From: Candidatus Hermodarchaeota archaeon
Lineage (GTDB): Archaea; Asgardarchaeota; Heimdallarchaeia; Hodarchaeales; Hodarchaeaceae
Direction: 5' to 3'
Length of the DNA: 32,000 nt
Assembly: GCA_048886185.1 (NCBI GenBank)
Contig: JBHLKY010000004.1
Location: forward strand, 30,001 to 62,000
Part shown: one piece after another, positions 1 to 32,000 of the stretch
How the letters are laid out: each line of letters begins with the position of its first letter
Numbering within the stretch: the first letter of the stretch is position 1
Position numbers and translations under genes: made by a program
The notes under the pieces: generated by a model
Told to the model about the DNA's origin: nothing
Seen by the model: only the letters and a program-made list of their open reading frames with translations
The model's database searches: none

Positions 1-698
1 ATGCTTGTTAATAGCGCAGGATCATAATGGGATTTTCCTTGAGTGGATGTACTGCTCCCAATTAAAATCCCTGATTCTGTTTGGTAAATACAAACATTAT
101 AGATGTTGATATTAGGCAGGATAATTTCACCAGTTAACGTTTCTATTAACCAGTCGAATGCTTGATAAAAATTCGTTCCTGTCTTTGCTGACATATGAAA
201 TATATTAATAGCGCGGAAATTCCCCTTTGTTTGAATATCGTAAAGATCAAAATTTTTAAGTAATGTAACGTAGGGATCTACTCCTGATATATCCGCTTTA
301 TTCGCTGCTATAAGAAGAACAGCGTTCTCGGGAATATTTGGCATTGCATTATAGAGAGCAGCTCTACTAGATGGAAAACTGCTAGGATTAGAACAATCTA
401 CCACAAATACTACAGCAGTGGATAATTTCAGATAATCTCCCCAAATCATGTGAAATGACTCTTGCCCACCTAGATCAAATGCTTGAAATTGAACATTTCG
501 ATATACAAACGAGTCAACATTCAATCCCATTGTTCTTACTGAACTCCCATAGAATTCCCCTGTTCTTAAGCGATGAAGAATGGTAGTTTTTCCTGCATAT
601 GCTTCTCCTATGAAGGTAATTAGTTCTTGCTGAGGAGGAGTTGCAGTAGCTTTCTCTTCCTTCGAATGACGTCTAAAGAGTCTCTTTAACAGGGAAAT
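1..698 (-). CDS. Arf-family small GTPase fused to a C-terminal longin/roadblock-like domain (3' end outside the window; not in the ORF track)
   Basis: Manual translation: (I/M)SLLKRLFRRHSKEEK...ITFIGEAYAGKTT (G1), VRTMGLNV (G2, Arf-like TIGFNV), FDLGGQESFHMIW (G3), ANKAD (G4), MSAKTG (G5). It continues LTGEIILPNINIYNVCIYQTESGILIG...DPALLTS to the window edge. Start placed at ATT 698-696, 7 nt after GGAGGA; the exact start codon is uncertain. Confidence 0.9.
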   Translation of the reverse strand, partial: MSLLKRLFRRHSKEEKATATPPQQELITFIGEAYAGKTTILHRLRTGEFYGSSVRTMGLNVDSFVYRNVQFQAFDLGGQESFHMIWGDYLKLSTAVVFVVDCSNPSSFPSSRAALYNAMPNIPENAVLLIAANKADISGVDPYVTLLKNFDLYDIQTKGNFRAINIFHMSAKTGTNFYQAFDWLIETLTGEIILPNINIYNVCIYQTESGILIGSSTSTQGKSHYDPALLTS

Positions 699-765
699 GG
701 GTAAATCCTCCAGTATTTGGTGGATTTATTCAATTGAGCTTTTGATACTTTCAACTATAAGAATC

Positions 766-787
766 TACCTCGAGAATTACCTCGAGA
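766..787. repeat. Tandem 10-bp repeat TACCTCGAGA x2, each copy containing the CTCGAG palindrome, upstream of the Arf gene
   Basis: Copies at 766-775 and 778-787. Confidence 0.5.
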
Positions 788-1330
788 GTTATTCTTCATT
801 CACAAAATAGTTAAAATAAGGTTCGATTAATTATTTCTAAAATGATAAGCAAATTTAAATAGAATAATCAAATTTAGTTTTGACTTTACTATTAGGATAT
901 ATTCTCTCATCGCTTTATGTGGTTAGGAATAGTTCCTGCTTTTTTGGTTACTACTGGAACAAATTTTACTTTGATTGTGGATACCAAAATAAGAATACAA
1001 AAAAACCTGCTATAAGGTCTGAAAACTTATCTACTTCATTTTTATTTCCTGTTTTCTAATAATTTCTAAAAATTCTAAGTAAATCAAGAAATTGACTAAA
1101 ATTCATAATACTTGTATTTCAAATTTGTTTTCATTGAAACATAAAACTCTTGAAATTTTCCTTTACTGGCATTAAACAAAAAAAAATACTTTACATTTGT
1201 GATTAAGTCTCCCCATAACATCAAAATCCTCCATCCTCAATTCTTCGTTCTGTATTTATCGAGTGTAGGGGATTGGATATCTAATTAACAATCATCTTAA
1301 AAACGAAAGGGATTTAAAGCTTTTTTCATG

Positions 1331-1388
1331 TGCGGAGAAATTCTCTAGAACATCGCTTCTGCCTGTATTTGCGGAAATATTCTCTAGA
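1331..1388. promoter_or_regulatory. 19-bp direct repeat pair, possible regulator binding sites
   Basis: TGCGGAGAAATTCTCTAGA (1331-1349) and TGCGGAAATATTCTCTAGA (1370-1388): 17/19 identical, 39-bp period, in the divergent intergenic region between the Arf and PAS genes. Confidence 0.5.
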
Positions 1389-1617
1389 TAGCCTTTTGAG
1401 TTTGAAAATAACAATATTTTATTATCTAGATCGGTTTATTCTTTTGCACTCTCAGGAAATAAGAATGTTTAGAATAATCCGTTAAAAAGGTGATTCAGCG
1501 AGGCGAACAGTTTTAAGGAACAATGAATTATACCCTCAAGAGCAGGTAATTAATTTTATAGACCAGATTATCGGAAATATTACCTCTTCGGGAGTATTTG
1601 TACTAGACCGTAAAACA

Positions 1618-2916
1618 ATGAAGATTATTACTTCTAATGATGATTTTGCCCAAATTCTACGGTATAATTCTGGATCAGACGTTTCTGGACTGACTCTCTG
1701 GGAACTCCTTCTTCCAATGGATATGCAAACACCATTAATGACCTTAAAACAAACAGGGTATTTTCAGGGGGAGGTTCGTGCTTTCACTAAAGGACGAGAC
1801 ATAATTTTGTTAGATTTTACTATCTTAGACATTCATCAATTTAAAATAATCCTTGGAGTAGTTAAAGATATAACTGAACAACAAAAGACTAAAAAACAAT
1901 TAATAGAATCAGAGGCACGGTATCGGGCGTTTGTTGAGAATATTCGAGAAGGACTTATGATTCTAGATGAAGATCAAAGGGTTGTTTTTGTGAATCCAGT
2001 TCTATGCCGCATATTAGGGTATCATAAAACCGATTTAATCAATAGGGCCCTTGTTGAGATTATTAATCCCGAAGAACTTAAATTAATAGAAGCTCAATTA
2101 AAGGATGGCGATAAGAAACCATTTAAACATCTTGAAATGAGAATTAAAACAAAAGATGGACATAATAGATCATTTTTAGTTTCTACAGCTCCACTTTACG
2201 ATTCTGAATCAAAATACACGGGCGCTATCGTTGTGTGTGTTGATGTTACTGATCGTGATCTCGAAAGTGAAAGATTATCAGATACTCGTGGAGTTTTACT
2301 TAAGATAATGATGTCAGAGGCTTCAGAACAGTTACTCCTCACACGAGGATGGTTAGATATACTTCAGGCTTCATTGCCTGAACAACATGAGCGAGTAGAA
2401 AAGCTAATCAAAATAATCGAAAAAGCTATTAGACTTAATCGTCAAATTAATGAACTTGAGACCTTGAAACCAATTTTAGAGTTTCCCTTTCTATTTGTAT
2501 CAATTCAAAAATTCATTCTTAGCCTGGATGAACTATTAAAACCTTTAATCTATTCTAAAGGATGTACTATTAAATTTAATTTACAGCTAGAACAAGCACA
2601 CTTATATAGTTGTCCTAGAGCCTTAATGATAGCTATTGAACAAATTGTATATAATTCTCTTATAAGATTCAGTAATGAAATTTCTTTAGACATTAGTCTA
2701 CTTTCTGATTTTAAAATGCAAATAATCATTACAGATAACGGAAAAACCTTTCTTGAGACTCCAGAATCACCTGAAACATCAAAATTTTTAATGGACATAT
2801 ATTTTGCAGACGTTTTGTTGCGAGAAATTGGTGGAAAAGTAACAATCAACAATATTTTACCCCAAGAAGGTTTAAGATTCTCACTTATTTGCCCAGTTAA
2901 TTCTAGAGATGGTTAG
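1618..2916 (+). CDS. PAS-PAS sensor with degenerate HisKA/HATPase-like domains (probable pseudo-histidine kinase); true start probably upstream of 1618
   Basis: PAS signatures KDITEQ, YRAFVENIREGLMILDEDQRVVFVNPVLCRILGY and VDVTDR. H-box-like MMSEASEQLLLTRGWLDIL lacks the His. N-box IVYNSL, G1-like TDNGKT, no GxG G2 box. Confidence 0.8.
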   Translation: MKIITSNDDFAQILRYNSGSDVSGLTLWELLLPMDMQTPLMTLKQTGYFQGEVRAFTKGRDIILLDFTILDIHQFKIILGVVKDITEQQKTKKQLIESEARYRAFVENIREGLMILDEDQRVVFVNPVLCRILGYHKTDLINRALVEIINPEELKLIEAQLKDGDKKPFKHLEMRIKTKDGHNRSFLVSTAPLYDSESKYTGAIVVCVDVTDRDLESERLSDTRGVLLKIMMSEASEQLLLTRGWLDILQASLPEQHERVEKLIKIIEKAIRLNRQINELETLKPILEFPFLFVSIQKFILSLDELLKPLIYSKGCTIKFNLQLEQAHLYSCPRALMIAIEQIVYNSLIRFSNEISLDISLLSDFKMQIIITDNGKTFLETPESPETSKFLMDIYFADVLLREIGGKVTINNILPQEGLRFSLICPVNSRDG

Positions 2917-2959
2917 AATCTATTAAGTAAAGCTTTTAGTTGAATTCTTAACAGTTCAA

Positions 2960-4309
2960 ATGCTTCAGATGAAAATCAGGAACCCACCTAGCGACCCAAC
3001 TAGCAAACCCTGGCGAGCCTCCACTGTACCAGGATCAGGAGAAGTGCCTATACGACTACAATTACTTTTATTTATGTCATCCGCTCATTTTATTCATCAT
3101 CTTGAACTTTATGCTTTTCCTTCTATGCTTATACTTATTTCCCAAGAAATTCCCTTGAGCTATTTAGAGATGGGGATTCTTGGTTCGTTCCCCATCTTAA
3201 TTATGGCAATTACCTCTCCTATTGTAGGGTATTTTGGCAATAATACTCGCCTCGGATTTTTCATTGTTTTACTTGGTATTTTTCTCTTTTCTTTTTCAAG
3301 TTTCATGATTTCCATTTCTGGGGATTTCTTTAATCTTTTGATAGGGAATATCTTATTAGGACTTGGTTGTACTACATTTCATCCTGTAGGTTTAGGAGTC
3401 TCAGCCAATTCTTTTACTGGGGAAAATAGAGGGAAAGCAATGGCTGTGAATCATGCAGCTGGAGTTATTGGTACTGCTCTCTCCCCTCTTGGGACACTTG
3501 GTTTAGCTATATATATTCTGGGTAATTGGAGGCAAACTTTTTTATTAATTGGTCTTGGATGTCTTATTGCCCTTATTATAATGACCAGTTGGGTAGTTTT
3601 GCAGAGATTAATTACCAGATATATGATTTTAATCCAAAAGGACGATCTTGAAGTTAAAGAAGAACGACCAAGTAAAATATCAGAAAATGATTATAAGAAT
3701 TGGATTATTCTCACATTGGGGATAATAATAACCATTAGTGCTCTTCGAGGGGGAGTCTATAGATTGATAAGTTACTTTACAGTCACTTTATTACGAGATT
3801 TTTACAATGTTGGATCATTTGAAGCAGGGGTAATGACCAGTTTTATATTGCTCCTAGGGTCTGGTAGTGATATATACGGAGCCTACATTAGTGATAAATC
3901 CGGTTCCTATGGAAGAGTGAGAATCATCTTAATTTCTGCTGTAGGCACTAGTTTAGCCATTTTAAGCCTTATTTTTATTACAGAATACTTTTCTGAAATA
4001 TGGGCAATCCTTATTGGATTCTCATTATTTGCTATTTGTTTCTACCTTGCTGGGGGAACTCTTCAAGCACTCATGAGTGATATTGTCCCTCAAGAAAGTA
4101 GGACGTTTTTTTATTCAATCGTTTTCTCGTTAGGATTGGTTGTTAGTTCTATTTCACCAACTCTTTTTGGAGCTTTATTAGATTTATTTCAATCACCAGT
4201 TGCAGGATTCGCGTTCATGCTTCTATTAATTTTTTCTTCCTTTTTTGTAACAATTTTATTTCAGAAACGATTATCCTTTGCAGTAAAGCATGATTTACTC
4301 TCACCCTGA
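2960..4309 (+). CDS. Major facilitator superfamily transporter
   Basis: About 12 hydrophobic segments; MFS-like motifs GAYISDKSGSYGR, TFHPVG and ENRGKAMAVNHAAG. Confidence 0.9.
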   Translation: MLQMKIRNPPSDPTSKPWRASTVPGSGEVPIRLQLLLFMSSAHFIHHLELYAFPSMLILISQEIPLSYLEMGILGSFPILIMAITSPIVGYFGNNTRLGFFIVLLGIFLFSFSSFMISISGDFFNLLIGNILLGLGCTTFHPVGLGVSANSFTGENRGKAMAVNHAAGVIGTALSPLGTLGLAIYILGNWRQTFLLIGLGCLIALIIMTSWVVLQRLITRYMILIQKDDLEVKEERPSKISENDYKNWIILTLGIIITISALRGGVYRLISYFTVTLLRDFYNVGSFEAGVMTSFILLLGSGSDIYGAYISDKSGSYGRVRIILISAVGTSLAILSLIFITEYFSEIWAILIGFSLFAICFYLAGGTLQALMSDIVPQESRTFFYSIVFSLGLVVSSISPTLFGALLDLFQSPVAGFAFMLLLIFSSFFVTILFQKRLSFAVKHDLLSP

Positions 4310-4314
4310 AAGGT

Positions 4315-5769
4315 TTAAGTTAAACCTCTTTCTTTTTGGGCAATAATTAACCATTCAGCTTTCATACCATTTGGAGACAGATTTTGTCTGCCTTTTAGTA
4401 AACGTGGTGAGATTATTTCATCATAACCAAATTCTCTGATACTCAATCCTAATTCTTCGAATATTTCGCAAAAAATTTTATGACAAGGAACGGGGTATCC
4501 TAAGACTGTTGGATTTCCAATAAATAGACCAAAAACTCCATTTTGTTTAAGAGATCGAATAAGCTTCTCGATAATCATGTACATGTCATAAAAATAATTA
4601 TAGATTAGTATGGTGTATTTTCCCACTTGTTTATATTTTGCGAGCTCTATTTTTTCAAGTTTTTCAGCAGTGGATATGAAAATCTCAATGTTTTTTAATT
4701 TATCTCTGATAAAATCAACATCTAAATTCCTTTTAGTACCTAGTTCTCTTCTCGTCAGTTCTCTTACTTTTAAATCATCTACTAGGTTCATCCAGTAGAG
4801 ATCAAGTTTTGTTGATCTAATATACTCTTGTGCATAAATATATGGTGGAGATGTTATAATTAAGTCAACAAATTCTCCATTTAAGGGAAATTCATATGAT
4901 GATACATCTTTACCACCCAAACAGATGATTTTCTTTTTATTTTTTTCTCTACTTCGGATATTATCGATATTCACTTCATATTCATACTCAGGAAATATAT
5001 TCTTCTCTCTAAGATATTCCGTAAGATGTTTCATTTGATTAAAGTATTTTAAGAGTATATTATGGAAAGTATCGTAAGGAATATTAGGATTATCCTTAAC
5101 TTTTACACGCAATTTTTTAATTTGCTTTTCCCTACGTTTTGATTTAAATAATTTTGGTACGTCACGTGCTCCATACGACAGAAAGCGAGAAACATATAAA
5201 GCAGTTATTTTTATCAAGTTTATGAAATCATCTGTATAGTTATCTTCTATAGAAAATATATAACCCCAAATATTTGCTAGAACCTCCTTAAACTCTATAG
5301 GATACCAATGGTCAATATTTTTCCACCTAGGATAGAAAGCTTGATCGTTTCTTTTCATTCTTTCAATAAATTTTGTTATATAAATCGTATTATATTTTAT
5401 ATCCGCTGATCTGTTATCTTCCTTCTCTAAGAATGTATCCAGCTTTATTGGAGTTTTATGAGTTAAATTGAAGGTAATCCGTTGAGTTTTAGCTTTTGTA
5501 AGGAAATTCGTTAATGGATTTATATCGAGACAGATACTGTTATGTCCTAAGCGTAAGGCTTCAATTGCAGTCGAACTACTTCCTGCAAATGGATCTAAAA
5601 TGATTCCATCCTTTTGTTTCAAAAACTTTGAAATAACGTAGTAAGGGACATGGGGAATGAATTTAGCAGGATACGAGTATAGATTATGTGTCAAATAGTT
5701 AACAGGGGGAATTATGTGACTTAAATTTTGTTTAAACGAATAATTTCTTATTTTCATATCCTTATTCAA
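4315..5769 (-). CDS. DNA amino-methyltransferase, alpha-type motif order (probably N4-cytosine)
   Basis: HNLYSYPAKFIP, then motif I DPFAGSSST near the N-terminus, catalytic TSPPY later, and a C-terminal FIGNPTV..VPCH segment. Confidence 0.85.
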   Translation of the reverse strand: MNKDMKIRNYSFKQNLSHIIPPVNYLTHNLYSYPAKFIPHVPYYVISKFLKQKDGIILDPFAGSSSTAIEALRLGHNSICLDINPLTNFLTKAKTQRITFNLTHKTPIKLDTFLEKEDNRSADIKYNTIYITKFIERMKRNDQAFYPRWKNIDHWYPIEFKEVLANIWGYIFSIEDNYTDDFINLIKITALYVSRFLSYGARDVPKLFKSKRREKQIKKLRVKVKDNPNIPYDTFHNILLKYFNQMKHLTEYLREKNIFPEYEYEVNIDNIRSREKNKKKIICLGGKDVSSYEFPLNGEFVDLIITSPPYIYAQEYIRSTKLDLYWMNLVDDLKVRELTRRELGTKRNLDVDFIRDKLKNIEIFISTAEKLEKIELAKYKQVGKYTILIYNYFYDMYMIIEKLIRSLKQNGVFGLFIGNPTVLGYPVPCHKIFCEIFEELGLSIREFGYDEIISPRLLKGRQNLSPNGMKAEWLIIAQKERGLT

Positions 5770-5832
5770 GAAGTTGTAGCTCCTGCTGTAATTATTTCTC
5801 TAATTAAGACCATAATATCTTCTGATGACTAT

Positions 5833-6876
5833 TTAAAAGAAATTTTGCAGGGTCTTAGTCTTGAGGTTGTTTTTCTTTAGTTGATGATGATAATCCTCTA
5901 AAAAAGGAATATGAAGATTTAATCTTTCTAAAGTTTCTCTAAGGATTTTTAATTCTATTTTTTCCTTCTTTGTGAATTTAAAATGTCCTTTCTTCTGGAG
6001 ATTAATGTATTCGATACTCTGACAATATTGGGATAAAAGAATTATAGCTAATTCCATGTGAGGAATAAGTACTGGAGGAGTATATTGGTAAGACTCCTCT
6101 AGAATTCTTTTTTTAATTAATCCCTTTCTTGGGAACTTTTCATATCCAAATCCTTTTTTATTCAATAATCTGGCAGCAGCTAAGGTCGTTCCTGTACCTA
6201 GAAACGGATCAAGAACAGTTGCAGCCCCTTCTACTAGTTTAATACATTTATAAGGCAGTTCTATTGGGAAGGGGGCTTCATGACCTTTCTTTATTGTTAT
6301 TCCTGTGGTTTTTAAATATGGAACTAACCAGATATTACCAGCATCTCTTAAATCTTCTTCAGAATATCTTCCAATATTTGATTTATCCACATAAGGAATC
6401 CCTATTTCTTTTGGATTCATATAATAGGTATTTTTATCTTTAATCAGAACAAAAATATTTTCCCACAGGTTATTTAATCGTCTTTCCCCACCACTTGGTG
6501 TATAATGCCCTTTGCCAAGGAAAGACTTAATCCAAATGATTGTTTGCAGACGATAAAATCCAGTTTTCACTGCAAGTTTTACAACTTCCTCACTAATCCC
6601 TTGATCTGGAGCAGCATCCCCAATATTCAAAAAGAAGATTCCTCTTGGATTTAGAACGCGATGACACTCTTTCCATACCCTTGTTAAAAAGCTGAAGTAT
6701 TCTTTTTTCGGTTTCTTATCATTATATTTTTCTCCTGAATCATCAGAGTAACATTTATTACGATTATACGGAGGAGAGGTAACAATAACATCTATTGAAT
6801 TATCTCTTATTTCATTCATCTTTTCCGAACTTTTATAGAACACAACTTGATTTCCAAAAACTTCACGATCTTCCAT
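5833..6876 (-). CDS. DNA amino-methyltransferase, beta class (m4C or m6A), with a C-terminal extension ending in a PIP-box-like motif
   Basis: IDVIVTSPPY first, then FFLNIGD, IIWIK, HEAPFP and VLDPFLGTGTT. A roughly 90-aa tail ends KTKTLQNFF-stop. Confidence 0.9.
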   Translation of the reverse strand: MEDREVFGNQVVFYKSSEKMNEIRDNSIDVIVTSPPYNRNKCYSDDSGEKYNDKKPKKEYFSFLTRVWKECHRVLNPRGIFFLNIGDAAPDQGISEEVVKLAVKTGFYRLQTIIWIKSFLGKGHYTPSGGERRLNNLWENIFVLIKDKNTYYMNPKEIGIPYVDKSNIGRYSEEDLRDAGNIWLVPYLKTTGITIKKGHEAPFPIELPYKCIKLVEGAATVLDPFLGTGTTLAAARLLNKKGFGYEKFPRKGLIKKRILEESYQYTPPVLIPHMELAIILLSQYCQSIEYINLQKKGHFKFTKKEKIELKILRETLERLNLHIPFLEDYHHQLKKNNLKTKTLQNFF

Positions 6877-7228
6877 TAACTTTCACTAGGTCAATTCCCT
6901 ATATACTTGAGACGGTTTATCCTTGATAAAAAGCTCTTTATTTTTAATTATTACGTTTAAAAATCCCTTTTTAAGTCTGTTTTTATTACTATATAAAATT
7001 GGTTGCTCTCTGCAAATCTAAATTGGTAATGATTGGGCTTATTTAAAATATTAGTTTGATATGTTATTTCTCCCTTAAAAAAAGAAAAAATTAATAATTC
7101 TCTTTTTTTTTAGGCTAATTCGCACGATTTCCGCTTTATCTCACATCAAAGGGCTATAAAAGGTGTCAATTTATGTGATAACTGAGCGAAATACTAGCTA
7201 TCGTGAAAAGAAAATATGCGTGAAAAAG

Positions 7229-7753
7229 ATGAACGAATCTCAAGAAGAAATTGAATTAAACGCAAAGAAAATAAGCGAACTATCACCTTTTGACAGAAAA
7301 CTTGAAGTTACTTTTGTTGTAATGGAAAAAGGTGAACCACGACAGATAACTTCTCGAAAAACAAATGAGGAACATACTTTAGCAGACATCAAAATTGGAG
7401 ATCCAACAGGAACAATCATCTTAACCCTTTGGGATGATACAATAGATCAAGTCACCGAAGGACATACTTACAAAGTTTCAAACGGATATATAAATGTCTT
7501 TCAAGAACATATGCGACTAGCACTTGGAAAATGGGGCTCTCTTGAAGAGACAGATGAAGAAATTACGTTAGATTCTGTAGATGAGGACAACGATCGATCT
7601 AAAGAAGTTCATGAAGATACTCGTAGAAGAAGGAGACCCCGTCGAAGCTATGGTGGATATAACCGTGGTGATCGTGGTGATCGGGGTGATCGGGGTGGTT
7701 ATTCTTCAGGTGACAGGGGTCGATCACGAGATCGAGAGAGAACTCGCTGGTAA
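7229..7753 (+). CDS. ssb: Single-OB-fold ssDNA-binding protein (SSB/RPA) with Arg/Gly/Asp-rich C-terminal tail
   Basis: OB motifs KISELSP, LADIKIGDPTGTIILTLWDD, VSNGYINVF and LALGKWG. The ORF track starts at 7163; ATG 7229 (MNESQEE), after GCGTGA, is the more plausible start. Confidence 0.85.
   Translation: MNESQEEIELNAKKISELSPFDRKLEVTFVVMEKGEPRQITSRKTNEEHTLADIKIGDPTGTIILTLWDDTIDQVTEGHTYKVSNGYINVFQEHMRLALGKWGSLEETDEEITLDSVDEDNDRSKEVHEDTRRRRRPRRSYGGYNRGDRGDRGDRGGYSSGDRGRSRDRERTRW
7664..7696 (+). repeat. 9-bp coding tandem repeat CG(T/G)GGTGAT x3 plus a partial copy (RGD-RGD-RGD-RG)
   Basis: Read directly in the ssb tail. Confidence 0.85.
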
Positions 7754-7769
7754 ATTTCCTGTCTACATT

Positions 7770-7828
7770 AGAGTTGGTGTCTTTAATACGATTCTATAGT
7801 CCAACTCTTTATTTTTCTTATTTTTTCT
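7770..7828 (+). terminator. Hairpin plus T-rich tract after ssb
   Basis: AGAGTTGG (7770-7777) pairs with CCAACTCT (7801-7808) and is followed by TTATTTTTCTTATTTTTTCT. Confidence 0.5.
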
Positions 7829-8276
7829 TAATTCCTCTTATGCCTTGATTTAGAAACTCATTACTTCTATTAGAAGTATATGGGGCATTTCAGCAAAAGT
7901 GTTTTACCCCCATCTTGATAATTTCCCAGAACATGAATCCCCCTCTTTACCGCAGTTAAAGAACATTAGAGAGTAATTTCTTCTATTCAATATGTCTTGT
8001 TAATTATAATACTCTAACTTTACGTTTTTTACTTATCTTCGTAGGAAAAGATTGTTTTTTTATAGGTAAATGATTTCCTATAAGGAATGATAATTTAGTA
8101 TCTTCAAAGCGATACATATTTCTTGAGGATTATTTCAATCGCATTTCAAGGAGTTTTTAACAATTTAATTTTTGAAGCTTGCTGAAAAGTAATTAAAGAA
8201 GAGAATATTCTGCAAATAGAATAGATTGGCAAAATCATTATATTAGAATTATGGATTAAGAAAATCTAGGTAGAAT

Positions 8277-9620
8277 GTGGTCGCAATGAAAAATATAATT
8301 GGCATTAGGTTGGAAAACAAAAATATTTGGGAGAAAAGGGTTCCCATTGTCCCCAATGATATGAAGGATTTAATAGATAAAGAATCTATCGATTTTATTG
8401 TACAATCTTCCTCAATTCGCGCTTTCAAAGATGAAGAATATCGTGAAATAGGAGTTAAGGTAATTCCTGACATTGAAGAAGCGAATGTGATTTTTGCTAT
8501 AAAGGAAATCCCACTTCCAGTCATTGAGGCTCAGGACTCCCCAAAAACCTATATATTCTTTTCCCATACAATAAAGGGTCAGAAACATAATATGTCAATG
8601 TTAAAAAAGATAATGGAGACGAAATCTAATCTTATTGATTATGAGAAAGTGGTAAACGAGAAGGGGCTTCGTCTTATCTTTTTTGGGAATTGGGCTGGTT
8701 TAGCTGGGATGATAGAGATACTTTGGGGTTTTGGTCAAAGAGTAAAATTTAATAATAATATAGAAAACCCATTTTTAAGAATAAAACATACTTGGGAATA
8801 TAAAAACTTAGATAGTGCAAGAAAGGCTGTATCAGAGGTTGGTAAAGACATAATTGAAAAAGGATTACCAAAAGAACTCGTTCCTCTTGTGATTGGTTTT
8901 GCTGGTTATGGAAATGTTTCGACTGGTGCTCAATCTATGTTAGATTTCCTCCCAATCGAGGAGATTGAACCAACGGAATTGAAAGACTTTTATAATCGCG
9001 GAGAATTCTCCAGAAATTGCATTTATAAAGTTGTATTTAAAGAGAAGCATATGGTCGATCCAATTGAAGGTGAGTTTAACTTACAGCATTACTATAATCA
9101 TGGCAAGACTAAATATCAAGGTGTCTTCAACCAATATTTCCCTTACTTATCAATTCTTGTTAACGCAATTTATTGGAGTGACAAGTACCCCAGATTAATA
9201 ACCAAGAAATTTCTTAAAGCAGAATTCGAATCTGGTAAAGATATTCGATGTCAAATTATAGGTGACATTTCTTGCGATATTGAAGGAGGTATTGAGCCTA
9301 CGTTAAAGACGACAAAACCTGATAATCCAGTGTTTATCTATAATCCCTTTTCTGATGAAGCAACTGTTGGTTTAAAAGGAATAGGAATGGCGATTATGGC
9401 TGTAGATAATCTTCCGTGTGAATTGCCCGTGGAATCTTCTACTAGCTTCAGTATGACTTTAAAGCCGTTTGTGTCTATAATTGCTAAAGCTGATTACTCA
9501 AAACCGTTCTCTGAATTGGATCTACCCCCAGTCTTAAAGAATGCAGTGATTGTATATCAAGGTGAACTGACACCTAACTATAAATATATTGAAGAATTTG
9601 ATGCATTTAAGGGTGCTTAG
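8277..9620 (+). CDS. Lysine-ketoglutarate reductase / saccharopine dehydrogenase (Lys-forming) type; homologous to the N-terminal half of AASS
   Basis: WEKRVPIVP, AIKEIP, FFSHTIKGQ, LIDYEKVV, FFGNWAGLAG, GYGNVSTGA, GDISCD and MAVDNLPCELP match LKR/Lys1-family motifs. Confidence 0.9.
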   Translation: MVAMKNIIGIRLENKNIWEKRVPIVPNDMKDLIDKESIDFIVQSSSIRAFKDEEYREIGVKVIPDIEEANVIFAIKEIPLPVIEAQDSPKTYIFFSHTIKGQKHNMSMLKKIMETKSNLIDYEKVVNEKGLRLIFFGNWAGLAGMIEILWGFGQRVKFNNNIENPFLRIKHTWEYKNLDSARKAVSEVGKDIIEKGLPKELVPLVIGFAGYGNVSTGAQSMLDFLPIEEIEPTELKDFYNRGEFSRNCIYKVVFKEKHMVDPIEGEFNLQHYYNHGKTKYQGVFNQYFPYLSILVNAIYWSDKYPRLITKKFLKAEFESGKDIRCQIIGDISCDIEGGIEPTLKTTKPDNPVFIYNPFSDEATVGLKGIGMAIMAVDNLPCELPVESSTSFSMTLKPFVSIIAKADYSKPFSELDLPPVLKNAVIVYQGELTPNYKYIEEFDAFKGA

Positions 9621-9674
9621 TAGCCTATTAGTCATAAGAAGGAATTTTTAGTAGTTTTTATAATTAAGGAGTAG

Positions 9675-11012
9675 TTGGAATTGAAAAAAGTCTTGATTCT
9701 TGGAGCAGGAATGGTTGCTGGACCTCCTGTGACTTATTTATTAGACCATGGGTATCAAGTTACGGTAGCAAGTCGTACTAAGAGTAAAGCTAACAAAATT
9801 ATTGGGGATCATCCTAACGGTATAGCTAAGGAATTTGATATCACAAAAGCGTTAGGCACTGAGTTAGATGAGCTAATGAAAGAGTGTGATTTAGCTGTTA
9901 GTTTACTCCCCTTTATCTATCATGTTCAGGTAGCTAAATCTTGCATTAAGTATAAAAAACACATGGTTACAACATCTTATGTAAGTGCGGAAATGAGGGA
10001 ACTGGATAAAGAAGCTAGAGAAGCAGGAATCATCATTCTTAATGAAATTGGTGTAGATCCTGGTATCGACCATATGTCAGCAAAGAAGATAATTGATGAT
10101 GTTCATGAACGAGGAGGTAAAATAACCTCTTTTAAATCCTACTGTGGTGGGTTACCTGCTCCAGATGCCAATACAAATCCGTGGGGGTATAAACTATCTT
10201 GGTCTCCTCGTGGTGTTATCCTAGCAGGAAGAAATGCTGCAAAGTATAAAGAAGACGGGAAGATAATAGAAATTCTAGGTGAAGACCTTTTCGATCAACA
10301 TTATCCCTATCCAGTTGAAGGATTAGAAGATGACTATGAAGCGTATCCTAATCGTGATTCTCTACCCTATATAGATGTGTACAGCATTCCTGAGACGAAA
10401 ACAATGTTTAGAGGTACTCTTCGGAATACTGGTTGGTGTCGTGCCCTTAAAAAGGTCGCTGAAGTAGGTTATATGGATTTGGAGGAACTAGAGTTTCCCT
10501 CGGGGTTCACCTATAACAAACTTACTAATAAACTCCTAGGAGTTTCATTAGATGCAGATTCCAAACAAGAATTTATTAAAAAATTAAACTTAGACCATGA
10601 AGATGATATTGTCAAAAGATTTGAGTGGATGGAGTTATTCTCGGATGATGTTGAGGTACCTTCAAAGAAAATTTCCCCACTTGATGCTCTATGCCATCAA
10701 TGGGAAAAACACTTGCAATATGCCCCAGGTGAAAGAGACATGCTCATAATGGTTCATGAATTTGAGTATGAATTACCAGAAGGCAAAGAAAGGCATATAA
10801 GTACAATGATTGACTTTGGAATTGAGCATGGCCCCACCTCCATGTCCCGAACGGTTGGATTACCTGCAGCAATCGGTGTTCGCATGATCTTAGAGGGAAA
10901 AATAAAGGATAAAGGTGTTGTGATTCCTGTTGCTAAAAATATTTATGAACCAGTCTTAAAAGAGTTAAAGGAACTCGAAATTGGATTTTCTGAGAGAATA
11001 GAAAAAATTTGA
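9675..11012 (+). CDS. Saccharopine dehydrogenase (Glu-forming; Lys9 / AASS C-terminal type)
   Basis: VLILGAGMV, TTSYVS, NEIGVDPGIDHMSA, SYCGGLPAP, NPWGYKLSWSPRG, YPNRDS, RGTLR and MSRTVGLPAAI. TTG start. Confidence 0.93.
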   Translation: MELKKVLILGAGMVAGPPVTYLLDHGYQVTVASRTKSKANKIIGDHPNGIAKEFDITKALGTELDELMKECDLAVSLLPFIYHVQVAKSCIKYKKHMVTTSYVSAEMRELDKEAREAGIIILNEIGVDPGIDHMSAKKIIDDVHERGGKITSFKSYCGGLPAPDANTNPWGYKLSWSPRGVILAGRNAAKYKEDGKIIEILGEDLFDQHYPYPVEGLEDDYEAYPNRDSLPYIDVYSIPETKTMFRGTLRNTGWCRALKKVAEVGYMDLEELEFPSGFTYNKLTNKLLGVSLDADSKQEFIKKLNLDHEDDIVKRFEWMELFSDDVEVPSKKISPLDALCHQWEKHLQYAPGERDMLIMVHEFEYELPEGKERHISTMIDFGIEHGPTSMSRTVGLPAAIGVRMILEGKIKDKGVVIPVAKNIYEPVLKELKELEIGFSERIEKI

Positions 11013-11079
11013 GATGATAAATAAAAAGATTGAGGATTAATGGAGGGAGTTCGTATTTTTTCCTTAAGAGAAGATAATT

Positions 11080-12123
11080 ATGAAAATTAATTTTCCTCAA
11101 ACTAGATATCAGGGAAGTAAATTAAAATTACTAAATTGGTTTCATTCCATTTTTAAAGAGATTAAATTTAATACAGTCTTGGATGCGTTTGGGGGTACTG
11201 GTGCTGTTAGTTATATGTTTAAAAGAATGGGGAAGTTTGTTACATATAACGATCTATTAACTTCTAATTGGTATATTGGTAAAGCTCTAATAGAAAATAA
11301 TTCGATTAAATTCGATCCGATAAAATTAGGATCGTTATTTGAGAAAAAAAATGGTTACACTTATCGTGTGATTATCCAAGACCAGTTTAAAGACATTTAC
11401 TATACTGATGAGGAAAATATCTTACTAGATATTGTGATACAGAATATTCATTGTTTGAAAGACCAGTATGAGAAAGCCCTTTGTTTTTTTGCGCTCTTTC
11501 AAGCCTGTATTCAAAAGCGTCCATTTAATCTTTTCCATAGAAAAAATCTTTATCTTCGATTGACAGATGTAAAGCGAAGTTTCGGAAATAAGAAAACATG
11601 GGATACTCCATTCCCAGAATTGATGTTAAGAGCATTAAAAGAAGGGAATCAAGTAATCTTTAATAATTCTAAAACTCATAGAGCGATAAACTTTCCTATT
11701 CTGGATGTATCGATTCCTGATGAAGGATATGAGCTAGTTTATCTTGATCCTCCTTATTTATCTTCTCAAGGGATTGGTGTAGATTATAGAGATTATTACC
11801 ATTTTCTTGAAGGAATATGCCATTATAATGAATGGGAGGATCTGATTGACTATAATTCCAAACACAAAAGATTGAAGATGATTGAAAATGAATGGAATGA
11901 TCCGAAACAGATCTACAATGCTTTTGAAAAAACTTTGTCTAAATTTCAAGATTATATAATTGTAATTTCTTATCGAGATCCTGGAATACCAAGTATTGAT
12001 GAATTGACGAATATTTTCCTCAGTTACAAAGAAAAAGTATCCTCACATGTTAAGGATTACAAATATGTCCTTACATCGAAGAAGCAAAGGGTGAAAGAGA
12101 TCTTACTTATCTCAAAAAAGTAG
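11080..12123 (+). CDS. Alpha-class (D12 / Dam-FokI-NlaIII-like) N6-adenine DNA methyltransferase
   Basis: RYQGSKLKL (motif X), DAFGGTGAV (motif I), YNDLL, YLDPPY (motif IV), YYHFLEG and ISY. Confidence 0.9.
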   Translation: MKINFPQTRYQGSKLKLLNWFHSIFKEIKFNTVLDAFGGTGAVSYMFKRMGKFVTYNDLLTSNWYIGKALIENNSIKFDPIKLGSLFEKKNGYTYRVIIQDQFKDIYYTDEENILLDIVIQNIHCLKDQYEKALCFFALFQACIQKRPFNLFHRKNLYLRLTDVKRSFGNKKTWDTPFPELMLRALKEGNQVIFNNSKTHRAINFPILDVSIPDEGYELVYLDPPYLSSQGIGVDYRDYYHFLEGICHYNEWEDLIDYNSKHKRLKMIENEWNDPKQIYNAFEKTLSKFQDYIIVISYRDPGIPSIDELTNIFLSYKEKVSSHVKDYKYVLTSKKQRVKEILLISKK

Positions 12124-12149
12124 AGGAATAGAGAAATGTTTGTATCGCT

Positions 12150-12905
12150 TTACTTTAAATCGCAATAGGTTGTAAATACCTTTGCCTCTTCTGAAAAACC
12201 TAGCTTTCTGTACAGCTTTTTTGCAGCCATATTACTATCTTCCACCCATAAGAAGATATTTGATATATCATATCGGAGGAATAGTTCTTTGCATAAAACA
12301 CCTACAGTTTTCAACGCATATCCCTGCCTCCTTTCTAATACATTAGTTTCTACTCCTCGTAGTATGGCGAATGAAAAAGATGATTTTATGAATATATATG
12401 GAGCCGCTGCAAAGCATACAAGCTTGTTCCCCTTAAAAGAACCAAATCCTAATCCCCCATCTAAAGGACGGTATCGCTTTGGGAGAGGATGTTTATAAGA
12501 TGGAATTTGAATAATTTGATCATCTATAGGTTCTAGGTTTAATAAATGATTTTTAGAAAGATTAAATGTGAGATAGGTATTATAAATATTAGCAGGTTTA
12601 TTCGTTTCAACATTACGGAAATTATCAAAACGTATACGAATATCATCCCAATAATGTTTTTCGAACACTAATACAATATTGGTATTAAACCACCTAATTT
12701 TGTTCGTAAATTCCCATATATTTTCTCCAAAAAGAGTATATTTGTTTTCATAGCGGCAGATATATCGCAATGGATCAATGGAAAAAATAAGATCTGTTTT
12801 TTCGTTCCTGTGATAAAGAAACCATAATATATAACATATTACGCTAAGAGGTTGTTGTTGAATGTGTTTAACAAAAAGTTGTAAATTCTTAACGGCTGAT
12901 TTCAA
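12150..12905 (-). CDS. GNAT-family acetyltransferase (C-terminal GNAT domain)
   Basis: GVETNVLERRQGYA (acetyl-CoA motif A) and VEDSNMAAKKLYRKLGF. Confidence 0.8.
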   Translation of the reverse strand: MKSAVKNLQLFVKHIQQQPLSVICYILWFLYHRNEKTDLIFSIDPLRYICRYENKYTLFGENIWEFTNKIRWFNTNIVLVFEKHYWDDIRIRFDNFRNVETNKPANIYNTYLTFNLSKNHLLNLEPIDDQIIQIPSYKHPLPKRYRPLDGGLGFGSFKGNKLVCFAAAPYIFIKSSFSFAILRGVETNVLERRQGYALKTVGVLCKELFLRYDISNIFLWVEDSNMAAKKLYRKLGFSEEAKVFTTYCDLK

Positions 12906-12985
12906 AAACCAGGAGCCTCCTCAGCTCCATAGAAATAATGAGAGTTCATCTTACCATTAATACTATCACTAAATTAAATCTTTAT

Positions 12986-13873
12986 TTAACCATCGAATAC
13001 TTGTTGGTTTGATAAAGGATGGCCTAAGTCATATGATTTTCTAAGATGTTCTAAAGAGACGTGAGTGTAAAGCTGGGTTGTTGAAAGAGAAGCATGCCCT
13101 AAAAGTTCTTGAATGATACGAATATCAACAGCATTTGATAATAAATGAGTTGCAAATGCATGACGGAGTGTATGAGGTGTTACATCTCTTTCCAGTAAAT
13201 CTGCAGCTTCTTTATACTTCTTAACAATTCGCTGCACTGATCTTGGGGTTAATCGGTTACCTGAACGATTCAAGATTAATGCAGGGTCTTGTGTGTTTTC
13301 CCGGGTCGTTATATAATCTTCTAAAATCTTAATTATTCCATTAGGGAGCGGAATTATCCTATCTTTCCCTCCTTTTCCACCTACTATGTGAATTATTTTT
13401 TCTTTCAGATCTATTTGTTCAATGTTGAGATTTGTTAATTCTGATACTCGCATACCTGTACCATATAATAAATAGAGAATAGCTTTGTCCCTTGGATTGT
13501 CCGGAGTACCTAATAGCTGCATTGTTTCTTCAATAGTAATTGTTTTAGGTAAAGATTTCGGAATCTTCGGAGATTCGATATTTTCAGTCGGATTCGTTGT
13601 AATAACTCCTTCCTTTTTTAGGAATTTAAAAAAAGATTTTAATGCACATATTTTTCGATGTAAACTTCTTGCTGCATACTCTTTATCTCGTTTAAGATGC
13701 AGAAAAAACCGTCGTAAATCCATTGTTGTTATTTCTTCAAACGATTTACCATTATTAAACCGTTCAAACATTTTTAAATCATAAGAATATTCACGAATGG
13801 TTTTTGGGGAGTACCCTTTTTCAATCTCCAATGTAACCAGAAAGTCGTCAATTAACATTTGAATATCGTCCAC
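12986..13873 (-). CDS. xerA: XerA/XerC/D-family tyrosine recombinase
   Basis: N-terminal SAM-like core-binding domain (EKGYSPKTIREY). Catalytic residues TGMRVSEL, GKGGKDR, HTLRHAF, LLGHASLSTTQLYTH (R-K-H-R-H-Y). Confidence 0.93.
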   Translation of the reverse strand: MDDIQMLIDDFLVTLEIEKGYSPKTIREYSYDLKMFERFNNGKSFEEITTMDLRRFFLHLKRDKEYAARSLHRKICALKSFFKFLKKEGVITTNPTENIESPKIPKSLPKTITIEETMQLLGTPDNPRDKAILYLLYGTGMRVSELTNLNIEQIDLKEKIIHIVGGKGGKDRIIPLPNGIIKILEDYITTRENTQDPALILNRSGNRLTPRSVQRIVKKYKEAADLLERDVTPHTLRHAFATHLLSNAVDIRIIQELLGHASLSTTQLYTHVSLEHLRKSYDLGHPLSNQQVFDG

Positions 13874-14000
13874 TCATTTTGGGGACAATGTCGTCAAATA
13901 CTTTCTAAGGAATGAAAATATGCAGGTAACACAGTAAAAAAAATTCATTATCTCTCTCTGATTATCAATTCATCAAGTACCAGAATAATTAATATTCCAC

Positions 14001-14513
14001 TCAGTATATTCTGTTCACTAGGGAAGCTTTCGCTAATTCTTCATTATAATTGATTAATTCTGCTCTATTTAACTCATGTAAAGAATGAAGAACGATAGCA
14101 GGAGAAAAACCTGTTGCTTTGGTTAATTCCTGACGAGTCATTTCAGATTTATCTCCATGTAAGAGGTATAAAATCTTCGCATGGGGCTTACCCTCGAATA
14201 CTTTCTCGAGTAAAGCAATGTAGATACTAAGAAGTTGTTTCACATCAAGCGAAGCTTCCTCTTTTTCTGAAATTTCAGAAAATAGTTCAGAAACTTTCTT
14301 GAATTCGGTCTCAAGACTTGCATATTTGAGTTCCAGTTGTTGTTGCTGAATTTGGGCTTCGTTCAATCTTGCTTCTCGTTCAACTAAGAGTTTTTCTTTG
14401 TCAGCTACTTCCTGTTGCTTCTTTTCTAACTCATTTTCCATTGTAACAATAGTATTTTTAACCTTCTCAATTATGGGTATAATTTCTTCAATTTTAAAGG
14501 TTTCTTCACTCAT
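14001..14513 (-). CDS. Coiled-coil plus C-terminal winged-helix protein of unknown function
   Basis: Heptad-rich E/K/Q segment at about aa 10-90, then PHAKILYLLHG-KSEMTRQELTKATGFSPAIVLHSLHELNRAELINYN, a wHTH pattern. RBS GGGTGG lies 7 nt before the ATG. Confidence 0.75.
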   Translation of the reverse strand: MSEETFKIEEIIPIIEKVKNTIVTMENELEKKQQEVADKEKLLVEREARLNEAQIQQQQLELKYASLETEFKKVSELFSEISEKEEASLDVKQLLSIYIALLEKVFEGKPHAKILYLLHGDKSEMTRQELTKATGFSPAIVLHSLHELNRAELINYNEELAKASLVNRIY

Positions 14514-14674
14514 TTCACAACCACCCTAATCTTATTTCACCAGTTTATTTGGGGGAACCTTTCTTTATCAAATTTATTTCATAATTTTTAAATCTAATTA
14601 GTTTTTGCTTTTTTCATTTTTTTCATTTATCCCCTAAAAATATCGCCTTCATTTGAAATGCCTTTATATTTGAA

Positions 14675-15610
14675 TCAGGGAATTTTTCTGGGTTTACTTT
14701 CTTTATTAAATAATGCTATGTAACCTCGAGCATCAAATAAATCCTTTAAGTTCTCCATTGGCTCCTGTTCCCAAACCCTCCGTTTTTCATTATTAATCAA
14801 TAATGCTTCTGAGAATCCCCATTGGTGACAAATTTCCTCTATTTGCTGTCTTATTGAGGTCGTAGAAACACTAAAAAATTTCGAGAGTTTATATAAAGAA
14901 ACTAGTATTATGGGTATATTGAAAGTATAAATGATTCCTTTTATTCCTTCTAACAAAAATTGTTTTCGTCTTGTTTTTATTTCATCTCTTGAATCAGACA
15001 CTTTTGAGACACGTTGATTATATTCAATAAAGTCTCCCAAATTAATTCTCATTATGTCGAAACTAACAGGAAAAAAATCATTTATGTGTCGAACGGAGCC
15101 TATTGCTATAGTATTTTGTGTAAGTGTGATTGGTTGTGTAAAAAGTGTAAATGAAGGGGGAAGTGTTATTGCATTGCTCTCTAGACCACTTTCATGGAGC
15201 GGAGCGTGAAAGTGGACTTCACTACTAACAATTGTGAGTGGCTCATACTTTTGAAAAGTCATCCCCTCTGTTGGAGTGTATCTTAGTTTAGGTAGTTCAA
15301 AGATATCTAGATTTGTTCCAACAATAGATAAATTAAGCTGTTTGGCCAGTGGGAAATAGAAAGGAGCATTTGTTAAGGCTGTTGAGCCGTCAACGATGTA
15401 AAGGGTTTCAAGAGTACAGGCACCTTTATCATATGATCCATTAAGTTGATCAGTAACCTTTCGTGTTATAATGGAGTAACGAGGAAATCCTTTAAATTCG
15501 CGATAAAGTCGATGGGCGTGTGTTCGGAAAAATAAGTAGTCAGGGACGCATAGAAGACGGAATCGTTTAGATCCTATTATTCCTTGGTCAAGAAGAATTG
15601 AATCAAGCAA
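14675..15610 (-). CDS. Hypothetical protein; C-terminal third possibly RNase H/YqgF-like fold
   Basis: 311-aa open frame with a TTG start. Fold suggestion rests only on the pattern IMRINLGD...IKGIIYTFNIPIILVS...IRQQIEEICHQWG...LINNE...DLFDARGYIAL. Confidence 0.6.
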   Translation of the reverse strand: MLDSILLDQGIIGSKRFRLLCVPDYLFFRTHAHRLYREFKGFPRYSIITRKVTDQLNGSYDKGACTLETLYIVDGSTALTNAPFYFPLAKQLNLSIVGTNLDIFELPKLRYTPTEGMTFQKYEPLTIVSSEVHFHAPLHESGLESNAITLPPSFTLFTQPITLTQNTIAIGSVRHINDFFPVSFDIMRINLGDFIEYNQRVSKVSDSRDEIKTRRKQFLLEGIKGIIYTFNIPIILVSLYKLSKFFSVSTTSIRQQIEEICHQWGFSEALLINNEKRRVWEQEPMENLKDLFDARGYIALFNKESKPRKIP

Positions 15611-15735
15611 AGCATTTTTCTTAATAGATCTGTTGTTATAAAATCCTTTTGCTATTTTCTTATTCGCATTATAAAATCTTTAATTTCACTTATTTTACGT
15701 TGATTATGATAATTGATTTATTTGGTTGACTTACA

Positions 15736-16752
15736 ATGACTGTTCTTTTTGATCTTGAATTAGAAAAAATAAGAGAAATAATATTAAACAGACAGTACAA
15801 AAAGATCTTTCTTCAAATGCCTGAAGGGATGCTTGATATTCCTCTTAAAACAGTACTTGAGGCATTATCACCCTTGGGAGCCCAAGTTATTGTGGGAGGG
15901 GATCCTAGTTATGGTTTTTGCGATCTTGCGATAAACATAGCTACTTTACTGAGATGTGACTTACTAATTCATTATGGTCATAGTGAGTTTGGCTTCAGGC
16001 AGAAAATCCATTCAAAATATGGTAAATCTCTTGATCTGTTAATTATCCCTGCTTTTGTTAGTTTTGAAATTTCCTCTTACTTTTCTGAGGTATTAGAGAA
16101 GTTAAAAGAATTAGGATGGAATAATGTAGGTTTAGTGGCAACTATTCAGCATATGAGAAACTTAGAAGAATTAAAAGCCTACTTAGATGCAGTTGGAATT
16201 ACCTATACAGTTCAAGGAGGAGGTCAAATCTTGGGTTGTCACACTAATAATGTTCAAGGATTTTCTAAAGAAGTTGATGGAATAATCAGTCTTCATGCAG
16301 GTTATTTTCACAGTCACGGCTTGCTAATGAGTACATCTATTCCAATCCTTCAATTAAATCCGTTTACAGGTGAATTAAAGCTCTTTTCACTTCAGGATCG
16401 AAAAAAATCGATACAAAAACGGTTTAGTATCATTAACAAAGCACGAGATGCAAAGGTGTGGGGGATCCTCGGGAGTTCAAAAGTAGGACAATATCGTCCA
16501 AATAGGATCACTAAGGCCGAGAAGCTTTTAAACGACCACAATAAAGTAAAAATGACATTAATTGCAGAGAATATTGATTTCCAAAATTTAACAAACTTTA
16601 TTTGGATTGATGCATGGCTCAATACGGCTTGTCCTCGATTAGCACTCGATGATCATATTAACTTGAAAAAACCAGTTCTTACGTTCAAAGAATTTCTTTA
16701 TCTCTTCAACGAAATTACTTGGGAAGATATCTTAACGACTGGATTCTTTTAG
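15736..16752 (+). CDS. dph2: Diphthamide biosynthesis radical-SAM enzyme Dph2 (Dph1/Dph2 family)
   Basis: LQMPEG, DPSYGFCDL, HYGHS, GQILGC and NTACPRLALDD; the three Fe-S cysteines are present. Confidence 0.92.
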   Translation: MTVLFDLELEKIREIILNRQYKKIFLQMPEGMLDIPLKTVLEALSPLGAQVIVGGDPSYGFCDLAINIATLLRCDLLIHYGHSEFGFRQKIHSKYGKSLDLLIIPAFVSFEISSYFSEVLEKLKELGWNNVGLVATIQHMRNLEELKAYLDAVGITYTVQGGGQILGCHTNNVQGFSKEVDGIISLHAGYFHSHGLLMSTSIPILQLNPFTGELKLFSLQDRKKSIQKRFSIINKARDAKVWGILGSSKVGQYRPNRITKAEKLLNDHNKVKMTLIAENIDFQNLTNFIWIDAWLNTACPRLALDDHINLKKPVLTFKEFLYLFNEITWEDILTTGFF

Positions 16753-16847
16753 AGATGTTTATGAATCTCTATTAAGGATGGGGAGATTAATGTTCGAAGA
16801 GATTCTCTAGATTATCTTAAGAAGTATTTTGTGAAGAAGTATATTCA

Positions 16848-17834
16848 TTGGTTTGTTTAGCAAAAGGTGTAGCTCTATTGAATAAAAATGACCAAAAAAA
16901 TATTTTATTCGACAAGCTAGCTAATGAAAACCAGCCTCTTGTTGGTCAATCCTCCATAAAAGGGAGTAATCTTCTGGTCATTCTCGCTGATGAGGGGGGC
17001 CTTCCAGTTTACACAAGATCAATTCGTATAAATCAGTCAGGAGAAATCATTAAACGTCAAAGTCCAGAAATCAGTCCAAAAAACGAAAAAATTCTCTTGA
17101 TGTCTGGATTCTTAGAAGCCATTATACAACTGAAAGACATTATTCGACCTACTTTGCTAGATTTAACTGTAGAACAAAACAAACCACTTTATGTTGAGTA
17201 TGCTAAGGCTCCAAATGGTATTTCATTAGTGTCTTTAGCTACTTCCCCTGAATTTCAACAATTACCAATGAATTTGCTTAGTCATTATGCTCCGTTACAA
17301 ACAAATTTAGATAATCCTGAATATGCTGGATTAGATGAAAATTTCGAAAAAGCAATAGAAGGGCCATTAGGAGAAGATGCAGCCATATATTGGAAAGTCT
17401 TAAGTAGAATTAAATCCGATTTGGCTGAGTTTGTCTCTTTCATTCTAGTTTACGATGAAGATGGTAATTATTTGTTTTCAACAGCAAGAAGTCATCATCA
17501 AAGTGATATCACCGATCCTTTATTGGATTCTATTTCCAAATATATTAGACAAGAATATTTACTGCAAAAATACCAAGATAATCTGTCATTAATAGGAGCC
17601 AAAAGGCTAGAGAATTCAGTTATTTGGCATTTTAAATGCTTTGATAAAATATTTGTTTTCTTCACTTACATTATCCCAGAAATATATGGAAAATTCGATA
17701 TATTGAAAGAAGAAATGATTACTTTTATAGCAAACAATCTAGAGAAGTTTATTATCGCCTCAAAAAAGCACTCTGAGTCCTTATACAAAACAAGTGAAGA
17801 TATTAAAAGCACTAGATTTATCTTTCTCTCGTAA
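16848..17834 (+). CDS. Longin/roadblock-like domain protein, possibly two tandem domains
   Basis: LLVILADEGGLPVYTR...LLMSGFLEAIIQL resembles the Asgard longin pattern. A second unit reads FILVYDEDGNYLFS...DPLLDSISKYI. The TTG of LNKND after AAGGTG may be the true start. Confidence 0.6.
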   Translation: MVCLAKGVALLNKNDQKNILFDKLANENQPLVGQSSIKGSNLLVILADEGGLPVYTRSIRINQSGEIIKRQSPEISPKNEKILLMSGFLEAIIQLKDIIRPTLLDLTVEQNKPLYVEYAKAPNGISLVSLATSPEFQQLPMNLLSHYAPLQTNLDNPEYAGLDENFEKAIEGPLGEDAAIYWKVLSRIKSDLAEFVSFILVYDEDGNYLFSTARSHHQSDITDPLLDSISKYIRQEYLLQKYQDNLSLIGAKRLENSVIWHFKCFDKIFVFFTYIIPEIYGKFDILKEEMITFIANNLEKFIIASKKHSESLYKTSEDIKSTRFIFLS

Positions 17835-17939
17835 AGCTTAGTACTTCTTTAAATCTTGAATCGAAGATTAAGTAATCATTAAAGGTTATATTAGGAGTAT
17901 TTTTATTTTTATCAATTGTTTTCTTTGTAAGTGAGTTAG

Positions 17940-18731
17940 ATGTCTAAAAAAAAAGTTGAGAAGCTTATAATTGAACATGCGAAGAGTGGGAGGGCATCCT
18001 GTAGGACATGTCGAAAACGATTAGAGAAAGATGAGGTTAGAGTCGGTATACCATTTACTTTTACCAGACCTAATGGGGAGGAAATTTCTTCTTTTCGCTA
18101 CTATCATGTGATTTGTGTTCCTTATGATCGAATAAAGTCAGTATTAGAAGTTTTTCCATCTTTATCTATTATAGATAAAGAAAAAAAGGAGAAATTATTT
18201 GAATCTCTGAAAAAAAGAGAAAAGGACGAAATGGGGAAACTACAAGAAAAGAAATCTGAATTGAAGAAACCTTTTCTTGAACCTTCAAAAAGCTCTAGAG
18301 GATCTTGTCGAATTTGTGAAAAAAAGATAGAAAAGGGAATTCTTAGGGTAGCTGAACCCTCACAAATTGAATTAGATGATGGAAGAAAGTTTTTCTCGCA
18401 TAAATATTTTCATATGACATGTTATATTGAATCATCTAGAGATAGACCACTTTTGTTAAAAGACTTAATCGAAACTTCCCTTGCGCAAGGGAGTATTTCT
18501 CAAGAAGAAGCAGAGAAATTGGACAAAGACCTTCAAGCAGATTCTGAAGCTGATGAGAAAGCTGCTTCAGTATTAGCAGTTATTTCTGATGAACCGATCG
18601 ATATTATGACTCTTGAAAAGCTTGCAAAAGAGAAAGGGGTCCCTTTCAATCACGTAAAAAAGGCTCTTGAAAAGGGATTATTACAGGGAGTCTTCTTTGA
18701 ATCTTCCCCAGGAATGATTCAGAAGTTATAA
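17940..18731 (+). CDS. Tandem PARP-type zinc-finger protein with C-terminal winged-helix-like domain
   Basis: Finger 1: EHAKSGRASC21RTC24...RYYH56VIC59. Finger 2: EPSKSSRGSC123RIC126EKKIEKG..R...KYFH158MTC161. Tail VLAVIS...LEKLAKEKGVPFNHVKKALEKGLLQGVFFESSPG. Confidence 0.9.
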   Translation: MSKKKVEKLIIEHAKSGRASCRTCRKRLEKDEVRVGIPFTFTRPNGEEISSFRYYHVICVPYDRIKSVLEVFPSLSIIDKEKKEKLFESLKKREKDEMGKLQEKKSELKKPFLEPSKSSRGSCRICEKKIEKGILRVAEPSQIELDDGRKFFSHKYFHMTCYIESSRDRPLLLKDLIETSLAQGSISQEEAEKLDKDLQADSEADEKAASVLAVISDEPIDIMTLEKLAKEKGVPFNHVKKALEKGLLQGVFFESSPGMIQKL

Positions 18732-18853
18732 TCACCTTTTTTATCTAGGATTACTTTTTTAGGAATGGTATTCTTGTATTGTGAAATTCTGATTACTATT
18801 CAATTGTCTATGACAATAGTTGAAAGGAAATCTTCTATCTAATGACAATATTG

Positions 18854-19465
18854 TTATTTCAAAATATCTGTTAAAAATGGAGTGGTTTTTCTAAATATCT
18901 CCTTACCCACCTGTTCATAACCATCGATTGAAAGATGAACTCCATCACCAGAGTCATAAAGAGGATTTAAAGTGCTATTTCGTTTTGAAACTAGTGCGGT
19001 GTATACATCTGCACACAAATAGGTTTCAAAACCACTATTTTTCTTTATTTGTTCGTTTAAATAACTTATTTTTGAATTAATTCCAGGCCAATTCATTGGT
19101 GGGATCGTAACAATTAAAATTGCAATTGATTTCTCCCTTGTGATAAAATAGGCTCTCCATAAGTTATCCCAAATTGTTTTCACTGAATACCCTAAAGCAA
19201 TATCATTCGCTCCAGCCCAAAATATTACTAAATCATATTTTACCTTCGTTAGATTAACTTCAAGACGGTTAAGGACTTGGTTTGAGGTTTGGCCACATAT
19301 CCCTCTATTATTAATTTCAAATGAAGCATTGGGAAATTTACGAGTCACTAGGAGGTTAAACCAGTATTCATAGGAGCTCTGTGAGTTTCCACCATATAAT
19401 GGATCAAAAAGTGGGAATCCTGCTGTATGTGAGTCACCAATACAAAGGATTTTAATATTTTTCAA
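18854..19465 (-). CDS. SGNH/GDSL hydrolase
   Basis: GDSHT (block I), NRGICG (II), GAND (III), DGVH (V). Confidence 0.9.
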   Translation of the reverse strand: MKNIKILCIGDSHTAGFPLFDPLYGGNSQSSYEYWFNLLVTRKFPNASFEINNRGICGQTSNQVLNRLEVNLTKVKYDLVIFWAGANDIALGYSVKTIWDNLWRAYFITREKSIAILIVTIPPMNWPGINSKISYLNEQIKKNSGFETYLCADVYTALVSKRNSTLNPLYDSGDGVHLSIDGYEQVGKEIFRKTTPFLTDILK

Positions 19466-19657
19466 TCAAAGAAATCTCCTTTCATTGTTGTTTCTAACTT
19501 AAGGAGAAAGAGAATTGTTTATAGTAATTTTATTATCAGTTACATAAGTAGGTATTTATCAAGCTTCTCAAGGTTCAATGAACCATTAAGATGAAAACTT
19601 TGGAGATGCAACGTCTTCAGGATAGATAATTCTTCTTCTTAGTCAGGGTAATTCCTA

Positions 19658-21679
19658 ATGAAATGTCTTGGTATTGATATAGGCGGAACTTTTACCGATA
19701 TAATCATTATTGATTCCCAAAAGAATTCTGTTATCATCGAAAAGGTTTCAAGTACACCTCATGATCAATCCAAAGGGGCGAAAAATGGATTAATTAAACT
19801 TGAAACAACGTTCTCAGATATAGATGTTGTCGTTCATGGAACTACAGTCGCAACAAATGCTATATTGGAACAAAAGGGTGCTAAAACAGCTTTAATTACT
19901 ACTGAAGGATTTTCAGATATACTTGAAATTGGGCGTCAAAATCGCTTAAATTTATATTCTTTGTATCCAAGAAGGATTGAACCACTTGTTCCGAAAAATT
20001 TGAGATTTGGTGTGAAAGAACGAATCAGTGCATCAGGGGAAATCCTCAAACAATTGGATGATGAAGATTTAGGAAAAATAATCAACAAGTTGCATCAAGA
20101 GGAAGTTGAATCAGTAGCAATATCCCTTTTGTTCTCTTTTTTCAATCCTCAACATGAGAAGAAAATAGCTGAAGAAATTAAATTTAAATTTCCTTCAATA
20201 AATGTTTCTCGTTCAAGTAAAATTCTTCCTATATTTCGTGAGTATGATAGAACGAGTACTACAGTTTTAGATGCATATGTTGCCCCATTATGTACCAAAT
20301 ACTTCCATTCTTTCTTAAGTCGAATTAAAGAACTGGGAATTAGAGCCCCTCCTCTCATTCTTCTCTCCACAGGAGGAGTAACCCAAATAAAGAGTGTTAC
20401 TGAACGTTCAGTTGAAACTGTATTTTCAGGATTAGCTGGTGGAGTTTTAGGGGGATTCTATTCTTGTAATGAGCTTAAAATAAATAACGCCATCACTTTG
20501 GATATTGGAGGAACATCAACCGATACTGCCAGTATTGTTAATGGAAGAATAGAAATTTCCACTTCAAATGAGATTGCAGGACATCCTATTCATCTTCCTA
20601 CAATTGCTGTACAAACCATCGGTGCTGGAGGAGGAAGTATCGCAAGATGTGAACATGGAGTTTTTCTTGTAGGGCCACAAAGTGCGGGAGCAGATCCAGG
20701 TCCAGCATGTTATAATCATGGGGGAGAATTTCCAACCGTAACAGATGCTAATTTAGTCAGGGGACTATTAAATCCTGATTATTTTTGTGGTGGGAAAATT
20801 AAAATTTACCCTAAGTTAGCAAAAAAGGTGATTTCACCTCTAGCAGATCAATTAAACTTCTCTTCAATAGAAGAATGTGCAGCTGGAATTATAAGAATTT
20901 TTGAAAACAATGTTGCTCTAGCTCTACGAAAAGTCTCTACTGAGCGAGGTTATGATAGTAGAAATTTCAAATTGATTGCTTTTGGTGGGGCAGGTCCTTT
21001 ACATGGATGTTCACTTGCTGAGCGCTTATTCATTGAACAGGTAGTAATTCCTCCCTACCCTGGTGTTTGGTCGGCATATGGTCTTTTAACTGCTGATATC
21101 CGGCATGATCTCTCATTATCCGTTGTAAGACCTCTACATGAGATAAATGAAGAATATCTTGAAGAAACCTTTACTCAACTTGTACACAAAGGGATTGAAT
21201 TATGTATTCAAGACGGCTTTTTAGAAAAAAACGTAATCATTGCTCGAAATCTAGATTTAAGGTTAATTGGCCAGTCATATGAGCTCACAGTGCCTTATTA
21301 TGAAAAAAAAGAAGCAATTTCACACGCATTTGATAAAGCTCATGAAATAGCTTATGGATATGCTTCTCCTGAGGCGGATAAAGAGATAGTTAATCTGAGA
21401 GTTGCTGCAATGGTTTCTTTACCGAAATTTGAGCTTCCTAGCTTACAGATTGGAAATTCTGATTCAAGTGAAGCCCTTGTCAATACTCGAGAAATTTTTA
21501 TACAGGATAAATGGATAAACGTTAATGTTTATCAAAAGTCTAAATTAAAAGTCAATAACATCGTTGAAGGCCCTTCTATTGTAGAACAAAATGATACAAC
21601 AACCTTTATCGATATAGGATGGAGAGGAGATGTTACAACTGACGGCCATTTAATTTTGAAGCGGATTTCTGGTGGGTGA
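19658..21679 (+). CDS. hyuA: Hydantoinase / 5-oxoprolinase subunit A (HyuA-like)
   Basis: GIDIGGTFTD, HGTTVATNA, LDIGGTSTD, TIGAGGGS, GPQSAGADPGPACY, PTVTDAN and FGGAGPLH. Confidence 0.92.
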   Translation: MKCLGIDIGGTFTDIIIIDSQKNSVIIEKVSSTPHDQSKGAKNGLIKLETTFSDIDVVVHGTTVATNAILEQKGAKTALITTEGFSDILEIGRQNRLNLYSLYPRRIEPLVPKNLRFGVKERISASGEILKQLDDEDLGKIINKLHQEEVESVAISLLFSFFNPQHEKKIAEEIKFKFPSINVSRSSKILPIFREYDRTSTTVLDAYVAPLCTKYFHSFLSRIKELGIRAPPLILLSTGGVTQIKSVTERSVETVFSGLAGGVLGGFYSCNELKINNAITLDIGGTSTDTASIVNGRIEISTSNEIAGHPIHLPTIAVQTIGAGGGSIARCEHGVFLVGPQSAGADPGPACYNHGGEFPTVTDANLVRGLLNPDYFCGGKIKIYPKLAKKVISPLADQLNFSSIEECAAGIIRIFENNVALALRKVSTERGYDSRNFKLIAFGGAGPLHGCSLAERLFIEQVVIPPYPGVWSAYGLLTADIRHDLSLSVVRPLHEINEEYLEETFTQLVHKGIELCIQDGFLEKNVIIARNLDLRLIGQSYELTVPYYEKKEAISHAFDKAHEIAYGYASPEADKEIVNLRVAAMVSLPKFELPSLQIGNSDSSEALVNTREIFIQDKWINVNVYQKSKLKVNNIVEGPSIVEQNDTTTFIDIGWRGDVTTDGHLILKRISGG

Positions 21680-23253
21680 AATTAATGAAGATTGACATTA
21701 TCACATTAAGTATTGTTCAAAAGGCATTGGAAAATATTGCTGAAGAAATGGGGATAATTCTAAGGCGAGCTTCTTTTAGTCCGAATTGTAAGGAAAGATT
21801 GGACTTCTCATGTGCAATTTTTGATCGAAATGCAGATCTTTTAGCACAAGCAGAACATATTCCAGTTCATCTCGGAGCTATGTTCTCTTCTATCTCTGCA
21901 ATTTTACAAGAATTCCCTGTTGAGTCTCTTAATCCAGATGACATTATTATTCTTAATTCTCCATACACAGGGGGCACGCACCTTCCGGATGTAACATTTC
22001 TAATGCCTGTATTCATAAATGATCAGCTAAGTTTTTTTGTGAATAATAGAGCTCACCATGCAGATATAGGTGGTTCAACACCAGGGTCGATGCCTGGAAT
22101 TTCTAGAGAGCTGTTCGAAGAAGGGTTAATCATTCCTCCTGTTAAGCTCTATGATCGTGGGAATGAAGTAAAAGATATAATAAAACTTATTCTATCGAAT
22201 GTGCGTGTTCAACAAGAAAGACTAGGAGATTTTCGGGCTCAACGAGCAGCTCTCTTAAGAGGTCAAGAGCGTCTTATAGAGCTAACTGATAAATATGGAC
22301 AGGATGAAATTTTTGATATAGTTACAGAATTGATGAATTTATCCGAAAAGTCTTTCAAAACCCAGCTTATTCAATTTCCAAACGGAGTCTTTCATTTTGA
22401 AGATTATCTTGATTTTAATGGAATAACTGATGATTTAGTAAAAATTAGGGTAACTGTTACCAAAATAGATGATAAAATAAAAATCTCTTTTCAAGGTACT
22501 GATCCTCAACAAATAGGGAATGTAAATGCGCCAAAAAGTGTTGTTTACTCATGTGTTTATTATGTATTTAGAGCATTGACAGATCCCACAATTATGACAA
22601 ATGCTGGCTTATTTCGAAATATCGAAATCGAGATTCCTAAAGGGAGCTTACTTGATCCTCAACACCCTGCAGCAGTTTCTTCAGGAAATGTAGAGACTTC
22701 TCAGCGTTTGGTTGATGTTTTACTAGGGGCACTATCCAAATTTGGATTATCAGAAATACCTGCTGCATCTCAGGGAACTATGAACAATGTAACAATTGGA
22801 GGTTTTGATTTAGAAGGAAAACCTTTTACTTATTATGAAACATTAGGAGGTGGTGCTGGAAGTAGTATGAAGTATCAAGGAATTTCGGGAATTCATTCTC
22901 ATATGACAAATACACTGAATACACCCATTGAAGCTCTGGAATTAGTTTACCCATTGAGAGTTAAGAGATATTGTTTTCGAGACAATTCTGGTGGTCAGGG
23001 GAAAATAAGAGGAGGTGATGGATTAATTCGAGAAATAGAAGTTTTAGTTGACGCAATTGTATCGCTACAGACTGAACGTAGAAAGCTTGCTCCTTACGGT
23101 TTACATGGAGGGAGTACTGGAGCAAAAGGAATAAATATTAAGAGAAAGCTTAATGGTGAAGAAGTTGTGCTTCCTGGACGGGTAATTGTTAACTTTAGTG
23201 CTGGAGAAAGTTTGATTATTAAAACTCCAGGAGGAGGAGGGTATGGACGATAA
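21676..23253 (+). CDS. hyuB: Hydantoinase / 5-oxoprolinase subunit B (HyuB-like)
   Basis: ERLDFSCAIF, HIPVHLG, PYTGGTHLPD, AHHADIGG, GNVETSQR, SQGTMNN, YYETLGGG, HSHMTNT and TPGGGGYG. GTGA overlap with the upstream stop. Confidence 0.92.
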   Translation: MKLMKIDIITLSIVQKALENIAEEMGIILRRASFSPNCKERLDFSCAIFDRNADLLAQAEHIPVHLGAMFSSISAILQEFPVESLNPDDIIILNSPYTGGTHLPDVTFLMPVFINDQLSFFVNNRAHHADIGGSTPGSMPGISRELFEEGLIIPPVKLYDRGNEVKDIIKLILSNVRVQQERLGDFRAQRAALLRGQERLIELTDKYGQDEIFDIVTELMNLSEKSFKTQLIQFPNGVFHFEDYLDFNGITDDLVKIRVTVTKIDDKIKISFQGTDPQQIGNVNAPKSVVYSCVYYVFRALTDPTIMTNAGLFRNIEIEIPKGSLLDPQHPAAVSSGNVETSQRLVDVLLGALSKFGLSEIPAASQGTMNNVTIGGFDLEGKPFTYYETLGGGAGSSMKYQGISGIHSHMTNTLNTPIEALELVYPLRVKRYCFRDNSGGQGKIRGGDGLIREIEVLVDAIVSLQTERRKLAPYGLHGGSTGAKGINIKRKLNGEEVVLPGRVIVNFSAGESLIIKTPGGGGYGR

Positions 23254-23270
23254 TTAGCTGGTGATCATTA

Positions 23271-24677
23271 ATGAGAATTAAGAATTATGATGAAATTATA
23301 ACTTATTCTTCTTCTGTTCGAAAAAAAACCAGAGAACTTGCCCTTAATCTTTTTGATTCTGCAATTGAGGCTGCTGATCCTTATCAAATTATCCATAATA
23401 ATGTAAAGATCGATTTAACAAAAAAGGAGCTCAATGTTGAAGGGATGCATTTCCCTCTTAGTGAAAGAAAAATTTGGATAATTGGTGCTGGGAAGGCTGT
23501 GGGCAAGATGGCGGAAGCTCTTGAAGAAATACTCACTGGTCAAGATTATCAAGGAACCATTTGTGTTCCTGAGGGAATTAAATCTGATTTAAGGTTAAAG
23601 AAAATTCATTGTTATGAATCTACCCATCCTCTTCCCTCTGAAGTTAATTTACTTAATACAAAAGTAGTTTTAGAACTAATTGAAAAGATTCAACCAAATG
23701 ATCTGGTAATTGCCCTGATTAGTGGAGGAGGTTCTGCAATTTGGGCTGCACCTATTCCACCTATCACTGTTAATGATTTAATTACCTTAAACAAGACTCT
23801 AATAAATTCAGGAATGAATATTCACGAGATCAACGTCGTAAGAAAACATGTGTCATCAATTAAAGGTGGAAAACTCGTAAAACAAATTCCAGCCGAAATA
23901 CTAGTATTTTTAATATCTGATGTGATTGGTGACAATTTAGAGAGTATTGCTTCGGGATATTTTCACCCAGATTCCAGTAGTTTTTACGAAACGAAGCTAT
24001 TGCTCAATAAATATCGTCTCTGGGTGACTGCAGTTCCTGATTCTGTGAAAATGGTAATTGATAAAGGAATTGAAGGTTTAATACCTGAAACCCCCAAAGA
24101 ACAAGATGAAGTCTTTAATCGTGTCCAAGCTCATATTCTAGCATCAAACAAACTAGCCTGTAAAGCTATTGTTGAAAATGCAAAGAAGCTTGGATTAAAA
24201 GCTCTAATATTAACTGATAAACTGGAAGGAGATGCTAGATGTTTAGGTCGCTTACTTGCTAGGATTTATTCTGGACTAGCGGAGCAAATTCAGGATGCTT
24301 TTGTTGTTGTCAGTGGAGGGGAACCAACAGTGGAAGTTTACGGGAATGGTATTGGTGGAAGGAATCAAGAGGTCGTAGGAGCCGTTCTGAACGAATTTCT
24401 ATCCTATCCTCACCCTATTGAAACTACATTTCTCTCTGCCGGGACTGATGGAATTGATGGAAACTCTCCTTACGCAGGTGCGTTGATTGACGATATTTCT
24501 GTCAATATTGCTTGTAAAAAGGAACTTGATTTGACTAAATTTCAAAAAGAGAATAATATGAGTAAATTTTTTGAAGAATTAGGTGGTTCCGTGTTATTAA
24601 GCGGTCCCACAGGGACAAATGTTATGGACTTGCAAATAGCTATTATAAATACTTCTAATTTCTCTAAAAAAAAGTAA
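23271..24677 (+). CDS. Glycerate 2-kinase (class II, MOFRL family)
   Basis: GAGKA, STHPLP, LISGGGSA, RKHVSSIKGG, SDVIGD, GGEPTV, GGRNQE, GTDGIDG and GPTGTNVMDL. Confidence 0.92.
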   Translation: MRIKNYDEIITYSSSVRKKTRELALNLFDSAIEAADPYQIIHNNVKIDLTKKELNVEGMHFPLSERKIWIIGAGKAVGKMAEALEEILTGQDYQGTICVPEGIKSDLRLKKIHCYESTHPLPSEVNLLNTKVVLELIEKIQPNDLVIALISGGGSAIWAAPIPPITVNDLITLNKTLINSGMNIHEINVVRKHVSSIKGGKLVKQIPAEILVFLISDVIGDNLESIASGYFHPDSSSFYETKLLLNKYRLWVTAVPDSVKMVIDKGIEGLIPETPKEQDEVFNRVQAHILASNKLACKAIVENAKKLGLKALILTDKLEGDARCLGRLLARIYSGLAEQIQDAFVVVSGGEPTVEVYGNGIGGRNQEVVGAVLNEFLSYPHPIETTFLSAGTDGIDGNSPYAGALIDDISVNIACKKELDLTKFQKENNMSKFFEELGGSVLLSGPTGTNVMDLQIAIINTSNFSKKK

Positions 24678-24903
24678 TTCTGATGTTCTTAATGAATTGA
24701 CTGCAATTTGATTATTAATCATCTAAATTGATTATCTATTTAACGAAAGAGTAGGAAAAATTCAGAAAGACATGTTAATAGAGATATTAAGGGAGAAATA
24801 GAATTCTTTTTAAAAGAGATGGTTAGTAATATATCAAAAGTATATATTAAATTCAGTATTTTTAATATTATTTACTGGGTATGAACAAAAAGGAAGTGAA
24901 TCT

Positions 24904-25626
24904 ATGGAACTACCTTTAACGAAAACAGGGATAGTAGGACTCGATCAGCTTCTTGGTGGAGGAATTCCAACGGGCTGGAGTATTATTTTGTCTGGGGAGG
25001 CCGGGACAGGAAAAACCTGTCTTTCTGTTGGATTTATCGTTGGAGGAATTGAACAATATGATGAACCAGGTATTATTTGTTCATTTAATGAGTCTAAAAA
25101 GGAACTGTATATGACCCAAATGGCATTTGGTTATGATCTACAGAGGCTTGAAGCAGAGAAAAAGTTTATGCTTCTTGACTTCTCATATGGTCGTGCATTA
25201 GGAGATGGCCAACTTGCTTTACAACAATCCAGATTAGATCTTCCAGCTTTAACAAAGAAGTTAAAAGAAGCTATAACATCCATAGGCGCGAAGAGGATAG
25301 TTATTGATCCTTTAACGATAATAACACTCCTTTTTGATGATGTTCGTGAAATTAGATATAATATCTTCCGATTCTTTGATGTAATTCGACGAATTGGAGT
25401 TACTTCCTTAGCTGTTGTGGAAAGTAGCAGTGAAAAAGATTACAATGTTGAGGAATTTCTAGCTGCTGGGATTCTAAGGCTTTATAATGAAAGATCAGGA
25501 GCTAAAAGGCGGAGAGGAATTGAAATTATAAAAATGAGAGGAATCAATCATAAACGTGGTGTTTTTCCATTTTCCATAACAGATCGGGGAATTATTATAT
25601 CTCCTGAAGTGGAAATACCCTCCTAA
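24904..25626 (+). CDS. Single-domain KaiC/RAD55-like ATPase
   Basis: TGIVGLDQLLGGGIP, Walker A GEAGTGKT, RIVIDPL, EEFLAAGILRL, RRGIEIIKMRG and PFSITDRGI. Confidence 0.9.
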   Translation: MELPLTKTGIVGLDQLLGGGIPTGWSIILSGEAGTGKTCLSVGFIVGGIEQYDEPGIICSFNESKKELYMTQMAFGYDLQRLEAEKKFMLLDFSYGRALGDGQLALQQSRLDLPALTKKLKEAITSIGAKRIVIDPLTIITLLFDDVREIRYNIFRFFDVIRRIGVTSLAVVESSSEKDYNVEEFLAAGILRLYNERSGAKRRRGIEIIKMRGINHKRGVFPFSITDRGIIISPEVEIPS

Positions 25627-25675
25627 AAAAATATCTCCCTTCCTGGAATTAATATTTAATAGTATCTAGATCTAG

Positions 25676-25816
25676 TTATTCTTCTTTTGGTTTAGTTGGT
25701 ATTTTTCCTTCAAGTTTGGCCTTGGCTTCTTCAATACTATGGAATCCATCATCACTCGTTTTTTTAAGTAACTCTTTTTTAAGATCTGCAGGTATTTTCT
25801 TATCTTTATCAGACAT
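25676..25816 (-). CDS. 46-aa highly charged small protein (not in the ORF track)
   Basis: GAGAGGA-TTAAAAT-ATG, then MSDKDKKIPADLKKELLKKTSDDGFHSIEEAKAKLEGKIPTKPKEE-TAA. The RBS and composition fit better than the overlapping 61-aa track ORF. Confidence 0.65.
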   Translation of the reverse strand: MSDKDKKIPADLKKELLKKTSDDGFHSIEEAKAKLEGKIPTKPKEE

Positions 25817-26102
25817 ATTTTAATCCTCTCTAGAATTTTTTGGAATATCTCTGACATTTAATTATTCCAATTGTCATTTCATCACTCATGCCTATAAGTA
25901 TTTACCAACTTTGAATTCATTTTTTTCTTTCGCATCATAAGAATATTTCTATCTACGAAAAACCATTTTTGTCGGACAGAATTATCCTATTAATAGCTTT
26001 CTTCTAGAAATACTTTCTTGAATGTAGTAGGATAAAAATAACTTTCAATTAATGGTGAATCTCCCCTTAGATAAGGTTTAACACTTTCAATTGAAGGAGA
26101 AA

Positions 26103-28085
26103 TCAGAAGTCAGAATAGTATTTACCGAACTGGGAATAATATTTTCGATAGTAATCTTCAATGCTTTTAGGGTCAGGAATTCTAAATTTTTGCCATATAT
26201 GAATAACCTCATCTAGTTCAGCTTCACATGCTTGTCCTTTGAATAAATCCTCAAGGAATTCTGTACGCTCTTTTATATCTCGAAGTGTAAAATCGATGAA
26301 TTGACCTACAGTGTAATATCGGAGCCGATTAAATCGTACACCAAAATTTTCCATCCCCCATTTGGATTCTAACTCCCTTGGATTGGGTAACAAAATACTG
26401 TCTTTATAAACGGGGTGGGGTATCCAACTCGTGATTTTTCGTCCTTCCGCTAGACTCAATAACCTTTTTGTATCTTGAACAGTTATTTTTTCACCTTGAC
26501 CTTGATACACGATTTCACCTAATTCGTTCTTCATAACTTTTCGGGAATTTTGGTCAATTTTTGGAATAAATTTTCCCTCTTTATTCTTTATACGTATCTG
26601 ATTCCCATTGATATCATGTTCACCAATGGCTCCCGCGTTGATAACTAAGAAAGCTAAATTTCCCTCTAGATCCAACCCCAGATCTTTATACATTTCCATT
26701 TTTAATAAAGCTTGATGACATTGTTCCCGTGCCATAAAATCTGTCGCTGCATAAGATCGAACACGGGTTCCTGGTTTTTGTTCTGCTACAGCTGAAGTAA
26801 TTATTGATTCAACAGCTGAATCCAAAGCTGTTGCAACTATGGGGTCTGTAACACGAAACATAGGATCAAGAAGATCAAAACGTTTCATTGAAAGTACTTC
26901 TGTCTTTAAATAACGTGGCGTTTCATCTTTTCCCCAATTTTTGTTTAGTTCAGAAAAGAGAAAGATGAACCGGCCATTTGTTGTTCCAGAGCTATGGTAC
27001 TGAGTACACAATAATGAACCAAGATCTTTTCCTGATTTAACAACTGGAGTTTTAACTGTGTAACCATTAATTTTCTTAAATTGATATTCTACATTCTCAC
27101 AATCAATATTTTGAGCAAGTACAACTGGTCTACTACCTTCCTCAGTAAGAATACGAGATTTCATGAGGCCTGGCCATTCAGGGCTTTTTGGGTCAAGATT
27201 TTGGGATTTTGCATACGAAGCTGCTTCTAAACCGATTAATTGCACTTTTTCAATTTTATTTGTTATAGAATTTCGAATTAATTTGCCTATACAAGCATCA
27301 TCTTGTTCTAATTCGGAACCAACAGTTAAAGTTGTTTTTCCTGTTCCTGAAAGTCCCTTGATGACTCGATCAGCTGTCATTCCAGCATGATAAGATATAT
27401 ATCCGTCTGATTCGGCTTTATTCCAGACTAAAGTTAAATTTGGCTTTTTATAAGCGCCTCCAAAATAATCAACTCTTAAACTTAAAACACGTCTCCGATT
27501 TTGATTCATTTCTGTAAGATCATAAAGAGTCATAGGCTCTTTAGGGTCAAATGTTGGCCAGAATCTTCGGATATCATTAACATAATTTAATGGTAGGCTT
27601 TCTGGTATAATCAAATTTAAACAATTTACCTGGTGGTTTTTTCTTGAAGGAAAAACCATCAGCTTGCCAAACCACCCAATGTAAGCAGAGTGTAAATTCT
27701 TGATGCTTATGATTACTTGGAGTCCGACTTCATAACCATGTTCTCCCTGAATGCCATTTTGTACAATAACTGGTACTTCTTCTTCCTGCAAATATCGAAG
27801 AGCCATATTAAATAATCTTCTTCCTCTCACACGGTCAAACGGTTTCTGCCCTTTACCAAGGCGATAATTTTCTGGAACCATGTAATACGCTCTATCTGGG
27901 CGTCTCCCTGGTTGAATTGAGCCGAAAAGGTATTGATAATCCTTTGTGACCACGTAATAAGGTTTTAGTTTCTCACGGAACCAATCATGATCTGGATCTA
28001 GGGTAATTTGTGCTCTAGAAAGGTTATATCCAAAACCAACATTGAAACTACCACTTGATTCAGTTTGCACTTTAATCAAACTCAC
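26103..28085 (-). CDS. Divergent phosphoenolpyruvate carboxykinase (ATP-type signatures)
   Basis: PGRRPDRAY, YFGGAYKK, YHAG, GLSGTGKTTL, EQDD, LEAASYAK and TNGRF correspond in order to ATP-PEPCK motifs (TGRSPKDK, YAGEMKK, MHC, GLSGTGKTTL, IGDD, EGGCYAK, NTRA). Confidence 0.7.
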   Translation of the reverse strand: MSLIKVQTESSGSFNVGFGYNLSRAQITLDPDHDWFREKLKPYYVVTKDYQYLFGSIQPGRRPDRAYYMVPENYRLGKGQKPFDRVRGRRLFNMALRYLQEEEVPVIVQNGIQGEHGYEVGLQVIISIKNLHSAYIGWFGKLMVFPSRKNHQVNCLNLIIPESLPLNYVNDIRRFWPTFDPKEPMTLYDLTEMNQNRRRVLSLRVDYFGGAYKKPNLTLVWNKAESDGYISYHAGMTADRVIKGLSGTGKTTLTVGSELEQDDACIGKLIRNSITNKIEKVQLIGLEAASYAKSQNLDPKSPEWPGLMKSRILTEEGSRPVVLAQNIDCENVEYQFKKINGYTVKTPVVKSGKDLGSLLCTQYHSSGTTNGRFIFLFSELNKNWGKDETPRYLKTEVLSMKRFDLLDPMFRVTDPIVATALDSAVESIITSAVAEQKPGTRVRSYAATDFMAREQCHQALLKMEMYKDLGLDLEGNLAFLVINAGAIGEHDINGNQIRIKNKEGKFIPKIDQNSRKVMKNELGEIVYQGQGEKITVQDTKRLLSLAEGRKITSWIPHPVYKDSILLPNPRELESKWGMENFGVRFNRLRYYTVGQFIDFTLRDIKERTEFLEDLFKGQACEAELDEVIHIWQKFRIPDPKSIEDYYRKYYSQFGKYYSDF

Positions 28086-28193
28086 TCATTGCGTATTCTG
28101 GCGGATTTTGTACTTAAATTTAGTGATGGAACGAATTCTGTGCAAAATGTATCCATTTATTAGTGTAATTTATTACATTTCATAGGTTTTGTT

Positions 28194-28937
28194 TCAAATT
28201 AATGTGTAATATACTCGTTCTTTTTGTTTTCCCTTGTGTTCTGTCTTATCTAAAGAGATTTTACCTATTTCTGAAGTATTTTGAACATGGGTTCCAGCAC
28301 ACGCAGCCCAATCATAAGCATCTATGGTTATAATCCGAAAATTCTTAACATTTTTGGGAACCATATCAAGATATTGTGTTTGATACTCTTTCTCTTTAAG
28401 AAATTCTATTGCTTCTTTGCGAGGTAGGAAAGAAATTGATACTGGCATATTTTTTGATAAAAGAATGTTTATTTGAGATGAAATCTCCTTTAATTCTTCT
28501 GAGGAAATTTTTGATAGGGGTGCAAGGTCTATTCTGTTCGTACCAATTTTTAACTGGTTACTTACTGTTTCTGCGTTATATTTTAATTGAAAAAATCTAC
28601 TGATACAGTGTTGAGCAGTATGAGCACGCATCATTTCATATCTATGAATCCAATCCAGTTTTCCCTTAATTTTCATTCCTTCTTTCAATTTATTGCTAGA
28701 GTTTAATACATGAATGATTTTTCCTTGATCTAGACGAGTGTTTATTACAGATATTTTTTCTTTTTCCCATCTTAATATTCCTCGATCACCTAATTGTCCT
28801 CCACTCTCTGGATAGAAAGCTGATCGATCTAGAACGACTCCTTTTGAATTTATCTCTAGTATATTTGCACTAAAATTAGAAATATAACAATCATTTAGAT
28901 ATAATCGTTCCGTCATTATTCTTGTCTCTTTTCTCAA
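28194..28937 (-). CDS. alaX: Alanyl-tRNA editing protein AlaX (AlaX-M type)
   Basis: LYLNDCY, FYPESGGQLGDRG, and zinc ligands RAHTAQH and CAGTHV. Probable start is MTERLY. Confidence 0.92.
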   Translation of the reverse strand: MRKETRIMTERLYLNDCYISNFSANILEINSKGVVLDRSAFYPESGGQLGDRGILRWEKEKISVINTRLDQGKIIHVLNSSNKLKEGMKIKGKLDWIHRYEMMRAHTAQHCISRFFQLKYNAETVSNQLKIGTNRIDLAPLSKISSEELKEISSQINILLSKNMPVSISFLPRKEAIEFLKEKEYQTQYLDMVPKNVKNFRIITIDAYDWAACAGTHVQNTSEIGKISLDKTEHKGKQKERVYYTLI

Positions 28938-28941
28938 ATTA

Positions 28942-29652
28942 TTACATGCTTTCTAAGAGAGAAACTATCTCTTGTTCAAAGGTATCAGTCATTATTGGTT
29001 GCATCTCCACTCCAATCAAACGGGCCATTTCTTTGATAATTTCAATATTCACTAACAAGCTGAAAGTTGAATTTGAGCTCTGAAATAGCATCTTTAGCTT
29101 TTTTTCAGAAGTTATTTGGTTTTTTTTAGTGATTTTTCTTTTTAACCGTAGTGATAAGCGCATAACAACCTTATTATGAAAAGATTCAATAATACTGCTA
29201 AGAACAGTCATAAAATAAATAGATTCATCAGAAATTTTTCCTTTCTTCATATCTTTAAAACGCTTAACAAAATGGTCTTCAGCATCTTGACTTTCAAATC
29301 CTAATTCCTCTGCCAAGTCTTTAATGAATGCGATATAAGGAGGGAGCTCATTTCTGAAATGATATCTCTCTGCATATTTACACATCTTATTAAGCATCCT
29401 TTCAATAACTTTCCCTGAACCAGGAGCATAAAATCTCCTTGTGTTCATCCGATCAATGATGATATCAGGTTCAATATAGATTTGTTGTTCTAAATATTCC
29501 TTACATACTAATTCTCTAGGTATTTCAGAATGGGAATTATTCATCCTTTTTCCTCTAAGTTTAAAGTTACTGAATGAGATTCTTTTTATTTTGAGATTTA
29601 TCAGCGCTTTTAGTTCTTTAAGCTGATTTAGAAGCATATTATTTTTATTCAA
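28942..29652 (-). CDS. Hypothetical helical protein, probably co-transcribed with alaX
   Basis: 236-aa ORF 3-4 nt from both neighbours; no recognised motif. Confidence 0.6.
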   Translation of the reverse strand: MNKNNMLLNQLKELKALINLKIKRISFSNFKLRGKRMNNSHSEIPRELVCKEYLEQQIYIEPDIIIDRMNTRRFYAPGSGKVIERMLNKMCKYAERYHFRNELPPYIAFIKDLAEELGFESQDAEDHFVKRFKDMKKGKISDESIYFMTVLSSIIESFHNKVVMRLSLRLKRKITKKNQITSEKKLKMLFQSSNSTFSLLVNIEIIKEMARLIGVEMQPIMTDTFEQEIVSLLESM

Positions 29653-29655
29653 ATC

Positions 29656-30219
29656 TTACTTTAATTCTTTGAAAAGAAACTCATCTAAAGGAAGAATTTT
29701 TTGAAATACTTTAATTTTTTCTTGCAATTTTTCTGTTGCTATTTCTTCTCGTTCTCTTAAGGGTTTGTGTGGTTGTTCCTCCCGAAGTTGTAGCAATATC
29801 TGTTGAAGCCATTCCGCAATTTGCTTGTTACTAGGCCTCTGAGGTTCTTTCCGAAGTTTTTCTATTTTATTTTTAACCTTTTTAGTAGCTATTCGTTTTT
29901 GCTCTTTTAAAGGTTTTTCTGGGTATATTTTCCTGATTTGTGATAATTTATTCTGATACCATTTCGCGATTTGCGAATCTGTTAAGGTTTGACGTTTTTT
30001 ATTATTTTCTTCAAATTTCTGAATTTGTTGCTTCATAATTTTATGAGTTAATTCCTCCCGATTTACCGAGGAGACATGTGGATGTGCTTCTCTAATTTGC
30101 TCTTCTGTTTCAATCCACCATTGAGCCAACATACTGGGATCCAGCTTAATACGATTCTTCTTACGGTCTATGGGCTCATCAGGATCCAGCTCCGACCTTT
30201 CTGTATTGTTCTTCGGCAT
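29656..30219 (-). CDS. Basic protein with three tandem repeats of about 50 aa
   Basis: Ungapped alignment around W34, W87 and W137: [IL]AxWxxxxxxQ[IL]RxxxPxxxxxxxxx[IL]xxxxxxxxI. Confidence 0.75.
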   Translation of the reverse strand: MPKNNTERSELDPDEPIDRKKNRIKLDPSMLAQWWIETEEQIREAHPHVSSVNREELTHKIMKQQIQKFEENNKKRQTLTDSQIAKWYQNKLSQIRKIYPEKPLKEQKRIATKKVKNKIEKLRKEPQRPSNKQIAEWLQQILLQLREEQPHKPLREREEIATEKLQEKIKVFQKILPLDEFLFKELK

Positions 30220-30256
30220 AGTTATCTCATCAGAAACAAACTGATATTTAAAAAAA

Positions 30257-30317
30257 TAGGAATCAAATCATTCCTAAAAATCTTTTTAGGAAATCGATTC
30301 ACCAGCCTATCTTCCTA
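30257..30317. promoter_or_regulatory. Alternating TAGGAA/TTCCTA half-site array with overlapping inverted repeats
   Basis: TAGGAAT-N6-ATTCCTA (30257-30276), TTCCTAAAAA-N2-TTTTTAGGAA (30271-30292) and an extra TTCCTA at 30312-30317, in a divergent intergenic region. Confidence 0.55.
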
Positions 30318-30379
30318 AAGCAGTTAATGGTAGAGATGCGATCAATAAACATAAAAAGAAAATCAATATTACGATTTCT

Positions 30380-31042
30380 ATGTTGAAAGCGTTGTTAGAA
30401 AAAATACGTATTAAGCTCTTGTCATTACCTAACTTTATTATATATATTTGGATGATACTTAATATTATTGCTTCATTATATACCATCTATCTCTATAGTT
30501 GGCAGTATGTCCATTACCCTATGTTCTTGTGGATATTCATTCCTGATTGTGGAACTTTTGGTATCTTATTTGCTGTTTTTCTATTAGTAACATTGATTTC
30601 AAAGCGGAATAATCAAAAGTTAAATCTTATAACATTTATTGGCATCATCAAAGTATTCTTCGCTTCATTCTTGATTTTTATATATAATCCCTATTATTTT
30701 GATGTTATATCGTTCATTGGACATCTAGGATTGTTAATCGAAGCTTTCCTACTTCTCCCCTTTATGTTTCCTACGATAAACGATTTAATAATTGGGAGCG
30801 GAATACATGGAATCGACTGGTTCTTTGATTTTTTCAATCCATTGTCTGAACTCCCCACCATATTTCTTTATAATGAACCTAATCATCCTACAGCTGCACT
30901 TTTTAACGAACTTCTTCTTTTGATAACTTTTGTCAATATTCTTTCTATAATGTCCATTTATTTGCTTCAAAATTATTTAACTAAATCGCAAAAACCCCCT
31001 TCATTTACTAAAGTTTACTCACGAAATTATTTATCAGAATAG
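30380..31042 (+). CDS. Multi-pass membrane protein, possibly DUF1405-like
   Basis: About six hydrophobic segments; WIFIPDC resembles the recalled W.FVPDS motif of DUF1405. Confidence 0.6.
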   Translation: MLKALLEKIRIKLLSLPNFIIYIWMILNIIASLYTIYLYSWQYVHYPMFLWIFIPDCGTFGILFAVFLLVTLISKRNNQKLNLITFIGIIKVFFASFLIFIYNPYYFDVISFIGHLGLLIEAFLLLPFMFPTINDLIIGSGIHGIDWFFDFFNPLSELPTIFLYNEPNHPTAALFNELLLLITFVNILSIMSIYLLQNYLTKSQKPPSFTKVYSRNYLSE

Positions 31043-31155
31043 GATTTTCAATATCATAATGTCTTTTTGGTCCCTCTTTGCCATAGAATCTTTTACCACC
31101 ATTAAGGAAAGGTTTAAACGATGTTAATAAAAGAGACTTTTTTGGAGTGAAAATC

Positions 31156-31323
31156 TGGATGGATCACGAAATTCATTAACCATCAATGTTTTTTTTGTCA
31201 CCTGAGATATTCCTCCATCTTTCAGAATTTTTTTCGTTTTTTCCTGAAAGGAGAGTATTTTACTTTTTTTTTGACTAAGAATACCAATTATCGAGCTGGT
31301 GATTGGATGGATCGCGAAATTCA
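31156..31323 (+). repeat. 20-bp direct repeat pair in the ileS leader
   Basis: TGGATGGATCACGAAATTCA (31156-31175) and TGGATGGATCGCGAAATTCA (31304-31323), 19/20 identical. Confidence 0.8.
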
Positions 31324-31428
31324 CGAAAAAGAATAAACTTAAAGGACAAAAGTGGACAGAGCATACGCTCTTTGAGTTAGTAAAGGTATTACCGTATGTG
31401 AAAGTACGAGATCGGAGGAAGAGGTATA

Positions 31429-32000
31429 ATGAGTAATTCATCGTCTCTCTTTTCTCCTGTGTCTGCGAGGCTTGATTGGAAAGCAGCTGAGGCTACATAT
31501 CTTCGTTTTTGGGAAGAAAAACAAATCTTCCAGAAATTAAAAACTAAGCTTAGGAGTTCAAATCAGAAGTTTAGCTTCATTGACGGGCCTATCACAGCTA
31601 ATAATCCCATGGGTGTTCATACAGCCCGAGGACGTACATTGAAGGACATCTATCAGCGATACTGGGCTATGCGTGGATTTAATCAGCGTTTTCAAAATGG
31701 TTTTGATACCCAAGGCCTCTGGGTTGAAGTTGAAGTTGAAAAAGCTCTTGGATTAAATTCTAAAAATGAGATCATGGAGATGGGATTAGAAACCTTTGTT
31801 ATGCATTGTAAATCACGAGTAGAGAAATATTCTAAGATTATCACTGACCAATCGCGCAGACTTGGACAGCAAATGGACTGGAGTAATAGTTATTTTACTC
31901 ACACTGATCATAACATTGAACATATATGGTATTTCCTAAAGATTTGTCATGAAAGAGGTTGGATCTATCGATCTCGTCTAGTTATGCCATGGTGCCCCCG
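31429..32000 (+). CDS. ileS: Isoleucyl-tRNA synthetase, N-terminal part (truncated by the window; not in the ORF track)
   Basis: MSNSSSLF...FWEEKQIF...FIDGPITANNPMGVHTARGRTLKDIYQRYWAMRG...GFDTQGLWVEVEVEKALG...GQQMDW...VMPWCP; RBS GGAGG/GAGGT upstream. Confidence 0.9.
   Translation, partial: MSNSSSLFSPVSARLDWKAAEATYLRFWEEKQIFQKLKTKLRSSNQKFSFIDGPITANNPMGVHTARGRTLKDIYQRYWAMRGFNQRFQNGFDTQGLWVEVEVEKALGLNSKNEIMEMGLETFVMHCKSRVEKYSKIITDQSRRLGQQMDWSNSYFTHTDHNIEHIWYFLKICHERGWIYRSRLVMPWCP

What the first reader, a model, noticed from the sequence alone, without database searches (positions are those of the whole stretch)
1..698. Arf-like GTPase fused to a C-terminal longin/roadblock-like domain
Seen: intact G1-G5 motifs with Arf-type switch sequences (TMGLNV, DLGGQ...W). 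The N-terminal basic amphipathic helix SLLKRLFRR lacks Gly2. After the G domain comes IYNVCIYQTESGILIG...DPALLTS, resembling the first strands and the DxxLxSG-type helix of Asgard longin domains. Known: Rag/Gtr GTPases have a G domain plus C-terminal roadblock architecture, and longin domains act in eukaryotic Rab/Arf GEFs. Inference: a membrane-binding Arf carrying its own regulatory or dimerisation module.
Basis: partly seen in the sequence, partly recalled or inferred. Interest (0 to 1): 0.6.

Follow-up and report, generated by a model that had tools for sequence, protein, structure and literature searches.

The report
Arf-type GTPase fused to longin domain
A complete, conserved gene of a Hodarchaeales (Asgard) archaeon encodes an Arf-family GTPase with a short membrane-type N-terminal helix and a built-in C-terminal longin-fold domain; this is a clear new example of a GTPase-longin fusion type already reported from Asgard archaea.

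Summary
The gene lies on the minus strand from window 698 to 1 and runs 328 nt past the window edge, giving a complete 341-aa ORF. Residues 26-189 are an intact Arf-family G domain (Pfam Arf 105 bits). The best solved relative is the Asgard HodArfR1.

Residues 199-335 match no Pfam family. Two AlphaFold runs fold them as beta-beta-alpha-beta-beta-beta-alpha-alpha. The best structural matches are longin domains: VAMP7 Z 11.2, Sec22 10.8, synbindin 10.1. Roadblock domains score lower (Z 7-7.6).

The N-terminal SLLKRLFRR is a conserved basic amphipathic segment on a variable tether.

There is no canonical start codon. ATT, 8 nt after GGAGG, sits exactly where relatives have ATG.

The gene is single-copy in 17 of 21 genomes of its genus and is nearly absent elsewhere. 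It has no operon partner.

Function is inferred: a membrane-tethered switch whose longin domain serves as a dimerisation or partner platform.

GTPase-longin/roadblock fusions in Asgard archaea are already published (Liu 2020, Tran 2024, Zhu 2025). I therefore class this as a new member of a known kind. First readers of this scan noted the same architecture in two other genomes.

The parts
1..698 (-). The in-window part of the Arf-longin gene (residues 1-232 of 341). The gene continues to G000:C4:29673, 328 nt before window position 1.
   Evidence: complete 341-aa ORF P0002 = L001:1176-2198 minus strand.
707..711 (-). Shine-Dalgarno-like GGAGG, 8 nt upstream of the start codon.
   Evidence: the GGAGG + 8 nt + start-codon spacing is kept in all 7 loci of the ATH-start subclade. 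The ATG/TTG loci carry weaker GGAG-like sites at a similar distance.
696..698 (-). Probable non-canonical start codon ATT.
   Evidence: no ATG, GTG or TTG lies between the upstream stop and the P-loop. ATT, ATC or ATA in 7 loci sits at the codon where 9 other loci have ATG or TTG. In L007 and L019 a TAA directly precedes it.
669..695 (-). Residues 2-10, SLLKRLFRR: a basic amphipathic segment and putative membrane-binding helix.
   Evidence: muH 0.73, H 0.31, charge +4; 78% mean pairwise identity against 24% for the tether that follows. AF2 confidence here is low.
624..668 (-). Residues 11-25: a variable, low-complexity tether between the helix and the G domain.
   Evidence: 24% identity; pLDDT below 50.
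132..623 (-). Residues 26-189: the Arf-family G domain. P-loop at 585-608, switch I Thr56 at 531-533, DLGGQ at 462-476, NKAD at 291-302, SAK at 183-191.
   Evidence: Pfam Arf 5e-30 over residues 27-187; best PDB sequence hit 8oul_A, an Asgard Arf GTPase. Foldseek 8ouk (HodArfR1-GTP), TM by target 0.79; invariant G31, G36, K37, T56, D75, G78, Q79, N133, K134, D136, S170.
105..131 (-). Residues 190-198, GEIILPNIN: the conserved interdomain linker.
   Evidence: 75% identity. G190, I193 and P195 nearly invariant; pLDDT 74-81.
1..104 (-). Residues 199-232: strands beta1 and beta2 and the start of helix alpha1 of the longin-fold domain. The rest (residues 233-341) lies outside the window at G000:C4:29676-30002.
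   Evidence: topology; structural matches to longin domains; the domain is found almost only downstream of Arf G domains.

Best explanation
This is a complete, functional, single-copy gene of a Hodarchaeales archaeon. It encodes a two-domain small GTPase with five parts.

1. A conserved 9-residue basic amphipathic helix, translated from an ATT start codon.
2. A variable tether of about 15 residues.
3. An ArfR-type (Arf-family) G domain with all catalytic and nucleotide-binding residues.
4. A short conserved linker.
5. A C-terminal longin-fold domain.

Shown here: the gene structure, the family of the G domain, the fold of the C-terminal domain, the conservation and the taxonomic range.

Inferred: the protein acts as a GTP/GDP switch held at the membrane by its N-terminal helix, as was shown experimentally for the single-domain Asgard ArfRs. 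The fused longin domain is its built-in protein-protein platform. Most likely it makes the GTPase a dimer, as the C-terminal roadblock domain does in Rag/Gtr and in LokiRagO, and/or it docks another longin/roadblock protein. The nucleotide state would then be read out or regulated through that platform.
For: Gene structure:
- The ORF is complete.
- The start is supported by a conserved GGAGG-8 nt-ATH/ATG arrangement across 16 loci.

G domain:
- Pfam Arf 104.6 bits, against Ras 52.5 and SRPRB 27.
- All top-60 PDB sequence hits are Arf or Arl proteins, led by Asgard HodArfR1.
- Foldseek matches 8ouk with TM 0.79 by target.
- The G1-G5 residues and the catalytic Gln79 are invariant in 35 sequences.

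C-terminal domain:
- Two AF2 runs give the same beta-beta-alpha-beta-beta-beta-alpha-alpha order.
- VIA-align over 48,161 chains puts VAMP7 (Z 11.2), Sec22 (10.8), synbindin (10.1), a Lokiarchaeota roadblock-longin protein (9.6) and the SR-alpha SRX domain (9.5, rmsd 2.5 A) on top. Roadblock domains score only 7-7.6 and align over fewer residues.
- The best Foldseek hit is the Ykt6 longin domain, E 8e-4.

Selection:
- AH 78%, G domain 78%, linker 75% and longin 72% mean pairwise identity, against 24% for the tether.
- Single copy in 17 of 21 genomes of the genus.
- A profile of the C-terminal domain finds only 22 representatives among 1.84 billion. All ten of those scanned with Pfam carry the match after an Arf G domain.

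Precedent:
- HodArfR1 and GerdArfR1 need their N-terminal amphipathic helix to bind membranes and also lack Gly2 (bioRxiv 10.1101/2024.02.28.582541).
- Asgard Rag-like GTPases with fused roadblock/longin domains are modelled as dimers joined through those domains (PMC10933270).
- Whole Rag/Gtr and LokiRagO chains align over 312-330 columns of the full-length model.
Against: - No experiment or tool result here shows membrane binding, GTP hydrolysis or oligomerisation.
- The N-terminal helix is short (9-11 residues) and is modelled with pLDDT below 50.
- Its hydrophobic moment is matched or beaten by 6.7% of composition-preserving shuffles.
- The 15-residue variable tether is longer than in Arf1 or HodArfR1. 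The helix may therefore be a constitutive anchor and not coupled to the interswitch toggle.
- Helix alpha1 and strand beta3 of the longin model have low confidence, pLDDT about 50.
- Rag/Gtr chains superpose on the full model only with rmsd 12-15 A, so the domain arrangement is not shown to be Rag-like.
- The genome has no second copy that could serve as a Rag-style heterodimer partner.
- There is no operon partner.
Confidence: 0.6

Rival explanations
1. The longin domain acts in cis on its own G domain. It would be an intramolecular lock, GAP or GEF surface, or a GTP-state sensor. This would be the single-chain version of SRX binding SR-beta-GTP, MglB acting on MglA, or longin GEF platforms (TRAPP, Mon1-Ccz1) acting on Rabs.
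For: - The interdomain linker is short and highly conserved: 75% identity, G190, I193 and P195 nearly invariant, pLDDT 74-81. This suggests a fixed orientation and not a flexible tether.
- SRX domains are among the best structural matches and have the lowest rmsd (6frk_y Z 9.5 at 2.5 A; 2go5 Z 9.1; 1nrj Z 7.5).
- MglB and Mon1-Ccz1 longin/roadblock domains also match.
- The C-terminal domain almost never occurs without an Arf G domain.
Against: - No interface could be examined, because model coordinates and PAE are not available.
- The GP motif in the beta1-beta2 loop that marks the GAP-type longins (PMC12290439) is absent. The loop reads T-E/D-S-G-I/L.
- No Arg is invariant across orthologues and paralogues.
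- The solved G-domain + C-terminal roadblock proteins (Rag/Gtr, LokiRagO) are hetero- or homo-oligomers by their PDB entry titles. That they assemble through the C-terminal domain is from my own knowledge and from modelled Asgard dimers, not from a structure examined here.
Confidence: 0.25
2. The protein is a member of the Rag/Gtr family with a C-terminal roadblock domain. This is how such Asgard fusions are often labelled.
For: - Foldseek of the full-length model aligns whole Rag/Gtr1 and LokiRagO chains over 312-330 columns with E about 1e-12.
- Roadblock proteins (MglB, LAMTOR2, MK-D1 roadblock) appear among the Foldseek hits with probability 0.99 or higher.
Against: - Pfam Gtr1_RagA gives no hit at E<=1, while Arf scores 104.6 bits.
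- The 60 best PDB sequence matches are all Arf or Arl proteins.
- The topology has no N-terminal helix and has two C-terminal helices, which is longin and not roadblock.
- Longins score Z 9-11 over 112-125 residues; roadblocks score Z 7-7.6 over 88-101 residues.
- The N-terminal amphipathic helix is an Arf-family feature and not a Rag feature.
- Rag superpositions have rmsd 12-15 A.
Confidence: 0.08
3. The gene is a decaying pseudogene or is not translated, because it lacks an ATG, GTG or TTG start before the P-loop.
For: Between the upstream in-frame stop and Met57 there is no canonical start codon. Automatic gene calls disagree on the start: 315 aa for this genome's call (P0003) and various N-termini for the relatives.
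Against: - The frame is intact, and residues 2-10 are 78% conserved.
- ATT, ATC or ATA lies at the homologous position of ATG, 8 nt after GGAGG, in all 7 members of the subclade. In two of them TAA directly precedes it.
- The whole protein is 63-88% identical across about 40 orthologues with no stops.
Confidence: 0.03

Closest known systems
Asgard ArfR GTPases HodArfR1 and GerdArfR1 (PDB 8OUK, 8OUL, 8OUM, 8OUN; Vargova et al.)
   Same: - Arf-family G domain: best PDB sequence hit (8oul_A, E 1.4e-22) and best Foldseek hit (8ouk).
- Short N-terminal basic amphipathic helix without Gly2.
- Same lineage (Hodarchaeales).
   Different: - Those proteins are single-domain, about 184 aa. This one adds a roughly 140-residue longin domain and has a longer, variable tether after the helix.
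- In a quick G-domain tree it falls in a separate clade from this genome's HodArfR1-like paralogue.
- Vargova et al. set aside ArfRs with extra domains when screening for amphipathic helices.
Rag/Gtr GTPases and Lokiarchaeota LokiRagO (PDB 8YL2, 6S6A, 3R7W)
   Same: - The order G domain then a C-terminal domain of the roadblock/longin superfold.
- Whole chains align over 312-330 columns.
   Different: - The G domain is Arf-type, not Gtr1/RagA-type.
- The C-terminal domain has longin, not roadblock, topology.
- This protein has an N-terminal amphipathic helix.
- Superposition is poor, rmsd 12-15 A.
- Dimerisation is not shown for this protein.
GTPase-longin/roadblock fusions of Ca. Prometheoarchaeum MK-D1 (Tran et al. 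2024, PMC10933270) and the 'Rag family GTPases with fused longin' of Liu et al.
   Same: - The same design principle: an Arf/Rag-like small GTPase fused covalently to a longin or roadblock domain.
- 26 of 74 MK-D1 GTPases are of this kind.
   Different: - A different lineage (Hodarchaeales against Lokiarchaeia), and no detectable sequence relation of the longin part outside its own small family (22 hits).
- The combination of N-terminal amphipathic helix, Arf-type G domain and C-terminal longin was not specifically described in the papers I could read.
SR-beta with the SRX domain of SR-alpha (eukaryotic SRP receptor)
   Same: - A membrane-anchored Arf-family GTPase paired with a longin-like domain.
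- SRX is among the best structural matches (Z 9.5, rmsd 2.5 A).
- The Pfam SRPRB model is just passed (27 bits against a cut-off of 25).
   Different: - In the SRP receptor the two parts are separate polypeptides. SR-beta has a transmembrane anchor, and SRX is fused to an FtsY-type NG domain.
- Arf scores far above SRPRB for this protein.
SNARE and TRAPP longin domains (VAMP7, Sec22, Ykt6, synbindin, sedlin)
   Same: The fold and the order of secondary-structure elements (Z 9.4-11.2).
   Different: - Sequence identity is 7-13% in the aligned rows, and Pfam Longin does not match.
- No SNARE motif follows the domain, and the domain is C-terminal to a GTPase.

Membership tests
Arf family (Arf/Arl/Sar/ArfR) | The G domain matches the Arf profile better than other small-GTPase profiles. 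| tested here: met
   Arf 104.6 bits (cut-off 22.3), against Ras 52.5, Roc 51.1 and SRPRB 27, with no Gtr1_RagA hit; the top 60 PDB hits are all Arf or Arl proteins.
Arf family (Arf/Arl/Sar/ArfR) | Intact G1-G5 motifs with Arf-type switch II (DxGGQ...W..Y) and the catalytic Gln. | tested here: met
   GEAYAGKT, T56, DLGGQ with Q79, W86, Y89, NKAD and SAK are present, and the key residues are invariant in 35 sequences. Positions of the aromatic triad read L59/F74/Y89 in place of F/W/Y.
Arf family (Arf/Arl/Sar/ArfR) | An N-terminal amphipathic helix that binds membrane. | tested here: inconclusive
   At sequence level residues 2-10 have muH 0.73 and charge +4 and are 78% conserved. However, the AF2 pLDDT is below 50, 6.7% of shuffles reach the same moment, and membrane binding was not tested.
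Arf family (Arf/Arl/Sar/ArfR) | An interswitch toggle coupled to release of the helix. | not testable with these tools
   This needs GDP- and GTP-bound structures. The interswitch length matches that of Arl1 in the HMMER alignment.
Arf family (Arf/Arl/Sar/ArfR) | Gly2 for N-myristoylation (classical Arf/Arl only). | tested here: not met
   Residue 2 is Ser in all orthologues. The same holds for the Asgard ArfRs, so this does not exclude ArfR membership.
Longin domain (fold level) | The order beta1-beta2-alpha1-beta3-beta4-beta5-alpha2-alpha3 with no N-terminal helix. | tested here: met
   Searches give the same elements in the full-length and the domain-only models.
Longin domain (fold level) | Structural similarity to solved longin domains above background. 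| tested here: met
   Z 11.2, 10.8 and 10.1 for VAMP7, Sec22 and synbindin; the tool's stated background for a best hit is about 7-8. Ykt6 E 8e-4. SEC22a TM 0.63 and an Asgard sigma-adaptin-like protein TM 0.65.
Longin domain (Pfam PF13774 and related sequence families) | A sequence match to a curated longin or roadblock profile. | tested here: not met
   no Pfam family for residues 205-341 at E<=1; nothing in NCBIfam beyond the G domain.
Rag/Gtr GTPases | A Gtr1/RagA-type G domain. | tested here: not met
   no PF04670 hit at E<=1.
Rag/Gtr GTPases | A C-terminal roadblock domain with the alpha-beta-beta-alpha-beta-beta-beta order. | tested here: not met
   the topology is longin, and roadblock matches are shorter and lower (Z 7-7.6).
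Rag/Gtr GTPases | Obligate dimerisation through the C-terminal domain. | tested here: inconclusive
   The one co-fold job gave no verdict (see Tried and rejected). No second paralogue exists in this genome.
GAP-type longins (FLCN/SMCR8/Nprl2 class) | A GP motif in the beta1-beta2 loop (PMC12290439). | tested here: not met
   the loop is T-E/D-S-G-I/L with invariant G210 and no Pro.
GAP-type longins (FLCN/SMCR8/Nprl2 class) | A catalytic arginine finger. | tested here: inconclusive
   R273, R292 and R306 are conserved in orthologues but are replaced, mostly by Lys, in the 38-40% identical paralogues. Their positions relative to a GTPase could not be examined.
SR-beta / SRX pair | An SR-beta-type G domain with a transmembrane anchor, and an SRX partner fused to FtsY-NG. 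| tested here: not met
   SRPRB scores 27 bits against Arf 104.6. The N-terminus is an amphipathic helix and not a transmembrane segment. The longin domain ends the protein, and no NG domain follows.

The most novel reading that the evidence does not exclude
The fusion may preserve, or re-create, an ancestral in-cis arrangement of an Arf-family GTPase with a longin-fold partner. Eukaryotic in-trans pairs could have arisen from such an arrangement by gene fission. Examples are SR-beta with the SRX domain of SR-alpha, or Arf1 with the longin-like zeta-COP and sigma-adaptin subunits. On this reading the Hodarchaeales protein would be a one-chain proto-receptor or proto-coat nucleator at the membrane.
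Probability: 0.06. Interest if true: 0.8.

Novelty: new member of a known kind. Interest (0 to 1): 0.4.

Why it matters
[quoted passage not shown] In eukaryotes, Arf-family GTPases and longin/roadblock platforms are core parts of membrane trafficking, the SRP receptor and nutrient signalling. A conserved single-chain protein that joins an Arf-type switch, a membrane-type helix and a longin domain gives a compact, expressible test case for how GTPase-longin partnerships worked before eukaryotes. It is not a surprise to the field, because fusions of small GTPases with longin or roadblock domains are already catalogued in Asgard genomes. Its value is as a well-defined candidate family, with complete sequence, boundaries, start codon and taxonomic range, for biochemical and structural work. 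The conserved ATT/ATC/ATA start is also a useful warning for annotation: automatic calls for this family truncate or extend the N-terminal helix.

Tried and rejected
- **Homodimer co-fold.** Two copies of alignment A2 (the longin domain) gave no verdict, score 0.03 against a mark of 0.42. This counts neither for nor against dimerisation.
- **Expression.** The search of sequencing runs listed no RNA holder. Only sediment DNA metagenomes that may be the source hold the stretch.
- **SD-sequestering hairpin.** I tested whether the conserved TCCACC (window 719-724) pairs with the GGAGG. The RNAalifold consensus has only 4 pairs, -0.9 kcal/mol and no compensatory changes. The single-sequence fold has z -1.2. 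Rejected as unsupported.
- **Rag-style heterodimer partner.** The A2 profile finds only this one gene in the genome.
- **Relation to other long Arf-like ORFs of this genome** (C17, C6). hhalign probabilities are 38% and 5%. The ESM-Atlas feature search for the C6 protein scores 0.82 or less. No relation is shown.
- **Sequence families for the C-terminal domain.** Pfam and NCBIfam find nothing.
- **The 917-nt upstream spacer.** Rfam and a tRNA scan find nothing.
- **Literature gaps.** Supplements of PMC11914678 are not held. No paper was found for the PDB entry of the Lokiarchaeota roadblock-longin protein or for LokiRagO.
- **Co-fold with the 16848-17834 protein.**
- **Phylogeny with named reference sequences.** A tree including Sar1, SR-beta and Rag could not be built because no tool supplies those sequences. 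The quick tree uses only sequences found here and is unrooted.

Full report
**Location and gene structure**

The window is G000:C4:30001-62000 of a 4.84-Mb, 75-contig genome that is 96% complete. The feature is on the minus strand.

On the contig the frame continues 109 codons beyond window position 1, to a stop at C4:29673. The product is a complete 341-residue protein (P0002).

**Start codon**

Between the in-frame upstream stop and the first ATG (Met57, which lies after the P-loop) there is no ATG, GTG or TTG. An ATT at window 696-698 lies 8 nt downstream of GGAGG (707-711).

I compared the same position in 15 related loci plus this one:
- Seven loci, including the window's own, have ATT, ATC or ATA there, each 8 nt after GGAGG.
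- Nine have ATG or TTG at the homologous codon.
- In two loci (L007, L019) a TAA directly precedes the ATH codon, so translation cannot start further upstream.

The encoded N-terminus is therefore (M)SLLKRLFRR. Automatic gene calls disagree with this and with each other. They give 315 aa for this genome, and TTG-, ATC- or upstream-started versions for relatives.

**G domain**

- Pfam Arf matches residues 27-187 at E 5e-30 and 104.6 bits. Ras scores 52.5 bits, SRPRB scores 27, and Gtr1_RagA gives no hit at E<=1.
- The 60 best PDB sequence matches are all Arf or Arl proteins, led by 8oul_A and 8ouk_A, the Hodarchaeales ArfR of Vargova et al..
- The AF2 model of this part matches HodArfR1-GTP with TM 0.79 by target.
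- G1 (GEAYAGKT), Thr56, DLGGQ with Gln79, Trp86, Tyr89, NKAD and SAK are present. Their key residues are invariant across 35 aligned sequences.

**N-terminus**

Residues 2-10 have a hydrophobic moment of 0.73, mean hydrophobicity 0.31 and charge +4. Leu, Leu, Leu and Phe lie on one face of the helix, and Lys and three Arg on the other.

This segment is 78% identical on average among orthologues. The following 15 residues are only 24% identical. The segment is thus a conserved module on a variable tether.

Three caveats apply:
- The segment is short.
- AF2 gives it low confidence.
- 6.7% of shuffles reach the same moment.

The tether is also longer than in Arf1 or HodArfR1, so coupling of the helix to the interswitch toggle is uncertain.

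**C-terminal domain**

Residues 192-341 match no Pfam or NCBIfam model. AF2 was run on the 35-sequence alignment, once full-length (pLDDT 72.5) and once domain-only (pLDDT 68.4). Both runs give the same order of elements: beta1, beta2, alpha1, beta3, beta4, beta5, alpha2, alpha3. This is the longin arrangement as described by Tran et al..

An exhaustive VIA-align search of 48,161 chains gave these top matches:

| Match | Z |
|---|---|
| VAMP7 longin | 11.2 |
| Sec22 | 10.8 |
| Synbindin | 10.1 |
| DENND1A longin | 9.8 |
| Lokiarchaeota roadblock-longin protein | 9.6 |
| SR-alpha SRX domain (rmsd 2.5 A) | 9.5 |
| Sedlin | 9.4 |
| Adaptor sigma and mu N-terminal domains | about 9 |
| Roadblock proteins (fewer aligned residues) | 7-7.6 |

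Foldseek's best hit is the Ykt6 longin domain at E 8e-4. In the ESM Atlas the nearest shapes are the protein's own family, an Asgard sigma-adaptin-like protein, a Fuz-longin cluster, SEC22a, and two Thorarchaeota clusters of 271-283-aa Arf-family proteins.

The second refutation criterion, that the region does not fold as longin/roadblock, is therefore also not met. Confidence is moderate and not high, because alpha1 and beta3 have pLDDT near 50.

**Family and distribution**

- A word-indexed search found about 40 full-length orthologues at 63-88% identity. They come from MAGs labelled Hodarchaeales, Hodarchaeota or Heimdallarchaeota, with a few labelled otherwise. It also found three 330-aa paralogue-like proteins at 38-40% identity.
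- A profile of the C-terminal domain, searched against 1.84 billion representative proteins, found only 22 hits. All ten of those scanned with Pfam carry the match at about residues 180-330, after an Arf G domain.
- In species-representative genomes the domain occurs in 16 loci, all from Hodarchaeota- or Heimdallarchaeota-type MAGs.
- It is present as a single copy in 17 of 21 genomes of the window's own genus. The four genomes without it are 71-93% complete.
- It is weakly matched in both genomes of the sister family, and in only 2 of 59 genomes from the other families of the class.
- The window's genome has one copy.

In an unrooted quick tree of G domains the orthologue group is one clade (SH-aLRT 99). 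It groups (SH-aLRT 89) with the other fusion proteins and with one clade of single-domain proteins. This genome's HodArfR1-like paralogue groups instead with the eukaryotic Arf hits. This tree is only indicative.

**Genomic context**

Downstream, a convergent FGGY sugar kinase and an aminotransferase are conserved in two closed relatives. Upstream there is a 917-nt AT-rich spacer with no Rfam or tRNA match. It is followed by divergent genes for a PAS-domain protein and an MFS transporter. The gene has no operon partner.

**Mechanism**

What is shown is the anatomy. The rest is inference from named precedents:
- Single-domain Asgard ArfRs need their N-terminal amphipathic helix for membrane localisation and show the Arf-type GDP/GTP rearrangement (bioRxiv 10.1101/2024.02.28.582541).
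- Roadblock and longin domains form dimeric platforms for small GTPases. Rag/Gtr and Asgard Rag-like proteins are joined through their C-terminal domains (PMC10933270).

I therefore favour a membrane-tethered Arf-type switch whose longin domain is a dimerisation or partner-docking platform.

The main rival is regulation in cis, in the manner of SRX with SR-beta or MglB with MglA. The short, conserved interdomain linker favours this rival. The absence of the GP motif of GAP-type longins disfavours a GAP role.

**Comparison with what is known**

The design is published in general form:
- Tran et al. count 26 of 74 MK-D1 GTPases with roadblock or longin fusions. Many of these are Arf-annotated.
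- Zhu et al. note longin domains at the N-termini of some Asgard Arfs.
- Vargova et al. set aside ArfRs with flanking domains.

I did not find a description of this particular Hodarchaeales family, which combines an amphipathic helix, an Arf-type G domain and a C-terminal longin domain. I class it as a new member of a known kind.

First readers of this scan noted the same architecture in two other genomes and flagged the ATT start. I tested the start-codon claim here, and it holds.

Noticed in passing
window 696-698 (minus strand), plus L004, L005, L007, L008, L009, L019: A whole subclade of this gene family uses ATT, ATC or ATA at the position where the other subclade has ATG or TTG, always 8 nt after GGAGG. 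Automatic annotations therefore give at least five different N-termini for the same protein.
   Followed up: yes
window 719-725 with 707-711 (minus strand): A conserved ATCCACC lies 7-9 nt upstream of the GGAGG and could pair with it as an anti-SD element. The alignment fold (4 pairs, no covariation) and a z-score of -1.2 do not support a structure.
   Followed up: yes
G000:C17:28773-29762 (+), G000:C6:87723-88676 (-), G000:C12:46238-47485 (-); outside the window: The same genome holds further Arf-profile GTPases in open frames of 318-416 aa. Their C-terminal extensions look like beta-beta-alpha-beta-beta-beta patterns. One (C6) also starts with a basic amphipathic N-terminus. No significant sequence relation to this longin domain was found, and they were not folded.
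   Followed up: partly
G000:C8:7639-8187 and 8200-8760 (+); outside the window: Two single-domain Arf-like genes lie in tandem. The second (187 aa) is clearly the HodArfR1-type paralogue of this genome. The Arf profile matches 66 places in the genome in all; the weaker matches probably belong to other small-GTPase families.
   Followed up: partly
window 16848-17834 (+): A 328-aa protein with no Pfam match. Its sequence pattern suggests two longin/roadblock-like halves. The ESM-Atlas feature search finds unnamed Asgard clusters at 0.91. The nearest named clusters (Roadblock/LAMTOR2, Fuz_longin_1) score only 0.80-0.82, which is a lead at most. It lies 16 kb from the Arf-longin gene and is not linked to it by any evidence here.
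   Followed up: partly
window 17940-18731 (+): A 263-aa protein with two PARP/DNA-ligase-type zinc fingers (Pfam zf-PARP, E 2e-22) and no catalytic domain. This domain is eukaryote-typical.
   Followed up: no
window 4315-13873: A cluster of three DNA methyltransferase genes (two N6_N4_Mtase, one D12 class), an Ssb-like OB-fold protein and a tyrosine recombinase, interspersed with metabolic genes. It may be a restriction-modification or integrated-element region. The closed relative CP070695.1 has SufBD and SufC next to the Arf-longin gene instead.
   Followed up: no
window 699-1617: An unusually long (917 nt) AT-rich spacer between the Arf-longin gene and the divergent PAS-domain gene. It has no ORF of note and no Rfam or tRNA match.
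   Followed up: partly

Follow-up and report, generated by a model that had tools for sequence, protein, structure and literature searches.

Does a DNA methyltransferase of an archaeon carry a docking peptide for the replication clamp? The question is raised by a gene in the window, by which we mean the whole stretch of 32,000 nucleotides that was analysed (Candidatus Hermodarchaeota archaeon, GCA_048886185.1, JBHLKY010000004.1:30001-62000). The organism is an Asgard archaeon of the Hodarchaeales type. The gene product ends, as read from the translation of the minus strand, in ...HHQLKKNNLKTKTLQNFF directly followed by the stop codon, and a sequence-only reading of the window had taken the last residues of this tail for a PIP-box-like motif and proposed that the methylase is coupled to replication through PCNA. 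To restore methylation in step with replication by way of PCNA is considered a trait of eukaryotes, the cases being DNMT1 and, recently, the ciliate enzyme AMT6.

If PCNA-docking tails do occur on prokaryote-type amino-methyltransferases, in several families and in the archaeal lineage that is nearest to the eukaryotes, this would matter, as it bears on how replication-coupled epigenetic inheritance originated. The principle of coupling would be older than the eukaryotic enzymes, or independent of them. Further, the archaeal PCNA interactome would gain a new class of cargo, and the protection of sites behind the fork would be explained in a genome with as many methylase genes as this one.

We predict that the last eight residues are a PCNA-interacting peptide, which is in our view the best explanation of the tail, with a probability of roughly 0.6. 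The prediction builds on the conservation of the tail, on its match to the PCNA clients of the same genome and on its recurrence across methylase families. The features of the window on which the argument draws are collected in Table 1.

Table 1. Features of the window, with positions counted from its first nucleotide and residue numbers referring to the 347-residue methylase.
Feature	Position	Strand	Basis or remark
PAS protein	1618-2916		Pfam
MFS transporter	2960-4309		Pfam
Second methyltransferase, 484 aa, 63 bp downstream of the first	4315-5769	minus	motif I DPFAGSSST ahead of SPPY
Beta-class N4/N6 DNA methyltransferase gene, 347 aa	5833-6876	minus	Pfam PF01555, AF2 model
Stop codon of this gene	5833-5835	minus	
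PIP-like motif T-K-T-L-Q-N-F-F, residues 340-347, extreme C-terminus	5836-5859	minus	translation
Basic linker L-K-K-N-N-L-K, residues 333-339	5860-5880	minus	model confidence, variability among orthologues
Helical C-terminal extension, residues 248-332	5881-6135	minus	AF2
Catalytic core, residues 28-247	6136-6795	minus	Pfam envelope PF01555
Motif I DPFLGTGTT, residues 223-231	6184-6210	minus	read from translation
Motif IV SPPY, residues 34-37	6766-6777	minus	read from translation
ssb, Ssb-like OB fold with RG/RD-rich tail	7163-7753	plus	Pfam PF21473, E 7e-15
Dam-like D12 methylase	11080-12123		

The enzyme and its C-terminal extension

By sequence and by fold the protein is a beta-class DNA methyltransferase of the PF01555 family (N6_N4_Mtase). 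The Pfam match reaches 138.5 bits (E 4e-40) against a cut-off of 26.7, and motif IV lies N-terminal to motif I, which is the beta-class order. The start of the gene is secure, since a stop codon is found three codons 5' of the ATG. Among 43 orthologues the residues S34, P35, P36 and Y37 of motif IV and D223, P224, F225 and G227 of motif I are invariant. The AF2 model has a pLDDT of 78, and Foldseek matches it to CcrM (6pbd), rotifer N4CMT (8s9m), TTHA0409 (2zie), M.BceJIV, M.PvuII and M.RsrI, with E-values from 4e-15 to 1e-10. A profile of the 43 orthologues matches a similar set of solved beta-class enzymes: TTHA0409, rotifer N4CMT, CcrM and MboIIA.

The best PDB sequence matches of this profile are N4-cytosine enzymes, and together with the SPPY motif they indicate that the methylase is probably of the m4C type. 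It is active-looking as a beta-class enzyme, and transfer of a methyl group is predicted. Three loops that are modelled with low confidence (residues 121-134, 161-180 and 186-201) show hardly any sequence variation among the 43 orthologues, which would fit a contact with DNA and the same site in all of them. In some records homologues bear the name M.MjaV, an enzyme with the site GTAC; this tetranucleotide is not depleted in the genome, with an observed/expected ratio of 1.01.

Past the catalytic core the sequence-only reading had noticed an extension of roughly 90 residues, and we find 100 (residues 248-347). AF2 predicts helices at 251-260, 271-285, 290-295, 303-318 and 324-339, with a pLDDT of about 90. 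In the 43 orthologues P272 and H273 are invariant and a KKEK is conserved. No Pfam family matches the extension at E-values up to 1. When it was searched alone against 48,161 PDB representatives the best VIA-align Z was 4.6, and a search of the ESM Atlas gave TM values below 0.5 throughout; neither result implies that the fold is novel.

Towards the C-terminus the confidence of the model drops, the pLDDT going from 92 to 69 to 45 across the last three blocks of ten residues. Residues 339-347 have a pLDDT below 50 and are unpacked in the full-length model. It is here that the motif lies, and its register had been described correctly: L at position 4, F at positions 7 and 8, and T at position 1. 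In other words, L343, F346 and F347 correspond to the aliphatic position 4 and to the aromatic or hydrophobic positions 7-8 of the PIP-box pattern, while the Q that the pattern has at position 1 is absent and T340 is found instead.

The models also bring up a different explanation, namely that the tail is the frayed end of the last extension helix, packed on the protein or on DNA, and that its likeness to a PIP box is coincidental. In a model of the extension by itself, the last helix (residues 79-99 of 102, pLDDT about 60) enters the motif and passes through L343. Further, the linker of this methylase is the shortest in its clade, and to judge from the models its tail peptide may be less free than those of the orthologues. 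That about 2% of all ORFs end in this way by chance, and that position 1 of the motif is not Q, would also agree with a coincidence. However, the tail is unpacked when the whole protein is modelled, and orthologues differ by up to nine residues in how far the motif lies from the helical module, with up to eight more residues trailing it, which makes a fixed packing unlikely. Nor would a frayed helix account for four other methylase families that share the terminal motif while their extensions are different or absent. We therefore consider this explanation unlikely, while still giving it some weight.

The tail in orthologues and in other proteins of the genome

All homologues of the methylase that were found by sequence search come from Asgard archaea. 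The identity is 60-75% for Hodarchaeales and Heimdall records and about 55-60% for Loki, Thor, Odin, Hel and Hermod records. A motif of the form L..[FY][FLIY] is present within the last 16 residues of 54 of the 116 full-length homologues. As a null we shuffled the last 60 residues of each sequence 500 times, which left the motif in 4.6 homologues on average and in 14 at most. Within the genus 13 of 14 orthologues have it. The terminal xxLxx[FY][FL], whose loss in orthologues would have told against docking, is consequently conserved.

The alignment of the 43 closest orthologues has L343 conserved in at least 90% of the sequences, and the linker ahead of it varies both in sequence and, by the up to nine residues mentioned above, in length. 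Of the linker residues 33% are K or R, compared with 14% for the whole protein. The consensus of the 54 motif-bearing orthologues is [KR]-x-x-x-L-T-K-F-[LF]. A K or R stands directly ahead of the motif in 42 of them, position 7 is occupied by F in 45 cases and by Y in nine, position 8 is L, F or I, and Q at position 1 is found in four. Between zero and eight residues follow the motif among the homologues. Such a range suits a PIP box, and does not suit a C-terminal anchor of the HbYX type.

For the family as a whole the docking reading is not supported. Orthologues in several other families lack such a tail, and the Lokiarchaeial orthologues end in QTKLDF, following the pattern [FY]-[RH]-Q-[TK]-K-L-D-F, which has one residue fewer between L and F. 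In the same genomes Fen1 (QVSLDSFF) and NreA (QRTIDNFL) have canonical PIP boxes. When the methylase was compared with these two proteins, a co-variation of the tail type with the PIP type of the lineage failed for the Lokiarchaeial clade. Because the spacing departs from the pattern while Fen1 and NreA of the same genomes are canonical, the PIP reading is weaker for this clade.

The genome has one PCNA gene, which encodes a protein of 286 residues with an acidic C-terminal tail (P0121). For the comparison with other proteins a strict tail was defined as L-[polar]-[polar]-[FYW]-[FLMWYI] in the last 11 residues, and a crude proteome of the same genome, with 3741 non-overlapping ORFs, served as background. 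The strict tail is found in 80 of these ORFs (2.1%), and with such a frequency a single occurrence of the tail proves nothing.

It is more informative to see which proteins have the motif, and according to Pfam at least 18 of the 80 are DNA-transaction proteins. The annotated ORFs with the motif include two genes for PolB (..DMTLESFF and ..QVNLMEFFG), the large subunit of RFC (RFC-L, ..EKKLTDYF), whose gene adjoins that of PCNA, Fen1 (..QQALDKFF), NreA (..RKTLDAYF), DinB (..QLTLMPFLSHRA) and Ogt (..KKSLTEFM). The motif is also found at the C-terminus of a RadA-like protein, an HhH-GPD glycosylase, a Hel308 with an intein and a nuclease of the ExoIII family. RNase HII has it nine residues before the end as SKTLENYF, which is nearly the TKTLQNFF of the methylase. 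DNA ligase and the DP2 subunit of PolD are without a C-terminal motif. Position 1 is likewise occupied by a residue other than Q in RFC-L, PolB, NreA, Ogt and RNase HII. Since the genome's own PCNA clients mostly do without this Q, the T of the methylase is unremarkable here.

Outside DNA transactions the annotated ORFs with a strict tail are UbiD, an aminoacyl-tRNA synthetase, a glycosidase, hydrolases, Sir2, HDAC, a Rag-like GTPase and Cdc48. The last of these ends in ..LKDYL, an end that the motif scan also picked up and that most probably is an HbYX motif for docking on the proteasome. The methylase tail could accordingly be thought to dock on a hub other than PCNA, either on ATPases of the proteasome/Cdc48 type in an HbYX-like manner, or on a replisome protein such as the neighbouring SSB, whose gene is a conserved divergent neighbour. 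HbYX requires a penultimate Tyr at a free C-terminus. The tail in question ends in N-F-F, with F as the penultimate residue, and in orthologues up to eight residues often trail the motif, and docking of the HbYX/proteasome kind was rejected on these grounds. Further, the proteins that share the tail are classical PCNA clients (PolB, RFC-L, Fen1, NreA, RNase HII and DinB) and not proteasome substrates, and we know of no SSB-binding motif of such a form. All in all, a hub other than PCNA seems very improbable.

The tail also recurs on other methylases of the genome. There are about 27 ORFs of the PF01555 family, and six of the 27 have the strict tail, as against the 80 among all 3741 ORFs (hypergeometric P 1.6e-5). 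One of the tailed methylases is the window gene (C4:35833, SPPY, ..KTLQNFF). In the family of C23:5727 (DPPF, ..KQSTLESYLE) all of the 60 closest homologues have the tail, mostly as the canonical KQSTLEK[FY]L. Tails of this family read KKSSLDAFM in Sigyn, DLTTFL in Loki and SLTQFL in Hel, and remoter homologues end in ..WDEPVERRGL, without the tail. For C5:5485 (SPPY, ..PKLTDYLE) the tail is kept in all 12 genus orthologues, with flanks that change, and for C9:191608 (DPPF, ..SNLDSWLVTTKK) in all 18. C19:50683 (SPPY, ..TNLDQFFNTS) has it in 11 of 17 orthologues, while the rest end earlier.

The sixth, C1:179413 (DPPY, ..INLDSFL), has no close orthologues. Its nearest representatives, which are at most 53% identical and often longer fusion proteins, have the tail in four of 150 cases, that is at the background rate, and the tail of this methylase may be a chance occurrence. 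No such tail is present on the long multidomain methylases, on the 484-residue neighbour or on the Dam-like D12 methylase of the window.

The terminal motif is thus the same in four further tailed families whose extensions are different or absent. To our mind nothing speaks more strongly for a functional docking peptide than the recurrence of the motif on unrelated methylase families, in each of which it is kept by selection.

Genomic surroundings and the proposed mechanism

The sequence-only reading had also described the gene as divergently paired with ssb and isolated from any cognate endonuclease. The pairing is borne out by the Pfam match of the neighbour (Table 1), and ssb adjoins the methylase orthologue at 10 of 13 further loci that were fetched from the genus. 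We count this divergent arrangement, as a replication-linked context that is kept in the genus, in favour of docking. The claim of isolation holds in part: Pfam recognises no nuclease domain within about 4 kb on each side, but the gene is not a lone orphan, since the second methylase follows at a short distance. The permutation of this neighbour differs from that of the window gene, as its motif I comes first, and it also follows the methylase orthologue in five other genomes of the genus.

LKR and SDH, identified by Pfam, are also among the neighbours, and most genomes of the genus have ssb, LKR/SDH and the MFS transporter around the orthologue. As these flanking genes recur, the methylase is a stable chromosomal resident of the genus and not a recent mobile insert. 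In the phylum its distribution is patchy, a point that we count against docking: at an E-value of 1e-60 an orthologue is found in 33 of 301 genomes, and in the genus in 14 of 20. With 33 of 301 genomes the description as an Asgard-wide core gene was rejected. Reads that cover the window are found only in DNA runs of sediment metagenomes, which are probably the source samples.

A methylase in such surroundings might simply supply the modification to a restriction-modification or defence module, perhaps as the partner of the 484-residue methylase on an asymmetric site, and the tail would then be irrelevant to replication coupling. The vicinity of the two methylases is in line with this, as are the number of PF01555 genes in the genome, the patchiness of the family across the phylum and the strong avoidance of CCGG (observed/expected 0.40), which points to restriction pressure. 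However, the adjacent cognate endonuclease that marks a type II system is not recognised by Pfam, though there may be a nuclease of an unknown family or at a distance, and the synteny with ssb, LKR/SDH and MFS is conserved across the genus. Further, such a role leaves the conservation of the tail unexplained. It would in any case not exclude docking, as tethering to PCNA benefits a restriction-modification methylase too. As a replacement for the docking reading we find it distinctly unlikely.

Docking on PCNA, which we prefer, would work as follows. Behind the helical extension the short basic tail, of low confidence in the model, would present the peptide to PCNA, and L343, F346 and F347 would insert in the hydrophobic pocket that lies beneath the interdomain connecting loop in the single homotrimeric PCNA. 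The methylase would in this way be tethered to the clamps that remain on newly replicated DNA, and would re-methylate its sites directly behind the fork. Alternatively, it might scan the DNA from the sliding clamp. A co-fold of PCNA residues 1-256 with the tail (residues 296-347) gave values of 0.42, 0.23 and 0.22, the mark being 0.32, in a single job without controls, and we count it neither for docking nor against it.

From the sequence features described here we conclude that methylation of new DNA in this archaeon probably proceeds from the replication clamp. What we observe is the identity and fold of the methyltransferase and the conservation, local likeness and recurrence of its tail; that it binds PCNA, when it methylates with respect to replication, and whether tethering changes rate or processivity are what we infer from this. 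The proposal of a PCNA-coupled methylase has consequently gained from the conservation of the tail, from its resemblance to local clients and from its recurrence on other methylases, while the picture of a lone orphan and the generality across the family are not supported. Nor does any of the features described here support the term maintenance-like, in the sense that hemimethylated sites would be preferred.

There is also a wider claim, which we make tentatively and rate at a little short of even odds. In Asgard archaea of the Hodarchaeales type, tethering to PCNA may be the general organisation of DNA methylation. At least five vertically inherited beta-class families, with both the m4C-type SPPY and the m6A-type DPP[YF], would each have an independent C-terminal PIP box, and the clamp behind the fork would be the platform from which the whole methylome is restored.

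Comparison with known systems

Among solved structures the best match is CcrM, an orphan methyltransferase of Caulobacter (6pbd), with a Foldseek E-value of 4e-15 over 301 aligned columns. CcrM resembles the archaeal methylase in being a conserved and chromosomally stable beta-class enzyme with a C-terminal extension past the core. It differs in being a bacterial N6-adenine enzyme with DPPY, and we know of no clamp-binding motif in it.

In eukaryotes DNMT1 is a C5-cytosine maintenance methyltransferase that is bound to PCNA via a PIP box in its N-terminal region. The likeness lies in a DNA methyltransferase that is tethered to PCNA and in methylation that follows the fork, which for the archaeon is proposed. 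In contrast to the beta-class amino-methyltransferase described here, DNMT1 belongs to the C5 superfamily. It is a large multidomain protein in which the PIP box lies internally, on the N-terminal side. It further prefers hemimethylated DNA intrinsically and is served by the UHRF1 pathway.

The AMT6 protein of Tetrahymena has a PIP box without Q, EKKITDFFKR, which recruits its amino-methyltransferase complex to PCNA and starts the maintenance of 6mA after replication (2025, PMC11761967). This peptide resembles the EKKLTDYF of RFC-L and the PKLTDYLE of the C5:5485 methylase. However, AMT6 is of the MT-A70 family and not of PF01555, its PIP box is placed in an internal loop, and it acts in a multi-subunit complex on chromatin.

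A further parallel is found in the archaeal clients with a C-terminal PIP box, that is Fen1, RFC-L, PolB, RNase HII and NreA. They too end in a short peptide with the same positions 4 and 7-8, carried on a basic tail that in the methylase may likewise be flexible, and the peptide of the methylase is almost that of RNase HII (SKTLENYF) and of PolB (DMTLESFF) in the same genome. The differences are the T in place of Q at position 1 and the nature of the cargo, a DNA methyltransferase. DNA methyltransferases are absent from the archaeal PCNA partners listed in the review by MacNeill (PMC4929162), which does mention that in P. abyssi an adenine methylase was purified together with NucS and PCNA. 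In the literature, of which the full text was covered incompletely, we found no description of an archaeal DNA methyltransferase with a PIP box. The mechanism that we propose would nevertheless be the one of every archaeal client with a C-terminal PIP box, and it is the cargo that would be unusual.

Methyltransferases of the window and CCGG avoidance

The methylase with the PIP-like tail (a C-terminal peptide resembling the PCNA-docking motif) has a second methyltransferase, of 484 aa, directly downstream. Its motif I, DPFAGSSST, is close to the N-terminus, with SPPY about 240 residues further on; motif I thus precedes SPPY, indicating a circular permutation unlike that of the neighbouring methylase. 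The two may form a two-methylase pair acting on an asymmetric site. The D12-class (Dam-like) N6-adenine methyltransferase of the window lacks a PIP-like tail, its C-terminus being ..KEILLISKK.

The methylase load of the genome is unusually large, with about 27 ORFs matching PF01555. CCGG is strongly depleted, with an observed/expected ratio of 0.40 by a second-order Markov estimate; for the remaining 4-bp palindromes the ratio lies between 0.84 and 1.26.

Features located in the window and elsewhere in its genome (G000; C, contigs; L, loci taken from genomes)
Feature	Position	Strand	Locus
484-aa methyltransferase	window 4315-5769	-	
D12-class methyltransferase, 347 aa	window 11080-12123	+	
PCNA, sole copy in the genome	G000:C9:117111-118010		L001:1453-2352
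Sir2-family and histone-deacetylase-family proteins	G000:C7:59863-60579 and C8:157328-158371		L075, L083
Radical-SAM/DUF4130 gene pair	G000:C18:28137-29914		L012, L070
DUF72 protein, 275 aa	G000:C4:74601-75428		L002
Hel308-type helicase	G000:C36:18567-22337		L082

PCNA and further PIP-like tails

The C-terminus of PCNA is extended by about 35 aa, nearly all acidic (E/D, plus W and Y); this extension is kept across the genus, as seen in the consensus of the PCNA alignment. The RFC large subunit is encoded about 1 kb downstream of the PCNA gene. K-rich linkers precede the PIP-like motifs of the clients, and these linkers might be pairing partners for the acidic tail.

The Sir2-family deacetylase ends in ..KTLPNYFSS and the histone-deacetylase-family protein in ..KILKNYWEL, both of them PIP-like; these ends may be due to chance, or may reflect a connection of chromatin enzymes with the clamp. 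Such tails, ..RIREFFQ and ..KKLDEFFE, also occur on the products of two neighbouring genes, a DUF4130 protein and a radical-SAM protein that has helix-hairpin-helix motifs (tails and proteins in no set order); the two may be a PCNA-linked pair for DNA repair or modification. The DUF72 protein, from a family of unknown function, ends in a near-canonical PIP box, ..KRQMSLKDFF. An intein bearing a LAGLIDADG domain is inserted in the Hel308-type helicase, which ends in ..VELDDYIF.

Tails of the Lokiarchaeial orthologues

The Lokiarchaeial orthologues of the window methylase (L037-L044) have a very well conserved C-terminus, K-[YF]-[RH]-Q-T-K-L-D-F(-E-S). It shares Q-x-x-L with the PIP box, but its aromatic residue is one position nearer to the L. 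The bacterial beta-clamp motif is QL[SD]LF, and the Lokiarchaeial tail is closer to this motif than to the canonical PIP boxes found in those genomes.

What the first reader, a model, noticed from the sequence alone, without database searches (positions are those of the whole stretch)
17940..18731. Stand-alone archaeal protein with PARP1-like Zn1-Zn2 tandem fingers and a winged helix, without a catalytic domain
Seen: two complete CX2C-X31-HX2C fingers (C21/C24/H56/C59 and C123/C126/H158/C161). Known: human PARP1 Zn1 uses C21/C24/H53/C56 and Zn2 uses C125/C128/H159/C162. The segment EHAKSGRASCRTC..L.KD..R matches PARP1 EYAKSGRASCKKC..I.KD..R, including the backbone-gripping R18 and R34. Finger 2 carries KIEKG..R like PARP1 Zn2, and the spacing between fingers is almost the same as in PARP1. 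The C-terminus has a wHTH pattern reminiscent of RPA32-C or MCM-C protein-docking domains instead of an ADP-ribosyltransferase. Inference: a DNA strand-break sensor/adaptor that recruits repair factors through its wHTH, and a possible archaeal source of the eukaryotic PARP1/LIG3 nick-sensing module.
Basis: partly seen in the sequence, partly recalled or inferred. Interest (0 to 1): 0.9.

Follow-up and report, generated by a model that had tools for sequence, protein, structure and literature searches.

The report
Archaeal PARP-type fingers with MCM tail
A Hodarchaeales (Asgard) archaeon encodes a small enzyme-free protein that joins two genuine PARP1-type DNA-break-sensing zinc fingers to a copy of the winged-helix tail of its own replicative helicase MCM, so it probably links nicks or breaks to the replication-loading machinery; the fingers' presence in these archaea is already published, the architecture is not.

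Summary
No PARP catalytic, WGR, PADR1 or PARG domain was found in the 96%-complete genome.

- **Winged helix:** it is a sequence homologue of the genome's own MCM C-terminal tail (hhalign 95.5%, E 1.4e-8).
- **Prior art:** Eme et al. 2023 (Supplementary 4.1.3) already report zf-PARP in Heimdall- and Thorarchaeia. This scan met the same family twice before on other DNA (e1-5416257, e1-5444095).
- **Bacteria:** Myxococcota, Planctomycetota and Melainabacteria carry stand-alone two-finger relatives.
- **Link to PARP1:** in my finger tree all eukaryotic fingers form one clade beside single-finger Thor/Heimdallarchaeaceae proteins, not beside this family. The AU tests did not reject the alternatives, so descent of PARP1's F1-F2 from this tandem is unresolved and disfavoured.

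Best reading: a break- or nick-binding adaptor whose MCM-type winged helix docks on an MCM-tail partner, most plausibly Orc1/Cdc6, with only weak in-silico support. It is a new arrangement of known domains, of moderate interest.

The parts
17940..18731 (+). Coding sequence of the 263-aa protein: two zf-PARP fingers, an acidic helical spacer and a C-terminal winged helix
   Evidence: ORF and translation. 34 homologues of about 260 aa. It is the only PF00645 locus in the genome.
17973..18227 (+). Finger 1 (aa 12-96), with ligands C21, C24, H56 and C59 and backbone-grip R18 and R34
   Evidence: Genome hit C4:47973-48227, 47.8 bits. Pfam best stretch 12-95. R34, H56 and C59 are invariant in 29 homologues. 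It aligns to PARP1 Zn1.
18165..18269 (+). Basic Lys/Glu-rich helical linker between the fingers (aa 76-110). This is the place where an Ssb-like OB fold is inserted in the orthologue of genome G015 (P0023).
   Evidence: Model helix 80-108. pI 9.5. OB insert PF21473, 50.7 bits, in P0023, at the same locus.
18279..18437 (+). Finger 2 (aa 114-166), with ligands C123, C126, H158 and C161 and R120 and R136
   Evidence: Genome hit C4:48279-48437, 36.3 bits. R120, C123, C126, R136, H158 and C161 are invariant. It aligns to PARP1 Zn2.
18435..18575 (+). Acidic two-helix spacer (aa 166-212)
   Evidence: Helices 169-183 and 188-212 in both models. pI 4.3.
18552..18728 (+). C-terminal winged helix (aa 205-263), homologous to the C-terminal winged helix of MCM
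   Evidence: Model pLDDT 88.8. Fold hits are Rpa2-WH, RPA32C and archaeal MCM-WH, Z 7.5-8.3. The best non-self hit in the own genome is the MCM tail. hhalign 95.5%, E 1.4e-8, 47 gap-free columns in register with both C-termini. The WH profile hits MCM tails in other Heimdallarchaeia.
17900..17911 (+). A/T box TTTTTATTTTTA, 29-40 nt upstream of the ATG: a possible archaeal TATA-like promoter element (inference only)
   Evidence: Read from the sequence. Not tested.
18737..18760 (+). Two T6 runs just after the stop codon: a possible archaeal oligo-T terminator (inference only)
   Evidence: Read from the sequence. Not tested.

Best explanation
The gene encodes a non-enzymatic adaptor found in one genus-level clade of Hodarchaeales.

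Shown: it has two real zf-PARP fingers that keep the zinc ligands and the phosphate-backbone-grip arginines. An acidic helical spacer follows. The protein ends in a winged helix that is a paralogous copy of the C-terminal winged helix of the replicative helicase MCM.

Inferred, step 1: the two basic fingers bind DNA discontinuities (nicks, gaps, ends) without sequence specificity, as PARP1 F1F2 and the LIG3 finger do.

Inferred, step 2: the charge-neutral MCM-type winged helix is a protein-docking handle. It would engage whatever binds MCM's own tail, and in Sulfolobus that partner is ATP-Orc1-1. The protein would then either bring Orc1/Cdc6, and thereby MCM loading, to broken DNA, or compete with MCM for Orc1/Cdc6 when DNA is damaged.

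No ADP-ribosylation is involved.
For: Domain identity:
- Pfam, PDB and fold matches.
- R34, R120, R136 and seven of the eight Zn ligands are invariant in 29 homologues (C24 varies in one); R18 is kept in every full-length sequence.
- R18/R122 are PARP1's backbone grip (PMC8150716).
- The fingers have pI 8.7-9.3 and the WH has net charge 0.

An orthologue at the same locus carries an Ssb-like ssDNA-binding OB fold between the fingers. That fits recognition of gaps or junctions.

Winged helix is an MCM tail:
- It is the only significant non-self hit in the genome, E 1.6e-3.
- hhalign 95.5%, E 1.4e-8. BLASTP 33% identity, E 3e-8.
- The WH-only profile finds the end of an open frame of MCM size (690-1756 aa) as second hit in 18 of the 19 g1 genomes that hold the finger-linked WH, at E 4e-10 to 6e-7. 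It also finds such frames at E 8e-8 to 5e-3 in families that lack this protein.
- PF00493 confirmed MCM in the five relatives' genomes checked, as one search did for the own genome.

Known partner: the MCM C-terminal wH interacts with ORB-bound Orc1-1 (PMC12141716, citing Samson 2016).

Complex prediction, WH against the genome's best Orc1/Cdc6:
- Verdict: weak support. Score 0.58 (runs 0.57-0.59); best of 3 controls 0.00.
- The runs agree in 100% of contacts and the partner's pLDDT is at least 87.
- The mark was reached by 58 of 80 solved complexes and 2 of 110 mismatched pairs.
- At 0.60 or under it was reached by only 7 of those 80 and by both mismatches that passed.
- My own alignment was used, so these counts hold only roughly.

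Conservation: the tandem fingers are in 19 of 21 sister genomes, always between orf328 and the GDSL gene.

No PARP catalytic domain was found in the genome or, over cut-off, in 400 Asgard genomes.
Against: - No experiment and no expression data exist.
- The aromatic base-stacking residue of PARP1 Zn1 (F44) aligns with Pro44 here, so the mode of break recognition may differ.
- The complex score is in the band that is more often wrong than right without a good prior. Solved ORC-Cdc6-MCM structures could let the model score from likeness.
- Winged helices are promiscuous. Rpa2-WH, RPA32C and DprA score as high by fold, so other partners (primase, PolD, MCM itself) are not excluded.
- Gene order is collinear across the whole genus, so it gives no functional linkage.
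- The protein evolves faster (31-58% identity) than its neighbours.
Confidence: 0.5

Rival explanations
1. Direct ancestor of the PARP1 DNA-binding domain. On this view the tandem F1-F2 of this protein is orthologous to PARP1 F1-F2, and eukaryotes inherited it from a Hodarchaeales-like ancestor and later fused it to WGR and the catalytic domain.
For: - The alignment with 2n8a is colinear over both fingers, E 1.6e-11, with nearly equal spacing.
- The only longer relatives found are eukaryotic PARP1s, matched over both fingers.
- HMM cross-scores show a slight reciprocal F2-F2 affinity: the EukF2 model scores Hod F2 at 49 and Hod F1 at 39, and the Hod F2 model scores EukF2 at 43 and EukF1 at 37.
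- The AU test does not reject Hod/Heimdall F2 plus PARP1 F2 as one clade (dlnL 1.9, p 0.45).
- Hodarchaeales are proposed as the sister group of eukaryotes (PMC10307638).
Against: - In the ML tree, all eukaryotic fingers including F1 and F2 form one clade (100/95). That clade groups with single-finger Thor/Heimdallarchaeaceae proteins (99/99).
- Forcing Euk together with this family's F1 costs 30.8 lnL units (p 0.12).
- The Hod F2 model scores highest on Hod F1 (52 bits), which suggests a duplication within the lineage.
- The WH-bearing architecture was found only in one genus-level clade among the 61 class genomes sampled.
- Bacteria also have two-finger proteins.
Confidence: 0.15
2. A DNA-damage-responsive transcription factor. 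The winged helix would bind a specific operator and the fingers would sense damaged DNA, or act as a second DNA-binding module.
For: - Winged helices are the commonest archaeal transcription-factor fold, and many fold hits are MarR, Fur, PadR or IclR regulators.
- The protein stands alone and probably has its own promoter.
Against: - The WH is specifically similar in sequence to the MCM tail, not to regulator families. Pfam finds no HTH family.
- Its net charge is about 0, with a family median of +0.5.
- Regulator hits rank below the protein-docking WHs of Rpa2, RPA32C and MCM.
Confidence: 0.1
3. Recent horizontal acquisition from bacteria of a generic two-finger DNA-binding protein, with no special relation to eukaryotes or to replication.
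For: - Two-finger proteins of about 180 aa are widespread in Myxococcota, Planctomycetota and Obscuribacterales, with 111 relatives.
- The quick tree joined bacterial F2 with Hod/Heimdall F2 (SH-aLRT 95).
Against: - The gene is in 19 of 21 genomes of the genus at a syntenic locus.
- Other Heimdallarchaeia families and Thorarchaeota carry their own zf-PARP architectures: 101 of 400 Asgard genomes.
- In the careful tree the bacterial F1 clade (100/99) sits beside the F1s of another Heimdallarchaeia family and apart from this family's fingers. The bacterial F2 clade no longer joins Hod F2.
- Hod F2 scores no better on bacterial F2 than on bacterial F1: 34-37 bits.
- The WH is derived from the host's own MCM.
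Confidence: 0.07

Closest known systems
Human PARP1 N-terminal zinc fingers F1-F2 (Zn1-Zn2; PDB 2n8a, 4av1, 3od8, 3odc, 9mi8)
   Same: - Same Pfam family.
- Same CCHC ligands and the same fold.
- Backbone-grip arginines conserved.
- Two fingers in tandem with nearly the same spacing.
   Different: - There is no Zn3/PADR1, BRCT, WGR or catalytic domain.
- Pro stands at the position of base-stacking F44.
- Both fingers have a 31-residue loop, against 28 and 30 in PARP1.
- The ML tree does not pair its F1 and F2 with PARP1's.
- It carries an MCM-type winged helix instead.
Asgard 'zf-PARP' eukaryotic signature protein noted by Eme et al. 2023 (Nature 618:992, Supplementary Information 4.1.3)
   Same: This is one of those homologues. 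My distribution (Heimdallarchaeia families plus Thorarchaeota, next to none elsewhere in 400 Asgard genomes) matches their statement.
   Different: That text gives one paragraph on the presence of the domain only. It says nothing of the tandem arrangement, the winged helix, the OB-insert variants, the single-finger architecture or the bacterial relatives.
C-terminal winged-helix domain of archaeal MCM (PDB 2m45, 2ma3), the handle bound by Orc1-1 in Sulfolobus
   Same: Sequence homology to the genome's own MCM tail (hhalign 95.5%, E 1.4e-8), the same fold, and the same position at the extreme C-terminus.
   Different: It is detached from the helicase and fused to DNA-break fingers. It is only 33% identical to the MCM tail. 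Its partner is untested.
Bacterial stand-alone two-finger zf-PARP proteins (about 175-190 aa; for example in Labilithrix luteola DSM 27648, Polyangiaceae, Planctomycetota, Obscuribacterales)
   Same: Enzyme-free, with two zf-PARP fingers in tandem.
   Different: - They have no winged helix, a shorter linker and high-GC hosts.
- Orthology of the tandem is unresolved.
- They are likewise uncharacterised, and no recurrent neighbour was seen within 3 kb.
RPA32 C-terminal / archaeal Rpa2 winged helix (PDB 4mqv, 1dpu, 9f27, 9f2a)
   Same: Top fold matches: Z 8.3 and 8.0, and Foldseek TM 0.80 to 9f2a. These are protein-docking WHs of replication and repair.
   Different: The likeness is at fold level only, with 14-20% identity. 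Z near 8 is common for this fold. The own-genome sequence search finds the MCM tail, not an RPA.

Membership tests
zf-PARP (Pfam PF00645) | Profile score above the curated gathering cut-off | tested here: met
   80.1 bits against 39.3, in two stretches. Finger 1 alone scores 47.8 bits and finger 2 alone 36.3 bits.
zf-PARP (Pfam PF00645) | C-x2-C-x(28-31)-H-x2-C zinc ligands | tested here: met
   C21/C24/H56/C59 and C123/C126/H158/C161. They are conserved in 29 homologues.
zf-PARP (Pfam PF00645) | Fold of the solved PARP1 and LIG3 fingers | tested here: met
   Foldseek probability 1.00 to 2n8a, 3od8, 3odc and 1uw0. TM by target is 0.53-0.58 for single fingers.
zf-PARP (Pfam PF00645) | Phosphate-backbone-grip arginines (PARP1 R18/R34 and R122/R138) | tested here: met
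   R18, R34, R120 and R136 align with them. R34, R120 and R136 are invariant. Roles as described in PMC8150716.
zf-PARP (Pfam PF00645) | Hydrophobic base-stacking loop residue (PARP1 F44) | tested here: not met
   Pro44 aligns with F44. The neighbouring D45/G46 pair is kept as N45/G46 here and as D/G in the family. A nearby aromatic residue (F41/Y) could substitute, but this was not tested.
zf-PARP (Pfam PF00645) | Preferential binding to DNA strand breaks | not testable with these tools
   Needs EMSA or anisotropy on nicked, gapped and blunt DNA.
PARP1-type poly(ADP-ribose) polymerase | ADP-ribosyltransferase catalytic domain (PF00644) | tested here: not met
   It is absent from the protein. 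No hit in the genome and none over cut-off in 400 Asgard genomes. The control genomes also lack it, so sensitivity was not shown.
PARP1-type poly(ADP-ribose) polymerase | WGR, Zn3/PADR1 and BRCT accessory domains | tested here: not met
   They are not in the protein. There are no WGR or PADR1 hits in the genome.
PARP1-type poly(ADP-ribose) polymerase | F1 and F2 orthologous to PARP1 F1 and F2 | tested here: inconclusive
   The ML tree puts all eukaryotic fingers in one clade, 100/95. The AU test does not reject F2-F2 grouping, p 0.45. The alignment has 83 columns only.
MCM C-terminal winged-helix domain | Sequence homology to MCM tails | tested here: met
   hhalign 95.5%, E 1.4e-8. BLASTP E 3e-8. 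The profile hits the ends of MCM-sized open frames across Heimdallarchaeia; those checked with PF00493 are MCM.
MCM C-terminal winged-helix domain | Winged-helix fold at the extreme C-terminus | tested here: met
   Model pLDDT 88.8. Z 7.8 and 7.5 to 2ma3 and 2m45. The alignment ends one residue from both C-termini.
MCM C-terminal winged-helix domain | Attached to an MCM AAA+ helicase core | tested here: not met
   The protein has no MCM domain. It is a detached paralogous copy, not an MCM.
MCM C-terminal winged-helix domain | Binds Orc1/Cdc6 | tested here: inconclusive
   Complex prediction gave weak support. The score was 0.58 and the best of 3 controls 0.00. The mark was reached by 58 of 80 solved complexes and 2 of 110 mismatched pairs. 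At 0.60 or under it was reached by only 7 of those 80 and by both mismatches that passed. Biochemistry is needed.
RPA32C / Rpa2 winged helix | Homology beyond the shared fold | tested here: inconclusive
   It gives the best fold Z, 8.3 and 8.0, but does not stand clear of other WHs. No RPA-like sequence hit turned up in the own genome with the WH as query.

The most novel reading that the evidence does not exclude
The protein is a damage-to-replication coupler that works by molecular mimicry. Its fingers park on nicks or broken forks, and its MCM-tail copy captures ATP-Orc1/Cdc6. This would either license origin-independent MCM reloading at the break or withhold the loader from origins while DNA is damaged. 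That would be a minimal, ADP-ribose-free checkpoint or restart device in the archaeal lineage closest to eukaryotes, using the same sensor module that eukaryotes later wired to PARP and ligase III.
Probability: 0.2. Interest if true: 0.8.

Novelty: new variant of a known kind. Interest (0 to 1): 0.55.

Why it matters
PARP-type fingers are the first responders to DNA breaks in eukaryotes, and their origin is unknown.

This work shows that Asgard archaea carry the sensor in several enzyme-free architectures. No PARP catalytic domain was found over cut-off in 400 genomes. Sensor and enzyme were therefore most likely joined later.

The Hodarchaeales version couples the sensor to a copy of the MCM tail. 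[quoted passage not shown]

It also tempers a tempting story. This tandem protein is not clearly the ancestor of PARP1's F1-F2. The single-finger Thor/Heimdallarchaeaceae proteins look closer to the eukaryotic fingers, and bacteria hold many two-finger relatives.

Tried and rejected
- **RNA evidence.** The look-up of sequencing runs listed four sediment-metagenome DNA runs of one study, the likely source of this DNA, and no RNA holder. This says nothing about expression.
- **Ku/LigD neighbourhood of bacterial two-finger genes (lead from e1-2283066).** In 80 bacterial loci with 3-kb flanks, no neighbour family recurred in more than 6 loci. The recurrent ones were kinase, GNAT, ECF sigma, isocitrate dehydrogenase, M28 peptidase and ABC-F, not Ku or LigD. 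The lead was not reproduced in this mostly myxobacterial sample, and the flanks were short.
- **First alignment for the genome scan.** I repeated it with 7 sequences.
- **Insert between the fingers in the second Heimdallarchaeia family (316-aa type).** Pfam finds no OB fold. BLASTP against the OB of P0023 gives E 0.31. Its fold is left open. The 197-aa one-finger type has only a sub-threshold HROB OB hint, E 0.0046.
- **Third own-genome hit of the WH (C54, E 0.15).** It lies in a metallo-beta-lactamase-like membrane protein and is chance.
- **Gene neighbourhood as a functional clue.** The whole 15-kb region is collinear across the genus, so it is uninformative.
- **Names for most metagenomic hits.** These could not be obtained.
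- **Literature.** Searches for zf-PARP or PARP together with Asgard, Heimdallarchaeota or Hodarchaeales in main texts found nothing relevant. The prior report sits in a supplement.
Full report
**1. The observation**

Window 17940-18731 (+) is an intact 263-aa ORF.

- Pfam assigns zf-PARP (PF00645) at 80.1 bits, E 2.1e-22, against a cut-off of 39.3, in two stretches.
- phmmer against PDB sequences puts human PARP1 F1F2 (2n8a) first at E 1.6e-11. The ligase III finger (1uw0) follows at E 1e-3.
- An AlphaFold model built on 29 homologues has mean pLDDT 85.7. Foldseek returns PARP1 F1F2, the single Zn1 and Zn2 fingers and the LIG3 finger as its top 27 hits.

**2. Organism and context**

- The window is contig 4, 30001-62000, of a 4.84-Mb genome that is 96% complete.
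- Homologues of 42-59% identity are labelled Hodarchaeales, Hodarchaeota, Heimdallarchaeota or Promethearchaeota.
- The gene lies two genes downstream of dph2. Eme et al. describe the dph genes as retained only by Hodarchaeales among Heimdallarchaeia.
- The order int-arsR-orf311-dph2-orf328-zfPARP-GDSL-hydA-hydB-MOFRL-KaiC is collinear in eight sister genomes. This shows orthology but gives no functional linkage.
- The finger protein diverges faster (31-58% identity) than its neighbours.
- An A/T box 29-40 nt upstream of the ATG and T-runs after the stop codon suggest a transcription unit of its own (inference).

**3. No enzyme partner**

- The genome has only this one PF00645 locus.
- It has no hit to the PARP catalytic domain, WGR, PADR1 or PARG, and one ordinary macrodomain.
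- No PARP catalytic hit over cut-off was found in 400 Asgard genomes.
- The control genomes lack these families too, so the sensitivity of these negative searches was not demonstrated.

**4. The C-terminal domain**

- A separate model of residues 164-263 (pLDDT 88.8) shows two helices followed by a strand-helix-helix-strand-strand winged helix.
- By fold the best matches are protein-docking winged helices of replication and repair:

| Match | Score |
|---|---|
| P. abyssi Rpa2-WH | Z 8.3; Foldseek TM 0.80 to 9f2a |
| DprA C-terminus | Z 8.1 |
| Human RPA32C | Z 8.0 |
| Archaeal MCM-WH | Z 7.8 and 7.5 |

- Such Z values are common for this fold, so fold alone does not decide between them.
- Earlier notes of this scan on the same family in other genomes (e1-5416257, e1-5444095) called the domain a copy of the MCM tail. 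I tested that claim.
  - Searching the own genome with residues 205-263 gives, after the gene itself, one hit at E 1.6e-3.
  - That hit is the extreme C-terminus of the intein-bearing MCM open frame.
  - hhalign of the family's C-terminal profile against the last 100 residues of that MCM gives 95.5% probability, E 1.4e-8. It covers 47 gap-free columns in the same register to both C-termini. BLASTP gives 33% identity, E 3e-8.
  - A 59-column WH-only profile finds the finger-linked WH in 19 of 22 genomes of the genus, counting the window's own. In 18 of those 19 the second hit (E 4e-10 to 6e-7) is the end of an open frame of MCM size, 690-1756 aa.
  - In families that lack this protein the profile still finds such frames, at E 8e-8 to 5e-3.
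  - PF00493 confirmed that these frames are MCM in the five relatives' genomes I checked, as one search did for the own genome.
- The winged helix is thus an MCM-tail paralogue. The WH-bearing architecture was found only in this genus-level clade among the 61 class genomes sampled.
- The WH is charge-neutral, the fingers are basic (pI about 9) and the spacer is acidic (pI 4.3). This fits a docking role rather than a DNA-binding role (inference).

**5. Other architectures and distribution**

PF00645 occurs in 101 of 400 Asgard genomes.

| Group | Genomes with a hit | Architecture |
|---|---|---|
| This genus (Hodarchaeales) | 19 of 21 | Tandem fingers plus WH |
| A second Heimdallarchaeia family | 10 of 12 | F1, an insert of about 130 aa, F2, helical tail; about 316 aa |
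| A third Heimdallarchaeia family | 3 of 3 | One finger plus a possible OB fold; about 200 aa |
| Heimdallarchaeaceae | 23 of 31 | Unknown N-domain of about 150 aa plus one C-terminal finger |
| Thorarchaeota | 43 of the 89 genomes in the tally's last three families | Same single-finger type as Heimdallarchaeaceae |

- Other families of the phylum have next to none. The largest family scored 1 of 135, and that hit was weak.
- The single fingers give the highest Pfam scores, 60-67 bits over the full model.
- One orthologue at the same locus (genome G015, P0023) has an Ssb-like OB fold (PF21473, 50.7 bits) inserted between the fingers.

**6. Prior art**

- Perina et al. 2014 found no PARP in archaea.
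- Eme et al. [quoted passage not shown] The domain's presence is therefore published, and my distribution agrees with it.
- That text does not describe the tandem-plus-winged-helix architecture, the MCM relationship, the OB variants or the bacterial relatives. I found no main-text paper that does.
- NCBI already names some members "PARP-type zinc finger-containing protein".

**7. Relatives outside archaea**

- A profile search of 1.84 billion representatives gives 862 hits at E up to 1e-3, of which 14 are at E up to 1e-30; 13 of these are family members or fragments of them and one is a plant protein with 11 fingers.
- The only longer relatives found by word search are eukaryotic PARP1s.
- Many hits are two-finger proteins of 175-210 aa. 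A scan of species genomes names 111 relatives, mostly Myxococcota. They include cultured Labilithrix luteola, Polyangiaceae, Kofleriaceae, Haliangium and Archangium. Planctomycetota, Obscuribacterales and a few Cyanobacteria also appear.
- Enzyme-free tandem zf-PARP proteins are therefore not an archaeal peculiarity.

**8. Finger phylogeny (90 fingers, 83 columns)**

- The careful ML tree gives the following:
  - all eukaryotic fingers (PARP1 F1 and F2 of animals and a plant, and plant ZDP) in one clade, 100/95;
  - that clade joined to the single-finger Thor/Heimdallarchaeaceae proteins, 99/99;
  - bacterial F1 as one clade, 100/99, and bacterial F2 as one long-branched clade, 99/100;
  - this family's F2 together with the second Heimdallarchaeia family's F2 (68/99), weakly nested among this family's F1s.
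- The quick tree had joined prokaryotic F2s instead.
- HMM cross-scores agree that Hod F2 is closest to Hod F1 (52 bits). They also show a slight reciprocal affinity to PARP1 F2 (43 and 49 bits, against 37 and 34 for PARP1 F1).
- AU tests lack power. Hod/Heimdall F2 plus PARP1 F2 as one clade costs only 1.9 lnL units (p 0.45). Eukaryotes plus this family's F1 costs 30.8 units (p 0.12).
- My reading: the data favour a eukaryote-internal F1/F2 duplication and a nearer kinship of the eukaryotic fingers to the single-finger Asgard type. Neither point is settled, and the direction of any transfer between archaea and bacteria cannot be told without a root.

**9. Mechanism**

- Shown: the domain identities and the conserved ligands and grip arginines. 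R34, R120 and R136 are invariant, and R18 is kept in all full-length members. Their roles in PARP1 are described in PMC8150716.
- Not conserved: the base-stacking F44, which aligns with Pro44.
- Inferred: the fingers bind nicks, gaps or ends. The OB-insert orthologue points to gapped or junction DNA.
- In Sulfolobus the MCM C-terminal wH is the handle by which ORB-bound, ATP-form Orc1-1 recruits the helicase (PMC12141716, citing Samson et al. 2016).
- The genome has four Orc1/Cdc6 paralogues. The best one lies next to a gene that looks like the PolD small subunit. Another lies just upstream of MCM.
- One complex prediction, WH against the best Orc1/Cdc6, returned "weak support".
  - The score was 0.58 (runs 0.57-0.59) and the best of three controls was 0.00.
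  - The runs agree in 100% of contacts and the partner's pLDDT is at least 87.
  - The mark was reached by 58 of 80 solved complexes and 2 of 110 mismatched pairs.
  - At 0.60 or under it was reached by only 7 of those 80 and by both passing mismatches.
  - My own alignment was used, and solved ORC-Cdc6-MCM complexes may lend a memory effect.
- I therefore propose a break-bound adaptor that presents an MCM-tail mimic to Orc1/Cdc6, either recruiting or sequestering it. My confidence is about 0.75 for break binding and about 0.3 for the Orc1/Cdc6 partner.

**10. Verdict**

- The feature is real and well conserved. It is a new arrangement of known domains.
- Its evolutionary claim is weakened, and its novelty claim is reduced by a published note and by two earlier reports of this scan.
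- Interest is moderate at 0.55. A testable link between DNA-break sensing and helicase loading in Hodarchaeales would be notable if it were confirmed.

Noticed in passing
G000 contig 36, 15343-18537 (loci L114, L115, L118): The genome's MCM is a 1340-aa open frame whose ATPase domain is split by about 1.9 kb, which points to one or more inteins. An Orc1/Cdc6 paralogue (C36:12393-13451) lies directly upstream.
   Followed up: partly
G000 contig 3 (locus L120, 1414-2661 + and 2690-4081 -): The best-scoring Orc1/Cdc6 (438.8 bits) is followed, 28 nt downstream and on the opposite strand (convergent), by a 463-aa metallophosphatase-type gene that looks like the PolD small subunit. This is probably a replication-origin region.
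   Followed up: no
window 16848-17834 (+) and 14675-15610 (-): Two conserved ORFs of 328 and 311 aa have no Pfam hit. They are syntenic in most of the sister genomes sampled (six or seven of eight), at 41-80% identity. The first is the gene just upstream of the finger protein; another first-reader note (e1-5454600) calls it a tandem longin.
   Followed up: partly
loci L092-L097, L102, L103 (Thorarchaeota) and L003-L005, L010 (Heimdallarchaeaceae): A family of about 230 aa has an undescribed N-terminal domain of about 150 aa and a single, very eukaryote-like C-terminal zf-PARP finger. Two paralogues lie about 1 kb apart in a complete Thorarchaeota genome (G319 C1:1667741 and 1669017). In my tree these fingers are the nearest prokaryotic relatives of the eukaryotic ones.
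   Followed up: partly
loci L012-L091: A widespread bacterial family of two-finger zf-PARP proteins of about 180 aa with no other domain. It occurs in Myxococcota, Planctomycetota, Obscuribacterales and some Cyanobacteria. No recurrent gene neighbour was seen within 3 kb.
   Followed up: partly
locus L100 (G015 C1:650575-651714), protein P0023: The orthologue of the window's gene carries an Ssb-like OB fold (PF21473) inserted in the linker between the two fingers.
   Followed up: partly
locus L099 (G038 C1, 613-aa ORF); proteins P0129, P0082, P0093: Further uncharacterised architectures exist. One is a 613-aa Heimdallarchaeia protein with one N-terminal finger. Others are bacterial proteins of 930-1330 aa (Anaerolineae, Deltaproteobacteria) with tandem fingers at one end, some annotated as ankyrin-repeat proteins.
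   Followed up: no
window 12986-13873 (-) and 14001-14513 (-): A XerC/D-type tyrosine recombinase and an ArsR-type HTH protein lie upstream. They are conserved in place across the genus, so this is not a mobile-element boundary.
   Followed up: partly
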